DNA of 37,562 bases from Candidatus Heimdallarchaeota archaeon (lineage in GTDB: Archaea > Asgardarchaeota > Heimdallarchaeia > Heimdallarchaeales > Heimdallarchaeaceae): NCBI GenBank assembly GCA_016840095.1, contig JAEOSZ010000019.1, positions 1 to 37,562 on the forward strand, written 5' to 3'. This document shows, one piece after another, positions 1 through 37,562 of the stretch. The notes under the pieces are model-generated. The model did not search any database and had not been told where the DNA came from. It saw only the letters and a list, made by a program, of their open reading frames with translations. How positions within the stretch are numbered: the first letter of the stretch is position 1; every line of letters starts with the position of its first letter. Made by a program: the position numbers and the translations under genes.

Positions 1-938
1 AGAGTAGTTCCATGTCCATTTGCTATAGGATCAAGTGTTGCATACCACAGTGGTCTTCCAGCTGCAAGAATTCTTCCTATGTAAAAGTGAGGAGTGATAA
101 GTATCCAAGGAATTGATAAAAGCAAAGTTGATAACAAAAACGGACGAAGGAATTTTTTCACAGCAATTCTCAGATCATATTTTTTCCATATCATTGAAAA
201 AATTGGTATAACTAAGAAAAGAGGCATTTGTTTTGTTAACCAAGCCAAAGTAAGAGAATATGCTGTTAATCTGTACCGTTTCTTCAATACAAGAAAGAAT
301 GCAAGAAGTGTGAAAAAAGTCATTTGAGGGATATTTAGATAATAAGTATCAACATAAAGTAAGTTTAACGGCATGAAAATGAATGCAAAAACACCAATAA
401 TTCCAATGAGATGTTTGTATACTTTTTTATCTTTCAGGAAACTGAAATTTATTATAATCAGATAAACCATCACTGCTGATAGAGCATCAAAATTGATAGC
501 AGTCCATTTAACAGATTCTTCAATGAGGATATTGTTTGGCATTCCTGGATTGAACAATTGAACTAGTAATGATGTAAAATATAGGCCATAGATGAATATA
601 GGTCCATACACATAAAAGTCAAGTTCATCTGTATAACGCAAATAGGGATTCCATCCATTTCGGAAAGCATCTAAGTATGATTCATAATAATAATTTGCAT
701 CATCATATATCTCGAAATACCAGAACTCTGCACCGTTTACTGGCTCACCCAAAGTATAAGTAAAAGTCATACCAATATTACTGTAAATCCACTCAGAAAT
801 GTTTATTTTTATTAGAATTGCAGAAACTAAGATGCTTGCGATGAGGATAATAACAACTAGATGCTCAATATCAAACCTGAATGTAAAATTCTTAAATGTA
901 AATACCTGTTTGTCCTCTTTCTCTCTTAATTCAGCCAT
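1..938 (-). CDS. Polytopic membrane protein, GT-C (GT87/PIG-M-like) glycosyltransferase; runs off the window at its 3' end
   Basis: Not in the ORF track. Hand translation from ATG at 938 gives MAELREKEDKQVF...DFYVYGPIFIYGLYFTSLLVQLFNP...LTKQMPLFLVIP...LSIPWILI..., open to position 1. It shares these motifs with 24747..26147. Confidence 0.8.
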   Translation of the reverse strand, partial: MAELREKEDKQVFTFKNFTFRFDIEHLVVIILIASILVSAILIKINISEWIYSNIGMTFTYTLGEPVNGAEFWYFEIYDDANYYYESYLDAFRNGWNPYLRYTDELDFYVYGPIFIYGLYFTSLLVQLFNPGMPNNILIEESVKWTAINFDALSAVMVYLIIINFSFLKDKKVYKHLIGIIGVFAFIFMPLNLLYVDTYYLNIPQMTFFTLLAFFLVLKKRYRLTAYSLTLAWLTKQMPLFLVIPIFSMIWKKYDLRIAVKKFLRPFLLSTLLLSIPWILITPHFYIGRILAAGRPLWYATLDPIANGHGTT

Positions 939-1058
939 ACAATTCATTCTAAAAAACCTTTGAACTATTTTAAACTTATTGAAGAATAGATGAAGTTATT
1001 CACTAGTTTTTGAACGAAGTTAATGCTTATAAGACCTACTTGTGTTTTTGTCTTATCT

Positions 1059-1949
1059 ATGAACTCCAAAGACTTAGCTGAAACTTTAGCAAAAATTGAC
1101 AAAAATGAAGGTTACCAATGGATACTTGATCACCTGCCTTTTGGAATCTCAGTTCAAACTGTAGAGCGACAAATATTGTATGAGAATGCTGCAGTGAAGG
1201 ATTTAGTTGGTTCTTATGTATATAGATATTGCTTCAATAGATGGCATTATCTAGAAGGAAAAGGAGATGAACCTTGTGAGGATTGCCCTGCAACAATTGG
1301 TTTTGATGACAAAAAAATACACAAAATATTCCGTAAAACACTAGATAAAAATAACAAGGACTTATACTTAGAAATTCAATTTATACCCGTGTTTGAAGAA
1401 AATGGAGAAATTGAAAAGTTCATAGAAATCATAAGAAATGTTACTATTCTGGATAAAGCGAAAGTTCTCGCATATACTCCAATTGAAGAAATAACAAGCT
1501 CAGTACAAAGCTCAATTGTGAAATTCGGTGATTTAGGAGGAGAAATTATCTCAACCGATAATCTGGATTTTGCTAAAAATGAAAATCTAGATGAGATTAT
1601 AGTTAAACTTACAGTTTACATTTTTAGTGGAGTCATCCAAGGTTTTGAAGAACAAGTTGGTTTGTTTGGTCCTTTTCCAGTTTTAGATAAAACTAATTAT
1701 CTAATGGAAACATTTCTTTTCAGGATAAAAGATGATAAAGCCAAAGATCCAAGATTAAAAGGAATGCAACCTTGTATGATTTTGTTGTTCTTCCCCAGAG
1801 AATATTATTTTGTTTTTGAAAAAAGGAATATTATTGAAGATTTTATTCAAAAGAAGATTGATGAATGGGATAATTTGCAAGTAATAAATGAGCAAACACA
1901 TGAAGAATTTTCTGAAGAATTGAGATTTTTATTAGAAAGACAAATCTAG
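1059..1949 (+). CDS. PAS-domain protein with an uncharacterised C-terminal alpha/beta domain
   Basis: ILDHLPFGISVQ..ILYENAA..C..PCEDCP..YLEIQFIPVFEENGEIEKFIEIIRNVT is a typical PAS pattern. The ATG at 1059 (MNSKDL) is preferred over 1023. Confidence 0.7.
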   Translation: MNSKDLAETLAKIDKNEGYQWILDHLPFGISVQTVERQILYENAAVKDLVGSYVYRYCFNRWHYLEGKGDEPCEDCPATIGFDDKKIHKIFRKTLDKNNKDLYLEIQFIPVFEENGEIEKFIEIIRNVTILDKAKVLAYTPIEEITSSVQSSIVKFGDLGGEIISTDNLDFAKNENLDEIIVKLTVYIFSGVIQGFEEQVGLFGPFPVLDKTNYLMETFLFRIKDDKAKDPRLKGMQPCMILLFFPREYYFVFEKRNIIEDFIQKKIDEWDNLQVINEQTHEEFSEELRFLLERQI

Positions 1950-2575
1950 ATTATATCTAGTAAGAAATCCTCTACAGTTCTCTCATCAGCTGGAGGTTCT
2001 TCATCAGCATAACCTATTGGTATACATGTGAAAAACTCATTTGAATTATTTATACTAAACAGCTTATTTATTGGAGTTTTCGAAGCACTGGGAAGTTCAA
2101 AATACAGCGATCCTAAACCTAATGCTGTAGCTTCAAGAAGCATATTTTCTACACAAAGAAAGACTGAATCTCGAAGTGAATTGTATAAATAACCATTGGA
2201 CACTAAGTGTGGAACATTTCCGTCAGTAAATGAATGTGCGCCTTTCTCTAAATCCAGAAATACAAATATAAAAACAGGGGCTTTTTTTATACCATCAAGA
2301 TATTTCTTATAATTTTCATACAACTCTGTTAGAGAAATTCCTTTCTTTTTTGCTGCTTCTTTCTTCCAGCGAACTATAGACTCAAGAGTTAATGCAAAGA
2401 ATTCATTAATTTTATCTCTATCATCTAAAATTAGGAATTTAAAGGGTTTAGTGTTACCTGAGGATGGGGCCCAAATACCGGCTTCAATTATACTATTTAT
2501 TTCTTTCTTGGATACTTTATCAGGTTTAAAAATCCTAATTGAACGTCTTTTCTTAATTGTATCCAGTATTGACAT
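1946..2575 (-). CDS. Nitroreductase family protein
   Basis: IKKRRSIR, WAPSSGNTKP and ENMLLEATALGLGS motifs; C-terminal IPIGYA. Confidence 0.92.
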   Translation of the reverse strand: MSILDTIKKRRSIRIFKPDKVSKKEINSIIEAGIWAPSSGNTKPFKFLILDDRDKINEFFALTLESIVRWKKEAAKKKGISLTELYENYKKYLDGIKKAPVFIFVFLDLEKGAHSFTDGNVPHLVSNGYLYNSLRDSVFLCVENMLLEATALGLGSLYFELPSASKTPINKLFSINNSNEFFTCIPIGYADEEPPADERTVEDFLLDII

Positions 2576-2664
2576 TAACTAAAAATCTCTATATACACTT
2601 ATTAATTACATTATTTGTTAAAAAATTGAAAGATTAGAAAAGAGAATAGATATTACTTTATCTC

Positions 2665-3087
2665 TTAACTATCGTATCTTTTTCCACCATAGGATGATCT
2701 GTTGTTCCATCTACGTGGAATGTCATGTTCTTCAGTTGATATATTATTTGATTCTTCTACAGATTCAACTTTATCCTTTGAATCTTCGATAAAACCTTGT
2801 CTCCCTAAAGATAATCTGATGTTTCTTTTGAATAGAATAGTTTTTGCTGATCGAAATTGGTATGTTTCTTCACTCTTGATTTTTTCAATTTGCTCATTCC
2901 ATGCTGAGAAATAAACAACACCTGAATCATCTCCAATGAGAACATCCATTACTTGGTGTTCTTCTCCAGAATTTCTGCTGGTTACTATTCGAACTTCACC
3001 TAACTCTAAAACTTTTGCTACTAGATTAACATCTCTAATGTTTGGAGTTAGTTCTCCAACTTTCATGAATTTGATTTCTTCACTCAA
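2665..3087 (-). CDS. ssb: Single OB-fold ssDNA-binding protein (crenarchaeal SSB / hSSB1-like)
   Basis: KVGELTP..VNLVAKVLE..IGDDSG..SAWNE..LSLGRQG OB-fold signature with a short basic tail; TTG start. Confidence 0.85.
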   Translation of the reverse strand: MSEEIKFMKVGELTPNIRDVNLVAKVLELGEVRIVTSRNSGEEHQVMDVLIGDDSGVVYFSAWNEQIEKIKSEETYQFRSAKTILFKRNIRLSLGRQGFIEDSKDKVESVEESNNISTEEHDIPRRWNNRSSYGGKRYDS

Positions 3088-3332
3088 TTTTATTCACTTC
3101 AATATTATTATTGTTAGATGCAGAAAAATCTCTTTAGATTATTAACAAGCAGATAACCAAGTCAAGCTTGAAAATAGTTTAAATCGATATTTTTTGCTAA
3201 AATACATCCGAAGGATTCTACTATAAAAAGAATCTGTTTTTACAGAAATTGAAAACTCTTTAATCTTCATTTCTTAGCTAAATTTGGCTGTAATGATAAT
3301 TCTCAATGCAAGTAAAATGTTAAATATTCTTA

Positions 3333-4280
3333 ATGTTTGAATTTGATATGAAATATGGCTACTATGTACGAACAGTCCTTGAATATCCAGAAATTAGAGA
3401 TTTAACTATTCGTGCAGAACAAATGGGTTTTGAATCAGCTCACGTTAACGATCACTTGATTGGGTTTGATGAAAAACAAGGGAAGAAGGAACCGTATCTA
3501 GAAGCATTAATGTTAATGAGTTCTTTAGCAGTTGAAACAAAGAAAATCAAGTTAGGACATATTGTTTTGTGTAATTCTTTCAGAAATCCAGCATATCTTG
3601 CTAAGATGATTAGCACATTAGATCATATCTCGAATGGTAGAGCACTTTTATGGTTAGGTGCAGGATGGTATGAGGAAGAGTATAAAGCATATGGATATCC
3701 ATTTCCTGACCCTAAAAGAAGAGTTGATGAATTGGAGGAATCTTTGACAATATATAAAAAATTGTTCACAGAAGATTCAACTGATTTTGAAGGAAATATT
3801 TGGAAATTAGAAAATAGCAGAAATTATCCAAAACCTATACAAAAACCTTATCCTCAGATAGTCTTGGGAACTACTGGAAAGAGAATGACAGAAATTGCTT
3901 GTCGAGAAGCAGATGGAATCAATCTTCCTTATGTAAAATTTGATGATTTGCCTAAAACAATAAGCAATATTCGAAGCTTACTTGAAAAATACAACAGAAA
4001 CACTGATGAATTTGAAATATCTTATTTTGGAGGTATTAATCTAGTTAATAACCAAGAAGAAATTGATAATCTTGTAGAAGGTATCATTGATAGAGCAAAA
4101 GAAGATTCCAAACCTACAAGAGAAGAAGTCTTAAAGAATCAATTCATTGGGTATCCAGAAGATATCAAGGAAAAACTAAATAAATATGAAGATTTGGGAA
4201 TAAGTAAAATGGTTATTGCTATCAGAAAATCTGAAAGCATTGAAGATCCAATGAAATTATTCCATGCTAAAATTATGTAA
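3333..4280 (+). CDS. LLM-class (luciferase-like) flavin/F420-dependent oxidoreductase
   Basis: AEQMGFESAHVNDH, FRNPAYLAKMISTLDHISNGR, LGAGWYEEEY, PKPIQKP. Confidence 0.92.
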   Translation: MFEFDMKYGYYVRTVLEYPEIRDLTIRAEQMGFESAHVNDHLIGFDEKQGKKEPYLEALMLMSSLAVETKKIKLGHIVLCNSFRNPAYLAKMISTLDHISNGRALLWLGAGWYEEEYKAYGYPFPDPKRRVDELEESLTIYKKLFTEDSTDFEGNIWKLENSRNYPKPIQKPYPQIVLGTTGKRMTEIACREADGINLPYVKFDDLPKTISNIRSLLEKYNRNTDEFEISYFGGINLVNNQEEIDNLVEGIIDRAKEDSKPTREEVLKNQFIGYPEDIKEKLNKYEDLGISKMVIAIRKSESIEDPMKLFHAKIM

Positions 4281-4291
4281 GAGGTTAGAAG

Positions 4292-4534
4292 ATGTATTCG
4301 AGCATATTAACTAGGTTAAGATTAATAATCGCAGAAATGGCAGAAGTTAGAAGCCATGTAATAACTACTAACACATATTTTGAAGATGATCTAAATCTAG
4401 ATAAGGACAGTTTGAGAGAACTCAAAGCTAGACTGGAAGATGAATTTGATATCAAGCTTCCTAAAAGTGTATTCAAAGAATTTAACACAGTTGGAGAAAT
4501 TGTTGGTTTTATAGAAGCAGAAATGGGGAGATAA
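4292..4534 (+). CDS. Acyl carrier protein-like protein (non-canonical attachment site)
   Basis: Ungapped match to the type II ACP pattern: IIAE..V..F.DDL.LD..EL...LEDEFDI.LP....TV.....I. A GAGG site lies upstream, and the gene starts 11 nt after the LLM gene. Confidence 0.8.
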   Translation: MYSSILTRLRLIIAEMAEVRSHVITTNTYFEDDLNLDKDSLRELKARLEDEFDIKLPKSVFKEFNTVGEIVGFIEAEMGR

Positions 4535-4553
4535 AAAATAGAAAATAAAAGAA

Positions 4554-5837
4554 TTAGAGAATTTTTTCTCCTTCTTCTAAACTTAACATTGTAAAACCAC
4601 TTATCATCTTAGGATAGAAATCAGTGGCTTTTTGAGGCATTCTTTCATGATTCTTAGAAACTTTTAGAACTTCATCAGCAAGTGTTGGATTGAGGATGAA
4701 AGCAACTTTGTATTTACCATTATCAACTTCTTCAACAGCTTCATTCCACCATCTTTCGTAGAAAATATCATCATCTATATGAAGATCTTTTAATCCCATA
4801 ATTCCATGGAAAATCATATCTCTTAAGATAACTACATCAAGATTTTTGAATTCCTCACTAGCATCGCTTACATATCTGTTAATTGCTGAGATATCCTTCA
4901 TAATCAAAGAAACAGCTCTTCCATCTTGATACATAACAAATGAATGTTTATCCTTATTTTCTTCTAAGAATTTTGGTATTTCAGTTTTCATAATTTCGTT
5001 CATATCAAAGAACATCTTTAGTTCATTCATTTTTCCTTCAGAAACATCTTCTTTAGCTAAACAGCGATGAGTTGCTAAGATATTTAATCCTTCATCTTCA
5101 ACTGGAACAAGATATGTCATTCTGAATTCATATGCAGCATATTCATTTTGATCTGCAGCTTCGTTTCTTCGCATATTTCGATATGTGATAGCTGTTTCGT
5201 ATCTGTGGTGCCCATCTGCTATTACTAATTGTTGGTCTGCAAAGACATCTTGGATAACTTTGATTTTTGCTTGATCAGAAACTTTCCATATCCTGTTATA
5301 CACACCTAAATCGTCTTTAGCTTTAATTAATGGTTCTTCTTTAGCCACTTCATCAAATATCTCTATTGTTTTTTTATCAGGATCAGAGTAAAGTATAAAT
5401 CCAGTTTCTAATGTATGCCTTGTTGTCTTAAGCATATTCAGTCTATCTATTTTTGGACCTTTGTGTGTTTTCTCATGGGGAAGAACAATGTTTTCTTCAA
5501 ATGGATGGAGTCTTAGAGCTCCTATGAAGCCTTTTCTAATGTATTTCTTGCCAAATAATTCATATTCTTGAAAATAAACGTAAATTCCAGGTACCTCATC
5601 TTTTTCTAATATTCCTTCAGCTAACCATTGATCTAACCTTTGTTTTGCGATTTCATACCTGTTTTCTTCAATCGGTAAGGTGAGTCTACAATAGTTATAT
5701 TCTGACTGAGCATAGTATGCGTTTTGCATTTCTTCATCTATTTTGTCATACGGCTGGACTATTAGTTTCTCAATGTCCCCGGCCTTGGCAGTATATCTAA
5801 TTGCTTTGAATGGTTTAATGTCTACCATACTTATCAA
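4554..5837 (-). CDS. DUF1015 family protein
   Basis: IKPFKAIRY, QPYDKI, VLPHEKT, IADGHHRYETA, RMPQKATDFYPKM. Confidence 0.9.
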   Translation of the reverse strand: MISMVDIKPFKAIRYTAKAGDIEKLIVQPYDKIDEEMQNAYYAQSEYNYCRLTLPIEENRYEIAKQRLDQWLAEGILEKDEVPGIYVYFQEYELFGKKYIRKGFIGALRLHPFEENIVLPHEKTHKGPKIDRLNMLKTTRHTLETGFILYSDPDKKTIEIFDEVAKEEPLIKAKDDLGVYNRIWKVSDQAKIKVIQDVFADQQLVIADGHHRYETAITYRNMRRNEAADQNEYAAYEFRMTYLVPVEDEGLNILATHRCLAKEDVSEGKMNELKMFFDMNEIMKTEIPKFLEENKDKHSFVMYQDGRAVSLIMKDISAINRYVSDASEEFKNLDVVILRDMIFHGIMGLKDLHIDDDIFYERWWNEAVEEVDNGKYKVAFILNPTLADEVLKVSKNHERMPQKATDFYPKMISGFTMLSLEEGEKIL

Positions 5838-6025
5838 GCTTGCACATCAGAATCTCTATTTTAATTTTTTTGTTAGAAGATGAAAAGAAACATACTCATT
5901 CTTATGATAATGAACAAAGCATCAAAAAACTTCAAATGATATACCATTTTTCAACGATATACCTTTTTTATGATATATCCTTCGATATTCTTAATAACTC
6001 AACTAAGAGAAGTTATCTCTGAATA

Positions 6026-7495
6026 TTGGTGATAAAAATAGCAGCAATCGACAAATCTGAAAAACCACAACATTGTGGAAAGAAAATGCAGAGACTCTAC
6101 ATCCGGAAAGGAACCAAAAATAGAAAGTGGATACCTGTTGGATATTATTGCAACCTCTGTTCAAAAGTAATAAAAAACAGAGAACTGGTTTTATATCAAA
6201 GTATAGAGGAACTTCGTTCTAGACAAGAATTAGTAGATAATGTTACTAATAAGCAAAAAATTGTACTTGATATTGGTGATAAACTAACCAAAGTAGGATT
6301 TGCTGGTGAAAAAGAACCTAGGTTCATATTTGATACTAGATTATATATTGATCAAAACAACAAGTCATTCATTCAAAAAGCTGATAAAATAGAAACTAGC
6401 AGAAAAGTAAAGCATCAAAAATCCCTACTAGAAGGAAACGGAGAGCAAATTGTTAATTCTGATGATATGGTTCTATTTTTAACACATGTTTTTGAGAAAC
6501 TTGGAACAAAACCTCAAAACAAAAGCATCATGCTAATTGAAAAAAGCTACAAAAACAACTATGTAGAATATTACTATGGAAGGCATGAAGAAATCAAAGA
6601 AACCACTTTACCAGAAGAAATCAAAGAGAGGTTATCAAACAAACCAAAAATCGAAAAAGTCAATTATGATAAATACATAAAATATCCAAGAAGAGAATTA
6701 GCTTCGATCTTCTTTGATTACTTTGATATTGCAAGAATCTACTTCTCAAATGGAGAACTTCTTTCATTGTACTCAAATGCCATGGTTACTGGTTTAGTTG
6801 TAAACATAGGTGTGAGAACAACACGTATTATCCCAGTTTTTCAAGGATTTATTGTTACACAAGCAATTAGCACAAGAGAGTTTGGAACCGAAGATGTTGA
6901 GAAAAGAATTCATGAGCATCTAAACACCCAAAAAAATGTACAAGGAAATTCTGAACATATTAAGTATCTGATAGAAAAACAGTTGCGTTTGGCTTCGGAA
7001 GAATATTGTTACATTTCTCTTGATCCGTCGATTGAACAAGAAAAGTGGTCAGAAAATGCGAAACTGATTAAGCATATCAATTTGTTTAATGATAATTATG
7101 TTAAGCTTGATCAAATAAGGTATTTGGCAACAGAGATACTTTTTGAAAAAGAGGAAATGAGTACTTCAACAAGAAAAGGAAATCTTGTAGATGCAGCAAT
7201 AGAAACAATACAAAAAGCCAATATAGATCTAGAAAAGGATTTGTATGAAAACATTCTCTTAACTGGTGGTGGAACCTTTTATAAAGGATTCAAAGAGAGA
7301 TTTCAAACGGAATTAGAAACAAAAGCACCTGAAAGTCTTGAAGTTAATGTACGACTAAAACCTAATAGATTAATTTCATCTTGGATAGGAGGATCTATTC
7401 TATCAAATTTAAAAACGTTTGAAACTAAAAATCTGTGGGTTACAAAGGATGAATATGAAGAAAGAGGTTCATCTGCAGTAGATAGATGTATTTAG
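6026..7495 (+). CDS. Divergent actin-related protein with an N-terminal Zn-ribbon
   Basis: IVLDIGDKLTKVGFAGEKEPR, LLSLYS..TGLVVNIG, LYENILLTGG, SWIGGSILSNL and WVTKDEYEERG..VDRC align with actin motifs from end to end. Confidence 0.93.
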   Translation: MVIKIAAIDKSEKPQHCGKKMQRLYIRKGTKNRKWIPVGYYCNLCSKVIKNRELVLYQSIEELRSRQELVDNVTNKQKIVLDIGDKLTKVGFAGEKEPRFIFDTRLYIDQNNKSFIQKADKIETSRKVKHQKSLLEGNGEQIVNSDDMVLFLTHVFEKLGTKPQNKSIMLIEKSYKNNYVEYYYGRHEEIKETTLPEEIKERLSNKPKIEKVNYDKYIKYPRRELASIFFDYFDIARIYFSNGELLSLYSNAMVTGLVVNIGVRTTRIIPVFQGFIVTQAISTREFGTEDVEKRIHEHLNTQKNVQGNSEHIKYLIEKQLRLASEEYCYISLDPSIEQEKWSENAKLIKHINLFNDNYVKLDQIRYLATEILFEKEEMSTSTRKGNLVDAAIETIQKANIDLEKDLYENILLTGGGTFYKGFKERFQTELETKAPESLEVNVRLKPNRLISSWIGGSILSNLKTFETKNLWVTKDEYEERGSSAVDRCI

Positions 7496-8547
7496 TCTTT
7501 TATTCCCCATATCTCTTTTGTTTTTTCTTCTAGTTTTACTAGTTCTTCTAAAGAAGGTTTTTTCTTTCCAGCTTCAAATTTATGCACTTCATCTTGAACA
7601 TATTTGTTGAGAAGGGTAGTAACACCAAACTTCTTACCTTGTTCAACTAGATAACCATTCAGAAAGTCAATTTCAGTTCTTTTTCCACTCTCAATAGATT
7701 GAAGACTAGAAGATCTTAGATTCTTGTACTTTTTTCCAATCATCTTTAGAACTATTTGCTTGTAAATATGCTTGAAAGAGAATCCATGAAGTTCTTTCTT
7801 GGTTAAAGCAAGAGAATTTAGATTTAGATTATTTAATCTCTGCAATTGAACACCTTTAGCTTTACCTACTTCTACTCCTTCCGTCATAACTGTTAAAAAA
7901 GCAAGTCTTGTATATTTCCGCTCAAGCATTTTGCCTAGAGTCATACCACTAATTACACCAAATGAAGCAACTGATACATTGATCAATAATTTGGTAAATT
8001 TCTCATTCATAATATTCTCAGAATAAGAAGTTGGAACAGTTTTTGAGAGTAGATTAACAAGTTTATCGTCTATTGGTTTCTTTGGACCTTCTTTTCTACC
8101 TATTACCATTTCTCCAAGAGAGGTTTTTATTGCTTCTGCAGGCCCATTTCTAGATGCACCAAAGCTTACAACACATCCAAGCAATTTTCTTCCATCTATC
8201 TGCTCAGCTAGTTTCTCCTCGAACATACCATTAGTCATTGTAACTAGTGTGTAATCTTTGTTCAATTTAGATTCAATTCTATCATATGCATCTTGAATGT
8301 CAGTTAGTTTTGTAACAATAAATACAAGATCAAGTTCTTCTGGTAGATTTTCTATAGTTAGAACTGGCATAATATTATCTTTAACTATGTATTCTCCACT
8401 TATCCCTGTAACCTTTACACCCCGATTTTCTATCATGTCCAAGGTCTCTTGATGCTTGCACACAACATAAAGAGGAAAATCATTTTTGGCTAAATCTGCA
8501 GCAATTACAGTTCCAATAGCTCCAAGACCAACTAGTGCTGCTTTCAT
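7492..8547 (-). CDS. panE: 2-dehydropantoate 2-reductase (ketopantoate reductase family)
   Basis: GLGAIG Rossmann motif, KLLIN catalytic Lys, SSSLQS..GKRTEIDFLNG. Confidence 0.85.
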   Translation of the reverse strand: MKAALVGLGAIGTVIAADLAKNDFPLYVVCKHQETLDMIENRGVKVTGISGEYIVKDNIMPVLTIENLPEELDLVFIVTKLTDIQDAYDRIESKLNKDYTLVTMTNGMFEEKLAEQIDGRKLLGCVVSFGASRNGPAEAIKTSLGEMVIGRKEGPKKPIDDKLVNLLSKTVPTSYSENIMNEKFTKLLINVSVASFGVISGMTLGKMLERKYTRLAFLTVMTEGVEVGKAKGVQLQRLNNLNLNSLALTKKELHGFSFKHIYKQIVLKMIGKKYKNLRSSSLQSIESGKRTEIDFLNGYLVEQGKKFGVTTLLNKYVQDEVHKFEAGKKKPSLEELVKLEEKTKEIWGIKD

Positions 8548-8584
8548 AAAGTTTCAATCATTAGCTATGTATTAAAAGTTTCTA

Positions 8585-8610
8585 AAATAAAAGACAAAAA
8601 AATAAAAAAG
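8585..8610 (-). terminator. Oligo-T terminator after serA (similar tracts at ~4535, ~19430, ~29965, ~33320)
   Basis: Minus-strand TTTTTATTTTTTTGTCTTTTATTTT directly after the stop. Confidence 0.5.
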
Positions 8611-8616
8611 GGAGAG

Positions 8617-9540
8617 TTAAAGCTCTTTAAACGATTCAATAACTCTTTCAGCTGCTTGAACGCTAGCTCTCATATTTCCTTCCTTAGTTTGAGCTCCAAT
8701 ATGAGGACTAATAATAACATGTTCATGTTTTAGAAGAGGATTATCTGTATCAGGAGGTTCTTTTTCAAATACATCTGTACAGTAATATCCTAGTTGTCCA
8801 GATTCAAGTGCTTCAAATGCTTCTTGTTCGTTTACAATTCCTCCTCGAGCACAGTTTACAAGAACAGTTCCTGTTTTCATCAAGTTAAATTGATCTTTTC
8901 CAATCATGTTTTTTGTTTCATCTGTTAATGGAAGATGCAAACTTATATAATCTGCATTTTGGAGAATTTCTTCCATTGAACCCTTCATGTCAATAACAGG
9001 ATTTTCTGGAGCAAATTTATCGTATCCAATGGCATTCATTCCAAGAGCTTTACATTTTACAGCCAAACTTGTTCCTATTCTTCCAGTTCCAATTAATCCA
9101 AGTGTTTTACCATCTATTTCTCTTGAAAATAGTTCTTTCTTCATAGATTTGAATTTAGAGGGATCACCTTTTATTTCACATGTTCCCTTGACAACATCTC
9201 TTGTTGAAGCAAGTATCATTGTTAAAGCTAATTCAGCTACAGAATTTGTAGTGGCTGCAGGAGTATTCACAACTTTTATTCCTCTTGCCATTGTAGTTTC
9301 AAGATCAATATTATCTAGACCAACACCAGCTCTTCCTATAACTTTTAGGTTTACAGCTTTCTCTAGAAGATCTCCTCTAACTTTTGTTGCTGATCTAACA
9401 ATAATTGCATCATATTCTCCAATTATTTGGGGTAGTTCCTCTTTGGGTATGTCCCATCCAACTTTCACTTCAAATCCAGCTTCTTCTAAAATACCGATGA
9501 CTTTCTCATTTAGTTTATCAGATAGAATTACTTTTGGCAT
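8617..9540 (-). CDS. serA: D-3-phosphoglycerate dehydrogenase, short form without ACT domain
   Basis: IVRSATKV, GRAGVGLDNID, GTGRIG, NCARGG, DVFEKEP, SPHIGAQT; adjacent to a class V aminotransferase. Confidence 0.85.
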   Translation of the reverse strand: MPKVILSDKLNEKVIGILEEAGFEVKVGWDIPKEELPQIIGEYDAIIVRSATKVRGDLLEKAVNLKVIGRAGVGLDNIDLETTMARGIKVVNTPAATTNSVAELALTMILASTRDVVKGTCEIKGDPSKFKSMKKELFSREIDGKTLGLIGTGRIGTSLAVKCKALGMNAIGYDKFAPENPVIDMKGSMEEILQNADYISLHLPLTDETKNMIGKDQFNLMKTGTVLVNCARGGIVNEQEAFEALESGQLGYYCTDVFEKEPPDTDNPLLKHEHVIISPHIGAQTKEGNMRASVQAAERVIESFKEL

Positions 9541-9550
9541 TTTTTATCAC

Positions 9551-10630
9551 CTATAGTCCCCAAATTTCTTCAATAGCACTTAATAGTTCTTTCAAACCTT
9601 CTAGAGTGTGATCGCCCATGTGACCAATTCTAAAGTTCTTTCCCTTGAATGGTCCATAACCATTTGCTATTACTAAACCTTTTTCTCCTAAAGCTTTGTT
9701 TAGAGCATCGACATCCTTGTTCATTACTCTATTGTCAACTGTTGTTACTGTTACAGATCTATAACCTTCTTCAGCAAAAAGACCAAAACCATGTTTTAGA
9801 GCCCATTCGTGTGTATAGTCAGCCATTTCTTTATGTCGTTTATAGATATTTTCTGCTCCTTCTGCTAACATTTCCTTAAGTTTGTAATCTAATGAAAATA
9901 ATAAGGAGATATTTGGTGTTGAAGGTGTCTGTTTCTTTTTTGCATAGTATCCAAGTATTTCTTCTAGATTAATATATAGTCCTTTATCAGGAACTTCTTT
10001 TGCTCTGTCTAATGCAGCTTGAGATACAATTCCTACTGCAAGTCCTGGAGATATTGCAAAACATTTCTGTGTTGATGCAAATACTAAATCTGTTCCCCAT
10101 TCATCTGGCAATAACATATCGCCTGCCATTGCAGACACAGCATCTACTACCAATAGTGTTTCTGGGTAGTTTTTCAACAATTCACCTATTGCTTTAAGAT
10201 CACATTTTACTCCAGTACTGGTTTCGTTATAACAAACTGCTACAACGTCATAAGAGTCAGTTTCAACTTTTTCCTTTATCATGTCTACAGTTACAGCTTT
10301 TCCCCACTCAACTTCAAATAGTTCTGCTTCCTTTCCACTTTGTTTAATTGCTTTATGCATTCTTGAGGAAAAAGAACCATTGACACAACAGAGTGCTTTC
10401 TTATCTGGTCTAACTAAGTTTCTTGCTGTAATATCCATGAACAGTGTTCCTGAAGCTGTTAAGACTAACACATGTTGTTCAGTTCTGAAGAATTCTCTTA
10501 ATTGAGTTAAAACGCTATCATATAGCTCTGTGAAATCTTTACTTCTATGTCCAAACAGAGGTTTTGCTTGTTGTTTTAATACTTCTTCTTTAACCTCTGT
10601 AGGTCCAGGTATCCATAATTTTTTGTGCAT
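9551..10630 (-). CDS. Class V PLP aminotransferase (serine-pyruvate / archaeal phosphoserine aminotransferase type)
   Basis: IPGPTEV, GHRS, NETSTG, VDAVSA, STQKC (PLP Lys), FRIGHMG; 10 nt from serA. Confidence 0.9.
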   Translation of the reverse strand: MHKKLWIPGPTEVKEEVLKQQAKPLFGHRSKDFTELYDSVLTQLREFFRTEQHVLVLTASGTLFMDITARNLVRPDKKALCCVNGSFSSRMHKAIKQSGKEAELFEVEWGKAVTVDMIKEKVETDSYDVVAVCYNETSTGVKCDLKAIGELLKNYPETLLVVDAVSAMAGDMLLPDEWGTDLVFASTQKCFAISPGLAVGIVSQAALDRAKEVPDKGLYINLEEILGYYAKKKQTPSTPNISLLFSLDYKLKEMLAEGAENIYKRHKEMADYTHEWALKHGFGLFAEEGYRSVTVTTVDNRVMNKDVDALNKALGEKGLVIANGYGPFKGKNFRIGHMGDHTLEGLKELLSAIEEIWGL

Positions 10631-10697
10631 TATATCACCTTGTTTATCACGAATATAGAATTATACTATATAAAAAAAGGTTATTGTCAAGAGATAC

Positions 10698-11207
10698 TTA
10701 ATCTTCAGTAGAAGGTAATTTGTATAATAGTTGTTCAATTGGTCCTTTATCTATCTTAATCGGAAGTCTGTATCCACTTGAACGTCTATTTAACCACAGT
10801 TTTACACCTGAATAAACTAGAGAGGAAAATTGCAGTGCGACAGTAAAAATTAATGAAAATATTAGTATGTCACGAGGTTGTCCTTTGAAAAACAGCAAAT
10901 ATGATGAAACAGGTAGAATCAATAAACATATTGATGTCAAAGGTAAGCCAACAAAAAGGTATAGTGTTTCATTCCAGATTTGGAGAAAAGTTTTTCCTCC
11001 CTTTTCTTGCATTACAGAAATTAGAAAAACCATGAACAGTAGAACTGCTGCAATAGCTAATAGAATGAAACCAATAGCACTCAACCAAGTATTATTGAAA
11101 TACATATTCACTACTAACAGCAGTATGCCAACAATTAGGAAAAAGAATCCAAGGAATATTCCTTCACTGAAAACATTTTCTTCATTGTTTTTTATTGCTG
11201 AAAGCAT
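10698..11207 (-). CDS. Hypothetical 4-TM membrane protein
   Basis: Four hydrophobic segments; fits the intergenic space. Confidence 0.7.
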   Translation of the reverse strand: MLSAIKNNEENVFSEGIFLGFFFLIVGILLLVVNMYFNNTWLSAIGFILLAIAAVLLFMVFLISVMQEKGGKTFLQIWNETLYLFVGLPLTSICLLILPVSSYLLFFKGQPRDILIFSLIFTVALQFSSLVYSGVKLWLNRRSSGYRLPIKIDKGPIEQLLYKLPSTED

Positions 11208-11409
11208 TAAGATATTTTCTTGTACACTCCTTTAAATATTTTTCATTATCAAAAAAATTTAGAGAGATTCTTAATAATAATGACAGTTTTCTGTAGATTT
11301 TTTCCGAGCTTTATAAATAAAGTCCTTAGAATCAAGAATTTTTCTAACTAGAACCGTTTAAACTAGGTTTTTATTTGTGATTATTATGGTAAGGTTTTTT
11401 AGGTAAAGT

Positions 11410-13068
11410 TTGGAATTGAGTGTGATGGCTATTCAAGATAAAGACAAACAGAAGGAAGCCTTAGAAAAAACACTTCAAAAGTTCTCAGAATTACTACCTT
11501 CTGTTAATCCTGAAGTATCACCTGCTGAAAGAGCATTAGTTATTATTGATGGAACAGCTAAATCTAAAACAGCTGTTCTATGTGCAGGAGAACTAAACAG
11601 GCATTTTGGAACCAAAATTGACGTTATTTGTTTCTATACTGAACAACCTCCAATAAAAATAAAAGCATCTAAAGAAAGCTATGAAGATTCTCTGGCTTTT
11701 GCTTATGAGCACCTGAAAAGCGAGGATTTCGAGATTAAAGGTGAAGTTGTTGAGAATCTAGAGAACCTAAGATCTATACTTGATAATGTGATTAACACAT
11801 CAGAATATGATATTATAATAGTCCCATCCTCATTTATCGGACTTAAAGAGGTTAAAGTTGAAACAAATGGTGAAGATGATACAGAAGCAAGTATAACGGT
11901 TTTAGGAAGTTTATTTGACTACCTATTAGAAGACGTTAAAGAGATACCTGTCCTCTTGATTGAAAGCGAAAAGATTAATCTTGATTTATTGTGGAGGAAT
12001 ATCTGTTTATTCTTTACCAATACTATACAGTTAAACTATCTTATAGAAAAAGCGATTAAGTATAGTCTGAAGAAATCAGAGATTCATTGTCTGATCAATA
12101 TTGATCCCAGTTATCATGACGATAAAAGTGAAGATGAAATTGAAGCTCTTGTTAAAAAATCTAAAGAGGATTTAGAGAGATTCGAAAGAGCAAATTCAGA
12201 GGTTTTCAGAGAAGCTTCACGATATGTTGATTCGCACGTTCTTTCTACAGATAAAATCGATGTCTTCAAAAACGAATTAGCAACTTTTGGGAAAGATACT
12301 GGTATTATTATGATTTACATGCCTACTAAACATACAAGCCTTTATGGTTTCTTTACAGACTTACTAGAAGATCCAGAAATCTCTATGCCTATTCTTATAG
12401 CTAAAAGAAAAATAGTTGTTAAGAAAGAAGAAGTCAAAGAAGAAGAAGGAGACAAAGTGTCCGAAGAAAAAGAAGAAGTAAAAGAAATTCCAAAAGAAGA
12501 AGAGAAAGAAGAGGAAAAAATAGTCATAGATGAATCCTTAAAAGAATCAATCAAAGAAGAAGTGAAAAAGGATATCTTGGGAATAACTGATAAGGAAAAG
12601 GAAGAAGAAATTCCAAAGGAAGAAGAGAAAGAAGCTAAGAAAGTTAAAGAAGTTAAAGAACTTAAAGAAAAGGATAAAGAAGAGGAGGAAGAGGAAATGA
12701 CAGAAATGGACGAAATCAAAGAAGAAGTGAAAGAAGAAGTCATTGAAGAGATTAAAAAAGAAGTCGTCAAAGAAGTTAAAGCTGAACCCAAGAAAGAAGT
12801 CAAGAAAGAAGTAAGTAAGGAACTTAAGTCTGAAGAGAGTATGGAAGAGCTGAAAGAGACGATTATTGAAGAAATCAAAGAAGAGATCAAAGAAGAAATT
12901 AAGTATGAATTGAAAAAGGATCTCAAAGAACCCAAGAAAGAATTGAAAGAAAAAGTCATGGAAGAAATCAAAGAAATCAAAGTTCCAGATGAAGAAGTGG
13001 AAGAAGAAATTTCTGAAGAGGAAAAAGAAGAGGAAGAAGCGGTAGTTTCTAGAAATGACTTTGAATAA
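11410..13068 (+). CDS. Tandem universal-stress-protein (USP)-like domains plus a ~220-aa Glu/Lys-rich tail
   Basis: ALVIIDGTAKS..A, YDIIIVP..G, LGSLFDYLL..IPVLLI; the second domain ends MPILIA. The true start may be the ATG at 11425. Confidence 0.7.
   Translation: MELSVMAIQDKDKQKEALEKTLQKFSELLPSVNPEVSPAERALVIIDGTAKSKTAVLCAGELNRHFGTKIDVICFYTEQPPIKIKASKESYEDSLAFAYEHLKSEDFEIKGEVVENLENLRSILDNVINTSEYDIIIVPSSFIGLKEVKVETNGEDDTEASITVLGSLFDYLLEDVKEIPVLLIESEKINLDLLWRNICLFFTNTIQLNYLIEKAIKYSLKKSEIHCLINIDPSYHDDKSEDEIEALVKKSKEDLERFERANSEVFREASRYVDSHVLSTDKIDVFKNELATFGKDTGIIMIYMPTKHTSLYGFFTDLLEDPEISMPILIAKRKIVVKKEEVKEEEGDKVSEEKEEVKEIPKEEEKEEEKIVIDESLKESIKEEVKKDILGITDKEKEEEIPKEEEKEAKKVKEVKELKEKDKEEEEEEMTEMDEIKEEVKEEVIEEIKKEVVKEVKAEPKKEVKKEVSKELKSEESMEELKETIIEEIKEEIKEEIKYELKKDLKEPKKELKEKVMEEIKEIKVPDEEVEEEISEEEKEEEEAVVSRNDFE
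12484..12634 (+). repeat. 28-nt intragenic direct repeat encoding EIPKEEEKE, two copies
   Basis: GAAATTCCAAA(A/G)GAAGAAGAGAAAGAAG at 12484 and 12607, one mismatch. Confidence 0.7.
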
Positions 13069-13169
13069 AATAGAATAAATATAACCGTTTGATTAGCAAA
13101 TCAAACCTTCACAAAACCAAGGGAATCTTGGTATAAATCTTAAAGAGAATGAGCAGTATTGGTGATTAA

Positions 13170-14681
13170 TTGGTAAGTGTACTAGATAATTATGGATGGA
13201 TAGTAACAATCGTAATAGTACTCATTGTCCTTGCCACTATTTTACTACTTATGAAAGAGGGAGTAGATGCAACAAAAATAACAGTAACAGGAGCAGTAGT
13301 TGTTGCTTTAATTTATATGTTTTTCATGAACTGGGAATTGGGTTTTCAGGAGAATCTCAGCTATCAACATGTTCCTCATAATTTCCTAGAAGCACTAGCT
13401 CAAACGATCAATGTTGAAGCCATACTCATTATTTTCTCAGTAAGCATTATTGTAGCAATCACACGTGGAGCTGGATTCTTTGATTTCATCTCTTTATCCA
13501 TTGTAAAACTAACTAAAGGTGACCCAAGAAAATTAATGATTGCTTTAGGTGGTTTAACATTTTTTGTATCAATGTTCTTTGACAACCTATCAGCAATAAT
13601 TCTCCTTGGATCTTTAACTGTAGTTATCTGTAGACAACTAGAGTTAAGGTTAAGACCCTTCATACTTTTTGTTGGAATTAATACTATTATTGGTGGTCTT
13701 CCCACTCCTGTTTCATCTTTACCAAATATTATCTTTTTCAATTTACTTAAACCAGGTACATTGGCAAAAAATATTAGTTTTATTTCTTTCATGGGTTATA
13801 TGCTTCCAATATCAATTTTCTTCTTTGGAATAGCTACAGCTTTCTTTTTCTTTATCTATAGGAAAGACATCCTTATTGAAGTTCCTGATGAGAAAAAGGA
13901 ACAATTACGAAGAATCAATCCATGGTCAGGTATTGAGAACAGAATGAACATTTGGAAATCATTAATTATCTTAGGCTTACTTTTTGTTGGCTTCTTACTG
14001 ACAAGTATACAAGTTGATGTCACATTAATAGGTGCTGTAACAAAATCAATGTCCTCTATACAAGATGTTTCTACTAGCTCCCATGGTTTTACAAAAACCA
14101 TCTTTGAATTCCCTGATGTAGCATTTGTTGCATTAATAGTTGCAATCATAGGTATTTTTCTCTTTAGAACTGATTTGAAGCATTACATTGAAGACGGTGT
14201 AGAATGGGAGATGATTGTTTTCTTCATTGCTCTCTTTGTTTTAATGGGTGTTTTAACCGCTTCTGGAGCCTTATCTCCACTTACTAACATTATGACCAGA
14301 TTTTTAACAACGGATCCTTCAACTGGTAAAATTGCAGTAGGAGGACAACTAATTGTAGCAGTAATTATAGGAGTTGTAGGTTTACCGATAACAGGATTTC
14401 TGAACGGTTCTTCAGCAGCATTAATATTTTCATATATTTTCCAAACCTTACCAAGTGGAATTCTTCCAGGGCTTTGGATAGGATTTGTTTTAGGAGGAAA
14501 TATTGGAGGTTCTCTTTCACCACTAGGATCAATTACGATTTTAATGGCTCTTGAAATACTAAATCGAGAAGGTGACAGAATGTCCTTTTTACAATATATA
14601 GTGAAAATGTTGCCACTCACTTTATTATTTGCGGTACTTAGTATAGGTTATTCTCTGTTCTTGATAGGTGTAGGATTGTAA
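13170..14681 (+). CDS. ArsB/NhaD/SLC13 (ion transporter superfamily) permease
   Basis: SMFFDNLSAII, IGGLPTPVSSLPNII, VEWEMIVFFIALFVL, GGNIGGSLSPLGS; many TM helices; GGTGA site 4 nt before the TTG. Confidence 0.85.
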   Translation: MVSVLDNYGWIVTIVIVLIVLATILLLMKEGVDATKITVTGAVVVALIYMFFMNWELGFQENLSYQHVPHNFLEALAQTINVEAILIIFSVSIIVAITRGAGFFDFISLSIVKLTKGDPRKLMIALGGLTFFVSMFFDNLSAIILLGSLTVVICRQLELRLRPFILFVGINTIIGGLPTPVSSLPNIIFFNLLKPGTLAKNISFISFMGYMLPISIFFFGIATAFFFFIYRKDILIEVPDEKKEQLRRINPWSGIENRMNIWKSLIILGLLFVGFLLTSIQVDVTLIGAVTKSMSSIQDVSTSSHGFTKTIFEFPDVAFVALIVAIIGIFLFRTDLKHYIEDGVEWEMIVFFIALFVLMGVLTASGALSPLTNIMTRFLTTDPSTGKIAVGGQLIVAVIIGVVGLPITGFLNGSSAALIFSYIFQTLPSGILPGLWIGFVLGGNIGGSLSPLGSITILMALEILNREGDRMSFLQYIVKMLPLTLLFAVLSIGYSLFLIGVGL

Positions 14682-14704
14682 ATTTTCATTGATACAAATT
14701 CTCC

Positions 14705-15523
14705 TCACTTTTTACAATCTGGTATAGGAATACCTCTTCCAAATGCTCCATAATATAGACATACTTCTGAAGCTGACTTTGCAGCTCTTTTCAATGCTTC
14801 TTCAATTTCTGTTTTTCTCTGATACTCAACTAGAAATCGAGCTATGAATCCATCGCCAGCTCCTAACGTATCAATCACTTCTACATTGATACTAGGTTGA
14901 TGATACATATTTCCATCAAAAAGATATGCTCCATATTCTCCTTTTGTACAAATAATGATTTCAGGTCCCTTGGAATGCAGTTCTTCCATGAAGGTTTCCA
15001 GATTTTCAATCTCTTTATTTGAAATCGAAAGTATTGCAACATCCACAAAAGGAACAAATTTGTTTAGATATTCAGATGTAAATTCATCAGTAAAATCAAA
15101 TGAAAGAATTGCATTAGATGATTTTAGGGACTCTAGATATAAATCAGTTTTTCCATAATAGCTGGTATGGATAAGATCATGCTTCAACAAAAATTCTATA
15201 TCCTCAGTTGCTATTTTGAATTTTGAGCTTGCCCCTCTTCTTGTATTCCCAAATCTCCTTTCTCCATCTTGCAGAAATATCTCTGTATAGTTAGTTACAT
15301 CATCTTTGATATGAGTATGAGCTGTATTTACTCCTTCTCTATTTAAGGAGTTAAGAATTAATTCACCATATACATCTTTCCCTATCCATCCAGTATAGCT
15401 AGTTTCTATACCATATCTCTTAGCTAATACAGCAACATTAACCTCATTCCCTCCAGGATACATCTTACTCATATTTACATACTTATCTACAGTATTATGT
15501 CCTACAGTTGCTAGTTTAACCAT
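14705..15523 (-). CDS. frlD: Fructoselysine 6-kinase (PfkB family)
   Basis: N-terminal VGHNTVDKY..MYPGGNEVNVAV; DTLGAGDGF PfkB signature; translationally coupled to frlB. Confidence 0.8.
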   Translation of the reverse strand: MVKLATVGHNTVDKYVNMSKMYPGGNEVNVAVLAKRYGIETSYTGWIGKDVYGELILNSLNREGVNTAHTHIKDDVTNYTEIFLQDGERRFGNTRRGASSKFKIATEDIEFLLKHDLIHTSYYGKTDLYLESLKSSNAILSFDFTDEFTSEYLNKFVPFVDVAILSISNKEIENLETFMEELHSKGPEIIICTKGEYGAYLFDGNMYHQPSINVEVIDTLGAGDGFIARFLVEYQRKTEIEEALKRAAKSASEVCLYYGAFGRGIPIPDCKK

Positions 15524-16542
15524 TAGTAATCAACCTTACCCATATATCTTCTAATTGATTTATCATGTCCCCGAGCTTCTGAAAAATAATCCATCAAACG
15601 TCTAGTTGCTGCATCTAAAACAATAGCAGAAACAAAGGGACGAATATCTTTATCGATTCCTTCTAATTTATAGTCTTTTGAATCAAAATTGATGAACCCT
15701 CCACAGTATTTTTCTCCAAATCGTTTTACTCTTTCTGCTTCTTTGCGATGAGGTGTTTCATCAATTAGATTTATTACAGGAAAAGATTCATCTACAAGTT
15801 CAAATGGTCCATGAAAGAATTCAGCAGCTACTATAGGAGTAACATGCATCCAAAACATCTCCATAAAGGAATTATAAGCTAACATATATGCAGAATGAAA
15901 CATAGGTCCTGCTCCAACAACAAACATAGAATCATGAGAAGAGTATTCCTTTGTAAATTCTTGAATTCGTTTTTCAGTTTGTTCCAGAGCAGAATGTAAA
16001 GCAGAAGGAAGGTTCCTTAAAGATGAAATCAACTTATCATGGATATCCCAATTGTGTGGTTCGGCTTCTGAAAAATAACCACTCACTAAAGCACTTGTAA
16101 CAATGAACCGGGAATAATCTCCTAGTTTTGTATCTCCAAATAGAAGCTTTTGGTCTACATTCAGACTTAAAGGAGTATCAGCTAATCTGGTAATTCCAAT
16201 ACTATAACATGGTTTATTTTTACAATATTTTGCGGCTTTAACTATTTCAGGAGTAGTTCCAGAATAAGAACCTAGAATAACAACCGTATGTTCATCAATG
16301 AACTTTGGATCTTGATGAATAAATTCTGCAGGATAGTAAGAATAGCATCTTGTTTGAGTGCTTTTCTTCTCTATCCAATAGGTAATTGTAGACATAATGC
16401 GATAAGGAGCACCACAGCCAACGAAAACTAGTTTGGAGAATCCTTTCTCAAAGAGAATTCGTCCAAGTTCAGCTGCTTCATCAATTAGAGAAACTGCATT
16501 ATCTAAATAATGTATAAATTGAATTTTATCAATAGATTGCAT
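15523..16542 (-). CDS. frlB: Fructoselysine-6-phosphate deglycase (SIS domain)
   Basis: FVGCGA, SYSGTTPE, MEMFW, EFFHGPFE, C-terminal RRYMGKVDY. Confidence 0.85.
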   Translation of the reverse strand: MQSIDKIQFIHYLDNAVSLIDEAAELGRILFEKGFSKLVFVGCGAPYRIMSTITYWIEKKSTQTRCYSYYPAEFIHQDPKFIDEHTVVILGSYSGTTPEIVKAAKYCKNKPCYSIGITRLADTPLSLNVDQKLLFGDTKLGDYSRFIVTSALVSGYFSEAEPHNWDIHDKLISSLRNLPSALHSALEQTEKRIQEFTKEYSSHDSMFVVGAGPMFHSAYMLAYNSFMEMFWMHVTPIVAAEFFHGPFELVDESFPVINLIDETPHRKEAERVKRFGEKYCGGFINFDSKDYKLEGIDKDIRPFVSAIVLDAATRRLMDYFSEARGHDKSIRRYMGKVDY

Positions 16543-16743
16543 CGAAATTCATTTTCATATTATTGAAATAAATTATAAGATTTGTTCACTTATCTTCTTT
16601 CGAAAATACCAAAAAAAACCGATTAGTTTTGAATTGTCATTTATTTCTTAAAGGAAGAAAGTTTACTTCTGTTTGGATGTCTTGACTCATCTAATAGAAA
16701 CAATGTAGACATGAAATAAAAAAGGATTTTGAAGAAGGAAGAA

Positions 16744-17796
16744 CTAGTTTTTCTCCATCCATGTTCTTCCGTTCCAATGGGTCATGTCTTTAGTAGCTTT
16801 TCCATCTGGTTTCTTACCAACTGCTAATTCTTCTTCAGTTAACCAGTACATGGAAGGATGTTCAGTATTGTAGAGGATATTGTATGCTTGTGGCATATGT
16901 TCAACTATTACATGAGCGCTTATATCACCCTCGTAGATTTCACCATCATGTTCCATTCCAATTGGGCTTTCTAGCTCTACTTCGACCTTCTTTGCATGTT
17001 TATATTCTGTTCCTTTAAGATTCAAGTGCTCTCCTTTGAAAATCTTTTGAATGCCTAAAAGTGTCTGAAACTTAGTCATATCTCTTGAGATAAATACATC
17101 AAAGAAGTCATTTTGAGGATGTGCATGAACACAAGACAACATACCACCTCCAAGAGATTTTCCTATACCAATTGCTATTAGCATCAATCTGAAATCCATT
17201 GGATCCCCATCATCTAGAATGATTGTTCCTTTTCTTTGTTTTACTGTAGCTAATTTTTTCAAAGCAAGGAAAGTATATTTTGATGGACCTTTTATCCATT
17301 TCATCTCTCCTTCCAAGTTTCCTATATTCACTAATGATGAAATTCCAAAATCGAAACTATTCCCAAAGTATACTTCAAATTTAGTATCAGGATATTTAAC
17401 ATGTCCAATTGAAGAGGGTGAAACAGCTGTTTTTTCTAGCAATGTTCTAGCTGCATTTTCCGGATTCCATGGAATCCCCATAAAAGTGCATAAATCATTT
17501 CCTGTTCCAAAAGGCAAAACACCAAAAGCAACACTTTTTCGTTTCTGTTCAGAGAAACTCATTATACCATTTATTGCTTCATTTACAACTCCATCTCCAC
17601 TTGCAACAATTATTCTATTAAAACCATCATTAATTGCTTGTTTTGTAAGTTCTTGCCCTTGTGCTCTGTTTGTAGTAAAAACAACATCATAATCAATCCC
17701 ACTTTCCTTAATCACTGGTTCAGCTTTTTCCCACCTTTTGGGACACAAACCTGATCCAGCATTTGGATTAACGATAAATTTCCATTTAAAAGCCAT
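16744..17796 (-). CDS. Diacylglycerol kinase-family (YegS/DAGKc) lipid kinase
   Basis: IVNPNAGSG, SGDGVVNEAING, LPFGTGND, GGGM, HDGE. Confidence 0.9.
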   Translation of the reverse strand: MAFKWKFIVNPNAGSGLCPKRWEKAEPVIKESGIDYDVVFTTNRAQGQELTKQAINDGFNRIIVASGDGVVNEAINGIMSFSEQKRKSVAFGVLPFGTGNDLCTFMGIPWNPENAARTLLEKTAVSPSSIGHVKYPDTKFEVYFGNSFDFGISSLVNIGNLEGEMKWIKGPSKYTFLALKKLATVKQRKGTIILDDGDPMDFRLMLIAIGIGKSLGGGMLSCVHAHPQNDFFDVFISRDMTKFQTLLGIQKIFKGEHLNLKGTEYKHAKKVEVELESPIGMEHDGEIYEGDISAHVIVEHMPQAYNILYNTEHPSMYWLTEEELAVGKKPDGKATKDMTHWNGRTWMEKN

Positions 17797-17930
17797 GAAA
17801 GCTATTTTTATTCAACCTACTTATAAACTCTTCATCATTCTCTGTTTATATAACGATGGAAATAGTTTTCCAAAAAGCTAAAATTAGCTAAAAACTTAAT
17901 TATAAATCAAACCTAGTTAGAAGTGATAAT

Positions 17931-18926
17931 ATGAGTGATGATGATTTTGTCTTACCTGTACTTCCAGAATATCAACCTTGTTGGATTTCCTATTTAGGAG
18001 CAGCTTCAGGAATTCTGAGATCTTTAGGAAAGATGGTAGGTATTGATCAAGTTGGCGGATACAGTGGCTGGTCGTTTTTAGTCAATATTCATACAAAAGA
18101 TCTCTGTCCTTCAGGACCTACAGCTCACAAAGCATATGGAGAGATTATTAAGGGAACAGAAAGCTTAGGATTCAATGTATCTGGAATAAATCAACCCGAT
18201 CTAATTACTGAAGATGAGGGAGAGGTTAAACAAGATGTTTTATTTGAAAGATTCTTCACTAAATTGAAGCAAGATCTTAACAAACTGAACAAACCAGCAA
18301 TCATTTGGGGAATTCCTGTTCCAGAATATGGAATAGTTTATGGTTTCAGTGGTGATTCGTACATAGTAAGTACCCTTAGGCATTTACACAATCAACCAGA
18401 AGACCCAATAAAATTCAATGAATTGCAAGCTCCAGGTGGTTTACACGCATTCTACTTCACTGATGAGAATGAAGGGATAACTGAAGAGAAAAATAAAGAA
18501 GCAATAGAGAGAGCCATAAGAATGGCAAAAGGAGATGGATTTACTGTTCCAAATTATGTTGCTGGTCCGATGGCATTTGATGTCTGGGCTTCTATTTTGG
18601 AAAAAGGAGAATTTGACAAAAACTCTTACCATGGGAATAGCTATAATGCTGCATGTACCCATGAGGGTTTGCATGTCTCAGCTGAATTCCTATATAGTTT
18701 AGCAATAGAATTTTCTGGAACACAAATGGAAGATTTTCTTAAGAAAGCTTCAACAGAATATGAAGAAGCAGCTGACCTTATGAAAGAATTTGTTGAAATT
18801 TTTCCATTTGGATTTGAAGGAAAATTATCTAAAGATAACTGTCTAAAAGGTGTTGAACTACTAAGAACTATCAAACCCAAAATAGAAAAAGCTATTCATT
18901 TCATGAAAGATGCAATTTCAAACTAG
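17931..18926 (+). CDS. Hypothetical protein, possibly BtrH/C39-like N-domain plus a helical C-domain
   Basis: 331-aa soluble ORF. The GYSGWSF..CPSGP..PAIIWG..EYGIVYG pattern is only tentatively recognised. Confidence 0.5.
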   Translation: MSDDDFVLPVLPEYQPCWISYLGAASGILRSLGKMVGIDQVGGYSGWSFLVNIHTKDLCPSGPTAHKAYGEIIKGTESLGFNVSGINQPDLITEDEGEVKQDVLFERFFTKLKQDLNKLNKPAIIWGIPVPEYGIVYGFSGDSYIVSTLRHLHNQPEDPIKFNELQAPGGLHAFYFTDENEGITEEKNKEAIERAIRMAKGDGFTVPNYVAGPMAFDVWASILEKGEFDKNSYHGNSYNAACTHEGLHVSAEFLYSLAIEFSGTQMEDFLKKASTEYEEAADLMKEFVEIFPFGFEGKLSKDNCLKGVELLRTIKPKIEKAIHFMKDAISN

Positions 18927-19126
18927 AATTTTATTCAACTTTAGCCTGCCATTCAACATTTTGTTTGCCCTACTTTACGAAAAAAGTATTTTTAAGAGCA
19001 AAATAGGTGAAATTTTCAAGAAACTTCCAAAAATCTACAGCTTTCTTACTTAGGTAGTTGTTTGTTAAAGATAATAATAGAAAGAATCAATTTTCATTAT
19101 AGAGCTTCTAAAAAAAGCATAAAAAT

Positions 19127-19387
19127 CTACTCAAGAGGCCATCTATTCTCCTCTAATGGATTCCCACATTTTCTACAAACATTATGTTTGAATTGAGGAT
19201 AACCAAATTTATCTAGTCCATTCTCAATTTTTATTGCTTGAGTACAGATAAAATCAAAATTACAATGAGAACAATGAAAGTAAGTAACAGGTTTTTTTAA
19301 CATCGGCGAAATCATCTGTCTAGGGCAAGAAGACCGCCCAACTGCCTTAGAACAATCACAAACCAGATGATTTCCTACGACAGTCAT
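19127..19387 (-). CDS. Small 8-Cys putative double-Zn-binding protein (copy 1)
   Basis: Ungapped paralog of 36880..37203. Confidence 0.8.
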   Translation of the reverse strand: MTVVGNHLVCDCSKAVGRSSCPRQMISPMLKKPVTYFHCSHCNFDFICTQAIKIENGLDKFGYPQFKHNVCRKCGNPLEENRWPLE

Positions 19388-19458
19388 GAGTTAAATCCAA
19401 ATGACCCCAATAAAAGATTTTGCATATATAAAAAAGAGAAAAAAAGAAACAAAAGTGA

Positions 19459-19926
19459 TTAAGGAATGTTAATCGGTATACTACCTAAATCTTGAGCTAA
19501 GAAGTTCAAAGGAATTCCGATATATATAGGTACTACAGTAATTAATGCTTCCAGAGATATAGAACCGCCTCCTGTTATAAGAGCGACTACATCAAGCTCA
19601 AAATTAACAGTAAATTCTACCGTCTGGTTGGTACCTAATTTCACAGTTGCTTCTATAGGATCACCAAAAGTTGATGACCCATTCATAATTACAACATCTA
19701 ATCTTGCTGATTTAGGTATGTAACCAAGTTTCGGTGTTGAAACCGTTGTTGTCACATCAACGGAGCTATTATCAGGTGCTAGAGTGATTACAGGAGTTGA
19801 ATAGGAGAATGCTCCCGGATTATCGTTGAAAGTTTTCCAACTCAAATAAACATCTATACCAATAACTGCGCCCCCAGCTAAAATCAACAGAAAAATGACC
19901 AGAAAAACTTTTACGCCAGTTTTCAT
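19459..19926 (-). CDS. Membrane-anchored beta-rich hypothetical protein
   Basis: N-terminal K + hydrophobic helix followed by a Thr/Val-rich beta domain. Confidence 0.7.
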   Translation of the reverse strand: MKTGVKVFLVIFLLILAGGAVIGIDVYLSWKTFNDNPGAFSYSTPVITLAPDNSSVDVTTTVSTPKLGYIPKSARLDVVIMNGSSTFGDPIEATVKLGTNQTVEFTVNFELDVVALITGGGSISLEALITVVPIYIGIPLNFLAQDLGSIPINIP

Positions 19927-20051
19927 AACTAATTAAGGGCAACCCAACAATATAAACGTTTGCAGATTGCAAAAGACTCAATCACTTCCTAAATAATTGG
20001 TTGAAGGTTGCCAACTAATCTTTATATATTACTAAAGGAGGTTAAAGCTTT

Positions 20052-20927
20052 ATGACTAAAAATTTTGGAATCATTACTGATTCTGGTGCTGATTTCAGTT
20101 TAGATTATATGAAAGAAAATGATGTAGTTCTTATACCAACTAGAATTATGATTGGTGAAGCAGAATATATCGATCGCAATAATATTACTAGAGATGAAAT
20201 CATTGATTTGATGCTCAATGAAAAGGTTAAAACATCTACTTCAGTAGCTACTCCTGCTGATTTTCATCAAATAATTTCAGATACTCTTGAAAAACATAAT
20301 CAGGTTCTCTTTATAGGTATTAGTACTAAAATGTCTGCAACCATACAAAATGCACTTTTAACCGCTAAAAGATTGAAAACTGAGAATTTTACTGCTTTTG
20401 ATACAGAGACTGTATCTTGGGGTATGACATTTCTCCTTGATCATGCAGTAAGAAGAAGAGACCAAGGGATCTCATTAGATAGGGTTATTGAAGAACTAAA
20501 TCAAATGAAATCTAATCTTAAACTTTTCTTCATGGTAGATACTCTTGAGTATCTAAGAAGAGGAGGTAGGATAGGTGCAGCAAAAAGTCTTCTTGGAACA
20601 CTTATAGGAGCTAAACCTCTACTTACTGTTGAAGATGGAGAAATATCAGCTGCAGAAACAGTCAAAAGTTTTGAAACAGGAATGGAATTCTTTGAAAGAA
20701 TACTAGATGAAAAAACTAAGGAATACGAAAACTATGTTATAGCAATTATCTATGGAATTGAAACTCCAGAATTTATAGATTTTTCACAAAAAGTTAAAAC
20801 AAAATATGCTCCTCTAGTTTTTCACTATGCACCAATCGGTGCTAATATCATCAGTCATGCTGGACCAAAGTTATTCGGTTTTGGTATTATTAAAATTCCA
20901 GATGAAGCAATAGAAGCTTACAAATAA
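20052..20927 (+). CDS. DegV/FakB-family fatty-acid-binding protein (copy 1)
   Basis: IITDSGAD, STS, ISTKMSAT, LEYLRRGGRIG, KPLL, SHAGP; GGAGG site. Confidence 0.92.
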   Translation: MTKNFGIITDSGADFSLDYMKENDVVLIPTRIMIGEAEYIDRNNITRDEIIDLMLNEKVKTSTSVATPADFHQIISDTLEKHNQVLFIGISTKMSATIQNALLTAKRLKTENFTAFDTETVSWGMTFLLDHAVRRRDQGISLDRVIEELNQMKSNLKLFFMVDTLEYLRRGGRIGAAKSLLGTLIGAKPLLTVEDGEISAAETVKSFETGMEFFERILDEKTKEYENYVIAIIYGIETPEFIDFSQKVKTKYAPLVFHYAPIGANIISHAGPKLFGFGIIKIPDEAIEAYK

Positions 20928-20987
20928 GTTTCTAGCTTTCTTCATTTTTCGATAAAGTATTTATTCTATAATTACTATTCATTTCTA

Positions 20988-21527
20988 ATGACCTATTCAA
21001 TTAAAGATTTTACTTCATTAAAACAAATTCCTAACCAAAGGTTAGAAAAAATATTAGTTCTCCTTATAGAAGAGATTGATGTAAATTATGTAGATAAAAG
21101 AGATCAACCTTTAACTTGGAGTATTAATCACATGTATTCTTGTTCTCATTTGAGTAAACTTGTAGCTCTGACAAGAGGTTTAGAACCAGAAATTGCAGGA
21201 ATTGCAGGAGCAATTCATGATTTATACCTCATTAGAACAGGAATTTTTAAAGAGCATGGTCCTAAGGGAGAAGCTTTAGTTCGGGAATTTCTAACTGATT
21301 ATAATGTTGCATTTGGAGAAGAATTTGGATTAATTTCTGAAGATGAATTCGAGAAAATATGTCTAGCAACAAAATTCCACACTGATAAGAAAAATCAATC
21401 TGATAACAAATTCATTGAATTGATTAAAGATACTGATGCCTTTGATAGATTACTCCATGGTCATAAAATACCAGAACACTATCAACCTAGATGTAAAGCA
21501 GTTCTAAAAAATCTAAATCTTAACTAG
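20988..21527 (+). CDS. HD-domain protein
   Basis: H..(AGAI)HD..HG..H..D.D metal-ligand pattern. Confidence 0.8.
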   Translation: MTYSIKDFTSLKQIPNQRLEKILVLLIEEIDVNYVDKRDQPLTWSINHMYSCSHLSKLVALTRGLEPEIAGIAGAIHDLYLIRTGIFKEHGPKGEALVREFLTDYNVAFGEEFGLISEDEFEKICLATKFHTDKKNQSDNKFIELIKDTDAFDRLLHGHKIPEHYQPRCKAVLKNLNLN

Positions 21528-21625
21528 TACATTATATATTACCAAATATTCAAATAACATTTTTAAAATAGTAAAGATTTCTTGGCTATATTCGGTTCTA
21601 GAAATCAAATAAAGTAGGGTAATCT

Positions 21626-24229
21626 ATGAAAAAATATCCAAAAACTATTATAAAATTTTCATTAATATTGATAGTTACAGTTGGGCTATTAACAGCTCTT
21701 TCAATACCTTTAGGTCTTTATCCAAAGTTGGGAAGTTTCCTATTTCCAGGTGAAGGTAGCATTTGGTCGATTCCTCAGGAAATCTCCGTGCAAGAAACTC
21801 TCAAAGTTGCAGGGCTGGAAAATGAAGTTACAGTGTATAGAGATCAATGGGGAGTTCCTCATATTTATGGTGAATCTGAGAAGGATATCATGTTTGCATT
21901 AGGATATGTACAAGCTCAGGATAGACTATTTCAGATGGATATGGCGAGAAGAGCTACTAGAGGGAAATTATCTGAGATATTAGGTCCTAGTATGCTGGAA
22001 TCTGATCAATTCAGCTTAAACAAGCTCAAAGACTATTGGGCTATTCAAACTTATGAATACATGAGAGATAGTCTGGACCTAGCTGATATTGAGATGTTTA
22101 GTATTCTAAATTCTTATACAGATGGTGTAAATTATTATATTGAAAATGCTAAAACATTACCACTGGAATTTCTTTTCTTAAGCTATCAACCAGATTTATG
22201 GTCACCAATTGATTCCTTAGCTTTTGTCAAATATATGTCAGAAATGCTTACTTGGGATTATACAGATTTTACAACTCTTAGAATTCATGATGCTATAGGT
22301 AGAGAAGCTTTCAATGAATTATTCGGTTATCCTCTACCCTATCAAATCCCTGTAACATCAAATTATGGCAGTTATTTAATGAATACTCAAAACATAGATG
22401 AACAAGAAGTAACTTCTTCAGATATATCACATCAAATATCAGAGTTAGTATCTCAGTTTATGAGTGACATAATTAATATTCCAGGAGAGAAAGAATTCAT
22501 TGAACAAAGTTACCAAGTTGGATCAAATAATAATGCTGTCAATGGTAGCAAAACACTTTCTGGAAAACCTATTCTTTCCAATGATATGCATCTAAGCTAC
22601 AATCTTCCTGGAATTTGGTATGAAGCTCATCTTGTTGACCAAAGCCCAGGATCAGATTTCAATGTGTACGGATTTTATCTAGCTGGTGTCCCCTATCAAA
22701 TTGTTGGTCACAATAATTATGTTGGTTGGGGAATGACAAATACTGGAATTGACGTTCTAGATTGGTACTATTACAAAGGAATTAATGATACCCATTATTG
22801 GTACAATGATACAGAAACAGCTTATGAAACAATAGAATATAATATTCCTATCAAAGGACAAAATCCTGATAATTTCATCATTAAAACTACGGTGCATGGT
22901 CCAGTATTTACGAACCTTTTTGACACAAATGTTTACTCTGATTATGTTAATGATGTTATTGCTTGCAAGTGGATTGCACAAAATGTGAGTTTTGAGTTTA
23001 AAACGATTTATGGCTGGTCTCATGCAAGAAACAAAGGAGAATTTGATTTAGCATCAAGTCATTTTACAACTCCAGCACAAAATGTTATCTACGGAGACAT
23101 AGATGGTAACATTGCAATAAGACCTACAGGTAAAATGCCATTACGAGATGATACTAGTATCCCTGGATGGCACTATGGAAACGGTTCTATGCCGTATAAC
23201 GGTTCAGCAGCTCAAGGAGAGTGGCAAGGATTTATCCCATTTGAAGAAATTCCTCACACTGTAAATCCTGATCAAGGATTTATTGTTTCTGCAAACCAAA
23301 TTACAGCAGGACCAGATTTTCTCAATAACTACACCATCCAGAATCCTTTGGATATTGCTTCAGGTTACCGTGCTAGAAGAATCAATGAATTACTAGCAGA
23401 TGCTGAAGATTTAACAATAGAAGATCTAAAAGAAATCCAATTAGATGTTTATTCTACTCGAGCAGGAAACTTTACTCCAATATTTATTGATGTTTTAGCT
23501 CCTATTTCAGCAAAAACATCTACTGAGCTAGCTGCTTTCAACCTTCTTGATAGTTGGGATTATATAATGGATAGAGATTCCGCAGCCGCTTCTGTTTATT
23601 ATATCATATCAGAGATATTTCTAGAAGAAACCTTCAAGGACGAAATGGATCAAGCTGAATGTCCAAGAACACCAAATCATGCTGTACTTGAATGGCTATC
23701 TGTAAATAATGTATCTTCAATTTGGTTTGACAATATCACAACTCCAGAAGTAGAAACAAGAGATGAGATAATCATCAAATCATTTAGAATTGCAGTAGAT
23801 GCACTGGAAGAATTCTTCCAAACAGATGATGTAACAGAATGGAAATGGGGTGAAATAAACCAACTAAAAATCCCTCACATTACTGGATTGTCATCACTAG
23901 GTTATGGACCAATCCCTGTTGATGGATCTGATTCAACACCAAACGTCATCTGGATGAGATCAGTTTGGAGGGATGGAAAAATATTTGTTTCTGAAGCAAG
24001 GGGAGGTGCTTCTGAAAGATTGATTATTGACTTTTCAAATCTAAATAACACTTTGTCAGTTATTCCTTCTGGACAAAGAGCAATTTCTTTTTCAAAGCAC
24101 TATACAGATCAGCTAGAACTGTTTCTTAATGGAGAATATCATGTGCAGTATTTTACCTCTGATTCAGTTGAAAAATTCAAAGAAGAATGGATAGAAAGTA
24201 CTATTCACTTCAAACCAGGAGGTAGCTAA
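21626..24229 (+). CDS. Penicillin acylase family Ntn-hydrolase with an N-terminal membrane anchor
   Basis: RDQWGVPHIY, AQDRLFQMD, GSNN (Ser nucleophile), NDMHL, HGPV, SANQ, HYTDQL. Confidence 0.93.
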   Translation: MKKYPKTIIKFSLILIVTVGLLTALSIPLGLYPKLGSFLFPGEGSIWSIPQEISVQETLKVAGLENEVTVYRDQWGVPHIYGESEKDIMFALGYVQAQDRLFQMDMARRATRGKLSEILGPSMLESDQFSLNKLKDYWAIQTYEYMRDSLDLADIEMFSILNSYTDGVNYYIENAKTLPLEFLFLSYQPDLWSPIDSLAFVKYMSEMLTWDYTDFTTLRIHDAIGREAFNELFGYPLPYQIPVTSNYGSYLMNTQNIDEQEVTSSDISHQISELVSQFMSDIINIPGEKEFIEQSYQVGSNNNAVNGSKTLSGKPILSNDMHLSYNLPGIWYEAHLVDQSPGSDFNVYGFYLAGVPYQIVGHNNYVGWGMTNTGIDVLDWYYYKGINDTHYWYNDTETAYETIEYNIPIKGQNPDNFIIKTTVHGPVFTNLFDTNVYSDYVNDVIACKWIAQNVSFEFKTIYGWSHARNKGEFDLASSHFTTPAQNVIYGDIDGNIAIRPTGKMPLRDDTSIPGWHYGNGSMPYNGSAAQGEWQGFIPFEEIPHTVNPDQGFIVSANQITAGPDFLNNYTIQNPLDIASGYRARRINELLADAEDLTIEDLKEIQLDVYSTRAGNFTPIFIDVLAPISAKTSTELAAFNLLDSWDYIMDRDSAAASVYYIISEIFLEETFKDEMDQAECPRTPNHAVLEWLSVNNVSSIWFDNITTPEVETRDEIIIKSFRIAVDALEEFFQTDDVTEWKWGEINQLKIPHITGLSSLGYGPIPVDGSDSTPNVIWMRSVWRDGKIFVSEARGGASERLIIDFSNLNNTLSVIPSGQRAISFSKHYTDQLELFLNGEYHVQYFTSDSVEKFKEEWIESTIHFKPGGS

Positions 24230-24230
24230 A

Positions 24231-24656
24231 ATGAGCATCAAAAATACTTTCATTCGAGGATTTCGAAGAACAATTGAAGAAGAGAAACTTTTCCTAGGTA
24301 TAGCTATTAGTTTTGTTCTTGCACTAATATTTTCATTAACTACTTTATGGCATTTTTCTCTTCTGGCAGCAATTATAGGAGGTTTATTTTATTCTAAGAT
24401 GAGTAAAGGAGCATTAGCTGGCCTTATTGGAGTAGGTGGGGCATGGTCAATTGTTATAGTAATCGAACTAATTGCTACAGATATATCTGTACTGTTAAAT
24501 CAAATAAGTGGAATAATTATTGGTAGCACATCATTAGGATGGTTATTCATCATAATAGTGATTTTAGTTGCATTAATATTTGGAGCTTTAGGAGGATCTT
24601 TAGGAACAGGAATAATGATTATTATATTCGAAAGAAAAAGAAAAGAAGATGAATAA
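24231..24656 (+). CDS. Small Gly-rich 4-TM membrane protein, co-transcribed with the acylase
   Basis: 1-nt gap after the acylase stop; GGAGG site; hydrophobic helices with GALGG. Confidence 0.75.
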   Translation: MSIKNTFIRGFRRTIEEEKLFLGIAISFVLALIFSLTTLWHFSLLAAIIGGLFYSKMSKGALAGLIGVGGAWSIVIVIELIATDISVLLNQISGIIIGSTSLGWLFIIIVILVALIFGALGGSLGTGIMIIIFERKRKEDE

Positions 24657-24746
24657 TTTCCAATCAATTTGGTAAAAATACTAACTGATTTATCTTTGAC
24701 TTATTTGTAGGTAAATCTTATTAGTATTCATTTTTTAGTTTTAAAG

Positions 24747-26147
24747 ATGAACATTAAGATCTTGAAGGCTAAACTTAGTAGAGAGTTTAAGCTTAGAAAA
24801 CAACTGCTCAGTTATATTCTACTTGCTGTTGCGATTTTTTCAATATCTTTTAGCATTCATTTCTTAATATCTGAATGGTTCATTGATTTCAATGAAGGAA
24901 TGCCAGCTTATGACCACCCTTCTGGACCTTTATGGGAAGCGGTAAGTGATGGTGAATTTATTTATCCAGAATATGTATATGCCTTCAGGTTTGAAAATTG
25001 GGATATATATGATTCCTCATACGATTTCCCTTTAGATGTTTATTACTATGGACCTTTTTTTGTTTATGTCTTGACTTTTATTTCTTTATTCATTGGCCTG
25101 TTTAATCCAAGTTTATCAAATACTGAAATTTCCTATAATACGGTATTTTTTTCCTCGCATCTGTTTGATGCTTTGAACTCGGTTATGATTTTTCTAATAT
25201 TAATTAAAATTAAGAATGATGGAGAGATAAAAAGGAGAAGAATTCTGCTTTCTAGCTTTTTGGCAATTTGTTATAATCTTATGCCAATGGTCCTTTTTTA
25301 CAACGGCATAATGGGACTTAATTCCTATATGTTTACTTTTTTTACTTTATTATCACTATACTTCTATTGCGAAAGAAAAACAGTACTCTCAAGTGTTACC
25401 TTAGCTCTTTCTTTTCTTACAAAACAGACTTCTCTCTTCTTCTTACCAGTATGGTTTCTAATCCTAGCTAGAAATGACTTAAAAGAGAGTATTAAATATT
25501 TAGTGACATTTTTGATCGCATACATCTATCTCTCAATTCCCTGGATATTCATGCACCCTGCCTACTATAACGGAGTCCTGTTTGCTCAAGGATATTCAGG
25601 AATAGTTGATCTTTCTCTTGACTATCTTCGTCCAGCAAATCTGTTCCACTCCTTATTTTATCTAGGAGCAACTAAACTTGCTACGGGTTATTATTGGTTA
25701 AACAAATTCTACATCCCATTCATTATCTTCTCATTGGTTTTCTATCGAATATCTCTTTTGAAAGGTGATTTGTTGAACAAAGATTTCTCTAGTTTCTTCT
25801 CGTTTAATGCGATTTATATCATTGGGATTCATGTTTTCCTTTCGAGAGGTATATACAAAAATTACTATCCTTTTTTGTTTCCATTTATATTAATTGCTAT
25901 CTCTGAATGGGTTCTCAATATGGAGAAAAACTGGAAAATAATTCTTGTGTCACTAACCGCTGTAATATGGTTAGTAGGAGTTAACATCCTCATTATATGG
26001 TTGATTAAATGGCTTCATCCTCTGCTCATTTTACTTTTTTGGTTACCTCTATTTTTCACTTATAACAAGGATATGCATCTTGCTTTGTTCAAAAAAGAAA
26101 ATTACATAAAAACCAGAAGTTACTTCAGCTCACTTCTTCAAAGCTAG
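24747..26147 (+). CDS. Polytopic GT-C (GT87/PIG-M-like) membrane glycosyltransferase
   Basis: Acidic first loop, YYGP, LTKQ, IPW and terminal YYP motifs; about 10-11 TM helices; paralog of 1..938. Confidence 0.65.
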   Translation: MNIKILKAKLSREFKLRKQLLSYILLAVAIFSISFSIHFLISEWFIDFNEGMPAYDHPSGPLWEAVSDGEFIYPEYVYAFRFENWDIYDSSYDFPLDVYYYGPFFVYVLTFISLFIGLFNPSLSNTEISYNTVFFSSHLFDALNSVMIFLILIKIKNDGEIKRRRILLSSFLAICYNLMPMVLFYNGIMGLNSYMFTFFTLLSLYFYCERKTVLSSVTLALSFLTKQTSLFFLPVWFLILARNDLKESIKYLVTFLIAYIYLSIPWIFMHPAYYNGVLFAQGYSGIVDLSLDYLRPANLFHSLFYLGATKLATGYYWLNKFYIPFIIFSLVFYRISLLKGDLLNKDFSSFFSFNAIYIIGIHVFLSRGIYKNYYPFLFPFILIAISEWVLNMEKNWKIILVSLTAVIWLVGVNILIIWLIKWLHPLLILLFWLPLFFTYNKDMHLALFKKENYIKTRSYFSSLLQS

Positions 26148-26195
26148 AGATTATTGAGAAAAACTAAGAATATCTGAAGAGAAATATCCCCCAAA

Positions 26196-27011
26196 CTATT
26201 CACTTTCATCCAGTTCTAAAGAGGTTATATCACTCCCCTTTAATCCTACAGTCTCGAAAATTAATTCTTCCGTTTCTCCACCTATACTGATACCTCTATT
26301 CTTCGTAAGTGTCCAGATAATAAACAAGAATGGTGTTCCTGAGTTAAATTCAATAAGAGTGTTAAAAAGAAGTACAGTAACTAAATCTGTAGCAGGTCTT
26401 ATTCCAGCTGCTAGTAAAGAAATTTCCATTCCAAAATGCACAATCACCCCTATTAGTACAAGATAGCCTATCTGCTTCCAAGTTACTGACTTAAATGGTT
26501 CCCAAATATATTTGAAAAGAATTATTGCTGAGAATCCTCCAAGAGCCATACCTATTTGTAGCCACCTTCCTGAAACCATTTCTCTAACTATGAAAACTGT
26601 ATCATCTGCTAAAGGTAGAATTTTGGGGAAGAAAGCAACAAAAAACCAACCAATATAAAGAAACATGGTCCAGTACATCTTCTTTCTCCATCCCTTCGCG
26701 CTAAACATAACTGCTACATAACTAAATTCAATCATCCCATATGTAAATGAGAAGTAAATCAAAAATAGCAGCGGTCCCCATGCAGGTCCTAAATTTGTGA
26801 AGAAATCTGGTAAGGAGTAGATCTTTCTTGTTCCTTTAACCGTGTACCAAAGAACATAATCAAATAAGAAAACAACAACTGTTCCAAATAAACCAATTAA
26901 CCATTGAAGGATGTACTTCTTGCGAATAAGAAAAGCCATCCAAATAATGCAAAAAAGGATATCTAGAATGATAAATTCAGCACCAAAGTTTCTTACAACT
27001 TCATGGACCAT
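26196..27011 (-). CDS. Hypothetical multi-pass membrane protein
   Basis: About 7 hydrophobic segments. Confidence 0.7.
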   Translation of the reverse strand: MVHEVVRNFGAEFIILDILFCIIWMAFLIRKKYILQWLIGLFGTVVVFLFDYVLWYTVKGTRKIYSLPDFFTNLGPAWGPLLFLIYFSFTYGMIEFSYVAVMFSAKGWRKKMYWTMFLYIGWFFVAFFPKILPLADDTVFIVREMVSGRWLQIGMALGGFSAIILFKYIWEPFKSVTWKQIGYLVLIGVIVHFGMEISLLAAGIRPATDLVTVLLFNTLIEFNSGTPFLFIIWTLTKNRGISIGGETEELIFETVGLKGSDITSLELDESE

Positions 27012-27053
27012 AGTGTTATGAAAATAATAGTTTTTCTTAAAGCTTTTGCAAAT

Positions 27054-27860
27054 TTAGATGAAATTCTTGATGAGATAATCAGTCCATTTTGAAGGGAAAA
27101 ATTCTAAGAGTCTTCTTTGCTTATTGTTCTTAACTTTGTATCTTAGTTTTGGTTTCTTCTTATGGAGAGCTTTGTAAACTGCTCTAGCTACATATATTGG
27201 ATTAGCATATTTTTCTTTTTCAAGAACTGTCCAAACTCTTGACATTTCAACTTCAAATTCAGAATCCTTGAGATACTTGCGATAACTTTCAACAGTTTTT
27301 TCTGGTAAACTTGTGTCAATTGCTCCAGGTTGAATCGCAATTACTTTCATATCGAGAAAATCAAATTCACGTCTTAAGGAATCAGTGAAAGCTTCAATTG
27401 AATATTTAGTCATAGAGTATGGTCCATTAAAGGGAAAAGCGATTCTACCAACTTCAGAACTCATGTTAATAACTCGCCCTCTTTTAGCTTTAAGTAAATG
27501 AAAGAATGCTTTAGTTACTCTCACAAATCCTAATACATTTACATCGAAAATCTTCTCAAAATCAGCTACTTCAACCTCTACTAGTGGGCCTCCAAAAAAC
27601 AGTCCTGCATTATTGACTAGACAATCAATTCCATCTGTAATTTGTTCAGTTGCTATCACAGCTTCCTCAATGCTTCTTGAATCTGTAACATCCATAACAA
27701 TACTGTGAATATTCTTTTTAGAGTTATATTTCTCTAAACCTTGAGAATCATAATCAGCAGCAATAACTACTTCACCTTTTTGAACTAAGAATTCTGTTAT
27801 TGCTTTACCAATACCATGAGCTGCACCTGTGACTAAAGTAATTTTTGAATCTCTTTTCAT
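27054..27860 (-). CDS. Short-chain dehydrogenase/reductase
   Basis: TGAAHGIG, NNAG, SS, YSMTK (YxxxK), PG. Confidence 0.95.
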   Translation of the reverse strand: MKRDSKITLVTGAAHGIGKAITEFLVQKGEVVIAADYDSQGLEKYNSKKNIHSIVMDVTDSRSIEEAVIATEQITDGIDCLVNNAGLFFGGPLVEVEVADFEKIFDVNVLGFVRVTKAFFHLLKAKRGRVINMSSEVGRIAFPFNGPYSMTKYSIEAFTDSLRREFDFLDMKVIAIQPGAIDTSLPEKTVESYRKYLKDSEFEVEMSRVWTVLEKEKYANPIYVARAVYKALHKKKPKLRYKVKNNKQRRLLEFFPSKWTDYLIKNFI

Positions 27861-27927
27861 TCTAACCAGCAGTTCTTAGGTTTAATGACTTGAATATAAA
27901 ACTAATGTAAAATGATAACCCAGATCT

Positions 27928-29928
27928 CTACTCTTGAACTCCTTTTCTTATCCATATTAGCATTGAAGACTTACCACTATTACCCCAAGAATAGTAGGGT
28001 CTAGCAATCAAATACTTATTATCATTAATCTTTAGTTTAAGGAGGATTTTTCCTTCTGAATTGAAGTAAACTGGTTTATTTCCACGATTTACTTTTCCTT
28101 TTAGTACCTGTAAATCAGGATTATCAACGCTTTCAAAGCAGTAGATTAGTGGTCCTCTTGAAATTGCTATTCTATTTTTATTCTCCTTAACTTTTTTGTG
28201 AGATTCATGAATTTTAATTGGCATAGGAAAGATTATCTCAATTATGTTCTTTAATTTCCATTTTTCTTTCAAACTAACATAGTATGATCTAAAAGGAGAT
28301 ATCCCCGAAGCGGTATTTACTTCTTTCAATTCAAAATCATATTCATCTAGCTCTTTTCCGTTTACTTTTATTTCTGGATTTTTTGTCCAACTTGGAATTC
28401 GTAGATTTAAGAAGTAGTTCTGTTCCTCTTTGCATTGTAAATCGATTACTATTTTTCCCTCCCATGGCATTTCACTCTTTAGTTCAATATCAATTTCTGA
28501 TTCTTCTTGCTCAGTTAAAGGGATTGTTGTCTTATTGCCAATATATTGATGAATCCATAGATTAGTTTCATCATAACTATAGATGTACTTTGCCAAATTA
28601 CCCAGGGTTCTGGATATATTGGATGGACAACATGCAGTCTTATACCACTCTTTTCTCTCAACTGATTGATCTACCTCTAGAGGATTCCTATAGAAGTATT
28701 TTTTTCCGTTTTCAGACATTCCAACTAGTACTGCATTGTACAGCTGCCATTCAAGTAAATCAGCATATTTAGCATCTCCTGTTGATAAAAGCATTTCCCA
28801 ATTCCAGTAAACTGAACCTATGGCTGCACAAGTTTCATTATATGCATCCTTATTATTTAGCTCATAGTCTCTTCCAAAACCTTCAGTGAGTGGAAGAGAA
28901 CCAATTCCACCAGTAATATACATTTTTTTCTTTACCATTTCGTCCCAAGATCTTTGAAGAGATTTCAACAATTTTTTTTCTCCAGTTTCCTGAAAAATCA
29001 TTGTTGCAGCAGTCACAAGATATCCCCATCTTACACAGTGTCCTATAGGCTTTTTTTGACGTCTGAAAGGTTTATTCTGTTGAAGATATTTTCCTGAAAA
29101 TGCTGAGAAATAGAATCTTAGTTGATGTTTTTTTGAATCAAGTTCTGGCCACTCACTAAATAAAGATTCATTAGTTACTTCTGTACCATAATATGATTCT
29201 TTCTGTTTATTTACTGCTTCATTTCTCTTATTATGTGAAAAATTTTCTTTAAAAATCTGAAATCCGAAGAATAGAAATTTACCTCTTGCATCTATAAAGT
29301 TCTGTGCAAGCTCTAAATATTTCTCATCGTTTGTAAATCTATAAAGTTTAATAAGCGCAGTTTCAATTTCAGGATGACCTGGTGTTTCCTTTGGTGAAGG
29401 ATTACTAAACTCATCAACAAGTAAATCTGCAATTTTTTTACCTATGCTAAAGAATTTCTCTGATTTCGTTATTTTGTATGCTATTATAGATGCTTCAATT
29501 AGATGGCCAAGAATGTAAAGTTCATGCTCAATTTGATGATTAATCCACCTTTTGTCTGGAAAATGGATTTGGTTGTAAGTGAAAATATAGCCATCTTTTT
29601 CCTGAACTGATATTACTAAATTAAGATAGTCAGTAAGCAGTTTGAGAAGTTCGTTATTATCTTGAGATTGAAGAATTATAGCTGCTGCTTCTGCCCATTT
29701 ATGTGCATCTGAGTCTACATAGAAATAACCTTCACGGAATTTAGTTGATTCACCATTTAGAATTCTAAAATTAGTGATTGTTCCTACTTCTTCTAATTTT
29801 TTCCATTGATGAAATATAGCAGATTCTCTATTGATTTTTATTTTTTCAGACCAGAACTCATCTGTTATATCAATCTGCTTAATGGGTATTTCATCAGATA
29901 TTTTATATTTAGATAACTCCTTAATCAC
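27928..29928 (-). CDS. Glycoside hydrolase family 127 (beta-L-arabinofuranosidase-like, DUF1680)
   Basis: DSD..KW.EA, HELYILGHL, GHPEIE, GHCVR, EGF, YNETCA, ACCPSN (Cys/Zn catalytic motifs), RGPLIYC. Confidence 0.92.
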   Translation of the reverse strand: MIKELSKYKISDEIPIKQIDITDEFWSEKIKINRESAIFHQWKKLEEVGTITNFRILNGESTKFREGYFYVDSDAHKWAEAAAIILQSQDNNELLKLLTDYLNLVISVQEKDGYIFTYNQIHFPDKRWINHQIEHELYILGHLIEASIIAYKITKSEKFFSIGKKIADLLVDEFSNPSPKETPGHPEIETALIKLYRFTNDEKYLELAQNFIDARGKFLFFGFQIFKENFSHNKRNEAVNKQKESYYGTEVTNESLFSEWPELDSKKHQLRFYFSAFSGKYLQQNKPFRRQKKPIGHCVRWGYLVTAATMIFQETGEKKLLKSLQRSWDEMVKKKMYITGGIGSLPLTEGFGRDYELNNKDAYNETCAAIGSVYWNWEMLLSTGDAKYADLLEWQLYNAVLVGMSENGKKYFYRNPLEVDQSVERKEWYKTACCPSNISRTLGNLAKYIYSYDETNLWIHQYIGNKTTIPLTEQEESEIDIELKSEMPWEGKIVIDLQCKEEQNYFLNLRIPSWTKNPEIKVNGKELDEYDFELKEVNTASGISPFRSYYVSLKEKWKLKNIIEIIFPMPIKIHESHKKVKENKNRIAISRGPLIYCFESVDNPDLQVLKGKVNRGNKPVYFNSEGKILLKLKINDNKYLIARPYYSWGNSGKSSMLIWIRKGVQE

Positions 29929-29991
29929 ATCTCAAAAATACATTAGCACTATAAGAAATTTTGTAAAAATAAGAAAAGGATAAAAAAGAAT

Positions 29992-31086
29992 TTACTTCTT
30001 TTTCTTCATAAATCGTGGATCGATTTCTTCTCTTTGAGAAGCATCTTGATAGTTTTCTTTAGCTTGTTCTTTTGCTTCTTCAAGAGTTTCGTCAGAATGA
30101 CATATCCATCTCAAGTGAGTAGAAGCTGGTTTTCCGCACCATGGACAGAATAGATCATCTAAATATTCTATAATTCTGTTATGAGCAGATAAATTCCTTC
30201 TATGTTTTCCTCTCTCCTCGATAATTGGTTTTGTAAGTATCTCTGCTGCTTTCTTCTTTCCAACTGAAACCGCTTTTTTCACTGTTTCTATTTCGTCTTT
30301 TGGAATTTCTATGCTATATCCTTCTTTTGAGTCACCTATAACTTCTACAGGAATCCCTTCTGTTAAAATTGCTTCTTGCTCATCTCTAGGTACTTTCTTA
30401 ATTTGGGATACGAATTTACTAGCCTCATCTTTACCCATATCTTGTTCAACGATTTTCTCATAGGTACTTTTCTGTAAACTAGGATCACTAATTGTTGATA
30501 ATCTTGAAAGAATCCTTTCTGGTATTCTCTCATCCGCAGGTTTACCTAACTCTTCAGAAATAATATCTGGAGCAACGCTAGCAGCTTCTAACCATAATCG
30601 TAAAGTGTTAGATTTAATATGAATCTTTGCACAAATCTCATCAATTTTTTCTTCAGTTGGTATTAATGAAAGGTTTCTAGATTTTTTCCTTTCAATACTG
30701 TTAATAATATTTGCAAGACTTTTAGGAGTTTGAACAATACCTTCACTTCTAAAGACCTCCATAACTCCTCTACCTTTCTCAATCATGTAAAGGTCTTTTC
30801 GATGAATATTTTCTATTAAAGATTCTATTCTTTGTTGACTCTCATCAATCTCTTTTACAATTGCATATATCTTGTTCAATCCTGCAAATTGTGCAGCTCT
30901 CCATCTTCTTTCTCCAGCAATTATCTGATAAGATTCATCTCCAGTTTGTCTGACTAAAATAGGATTTAGCAGATCATATGCTTTAATTGAATTAGCCAGT
31001 TCTTCAATAGCATCTTTATCGAAGGTTTCTCTTGGCTGAAAAGGGCTTGGACTTATTTTTTCTACAGGAATTTGCACGATTTCCAT
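29992..31086 (-). CDS. parB: ParB/Spo0J-family protein with a C-terminal Cys/His motif
   Basis: PSPFQPRETFD, LANSIK, PILVR, IIAGERRWRAA, ENIHRKDL. Confidence 0.85.
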   Translation of the reverse strand: MEIVQIPVEKISPSPFQPRETFDKDAIEELANSIKAYDLLNPILVRQTGDESYQIIAGERRWRAAQFAGLNKIYAIVKEIDESQQRIESLIENIHRKDLYMIEKGRGVMEVFRSEGIVQTPKSLANIINSIERKKSRNLSLIPTEEKIDEICAKIHIKSNTLRLWLEAASVAPDIISEELGKPADERIPERILSRLSTISDPSLQKSTYEKIVEQDMGKDEASKFVSQIKKVPRDEQEAILTEGIPVEVIGDSKEGYSIEIPKDEIETVKKAVSVGKKKAAEILTKPIIEERGKHRRNLSAHNRIIEYLDDLFCPWCGKPASTHLRWICHSDETLEEAKEQAKENYQDASQREEIDPRFMKKKK

Positions 31087-31092
31087 TTAATT

Positions 31093-31323
31093 TCACCCAT
31101 GTTCTTTTATTAATTCAAAAGCAATATCTTTCCAAGGGTATTGCTCTATCACCCAACTATCTTCTTCTGTATTGATACAGAGAAGTTTAACACTTTCACC
31201 ATTACCATTTTTCACTACTTCTTTCATCTGAGTTATTGCCTCTGGTCGAGTAGTGAATATCCATTTTTCTGTACCAGCATCTAGAACATAGAATTGATTA
31301 TCATCTAATTTCAAAGTTTTCAC
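31093..31323 (-). CDS. Small hypothetical protein in an operon with ParB
   Basis: Its stop TGA overlaps the GGTGA site of parB; 6-nt gap. Confidence 0.7.
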   Translation of the reverse strand: MKTLKLDDNQFYVLDAGTEKWIFTTRPEAITQMKEVVKNGNGESVKLLCINTEEDSWVIEQYPWKDIAFELIKEHG

Positions 31324-31376
31324 CTAGATTCATCGTAGAACGCATTCTTGGGATGTTTTACATTATAATTTTCATG

Positions 31377-31395
31377 AATCACTTAAAAAGTGATT
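31377..31395. promoter_or_regulatory. Perfect inverted repeat AATCACTT-AAA-AAGTGATT overlapping the putative TATA (TTTTTAAG, minus strand) of the parB operon
   Basis: 8-bp arms and 3-bp spacer read directly from the sequence. Confidence 0.45.
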
Positions 31396-31497
31396 GTATT
31401 ACTACGATACAAAAACGTATTAAGAACTTTTTTGTCGGGAAGATTTTAGGATCGGAGTAATTTACAAATTTCTAAATAGGTTTGTACAGTTTAGACA

Positions 31498-31513
31498 TGA
31501 AAAATATTTTTCA
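31498..31513. repeat. 16-bp perfect palindrome TGAAAAATATTTTTCA
   Basis: Read directly; lies between the parB operon and degV. Confidence 0.45.
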
Positions 31514-31580
31514 GAAGAAATCAATTTTTTACTCGTAGTATCAACTAAAAGAATATTAATCCCTTTCGTATAGCACTCTT

Positions 31581-32453
31581 GTGACTAACTCGTATTCGAT
31601 TGTGATAGATTCACCATCAGATTTCCCTAAGAAATTAGAAGAACAACATGATATATTCATTGTTCCAGCTAGAGTACTTATAGGTAGAACAAACTATGCA
31701 GACGGAGTAGGAATTACCCGTGAAAAAATTTTGCATGATCTTGTTAATTCAAAAGAAGATATCAGATCTCAGGAAGCTCCTCCTGGTAATTTTCTCGAAG
31801 TTTTCGAAAAAGCAATGGAAGTTTCAGATCATATTCTATATATTTCTATTAGTCATAAACTAAGTAAGTCTTATCATAGTGCAACAATTGCTGCTAGAAA
31901 ATTTAGAGGAAGAATTACGCTTATTGATACTCTTTCTATTTCTCATGGAGTCACTATGATGGCTCATCATGCACTGCTAAGAAGAGAACAAGGTATGGAA
32001 CTAGCTCCTCTGGTTGGAGAGATTACTGAAATGATGAACAATACACGAGTTTATGTCTTAGTTGAAGAACTAAAATACCTCTATAAAGGAGGTAGAATTG
32101 GAAGAGCTCAACAAACTATTGGATCATTGTTAAACATGAAACCTATGCTTCATCTAGTGGATGGAGAATTAGATGCTTTAATGAGTATTAGAGGAGCAAA
32201 AGCTGGCTACAAATTCATGGAAGAAAAGGTTATAGAGCATGCAGGGGAGTTCGGAGATTTTGCTTTATCAGGATCTTATGGATCAGATAATAAAAAGTTT
32301 GAAGAACTATCAAATTCTCTCAATGAGAGATTGAACCCTTTAAGCTACCTCTACGAATCTATAGGTCCAGCTGTTTCTTGCAATGTTGGACCAAAAGTAG
32401 AAGCATTCTTCATTACAAAATTACCTAAAAATTCAGCTGATTTATACAAATAA
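31581..32453 (+). CDS. DegV/FakB-family fatty-acid-binding protein (copy 2)
   Basis: IVIDSPSD, ISHKLSKS, LKYLYKGGRIG, KPML, VGP. Confidence 0.9.
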   Translation: MTNSYSIVIDSPSDFPKKLEEQHDIFIVPARVLIGRTNYADGVGITREKILHDLVNSKEDIRSQEAPPGNFLEVFEKAMEVSDHILYISISHKLSKSYHSATIAARKFRGRITLIDTLSISHGVTMMAHHALLRREQGMELAPLVGEITEMMNNTRVYVLVEELKYLYKGGRIGRAQQTIGSLLNMKPMLHLVDGELDALMSIRGAKAGYKFMEEKVIEHAGEFGDFALSGSYGSDNKKFEELSNSLNERLNPLSYLYESIGPAVSCNVGPKVEAFFITKLPKNSADLYK

Positions 32454-32462
32454 GAAGAACTT

Positions 32463-33278
32463 CTATTCTTTTATTGCCTTTATTGTGAAAACCATAGGAA
32501 GATTGTATTTGTCATCTTTGAATGTCCAAATACCTTTATTTTTCTCTTCCATGAATGGATATTGAGGAAAGAAGGTATATGGGTACTCTTTTACTTCTTG
32601 AATCTTTAATCCAACTTTAATTAGTGATGTAATAATATCCCCAAAAGTATGTTGCCAATTATAGTTGTCAACATTTAGAAGTAAGTTTTCTTGTTCTGTG
32701 TAGGTATATTCAGAAGTATAATGAAGAGGTTCTTTCCCATAGAAATAGGGATACTTGTATTCCAGCTTATCTTTGTTCTCATCATCAAAAATCCATAAGA
32801 ATGGATGAAATTCTGCTATGAAAAATGTACCTCCTTTCTTCAGATATCTTGAAATCAATTTAGCCCATTTTTCTAAATCAGGTAACCAACATAATACACC
32901 ATAAGAAGTAAAAACAATGTCAAATTCCTCATCTAGTTTAGAAGGAAGGTCATAAATATTTGAACAAATAAATTTAGCAGGAAGTTTGAGATGTTCATTA
33001 AGTTCATTTGCTAAATCAATTGAATTATTAGAAAAATCCACTCCTGTCACTTCAGCTCCTAATCTAGCCCAAGAAAGAGTATCCATTCCAAATTGACATT
33101 GAAGATGTAGTAAAGTTTTGTTTTCAACTTCTCCTAAACCCACCAATTCTATCTCATGTAAACTGTTTTGTCCTTTTAGAAAACCTTCCAAATCATAATC
33201 TGAGGATTTTGCATGAATCTTACATGCTTCATTCCATCTAGCAAGATTAGCTTTCATAAATTCATCCAATTTAATCAA
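32463..33278 (-). CDS. Class I SAM-dependent methyltransferase
   Basis: LLHLQCQFGMDT..GAEVTGVDFS, FDIVFTSYGVLCW, LKKGG, EFHP. Confidence 0.92.
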   Translation of the reverse strand: MIKLDEFMKANLARWNEACKIHAKSSDYDLEGFLKGQNSLHEIELVGLGEVENKTLLHLQCQFGMDTLSWARLGAEVTGVDFSNNSIDLANELNEHLKLPAKFICSNIYDLPSKLDEEFDIVFTSYGVLCWLPDLEKWAKLISRYLKKGGTFFIAEFHPFLWIFDDENKDKLEYKYPYFYGKEPLHYTSEYTYTEQENLLLNVDNYNWQHTFGDIITSLIKVGLKIQEVKEYPYTFFPQYPFMEEKNKGIWTFKDDKYNLPMVFTIKAIKE

Positions 33279-33335
33279 ATGAAATGACTACTAATTTCTT
33301 AAATGATTAACGATAGGAGAGAAAAAAAGAAGAAA

Positions 33336-34118
33336 TTACTCTTTTGGAAGTTTAGCTTCTCTTGTTGCAGGATTGAATTCAATTGCACCTAATTCTTCTA
33401 AAGCTGTTAAAGCTGATTTAGTAACAACAGCTGTAGAATCAAGTAAGTCAGCCAACTCATTAATTGTCATGCTTTTGGGATGTGCTTCAGCTAGTGCAAG
33501 GTAAATCTTCCCTTGTTCAGTAGAATTAAGGATAATTCGAATACTTTCATTCTGAGCTCTCACAGGTTCCTCTTTTGCTTTGAAGTCTGTAAACTCTTTT
33601 TGAGTTGATGCTAAATCTTTTTTCAACTCTTTCTTGAGATTATCAGTTTGTTTAAATGTCAATTCTAAGTTTTCATAATCAGCTTGAAGTTTAGCAAGTT
33701 TATTGACAGTTTCTTCATATTGTTCTTCGATTTTCTTAAGATTCTTTTCTTTTTCACTTATGATAACATCTTTTTCTTTGATTTGAGTTCTTAAGTCCTC
33801 TAGAAGTACATCTTTTTCTGCTGCTTTCTCTAGCTCTGATTCAAGTTCTTCCTGAAAAGCATTAAATTCACTTATTGTTTGTTTTAGTAATTTCTCTTGT
33901 TCTTTGAATTTTTCAGTAAAACTAGTATTTGTTGATTTGAGTTCAATTTGAACACTTTTCAATCCATTATCGGCATCTTTAGAAGATTTTTCTAATTTTT
34001 CTAATTTTGAATCCTTCTGTTTCTTTTCATCATTGAGAAACTTCTCAAGTGTCCTAATTTTAATCTCTATATTCTTAATATCGTCAGTTAATTCTTCATT
34101 GCTTTTCTTTTTAGGCAT
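33336..34118 (-). CDS. Long coiled-coil protein with a C-terminal winged helix-turn-helix
   Basis: About 190 aa of heptad-rich K/E/L sequence, then KIYLAL..MTINELADLL..TKSALTALEELGAIEF; AGGTGA site. Confidence 0.75.
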   Translation of the reverse strand: MPKKKSNEELTDDIKNIEIKIRTLEKFLNDEKKQKDSKLEKLEKSSKDADNGLKSVQIELKSTNTSFTEKFKEQEKLLKQTISEFNAFQEELESELEKAAEKDVLLEDLRTQIKEKDVIISEKEKNLKKIEEQYEETVNKLAKLQADYENLELTFKQTDNLKKELKKDLASTQKEFTDFKAKEEPVRAQNESIRIILNSTEQGKIYLALAEAHPKSMTINELADLLDSTAVVTKSALTALEELGAIEFNPATREAKLPKE

Positions 34119-34234
34119 AATATCACCTAAGAATGTATATTATACACTTACAGAAAGACATGTTTTAAAGATTGCTTAAAGGGAAAAGAGGAATTTCAAA
34201 ACAAGGAGAAGAAAAAGAAAGTAGAAGTGTAAAG

Positions 34235-34498
34235 TTAATGAAATGTTCCAATAACCTTAAACTTCATTGCTAATGCTGCAGTTCTTTCTTTTTCTAGTTC
34301 TTGCTTGATTTTATAGTTTAGATAAGCTTCATATCCTGGACAGTTTCTATTATCATATTGACATTCAAATAGTGTCTCAGCGAGTTGATCTATTATTTTT
34401 ATGACTTTGTCTTCATTTTCAATATCAATATTAGACAGTACTTTCACATTCTTGAAGGATTTGATTAGCTCGCTTCTATATTCTGATTTCAGTGCCAT
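34235..34498 (-). CDS. 87-aa helical hypothetical protein (paralog B)
   Basis: Re-started at ATG 34498 (MALKSEY) after a GAGGTG site; ungapped similarity to 34602..34865. Confidence 0.8.
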   Translation of the reverse strand: MALKSEYRSELIKSFKNVKVLSNIDIENEDKVIKIIDQLAETLFECQYDNRNCPGYEAYLNYKIKQELEKERTAALAMKFKVIGTFH

Positions 34499-34547
34499 CA
34501 CTACCACCTCTATTATTCTATTATTTCTGTTCTTATTAACTATCAAC

Positions 34548-34571
34548 CACAACTTGTGAGTACAACTTGTG
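34548..34571. promoter_or_regulatory. Tandem (C/T)ACAACTTGTG palindromic repeats, a candidate operator
   Basis: CACAACTTGTG at 34548 and TACAACTTGTG at 34561, just downstream of a minus-strand TTTTTAAT box. Confidence 0.5.
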
Positions 34572-34601
34572 TCATTTTCATACATTAAAAAACTAAAGAG
34601 G

Positions 34602-34865
34602 TTAAAGGAAGGAACCTTTATGCAAAAGAAGCTTAGACAGGGATGCGTTTTGCTCTTTCTTAAGAGCGGTGCGGAGGAGATGATTCTCATACTTATCATG
34701 ATCTGATGAGTACTCGTGTGCAAGGTTATAATTATACATATTCTCTGCGACCTGTGTAAGAATCTGGAATAAGTTCTCTTCTTCAACTATCTCGAAATTA
34801 TACAGTTCTTTTAATGCTCTGAAACTCCTTATCAATTCATTTCTTTGATCTACTTTCAATACCAT
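34602..34865 (-). CDS. 87-aa helical hypothetical protein (paralog A)
   Basis: ATG at 34865 (MVLKVDQ) after AGGTGA; same length as paralog B. Confidence 0.8.
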   Translation of the reverse strand: MVLKVDQRNELIRSFRALKELYNFEIVEEENLFQILTQVAENMYNYNLAHEYSSDHDKYENHLLRTALKKEQNASLSKLLLHKGSFL

Positions 34866-34916
34866 TTCATTTTTCACCTGATATTTCTTATTCCTTAGAG
34901 AGATTTAATATCAATT

Positions 34917-34933
34917 TTCTCACTCTCTGAGAA
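34917..34933. promoter_or_regulatory. Inverted repeat TTCTCA-N5-TGAGAA, a candidate operator
   Basis: Lies downstream of the minus-strand TATA CTTTATAT (34951-34958). Confidence 0.4.
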
Positions 34934-35062
34934 CTCATTCCTATAGACATATATAAAGATTACTTATTGTGCGAATGTTGTTTGTATTTAGAAGAACTTA
35001 TTCTTGTCTCAACGAAAGTTTAATATATGTTTTTGCGAACAAATTATTGGGTGAAGTAAAAT

Positions 35063-35986
35063 ATGAGCACACCAGAAGCATTTAACGACGTTCCTGATGC
35101 CGACAAATACGAAGAAGTTTTCAACATAAAGCAAGTTGAAATCGTTAAAGATCGCGACAGAGTTGAAATGTTCTATGATCAAGGCTATTGGCCGATTCTG
35201 GCAATTTTGAGAGATGGACGTTTAACAGTTAGAGAAATTACAGAGAAATCAAATGAATTAATTGTGAAAAAAGAACGACCTAAACTCAAAGAAAAATTAG
35301 ACAGTTGGGAAATCCCAACTGATAAAGAAAAGTTAGAAAAACTCCTAAAAAAAATTTCTGATTGGGAAATTCTACAAGTTAAAATCTCTGAAAAAGATGA
35401 TACTAAAAAGGAATATATCAGAGTTTTGGATGATGATAAAATTGCAAAATTAGTTAAGAAGGAAAAGCTTTCCGAAAACGATGAGAATCTTATCAAAGAT
35501 GTTACTTTGTTGTATAAGCTTGATAATCATAAAAAATCAGATAAAACAATTTATCGTTATGTTAACGAACTCACACAGTCTGGATTACTTATAAAGGCAG
35601 GTCAACGAGTTATCACTGGTAAAACAGCTACTGAAACACTGTATACACGTAAAGCTAAAATTTTTCTATTGCGTCAACAGGAACATGATACTTGGCAATG
35701 CACAGATTGTAAAGCAACACTCTCAAAAGTAGGAGCATTAATCGGGTTATCTAAAAATATGGATCCTCCATCAGTAGATGATCTAGCTAACCTAATGTCA
35801 AACGTTGATGTTTTTCATGAAGATGAACAAATTAGATTATTCGAACAATATGAAAAAGAAGTTCTTGAAATCATAAAGGATTGTAGTTTCAAGGAAACCT
35901 CACATATTCTAAGTACTTTTAAAACAGTTTATCTTTTGTTAAATTATAAGGAATTTGAAAATGAACTAAAGAAGTGCTGTAATTAA
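35063..35986 (+). CDS. ArsR-like winged-HTH protein with a large insertion in the HTH
   Basis: ILAILRDGRLTVREI ... SDKTIYRYVNELTQSGLL..AG.R..TE.LY.R.AKIF. Confidence 0.75.
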   Translation: MSTPEAFNDVPDADKYEEVFNIKQVEIVKDRDRVEMFYDQGYWPILAILRDGRLTVREITEKSNELIVKKERPKLKEKLDSWEIPTDKEKLEKLLKKISDWEILQVKISEKDDTKKEYIRVLDDDKIAKLVKKEKLSENDENLIKDVTLLYKLDNHKKSDKTIYRYVNELTQSGLLIKAGQRVITGKTATETLYTRKAKIFLLRQQEHDTWQCTDCKATLSKVGALIGLSKNMDPPSVDDLANLMSNVDVFHEDEQIRLFEQYEKEVLEIIKDCSFKETSHILSTFKTVYLLLNYKEFENELKKCCN

Positions 35987-36080
35987 TCTCTAAGCCCTCT
36001 TTATTCTCGACAATTTCTTTTTATCTACAAAAACGAAATTATTTTGATTAAACCATTATTATTAGAGAAATATTAAATAC

Positions 36081-36815
36081 ATGATTTTCTTTGATTACTT
36101 GTCTATGATGGGAAATGATGATCAGAGTAATCCAGAATTTAAAGACTTCATTGATCCAAATTTCAAGCAAGAAGGTTTCAAGATAATTGAAGGAGTAGAA
36201 GCAATTGAATTCTTCAGTGATTCAAATTACAAAATGGTTTTAACTATTTTACGTGACAAACCTATGTCAGTGAAGGAAATTACTAAAAAATATAACCAGA
36301 TTATTGAAGAAAAAAGTAAGCAACTCAAATGGACCAAAAAAGAAAAGGAAAACAGATTAAGAACAGATAAAACTCTTTACAGATATATCAAAGATTTGCT
36401 TAGAGTTGGTTTAGTGGTTCAAGCTGGACAAAGAGTTGTAATTGGTAGAACAATTACGGAAGCTCTCTTCTCAAGATCAGCTCTTATTTTCTATTCTGAT
36501 GAGGGATCAATAGAATGGTGGAGAAGTAAGGCAGGGGATGAAGTAATAGAAACGACTGCAGAATTGCTAGAGCTTTACCTTGAAATCCCTAAACCTTCAT
36601 TGGATTGTTTAAAGGGAATCGTAACTAAAATTGTAGAATACAATCAGACTGAATTCTTCAATGTGTTTGAGAACAAAGTAGAGAGAGCCAAAAAAGTAGT
36701 CTACTCATCAGAAGGCCCAGAAATAGATAGAGCAATAAGAATTGTTGATTTAATACTTACAATTTTAAAATCAGCAGAATATGAAAAAGAATTAAAAGAC
36801 TGCCTTGGAATCTAA
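36081..36815 (+). CDS. ArsR-like winged-HTH protein, tandem paralog of 35063..35986
   Basis: VLTILRDKPMSVKEI ... TDKTLYRYIKDLLRVGLV.QAGQRV..TEALFSRSALIF. The start may be ATG 36105 or 36108. Confidence 0.75.
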   Translation: MIFFDYLSMMGNDDQSNPEFKDFIDPNFKQEGFKIIEGVEAIEFFSDSNYKMVLTILRDKPMSVKEITKKYNQIIEEKSKQLKWTKKEKENRLRTDKTLYRYIKDLLRVGLVVQAGQRVVIGRTITEALFSRSALIFYSDEGSIEWWRSKAGDEVIETTAELLELYLEIPKPSLDCLKGIVTKIVEYNQTEFFNVFENKVERAKKVVYSSEGPEIDRAIRIVDLILTILKSAEYEKELKDCLGI

Positions 36816-36879
36816 TTTTCCTTTAAATAGGACCTTCTTACAAGGTAAATATATATAGTAGTTTTTTCAAGCGTTAAAT

Positions 36880-37203
36880 ATGACAGAGATAGCATATCAT
36901 CTAAGATGCGATTGTAAGAAATCAGTGAATGCTTATTCCTGTCCAGTAGGGTTGCTTAAACCTACAACAAAACACAATTACGATTACTATCATTGTCCAT
37001 ATTGTGACTATGACTATATTTGCGATCATTCAATCAAAATAGAATTTGATTATGACGACAAAGGTTTACCTATGCAAAATACTATTGTGTGTTCTAGATG
37101 TGGTTCTCAACTGGAAGCTTATTTATGGCCTAAACTAATAGAAGATCTTGGGGAAGGGGATTATAACACTAGATATGTAAGTATTTACCGTAGAAACTAT
37201 TAA
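36880..37203 (+). CDS. Small 8-Cys putative double-Zn-binding protein (copy 2)
   Basis: Ungapped paralog of 19127..19387; TATA-like AAATATATAT upstream. Confidence 0.8.
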   Translation: MTEIAYHLRCDCKKSVNAYSCPVGLLKPTTKHNYDYYHCPYCDYDYICDHSIKIEFDYDDKGLPMQNTIVCSRCGSQLEAYLWPKLIEDLGEGDYNTRYVSIYRRNY

Positions 37204-37450
37204 AATATATATTTTTAAACCAAAAGTGTAATACGGAGACATTATTTTACTTACTTAAAACATATAAAGAGGTTAATTATATCTATATGAAAAAAAAACT
37301 AATTTAACGAATTCGAAAGTTGAAATATCCATTTTACTAGAAGATGGAGAGATGAGATGACAATATGTTTTTGAAACTAATGTGAAGGTTTTTATCCAAT
37401 ACTTTACCTTTTTCCCTAGTTTTAAAAGGTACTAGTATCTTGTTAGTATA

Positions 37451-37562
37451 ATGAAAAGAGGTCTTTGTTATTTACTAGTTCTATTTGGGATAGTTCTTGT
37501 TGTATCATCTGCATCAAATACTAGTGCGTATTCATTTAGTTTGGAGATGGAAACAGATATCA
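37451..37562 (+). CDS. Start of a secreted or surface protein (truncated by the window end)
   Basis: MKRGLCYLLVLFGIVLVVSSASNTSAYSF... is a typical Sec signal peptide; open to the window end. Confidence 0.65.
   Translation, partial: MKRGLCYLLVLFGIVLVVSSASNTSAYSFSLEMETDI

Follow-up and report, generated by a model that had tools for sequence, protein, structure and literature searches.

Can a protein be an acyl carrier protein (ACP) when the serine that should hold its phosphopantetheine is missing? This question is raised by a small gene in the window, by which we mean the whole stretch of DNA that was analysed, 37,562 nucleotides from a Candidatus Heimdallarchaeota archaeon. The gene lies at positions 4292 to 4534 on the forward strand, stop codon included, and encodes a protein of 80 amino acids, P0001, that annotation pipelines already name 'acyl carrier protein'. 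Free-standing ACPs are rare in archaea, and ACP and its synthase have been reported as absent from nearly all Archaea, as part of the 'lipid divide' discussion (bioRxiv 10.1101/2024.07.05.601840). A label of this kind could wrongly be taken to show that the archaeal lineage nearest to eukaryotes makes fatty acids by an ACP-dependent type II pathway. An earlier note on this DNA had offered three readings of the serine-less site: a pseudo-ACP adaptor, a carrier acylated on lysine, or an ACP with a shifted register.

Fold and homology of the protein

P0001 is a four-helix ACP bundle and a member of the PP-binding superfamily, on sequence as well as on fold. P0001 matches 66 of the 67 positions of the Pfam model PF00550 (PP-binding) and reaches 30.2 bits (cut-off 20.8; E 5.6e-7). 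Many NCBIfam ACP models match it as well, every one of them under its own equivalog cut-off; the best is TIGR00517 (E 4e-13, 49 bits, cut-off 70.45). TIGR04069, the model of a peptide-maturation ACP-related protein, gives 15.8 bits and does not reach its cut-off of 70. With HMMER, 121 sequences of solved ACPs in the PDB match P0001, the best being the Borrelia ACP 2kwl (E 5.7e-12). These alignments run from residue 4 to residue 77 without a gap, and in them D37-K38 falls on the D-S of the DSL motif.

The AF2 model of P0001, built on 25 relatives, has a pLDDT of 90.9 and helices at residues 4-17, 38-52, 60-63 and 67-78, so that helix II begins at K38. Foldseek superimposes it on the ACPs of E. 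coli, Aquifex, Thermus and others with TM scores of 0.84-0.90 and an rmsd of 1.3-1.7 Å, and a look-alike search of the protein atlas with P0001 returned ordinary ACP clusters only. The structure model that the earlier note had called for thus confirms the ACP helical bundle. Its reading of the sequence was right too: the translated ORF contains FEDDLNLDKDSLRELKARLEDEFDIKLP, and the gapless alignment, the serine site at Lys38 (AAG at 4403) and the Ser40 that follows are all correct in every detail. An antisense ORF (4285 to 4488, 67 amino acids), entirely within the ACP-like gene, is treated here as a by-product of AT-rich sequence.

The closest comparison is with bacterial AcpP (2kwl; E. coli AcpP, 1l0h). 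The two proteins have the same length and the same four-helix fold, and they align without gaps at about 30% identity. They share the core residues, the D-D-L loop, the E-x-E-F that ends helix II and the T-V-G-[DE] that opens helix IV; the ACP core positions retained in the archaeal family are I5, L9, I12-13, F30, L34, L41, L44, I48 and F52. Unlike AcpP, the P0001 family has no Ser at the start of helix II and a charge of about -2 rather than about -15. Its helix II recognition surface has given way to variable charged residues, and it has invariants of its own in helix III, helix IV and the C-terminus. P0001 also differs in its host, an archaeon, and in that its gene is not part of a cluster for fatty-acid synthesis.

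Attachment site, surface and selection in the family

How widespread is this kind of ACP? A word-indexed search found 32 relatives, most of them 80 amino acids long (range 67-82) and 59-95% identical to P0001. All the named ones come from Heimdallarchaeota or Heimdallarchaeaceae, e.g. a protein of 'Candidatus Heimdallarchaeota archaeon AB_125' with 94% identity. A profile search without word index through 1.84 billion representatives gave only three family-level matches (150, 97 and 94 bits), followed by ordinary single-domain ACPs at 59 bits or less. No fused form of the family turned up in that search, which had no length limit; the three family-level matches are about 65-81 amino acids long, and the longer high scorers are generic tandem ACPs. 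Among 400 Asgard genomes the family occurs in 21 of 24 from the window's genus and in both from a sister genus of the Heimdallarchaeaceae; the rest of the sampled genera, further Heimdallarchaeaceae among them, yielded none. What else matched in the Asgard genomes was either an ACP with the canonical D-S-L or one domain of a large synthase. The sequencing runs that hold the stretch are exclusively DNA metagenomes from marine sediment.

Lys38 (4403 to 4405, AAG) occupies the phosphopantetheine serine position and is the first residue of helix II, both in the gapless alignments to solved ACPs and in the AF2 model. At this position the 24 species-level sequences have Lys in 14, Glu in six, Asn in two and Asp in two, and the 44 distinct family sequences have K, E, N, D or G, never Ser or Thr. 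The preceding residue, Asp37 (4400 to 4402, GAT), is D, S, N or T in the family (10, 8, 3 and 3 of the 24), which are residues preferred as a helix N-cap, and position 37 would accordingly serve as one. The apparent 'DSL' of the window owes its serine, Ser40 (4409 to 4411, AGT), to the window's immediate lineage. Position 40 is Asp in 18 of the 24 species-level sequences and G, N, E or Y in most of the rest, with Ser in the window only. The one other Ser40 among the 44 distinct sequences is in a metagenome variant 95% identical to P0001; a further metagenome member has Ala, and the AB_125 protein has Gly. In the most distant member (P0038, 94 bits) the site is serine-less and reads H-F-D-D-K-E-M, and in 24 of the 44 distinct sequences Ser and Thr are wholly absent from residues 34-42.

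Given this family-wide absence of a Ser/Thr site, the ACP-like protein would not be loadable in the conventional way; at the level of sequence, the family rules out that P0001 is a conventional carrier. Ser40 and Lys38 are not family traits, which leaves both the register-shifted ACP and the Lys-acylated carrier unsupported: Ser40 is confined to one of 24 species, and position 38 tolerates a reversal of charge. Close homologues lack the canonical DS, and the lineage-specific decay or sequencing error for which the earlier note had allowed does not apply. The loss of the serine as such is not unique to the Heimdallarchaeaceae family, judging by 82 canonical single-domain ACP representatives, of which 69 have Ser at the attachment position and 13 do not.

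A column-by-column comparison with the same 82 representatives indicates how far the surface has changed. The mean net charge of the family is -1.7 (range -9 to +4), as against -15. In helix II the hydrophobic ACP columns 39 L, 42 V, 45 V and 46 M have become D/N, K/V/A, R/G and K/L, and the gain of basic residues in this helix that the earlier note had described is borne out by K38, R42, K45 and R47 in P0001. AcpS and the FAS enzymes engage AcpP through helix II. The acidic and hydrophobic recognition helix II and the strong acidity of functional ACPs are both absent from the family when set against the 82 representatives, and the erasure of the helix II surface speaks against a PPTase or FAS-type proteins as partners.

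Conservation has instead been displaced from the recognition helix II to helix III, helix IV and the C-terminal tail. The near-invariants specific to the family are Y29, K58, N59, F61, K62, E63, F64, G72, E75, E77, G79 and R80. Tyr29 belongs to a nearly invariant loop-I motif, N27-T28-Y29-F30 (4370 to 4381), where canonical ACPs have S, N, R or D in place of the tyrosine. The most conserved block by the column statistics is residues 57-80 (4460 to 4531), comprising helix III, helix IV and the invariant C-terminal tail, with the consensus P-K-N/S-I/V-F-K-E-F-N-T-V-G-E-I-V-G-x-I-E-A-E-x-G-R. From conservation alone we infer that this block may be the binding face of the family.

The coding sequence is well maintained. 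The 80-codon frame is intact and without indels in all 24 species-level orthologues, and 20 columns are invariant, the last two residues among them. The median pairwise dN/dS is 0.27 (91 usable pairs) and falls to 0.036, at a dS of about 1, between the window and its 94%-identical relative. By these substitution rates the gene is live and under purifying selection. At residues 35-47, which take in the start of helix II and its outer face, the rate of change is about double that of the remaining protein (dN over whole-gene dS of 0.49 vs 0.24). As far as the sequences tell, this is a narrow, selected ACP family of the Heimdallarchaeaceae that is free of the cofactor site, and its taxonomic range is small.

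Several bacterial ACP-like proteins also lack the serine (P0056/P0079, P0098, P0170 and the tandem protein P0039). They are small PP-binding homologues like P0001, and some share a D-L-x-E-L-R-like helix II with the archaeal family, but they score 50-81 bits on the family profile, where family members score 94-150. Their genes lie after nusB, beside a PGA_cap gene or isolated. The singletons P0056, P0058, P0098 and P0170 have no common neighbour and give no functional lead, and we found no characterised member among the bacterial Ser-less proteins. In the P0056/P0079 type (L012:1375-1623) the site reads D-H, and there is an overlap with the end of nusB. P0039 has 295 amino acids and two tandem Ser-less repeats, with a helix II (A-D-L-K-E-L-R-K-D-L-E-N-Q-F) that resembles that of the archaeal family. 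Two metagenomic proteins of 300-335 amino acids, P0036 and P0040, carry an N-terminal lipoprotein-like signal, i.e. a hydrophobic stretch followed by S-C, and then three tandem ACP domains with Pro-rich linkers, the last domain without Ser; the apparent export of ACP domains is odd.

Gene neighbourhood and genomic setting

Immediately upstream of the ACP-like gene is its operon partner, a gene for an LLM-class oxidoreductase (3333 to 4280, forward strand; PF00296, 152.8 bits). At 195 bits its match to TIGR03560 is below the cut-off of 231, and the F420-dependent Rv1855c-type subfamily would be its nearest assignment. Its true start is probably M6 at 3348, 15 nt downstream of the annotated 3333, because its homologues are 310 amino acids long and begin at M-K-[FY]-G-Y-Y. 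CofD and CofH are both present above cut-offs in the genome, so F420 is available. Eleven nucleotides separate the end of the LLM gene (4280) from the ATG of the ACP-like gene. Directly past the LLM stop codon (4278 to 4280) and 6 nt upstream of that ATG stands a Shine-Dalgarno-like GAGGT (4281 to 4285), and the ACP-like gene would be translated from the LLM transcript.

The order of LLM and then ACP-like gene, with a spacing of 9-14 nt, is kept across four flanking contexts. In most of the window's genus the pair stands between a divergent OB-fold gene and a convergent DUF1015 gene; at the loci of the P0038 type the layout is the same, with a Peptidase_S9 gene downstream. In the sister genus an unknown gene, LLM, ACP and Peptidase_S9 follow each other on one strand, and one genome (G019) has SBP_bac_5, LLM, ACP and an unknown gene. 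In two species of the window's genus (G020, contig C119, and G038, contig C118) the LLM gene has been cleanly deleted from the locus while the ACP-like gene is intact; the best LLM elsewhere in these genomes is 34-35% identical. The co-transcription proposed in the earlier note fits the tight spacing in four contexts. The two loci that have lost the LLM gene are also rearranged: an ApbA/PanE-like gene lies between the ACP-like gene and the DUF1015 gene, there is no actin-like gene in between, and the ACP-like gene is about 150 nt from the divergent OB-fold gene.

The LLM protein has a much wider life of its own. Its orthologues in Bathyarchaeia and in Loki-, Thor- and Heimdallarchaeia are common and 60-70% identical, and in the three contexts that we examined (Heimdallarchaeum endolithica, Lokiarchaeia and Bathyarchaeia) the ACP-like gene is not beside them. 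The enzyme is unusually conserved, with 61 invariant columns in 40 sequences, and sits in unrelated contexts; this uncharacterised archaeal LLM enzyme is worth study in itself. Within the family it spans 73-86% identity, compared with 47-94% for the ACP-like protein. An LLM that stands alone in other lineages, and one that has been deleted in two species, mean that neither protein strictly needs the other. The synteny is weak evidence, because all members of the ACP-like family belong to two related genera. A complex prediction for the two proteins returned 'no answer' with a score of 0.00 in both runs, which has no bearing on whether they bind. For an LLM enzyme that acts on a substrate tethered to the ACP-like protein these results give no support: there is no tethering site, LLM orthologues occur alone elsewhere, and the ACP-like gene outlives the deletion of the LLM gene.

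Could another gene be the partner? The OB-fold neighbour (2665 to 3087, reverse strand) encodes a 140-residue Ssb-like protein with an Arg/Tyr/Asn-rich C-terminal tail, and across most of the genus it is transcribed divergently to the LLM/ACP-like operon. By phyletic match it fails as a partner, occurring in g1 and in g4, which has no ACP-like gene, and being absent from g2, which has one. The other candidates fail this match as well, the megasynthase described below being order-wide in its distribution and the LLM phylum-wide and beyond. We also looked for LYR-motif proteins (PF05347, PF13233) and found no match in the source genome; the control genomes were silent too, and this result is hence little informative.

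Is there an enzyme in the cell that could load a carrier? The source genome (3.44 Mb, 89% complete) contains a single match to PF01648, namely the C-terminal Sfp-type domain of a 3361-residue type I megasynthase (contig C57, L044:1847-11932, forward strand), and by PF01648 this 89%-complete genome has no free-standing PPTase. The search for AcpS or Sfp that the earlier note suggested thus found an Sfp-type domain in fused form only. The megasynthase consists of ER/NMO, KS, AT, a second KS-like domain, two tandem carrier domains, KR, DH and the PPTase, and is found in all 13 genera of the order, a range far wider than that of the ACP-like family. Its contig has 33% GC, and the gene is preceded by a carboxyltransferase and followed by an alpha/beta hydrolase. 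Both carrier domains read G-I-D-T-I-K, with Thr in the usual place of Ser. They share with P0001 the genome, the PP-binding superfamily and the departure from the D-S motif, at an identity of only 22%. The megasynthase carriers, however, keep a hydroxyl residue and sit in an assembly line with a fused PPTase, whereas P0001 is free-standing and keeps none.

Possible roles of a serine-less ACP

What is the protein for, if not for carrying? We think it rather probable that P0001 is a cofactor-free protein-binding adaptor or accessory subunit with an ACP fold. The pseudo-ACP adaptor was one of the readings in the earlier note, and it is favoured by the lack of any conserved Ser/Thr near the start of helix II together with purifying selection. 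The protein would descend from a bacterial-type ACP and would have kept the four-helix fold and the hydrophobic core. With the attachment site, the strong acidity and the helix II recognition surface gone, it would be neither loaded by a PPTase nor able to bear covalent cargo, and selection in two genera of the Heimdallarchaeaceae would have kept it as a cofactor-independent protein-binding module. The contact face is predicted to be specific to the family, and to be formed by the loop-I N-T-Y-F, P-K-N-I-F-K-E-F in helix III, helix IV and the C-terminal E-A-E-x-G-R. Operon conservation, and only that, makes the F420-type LLM protein whose transcript would yield the ACP-like protein the leading candidate for the partner.

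A precedent for such a change exists in eukaryotes. The mitochondrial ACP (mACP) of Plasmodium falciparum lacks the conserved Ser, is essential and acts as a Ppant-independent scaffold of Isd11-Nfs1 (Falekun et al. 2021, PMC8547962). In this protein Phe replaces the Ser and contributes to the interface with Isd11, a LYR protein (PMC8547962). Common to the apicomplexan mACP and the P0001 family is that the serine was lost and the protein retained, although the two are independent in evolutionary origin. The replacement differs: it is hydrophobic in the mACP, while position 38 of the P0001 family is variable (K/E/N/D/G) and helix II is the least conserved part of the protein, so that the interface of P0001 must lie elsewhere.

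The adaptor may of course serve a partner other than the LLM enzyme, in which case the site behind the LLM gene would be no more than a convenient insertion point for sharing a promoter. We hold this as a tentative alternative, in keeping with an LLM that is ancient and widespread without the ACP-like protein, with an ACP-like gene that survives the deletion in two species, and with a confinement to two genera that suggests recent insertion downstream of an existing gene. It explains less easily a tight gene pair that has lasted through four flanking contexts, and neither the OB-fold neighbour nor the megasynthase, nor any other alternative partner, has a matching distribution. A chaperone that binds a lipid or other hydrophobic ligand in its core pocket without covalent attachment, and hands it to the LLM enzyme, seems to us quite unlikely. 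In its favour, many enzymes related to the LLM protein use long-chain substrates, the family keeps the hydrophobic core of the ACP fold, and the two genes share an operon. That said, where helix III lines the acyl pocket in canonical ACPs, the family has I60 and the bulky, invariant F61 and F64, whose side chains would probably occupy the cavity, and the LLM works elsewhere without the ACP-like protein. It also counts against this reading that we know of no precedent for a tether-free ACP ligand carrier.

The readings in which P0001 is still a carrier, or is nothing at all, fare worse. LysW is an amino-group carrier, and by analogy P0001 might be acylated on Lys38 or bear a group on Tyr29, Thr28 or the invariant C-terminus; a cofactor on another residue may be possible on sequence grounds, and Y29 and the C-terminal E-A-E-x-G-R are family-specific invariants whose role is unexplained. 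We judge this very improbable, given that 10 of the 24 species have Glu, Asn or Asp instead of Lys38 and that no ligase, transferase or ATP-grasp gene is conserved beside the ACP-like gene in the neighbourhoods of the family loci. It is harder still to believe that Ser40 is phosphopantetheinylated in a shifted register. The window does read D39-S40-L41, and the genome does have a megasynthase-fused Sfp-type PPTase domain, but Ser40 is present in just 1 of 24 species-level and 2 of 44 distinct sequences, AB_125 having Gly and most members Asp. In the AF2 model it lies inside helix II and not at the N-terminus, and the helix offers no acidic and hydrophobic surface for recognition by a PPTase. 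Equally little credence is due to the view that the gene is a decaying, functionless relic of a horizontally acquired ACP gene. The loss of the defining residue, the narrow taxonomic range and a rate of change that exceeds that of the neighbours would all suit a relic; a frame free of indels in 24 species, a dN/dS of 0.27 and as low as 0.036, and 20 invariant columns that include the last two residues would not.

A bolder version of the argument is that evolution has made of the ACP fold a cofactor-free subunit or regulator for the F420-type LLM enzyme or, less likely, a carrier with a new attachment chemistry at Tyr29 or the C-terminal tail. We consider this unlikely on present grounds. If true, a prokaryote would for the first time be seen to retain an ACP solely for work other than carrying.

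As a probable cofactor-free adaptor, the P0001 family would give prokaryotes a parallel to the ACP of apicomplexan mitochondria, the one cofactor-free ACP that has been studied. Since the family is small, well delimited and marked by a clear conserved surface, its partner can be sought directly.

Follow-up and report, generated by a model that had tools for sequence, protein, structure and literature searches.

The fusion gene and its neighbourhood

The window, i.e. the whole stretch of 37,562 nucleotides that was analysed, belongs to the genome of a Heimdallarchaeota archaeon (G000). On its plus strand, positions 6029 to 7495 encode a 488-aa protein in which a zinc-ribbon-type module is fused to an actin fold. 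Three copies of a 12-bp palindromic box and a TATA-like element precede the gene (see below). The ORF starts with GTG at 6029, for which TTG at 6026 is an alternative, and runs to 7495 without interruption. Residues are counted here from the GTG, the start on record, and their numbers are one less than in the first-pass annotation, which used the TTG. The motif H16, C17, C42, C45 that it had placed ahead of the actin fold is present at precisely these positions and reads H15, C16, C41, C44 in the numbering from 6029.

A protein search yielded 32 further full-length proteins of 471-519 residues that align over their whole length at 35-62% identity. The named ones among these orthologues are labelled Heimdallarchaeota or Heimdallarchaeaceae. 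Of 400 genomes sampled from the phylum, 21 contain the head at E <1e-18: the present genome, 17 of the 24 other members of its genus, two from a sister genus and one from a sister family. The annotated fusion thus recurs in related genomes, and the whole-length alignments together with the 21 separate genomes rule out an assembly chimera. A translation start downstream of the Cys motif is ruled out as well. Three database entries begin 3′ of the His-Cys codons; at three genome loci of this type (L006, L007 and L015) the pair is encoded in frame upstream, and late starts of this kind are miscalls there. At L006 and L015 (~1500), no ATG, GTG or TTG is located ahead of the His-Cys pair, and the likely start is an ATT codon following a purine-rich run.

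In the genus, the fusion gene lies between a divergent DUF1015 gene and a convergent apbA gene. A minus-strand run comprises genes for an aminotransferase class V (9551-10630), a D-2-hydroxyacid dehydrogenase (8617-9540), a ketopantoate reductase-like protein (7492-8547) and DUF1015 (4554-5837). This run (4554-10630) resembles a serC-serA operon, harbours the actin gene in opposite direction and is contiguous in relatives that lack the gene. As to the earlier proposal of an undescribed system, a literature search, which covered mainly open-access papers, found no description of the fusion. The system itself has to be reduced to a one-gene unit with neither partner nor cytoskeletal genes in its neighbourhood. 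Elsewhere, the window encodes an 80-aa acyl-carrier-like protein (PF00550; 4292-4534) after a luciferase-like oxidoreductase, a 552-aa ORF without Pfam match (11410-13068), with a strong purine skew around 12001-13000, and a 364-aa protein that has a ParB domain at its N-terminus (29992-31086). At L114 (G054:C1:729254-730246), the intact DUF1015 gene is closely followed by a partial second copy that contains an internal TAG.

Zinc-ribbon head and degenerate actin body

Alignments and a structural model (pLDDT 90) delimit the head to residues 13-49 (6065-6175, plus strand). The ~75-aa domain originally assigned to this region is a real module, but the domain proper covers only residues ~13-49. 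Residues 50-74 (6176-6250, plus strand) form a variable helical linker with 32% mean identity, modelled as two helices with low confidence at residues 62-72. As had been remarked, the N-terminus is rich in basic residues, with 13 K/R versus 2 D/E among the first 50. A beta-ribbon with a long basic beta-hairpin is predicted. H15, C16, C41 and C44 are invariant, and so are Y24, I25, R26, G28, T29, R32, W34 and G38 in the hairpin. The head is the best-conserved part of the protein: Mean identity amounts to 72% for residues 13-46 compared to 49% for the actin body, whose best 34-residue window does not exceed 65%. Likewise, pN is 0.15 in the head and 0.31 in the body, at a pS that is saturated near 0.7 in both (0.67 in the body). 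The conventional actin encoded in the same genome lacks such a domain, in line with what had been said of conventional actins.

A profile search for the head among 1.8 billion proteins yielded ~25 distant homologues of 37-220 residues, mostly stand-alone proteins. Heads fused to a BtrH/C39-like domain occur as well (see below), and the stand-alone and otherwise fused relatives envisaged earlier do exist. In the distant homologues, the first knuckle is HC, CC or CxxC and the second one always CxxC. Because HC, CC and CxxC interchange, these residues are likely to be metal ligands, and we infer that H15, C16, C41 and C44 coordinate zinc. What defines a zinc-ribbon fold, two knuckles with four Cys/His ligands on beta-hairpins, was found here with H, C, C and C invariant in the alignment. 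The head had no Pfam or PHROGs match at E 0.05, and 3 of 38 head homologues matched PF13408 at E 0.024 or worse. Its fold neighbours are weak and include GRF fingers, an MBD domain, TFIIS, serine-integrase zinc domains and MqsA. The best structure match reached Z 3.4 (rmsd 2.9, 46 aligned) and the best Foldseek match E 0.38. The head has some resemblance to Cren7 and may be kin to it; Cren7 is absent among the structure and fold matches listed for the head. The head can be regarded as an unnamed domain of 35 residues that is predicted to bind DNA.

Further ribbons were observed in other contexts. P0127, P0135, P0137 and P0150 contain two tandem copies each. P0136, a distant stand-alone ribbon (L024:620-2365), is encoded in a group of short genes without annotation, close to a histone-fold gene; this DNA could be that of a virus or plasmid. 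A region in an archaeal response-regulator cluster resembles the head in shape (TM 0.69 over 41 residues) and could be an output domain.

The body (residues 75-488; 6251-7492, plus strand) is PF00022 actin with E 1.8e-60 and 205 bits at a cut-off of 27. A model with pLDDT 85 predicts the four-subdomain actin fold, and Foldseek matches have E ~1e-32 and, depending on the target, TM 0.81-0.87. The nearest PDB matches are a Heimdall actin (9wc4 'HC1 actin'), eukaryotic actins and Arp1. Residue numbers of actin, assigned by motif, were used for a tally over 33 orthologues. D11, G13, K18, G20, G156, G301, G302 and G308 are kept in 32-33 of them. By contrast, S14, G15, Q137, D154, D157, G158 and V159 are replaced: Q137 is kept in one orthologue, D154 and D157 in none. 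H161 is substituted by R in all 33 and A138 by E or D. The D-loop/subdomain 2 region is 5-8 residues shorter than in conventional actins and has 33% internal identity, and subdomain 1 carries a family-specific helical insertion of ~40 residues (6545-6688, plus strand) that is longer in the P0162 branch. Within the body, two parts are better conserved: the segment at the C-terminus (63.5%) and, in subdomain 1, the first strands (60.5%).

Since catalytic residues and the D-loop are lost, weak or no hydrolysis and no normal filament are predicted. The body is probably a pseudo-ATPase without assembly into ordinary filaments, and its adenine pocket is possibly still usable. It is under purifying selection, as the above pN and pS values show, and has stayed intact long-term at a fixed locus. 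In an unrooted actin tree of 42 rows, a limited sampling without nuclear ARPs or MreB, 18 head-bearing bodies including the distant P0162 branch group together beyond a 100/100 branch, apart from the genome's own conventional actin, a separate gene on contig C119. Head-bearing genomes also encode one or two conventional actins. Judged by its sequence, the protein belongs to the actin family but is no conventional actin.

Head and boxes are strictly associated

Box 1 (5936-5947) is the best match to the consensus ATGRTATAYCAT and attains the full possible score of 17.4. Box 2 (5954-5965, score 15.5) follows box 1 at a distance of 18 nt and box 3 (5970-5981, score 16.0) follows box 2 at 16 nt; the end of box 3 is 8 nt upstream of the TATA-like element. 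Box 1 is kept in 17 of 17 training orthologue promoters. The 18- and 16-nt spacing is found in 16 of these, and the remaining one has a degenerate box at 17 nt. Promoter conservation predicts the probable TATA box of the fusion gene at 5990-5997 (plus strand): TTTA(A/T)(T/A)AA is present at +9 to +16 after box 3 in 18 orthologue promoters. At scores ≥12, the triple box is the sole cluster in the 3.44-Mb genome, compared to 0-1 pairs in simulated genomes. The 60 single sites are fewer than the 70-104 counted in simulated sequence. A scan of G000 at scores ≥14.5 revealed no wider regulon: Three of its 16 sites are the boxes described here, 11 are located inside ORFs and two are single intergenic sites. 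One single intergenic box (G000:C163:45195, score 16.0) between divergent genes could be due to chance or a second target. In G005 and G007, a 36-nt coding repeat (L102:1786-1870) causes chance box-like matches.

The matrix had been trained on one genus. It detected 2-5 boxes ahead of every held-out head-bearing gene, at differing spacings and behind different upstream neighbours. In the sister genus, at P0035 and at the non-actin fusions, boxes flank the promoter on both sides, and one covers the start codon. Still other box spacings are seen at the divergent actin fusions L021, L061 and L082. The P0162-type fusion at L021 (1430-2450) is split by a frameshift and has lost the phosphate-1 region, its boxes are present, and like L022 it stems from metagenome JGI 3300041085. 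The distant stand-alone ribbons have no such boxes upstream, which speaks neither for nor against the link between head and boxes, since their hairpin differs from that of the head.

The same head is found on an unrelated domain of ~390 residues in P0126, P0163 and relatives (two clusters, 8 members). The nearest named look-alikes of this domain, BtrH_N and C39 peptidase-like families (0.86-0.87), are to be taken as a lead. The heads of these fusions are identical to Heimdall heads in 21-24 of 30 residues. Boxes are present at five of five head-BtrH-like loci (L022, L060, L083, L084 and L123), which have different upstream genes; each has two strong boxes, and four have two weaker ones besides. 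At three BtrH-like loci, none of 3000 shuffles reached the box score. For comparison, one head-less homologue of the BtrH-like domain (44% identity) was found, and no box lies ahead of its gene. Downstream of the head-BtrH-like gene lie a GyrI-like and a GNAT gene. At L060 (2673-6051) and L083 (7421-10750), an operon of head-BtrH-like gene, GyrI-like gene, GNAT acetyltransferase gene and a gene for a leucine-rich-repeat protein resembles a small-molecule response unit. A host from the Thorarchaeia is weakly suggested; one gene neighbouring the BtrH-like fusion is 58% identical to proteins named Thorarchaeia. A plasmid search with the BtrH-like body gave no match. The non-actin fusions stem from one small clade and may go back to a single event. 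Because the head also occurs on a non-actin protein, its distribution marks it as a portable regulator domain and not as an ARP-style extension.

Among 83 genomes of the class, the box pair was found in 20 of 21 with and in 5 of 62 without a head, counts that overstate the association, as kin are not independent. One of the five head-less genomes is G008 (see below), and in three others that were read the pairs are located inside ORFs or have poor scores. With a stricter box pattern applied to 400 genomes, 8 of 9 matches lie ahead of the gene. Head and boxes are strictly associated.

Natural deletions have occurred at the locus. In G009, G020 and G024, apbA directly precedes DUF1015; the fusion gene and the boxes are absent, and DUF1015 and its promoter remain. 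This means, DUF1015 does not need the boxes. One deletion can take gene and promoter together. In G008, the fusion gene is deleted and all three boxes are retained. This genome is 96% identical to G018, and the boxes are conserved at 33 of 36 positions compared to 51 of 56 in the flank. Because the flank is as conserved as the boxes, G008 is uninformative, neither for nor against, and by this comparison it is a recent deletion relic. On a DUF1015 tree, the four gene-less genomes adjoin different gene-bearing relatives, and for this reason the losses, at least four within one genus, look separate.

Two other roles of the boxes are disfavoured. A regulation of the divergent DUF1015 gene does not agree with their occurrence behind other neighbours and their absence where the fusion gene is deleted but DUF1015 stays. 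RNA hairpins do not agree with a location upstream of the TATA box, and the usual form of the box would fold with an A-C mismatch.

A proposed autoregulator and its known counterparts

With a probability of roughly 0.65, the protein is an autoregulated DNA-binding regulator whose head binds the operator boxes. H15, C16, C41 and C44 would bind one zinc and hold the long basic beta-hairpin, and two heads would read one 12-bp palindrome, one per half-site. Like that of serine-integrase zinc domains, the hairpin would probably insert into the major groove, and the box array would let the protein set its own transcription. In the present genus, box 3 with its end 8 nt before the TATA box would occupy the position of an archaeal activator. 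In other lineages, boxes on both sides of the promoter, one of them over the start codon, would repress. Both geometries would be accounted for by a concentration-dependent switch like that of Ss-LrpB. Box geometry in the present genus points to activation or a switch, and the term 'self-limiting' would be too narrow. The initial suggestion of a nucleic-acid- or partner-binding module tethered to an actin is hereby narrowed: Nucleic-acid binding is most likely, specifically sequence-specific binding of dsDNA at the own promoter.

The weakest step of the proposal concerns the pseudo-ATPase actin body, which would be the sensor or oligomerisation part and would probably have retained the binding of an adenine nucleotide or of an actin-binding partner. 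With actin in this protein and a BtrH-like domain in others, the C-terminal part might be an interchangeable sensor or effector. It is a tentative idea that a eukaryote-type actin acts as sensor of a transcription regulator, with nucleotide state or actin-binding partners controlling DNA occupancy. If true, this would be a prokaryotic, independently evolved link between an actin system and gene regulation.

What counts against autoregulation is that the non-actin fusions may be a single event and that promoter and head are direct neighbours, which can be inherited, captured or deleted jointly. Such physical linkage would account for joint gain and loss if the boxes were bound by a transcription factor encoded elsewhere and the head, which binds protein, RNA or non-specific DNA, merely travelled with the promoter. 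G008 with its boxes but without the gene agrees with this, as do those head neighbours, GRF fingers and TFIIS-type ribbons among them, that do not bind operators, although these matches are weak (Z 2.4-3.4). However, such a factor would need a single target in G000 and the same specificity in distant lineages, box sequences persist at varying spacings and beside varying neighbours, and the conservation peak at the exposed basic hairpin would be otherwise unexplained. An outside factor is considered unlikely. The same low probability is given to an active actin body that caps, nucleates or inhibits conventional actin in the manner of an ARP, or serves as a scaffold tethered to chromatin; the head would then do no more than limit its dose or fix it at a single chromosomal site. 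The two better-conserved parts of the body, the one or two conventional actins in the same genomes and the lack of other visible regulation targets would suit such a role, which is compatible with binding at the own promoter. Against it stand the move of head and boxes to a non-actin body, the repeated gene losses in one genus, which are atypical of a core cytoskeletal part, and the lack of cytoskeletal genes nearby.

It is highly improbable that promoter and head constitute a cassette, selfish or of viral origin, by which a decaying actin paralogue was captured, and that the fusion has no host function. A patchy distribution over several loci with repeated clean loss, the insertion against the direction of the serC-serA-apbA-DUF1015 run, distant stand-alone homologues on short contigs of unannotated genes and the frameshifted fusion copy would be expected of such a cassette. 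Yet, the body is under purifying selection and intact long-term at a fixed locus, and each genome has one copy without adjoining integrase or repeats. On viral contigs, no close relative was found.

If confirmed, autoregulation by the head would be the first function for an Asgard actin paralogue, and this on DNA rather than in the cytoskeleton. Asgard archaea are the closest microbial relatives of eukaryotes, and the finding would bear on the reuse of the actin fold for nuclear jobs. Eukaryotic ARPs, however, probably do not descend from the fusion clade, which is narrow. Furthermore, an unnamed 35-residue domain would be paired with a predicted 12-bp operator.

With conventional actins and Lokiactin, the protein shares the actin fold over the whole body at ~25-30% identity, D11, G13, K18, G156, G301, G302 and the C-terminal motif. 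It differs from them by the N-terminal zinc ribbon, the shortened D-loop, the 40-residue insertion, the replacement of Q137, D154, D157, G158 and H161 and its own long-branched group (100/100). The nuclear ARPs Arp4, Arp5, Arp6 and Arp8 are non-polymerising actin folds with insertions that act on DNA or chromatin as subunits of remodelling complexes. To our knowledge, they have no such ribbon and do not read operators, and they are absent from the best 60 sequence and best 50 fold matches. The comparison with Arp5/Arp8 drawn in the first-pass annotation is an analogy at most: Among solved structures, conventional actins and Arp1 are the nearest, partner genes are lacking in the neighbourhood, and a non-actin protein carries the head too. 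In a broad sense, the fusion is comparable to the Asgard ARPs, being an additional, divergent paralogue of actin whose patchy occurrence reflects gains and losses; the part of the Asgard ARP account drawn on here describes no zinc ribbon, DNA binding or promoter boxes (PMC9834061).

In large serine integrases, a zinc ribbon (PF13408) presents a zinc-nucleated beta-hairpin that reads the major groove (PMC3783163). The likeness of the head to it is weak (Atlas TM 0.60-0.61, besides the PF13408 hits mentioned above): There is no significant sequence or structure match, the second ligand pair is spaced differently and recombinase domains are lacking. The sites of archaeal activators precede the BRE by a few bases. 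For Ss-LrpB, the control region of its own gene contains three sites, of which the last is just upstream of BRE/TATA, and they confer positive and then negative autoregulation (PMC2995911). Here, too, three boxes are located in the own control region, the last one a few bases before a TATA-like element. The protein folds are unrelated, and the boxes are spaced by 18 and 16 nt.

The ROK repressors NagC, Mlc and XylR combine an N-terminal DNA-binding domain with a catalytically dead domain of the actin/hexokinase/Hsp70 superfamily and use palindromic operators. The fusion is not a member of this family: It has a zinc ribbon instead of a winged helix and a true actin-family body instead of a sugar-kinase one, and Pfam and NCBIfam gave no ROK or winged-helix match. 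The likeness lies in the architecture and the predicted way of working, a putative DNA-binding head, a probably dead superfamily domain and palindromes. As in autoregulated one-component regulators, a conserved palindromic predicted operator is located in the own promoter and accompanies the putative DNA-binding domain.

Follow-up and report, generated by a model that had tools for sequence, protein, structure and literature searches.

What can an actin relative do when the residues that serve ATP hydrolysis in actin have been replaced? We addressed this question for one gene of a Heimdallarchaeial genome, carried on a 37,562-nucleotide stretch of contig JAEOSZ010000019.1 (the window).

The gene and its nucleotide site

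The initial annotation had begun the gene at 6254, which covers the actin part and misses 76 N-terminal residues of the open reading frame; the start is TTG 6026 or GTG 6029. Orthologues start 9 to 13 codons upstream of a KPxHCGK motif, and protein P0002 of the same genome (488 aa) is 100% identical to the product of ORF 6026-7495.

6026-7495, + strand: actin-relative gene, 489 aa from TTG 6026 or 488 aa from GTG 6029, stop codon counted in the span
6251-7492, + strand: actin fold, residues 76-489 (PF00022, 1.8e-60; 9wc4 'HC1 actin', 7.5e-44)

The gene is monocistronic, with a divergent DUF1015 gene on one side (4554-5837, − strand) and a convergent panE/ApbA gene on the other (7492-8547, − strand). 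Across orthologue contigs, the order DUF1015, panE, serA-like gene and aminotransferase gene is unchanged wherever the actin relative is present. These conserved neighbors are metabolic, and none shares a transcription unit with the actin relative. We found no cytoskeletal partner gene and no Orc/Cdc6 gene within the window, and the orthologue contigs that were compared hold no partner gene linked to the actin relative. A Pfam profilin search matched neither in this genome nor in its control.

The product is an actin by fold. Pfam Actin (PF00022) matched at 205.1 bits (cut-off 27), with an insert splitting the match in two, and the top PDB sequence match was 9wc4 'HC1 actin' (153 bits). The AF2 model (pLDDT 88.3) has the four subdomains of actin: its residues 77-489 superimposed on residues 6-375 of actin 1t44_A with Z 40.9 and an rmsd of 2.4 Å over 347 aligned residues, and Foldseek searches with the model gave TM scores of 0.80 to 0.87. 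Outside the family, the best matches of a family profile are plain actins. About 35 full-length orthologues share 36 to 63% identity, and their alignment has 39 invariant columns. Frames are intact in 15 genomes, while 5 further genomes hold pieces cut at contig ends. The actin relative is under selection.

We mapped its residues by alignment to canonical actin in the 375-residue numbering and tabulated the nucleotide site in 33 orthologues and 32 actins. Three features of this site are the following.

6269-6283, + strand: phosphate-1 loop D82-I-G-D-K86; D11 and G13 kept, S14 and G15 lost and variable in the family
6752-6754, + strand: G243 at the place of catalytic Q137, by alignment
6803-6826, + strand: phosphate-2 loop N260-I-G-V-R-T-T-R267 (actin DSGDGVTH); D154, D157 and G158 lost, H161 replaced by an invariant Arg

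The replacements named in the initial annotation were all reproduced: DNGSG to DIGDK in the first loop (D11/N12/G13/S14/G15 to D82/I83/G84/D85/K86), Q137 to G243, DSGDG to NIGVR in the second loop (D154/S155/G156/D157/G158 to N260/I261/G262/V263/R264), and H161 to R267. Among the 33 orthologues, the S14 site holds E, S, Y, F, A or D (at least six states, Tyr, Phe and Glu among them), the G15 site S, K, C, N or Y, the D154 site N, G, S or H, and the D157 site A or S, with G158 variable; the Q137 site is G in 20, K in 10, E in 2 and Q in 1, and the H161 site is Arg in 33 of 33. Further losses came to light: K213 is replaced by S/T, T303 by G and K336 by L, and H73/G74, R177 and R183 are gone. 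Replacement also extends to the sensor and Pro-rich loops, in the actin relative and in about 33 orthologues. All seven members of the hydrolysis set (S14, G15, Q137, D154, D157, G158, and H161) are thus replaced in the protein studied here, and likewise across the family. Because the losses recur across 33 orthologues, they are a family trait rather than noise in a single sequence, and several of the replaced sites vary freely, as would not be expected of a conserved phosphate site. The claim of a catalytically degenerate actin therefore stands at the level of sequence, with the ATPase machinery dismantled family-wide. D11, G13, K18, G156, E214, G301, G302, and Y306 are kept, so that the site may still bind adenosine, or a nucleotide that it does not hydrolyze. 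A salt-bridge network of R267, D82, K89, and E325 would be a candidate to occupy the cleft instead.

Contact faces, insert and head

The faces through which actin subunits meet have fared unequally. With contact sets taken from the F-actin literature rather than derived with a tool, identity to the actin of the same genome was 51.7% over 58 barbed-face positions, against 31.3% in random blocks (P 0.006), 5.8% over 37 pointed-face positions (P 0.001) and 12.5% over 30 lateral contacts (P 0.03). The asymmetry survived regression on general actin conservation (barbed, +0.17; pointed, −0.19; lateral, −0.17). The barbed-face segments rank among the better-conserved parts of actins generally. Two segments of this face stand out.

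6758-6787, + strand: helix of the barbed-face cleft (LLSLYSNAMV, actin 139-148), 50% identical and 73% similar to the actin of the same genome
7385-7492, + strand: barbed-face cleft and C-terminus (actin 341-375, IGGSILSNLKTF...EYEERGSSAVDRCI), the most actin-like part, 66% and 48% identity

The good preservation of the C-terminal subdomain-1 motifs, also seen in the initial annotation, was confirmed by alignment, and the C-terminus resembles that of Heimdallarchaeaceae actins (...AVDRCI versus ...AVYRCI). At the level of sequence, the pointed-end and lateral contacts have been erased or rebuilt, and selective retention is confined to the barbed-end face, with its hydrophobic cleft and W-loop, the base of subdomain 3, and the C-terminus.

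Two further changes lie in regions named in the initial annotation.

6542-6688, + strand: insert, residues 173-221, 41 extra residues, conserved and mostly helical, replacing the Pro-rich loop 108-115
6368-6376, + strand: F115-I116-Q117 in the shortened D-loop equivalent, at least 90% conserved in the family and modeled as ordered (pLDDT 95)

The roughly 41 extra residues reported where actin has APLNPKAN are borne out, residues 173-221 replacing actin 108-115, a loop that we take to be a lateral F-actin contact adjoining the nucleotide sensor. In this insert G185, L195, and L203 are invariant and I190, P196, and K200 are kept in at least 90% of orthologues; it is modeled at pLDDT 94 to 97 with helices at 180-183, 187-191, and 197-205. 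The D-loop region had been put at about 9 aa shorter than in actin: the shortening is real, but subdomain 2 (actin 32-82) loses 5 to 7 aa, being 5 aa below eukaryotic actin and 7 aa below the actin of the same genome. Conservation of the FIQ motif and the plug region within the family would allow a new self-contact.

Ahead of the actin fold lies a head that, like the box array described below, the initial annotation had omitted; both probably decide function.

6026-6250, + strand: head, residues 1-75, a beta-hairpin module rich in basic and aromatic residues, with a long helix (51-72) after it
6071-6076, 6149-6151 and 6158-6160, + strand: candidate metal ligands H16, C17, C42 and C45, from conservation and a zinc-ribbon-like look

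The head is the most conserved segment of the family: M21, Y25, I26, R27, G29, T30, R33, W35, G39, C42, and C45 are invariant, and H16, C17, and K19 are found in at least 90% of orthologues. The model places two hairpins (core pLDDT 83 to 93) with basic and aromatic residues on the beta sheet. Of the two putative knuckles, C42-x2-C45 is invariant, whereas the first is an adjacent H16-C17 and not a CxxC, giving three Cys and one His in total. Pfam returned zinc-finger matches below threshold only, and Foldseek returned nothing significant (best E 0.19, MqsA zinc domain). The VIA fold search peaked at a noise-level Z of 4.0, its weak rows including GRF, Pur-alpha and PC4, and the Atlas fold rows, also nonsignificant, included MqsA and recombinase zinc ribbons at TM 0.36 to 0.40. 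As modeled, then, the head looks like a zinc ribbon outside the known families. When 47 genomes of the order were searched with a profile, the head turned up as one copy per genome, always fused to the actin relative; a word-based search among shorter proteins found no free-standing head, nor did a feature search of the Atlas turn up a usable one.

Range and origin of the family

The family occurs in three genera of one Heimdallarchaeial order (17 of 24, 2 of 2, and 1 of 1 genomes) and nowhere else among 400 Asgard genomes; the 7 genomes of its own genus in which it was not found are 72 to 92% complete. The initial annotation had asked whether the protein belongs in the lokiactin clade, and the answer is divided. 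In two ML trees the family fell outside the actin clade (support 96/95 and 88/78) on a stem branch of 1.2 to 1.3 changes per site, but a constrained clade with Heimdall actins gave lnL −14.9 and p-AU 0.17. The trees place the family close to the base of the actin clade, and a recent origin from Heimdall actin cannot be rejected. Residues shared exclusively with Heimdall actins were considered as proof of a recent duplication and set aside, as they amount to only 1 or 2 columns, no more than in control groups.

For other Asgard ARPs we used groups arpA, arpB, and arpC of genomes G134 and G137, with arpA as the group tested in depth. With two arpA rows, the tree favored a sister placement with the family; with ten, the sister relation was lost and the family grouped with actins (89/75). 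We set aside the sister relation to Lokiarchaeial arpA, which dissolved once 10 sequences broke the arpA branch and probably reflected long-branch attraction. A row labeled ARP1 (P0065) behaved as a plain actin in trees, and Arp1 chains in the PDB search scored like actin (145 versus 145 bits).

Compared with canonical Asgard actin (lokiactin, 9wc4) and eukaryotic actin, the family shares the fold (Z 40.9) and the barbed-face segments; it differs from lokiactin and eukaryotic actin in its 29 to 31% identity, its lost catalytic and phosphate residues, its shorter subdomain 2 and its added 41-aa insert and 75-aa head. Like this family, the other Asgard ARPs are divergent actin paralogues, and in arpA, too, the Q137 site is Gly, the H161 site Arg and the D157/G158 sites Ala/Ser. 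Unlike this family, the other Asgard ARPs (373 to 385 aa) lack both head and 41-aa insert and share 22 to 26% identity with it, less than actin does; arpA is limited to two other Asgard families. Among eukaryotic ARPs, some nonpolymerizing members have weak or no ATPase activity. We know of no eukaryotic ARP with an insert at the Pro-rich loop and a fused zinc-ribbon-like head. PMC6167448 and PMC3510490 describe Arp4/Arp8, Arp7/Arp9, and Arp11 as monomeric through insertions and altered pointed-end elements and as barbed-face adaptors. The resemblance of our family, restricted to three archaeal genera, to such nonpolymerizing ARPs is a likeness of design, drawn from descriptions.

'Ca. Lokiarchaeum ossiferum' has three non-lokiactin homologues, and Asgard ARPs as such are already known (PMC9834061). 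What is new here is the face asymmetry, the head found only in fused form, the box array, the three-genus range, and the position near the base of the actin clade. The initial annotation had gone on to propose ARP-style specialization before eukaryotes. In that wording the proposal is not supported, given the restriction to three genera, the p-AU value for an origin from Heimdall actin, and the prior publication of Asgard ARPs; judged by its sequences, the family is a lineage-specific specialization and not evidence of pre-eukaryotic ARPs.

Upstream boxes and proposed function

The intergenic region shared with the DUF1015 gene contains a short repeat array.

5936-5982, + strand: 12-bp palindromic box (ATGATATAYCAT) present three times in direct orientation, from a repeat search
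5936-5947, + strand: box 1, ATGATATACCAT
5954-5965, + strand: box 2, ACGATATACCTT
5970-5981, + strand: box 3, ATGATATATCCT
5982-5992, + strand: degenerate fourth box, TCGATATTCTT
5991-5997, + strand: TATA-like TTAATAA, putative archaeal promoter core read from the letters, immediately past box 3/4 and 28 nt ahead of the start codon

The boxes start 18 and 16 bp apart, and an array with identical spacing lies upstream of the orthologue in 15 loci, across genera, with the consensus wATGATATAYCAT (47 boxes); at the place equivalent to the TATA-like element, after box 3, orthologue loci have TTTAATAA or TTTATTAA. In the 3.44-Mb genome that holds our gene, the spaced box pair occurs solely before the actin relative (reversed control, 0), and the same holds for the array and the orthologue in G022, G032, G037, and G011, which with our genome make up the five searched. 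The array is absent from five related genomes without the gene, and single boxes are not enriched elsewhere. Because the array abuts the TATA-like element, is unique in each genome and travels with the gene, the most economical reading is that the head binds the boxes. The tie between head and boxes is one of co-occurrence, and some other factor could bind them.

The ATPase losses and the face asymmetry fit a nonhydrolyzing, nonpolymerizing capper, adaptor, or scaffold ARP; a pseudo-ATPase scaffold, capper, or sequestering protein had been the initial proposal, and to that extent the two agree. Our preferred reading, to which we give about one chance in two, is a lineage-specific adaptor ARP that would neither hydrolyze ATP nor polymerize into F-actin and would probably be DNA-linked and self-regulated. 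Its barbed face would dock either on the pointed face of the actin of the same cell or on a protein that normally grips actin's cleft. Since a docked actin relative would allow no further extension, it would serve as a cap, anchor, or adaptor. The basic, zinc-ribbon-like head would be its second business end: seated on the palindromic boxes, it would limit the protein's own synthesis and leave the protein at least transiently linked to DNA.

Arp4, Arp8, and Arp7/9 hold HSA helices, and the protein might instead be a scaffold of the nuclear-ARP type, with no tie to actin filaments, a partner helix in its cleft, its head on DNA or RNA, and a chromatin or transcription role. The head is indeed basic, its weak fold rows include the nucleic-acid binders GRF, Pur-alpha, and PC4, a DNA box array is present, and nuclear ARPs are monomeric, have lineage-specific insertions, and join complexes through the barbed face (PMC6167448). 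We nevertheless consider this unlikely, given that no partner gene is linked, that these fold rows lie at noise (Z 4.0 or less), and that one DNA site per genome suits autoregulation better than a general chromatin role.

A purely cytoskeletal ARP would cap the pointed ends of lokiactin filaments or seed their nucleation, with its head on protein or membrane and the boxes served by an unrelated, dedicated transcription factor. In its favor, the barbed face is kept and the pointed and lateral faces are lost, which is how Arp2/3 and Arp11 engage subunits of the actin type. For the head, no match to a DNA-binding family was found, and the genome has genes for gelsolin-domain proteins as well as one or two actins of the canonical kind. 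This picture becomes doubtful indeed in view of an array that is unique in each genome and strictly accompanies the gene, and of a head that is basic, aromatic, and the most conserved part of the protein, with no transcription factor or regulator gene beside the actin relative at its own locus or in the orthologue contigs.

Crenactin and ParM are divergent actins that polymerize through other contact residues, and in the type II partition system ParM/ParR/parC a short-repeat array is both binding site and promoter control. Here, too, such an array lies upstream of an actin-fold gene as with parC, D11, K18, G156, E214, and G301-G302 are kept, and the FIQ motif and plug region are conserved; a nucleotide-binding self-assembler might thus form its own noncanonical filament and move the box-bearing locus with a fused adaptor. 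That is quite improbable: the phosphate clamps differ from one orthologue to the next, often with bulky or acidic residues, Q137, D154, and H161 are gone, and the 41-aa insert sits on the lateral contact. Unlike ParM/ParR/parC, moreover, this chromosomal, syntenic locus has lost the ATPase residues of its actin, has no separate adaptor gene, and carries only three or four boxes. A decaying duplicate without a function of its own, which the long stem branch (1.2 to 1.3 changes per site) and the absence from 7 of 24 genomes of the genus might suggest, can be dismissed in view of 15 genomes with intact frames, 39 invariant columns, and a conserved insert, head, and promoter array.

The adaptor reading has a bolder form, in which one protein would join a unique chromosomal site to the actin cytoskeleton, its head clamping the boxes and its barbed face on the pointed end of lokiactin. 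We regard this as a long shot. If true, it would make the protein a fused adaptor-plus-ARP that evolved independently in archaea and is comparable to DNA-bound nuclear ARPs or to tethers of the kinetochore or ParR/parC kind. The tether could position the box-bearing locus or make the gene's own transcription depend on the state of the actin pool.

In the usual view, ARPs are an elaboration of actin that belongs to eukaryotes. Under the adaptor reading, an Asgard lineage would have independently made a pseudo-ATPase adaptor out of the actin fold along the route that eukaryotic ARPs took, with the barbed face kept, the pointed and lateral faces destroyed, and inserts added, and would then have gained a head that probably binds DNA and an operator of its own. 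Because the present family is confined to three genera, it warns against taking every Asgard ARP for an ancestor of eukaryotic ARPs. The locus would offer a small and testable example, outside eukaryotes, of a protein with the actin fold that is linked to DNA.

The ARP gene, its setting and its fold

The ARP, an actin-fold protein with an altered ATPase site, is encoded by a monocistronic gene. The initial annotation lies inside this ORF; starting at 6254, it misses the first 76 residues of the protein. The gene and the elements 5' of it are as follows.

5936-5982, + strand: box array, three copies of a 12-bp palindrome (boxes) spaced 18 and 16 bp, with a degenerate fourth copy next
5991-5997, + strand: TTAATAA element, into which the boxes run, 28 nt 5' of the start codon
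6026-7495, + strand: ARP gene, a single ORF encoding 489 aa if translation begins at TTG 6026 and 488 aa if it begins at GTG 6029 (the public gene call)

The window has a G+C content of 31-35%, and the assembly (3.44 Mb, 165 contigs, 89% complete) encodes, besides the ARP, a single canonical actin of 378 aa (447 bits, Pfam Actin). The first 41 codons of this actin recur identically at two contig ends with different upstream DNA (G000:C118:1-123, − strand; G000:C119:5-1150, + strand), reflecting either a break in the assembly that splits this gene or another copy of actin; two canonical actins do occur in some members of the genus, such as G022. Wherever the ARP gene occurs, gene order is constant: DUF1015 (divergent), ARP, panE (convergent), a serA-like gene and an aminotransferase. 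Elsewhere in the window are two DegV-family paralogues (20052-20927, +, 3e-65; 31581-32453, +, 6e-59) and a protein with a ParB N-terminal domain (PF02195, 7e-33; 29992-31086, −), situated 24 kb away from the ARP; no ParA was detected among the window ORFs scanned, and no link between ParB and the ARP was found.

Pfam Actin matched the ARP at 1.8e-60, the match being split in two by an insert. By sequence, its best solved relatives are 9wc4, "HC1 actin" (7.5e-44), and Arp1 and actins (about 1e-41). The AlphaFold2 model, built from 65 aligned sequences, had a mean pLDDT of 88.3 and a pTM of 0.81; its residues 77 to 489 superposed on actin 6 to 375 with a Z of 40.9 and an rmsd of 2.4 Å over 347 residues, and the top matches in structure searches were all actins. 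As the initial annotation proposed, about 41 extra residues are present: residues 173 to 221 stand in for the Pro-rich loop at actin 108 to 115. This insert is conserved (consensus NYxDxLKGRxDVINNSTLPE; G185, L195 and L203 invariant) and is modelled as short helices with a pLDDT of 94-97. Subdomain 2 is indeed reduced, by 5 aa relative to eukaryotic actin and 7 aa relative to the genome's own canonical actin rather than by 9; its D-loop equivalent contains a conserved F115-I116-Q117 and is ordered in the model. The C-terminal motifs are retained.

Nucleotide site and surviving surfaces

Standard actin numbering was taken from the DNGSG motif of a rotifer actin of 379 aa. The numbered alignment reproduced every residue mapping of the initial annotation.

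Nucleotide-site residues of actin and their ARP equivalents in the alignment
DNGSG: D82-I-G-D-K86
Q137: G243
DSGDG: N260-I-G-V-R264
H161: R267

The same catalytic and phosphate positions are lost across 33 orthologues from the family of the ARP, and several vary freely: the S14 site holds E, S, Y, F, A or D; G15, S, K, C, N or Y; G158, S, N, K, L, R or F; and Q137, G, K, E or Q. At H161, R is invariant. Further losses affect K213, T303, K336, the sensor loop H73/G74, R177 and R183, while D11, G13, K18, G156, E214, G301-G302 and Y306 are retained. Since Tyr, Phe or Glu at S14 would be incompatible with a site that has to clamp the β- and γ-phosphates, we read the phosphate site, from these sequences, as abandoned; the ARP may still bind an adenosine moiety.

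Surface segments were taken from the F-actin literature and chosen before computing, and 33 family members were compared with the genome's own actin. In actin numbering, we take the barbed face to comprise 139-148, 166-171, 285-294, 322-328, 341-355 and 366-375; the pointed face, 38-52, 60-65, 199-206 and 241-248; and the lateral contacts, 108-116, 191-198 and 262-274.

Identity of the family to the genome's own actin, by surface (random blocks, mean 31%)
Barbed face: 58 positions; 51.7%; P 0.006 vs random blocks
Pointed face: 37 positions; 5.8%; P 0.001 vs random blocks
Lateral contacts: 30 positions; 12.5%; P 0.03 vs random blocks

After regression on per-column actin conservation, the residuals were +0.17, −0.19 and −0.17, respectively. 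A protein still able to contact an actin subunit's pointed face, or a cleft-binding protein, but unable to be extended or to be bonded laterally within the F-actin lattice would be expected to show this pattern. At the sequence level, the proposal of a non-polymerising pseudo-ATPase is supported, and it can be sharpened: the barbed face survives, and the pointed and lateral ones do not.

The head and the palindromic boxes

The head (residues 1-75) is the most conserved part of the family. M21, Y25, I26, R27, G29, T30, R33, W35, G39, C42 and C45 are invariant, and at least 90% of members keep H16, C17 and K19. It is modelled as two β hairpins and a third strand followed by a long helix (51-72), with a core pLDDT of 83-93. 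A profile search of 47 genomes of the order found the head in 17 of 24 genomes of the genus, both of the sister genus and the single one of a second family, in exactly one copy per positive genome and always fused to the ARP; it was found nowhere else in these genomes, two closed ones included. The head had no significant match among free-standing proteins, Pfam families or solved structures, and zinc ribbons (MqsA N-domain, recombinase or GRF type) recurred among the weak top-ranking matches; hence, we call the head zinc-ribbon-like and assign it to no family.

An equal array with equal spacing precedes the orthologue in all 15 loci examined (consensus wATGATATAYCAT, 47 boxes). In more distant orthologues (L018, L019 and L040, from the sister genus and P0035), an extra box overlaps the start codon (GAATGATATACCATGAA...) beside the upstream array. 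Single boxes occur at chance level in the 3.44-Mb genome, where the spaced pair is found only at the ARP gene (reversed control, 0). In four other gene-bearing genomes the array lies only directly upstream of the ARP gene; the exact pattern was not found in G010, and five related genomes lacking the gene also lack the array. The array belongs to the ARP gene unit. Because it is unique in each of the five searched genomes where it was found, co-occurs strictly with the gene and has no regulator gene nearby, we infer that the head binds it.

Distribution, origin and likely role

Among 400 Asgard genomes, full-length matches to the family profile (515-803 bits) were confined to the three genera that have the head; elsewhere, the top-scoring protein was an ordinary actin, matched with 230-245 bits across the C-terminal half. 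A search of 1.84 billion representative proteins yielded only two full-length representatives and some fragments before scores dropped to the plain-actin level, the best nonfamily matches being actins of Anaeramoeba, Galdieria and Hodarchaeota.

In maximum-likelihood trees (LG+C20 PMSF) lacking any genuine eukaryotic ARP, the family formed one clade (100/100) with a stem 1.2-1.3 changes per site long and fell outside the clade of lokiactin and eukaryotic actin (96/95); an AU test did not reject a clade with Heimdallarchaeaceae actins (lnL 14.9 lower, p 0.17). With ten sequences of arpA, a Lokiarchaeial ARP group, the actin clade (89/75), rather than arpA, was the sister of the family. arpA (373-385 aa; L049/L050 and L065-L089, Lokiarchaeial and f20 genomes), found in two Asgard families only, resembles the ARP family in having Gly in place of Q137 and Arg in place of H161 and in losing D157 and G158; these common states appear convergent. 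The Lokiarchaeial ARP groups extracted likewise have eroded catalytic residues. P0065, named "actin-related protein ARP1 [Cardiosporidium cionae]" at its source, behaved in every tree as a plain apicomplexan actin sister to Plasmodium actin, and its name is doubtful.

Another long-branch paralogue, L048 (G015:C1:1195607-1196704; 387 aa, 281 bits to Pfam Actin), comes from a closed genome that belongs to the same taxonomic family and lacks the head-bearing ARP. Its catalytic residues are eroded (Q137S, D154E, G156S, H161I and E214K), and it nests within Heimdallarchaeaceae actins (92/99), which indicates that the tree method can recover a recent duplicate. L048 looks like a second, independent ARP-like derivative. 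The same contig carries an actin-like fragment, L054 (G015:C1:970493-970822; 88 bits, profile positions 270-394), which has two TAA stops and is probably a pseudogene. The ARP family itself may be an old lineage of ARPs that has been lost many times, or else a duplicate that evolves fast; under either origin it is lineage specific today, and the gene does not support the initial annotation's suggestion of ARP specialisation before eukaryotes.

Asgard ARPs are known from trees as unnamed groups, none characterised (PMC9834061), and our literature search found no paper on this family or on its head or boxes. The closest functional analogy is with nuclear ARPs, which are monomeric, insertion-rich, barbed-face adaptors (PMC6167448). 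The ARP is likely an adaptor with two ends: one would be the actin-type barbed face, and the other the zinc-ribbon-like head, most economically binding a private operator. With the head on its own operator, the ARP would be both self-limited and DNA-linked.
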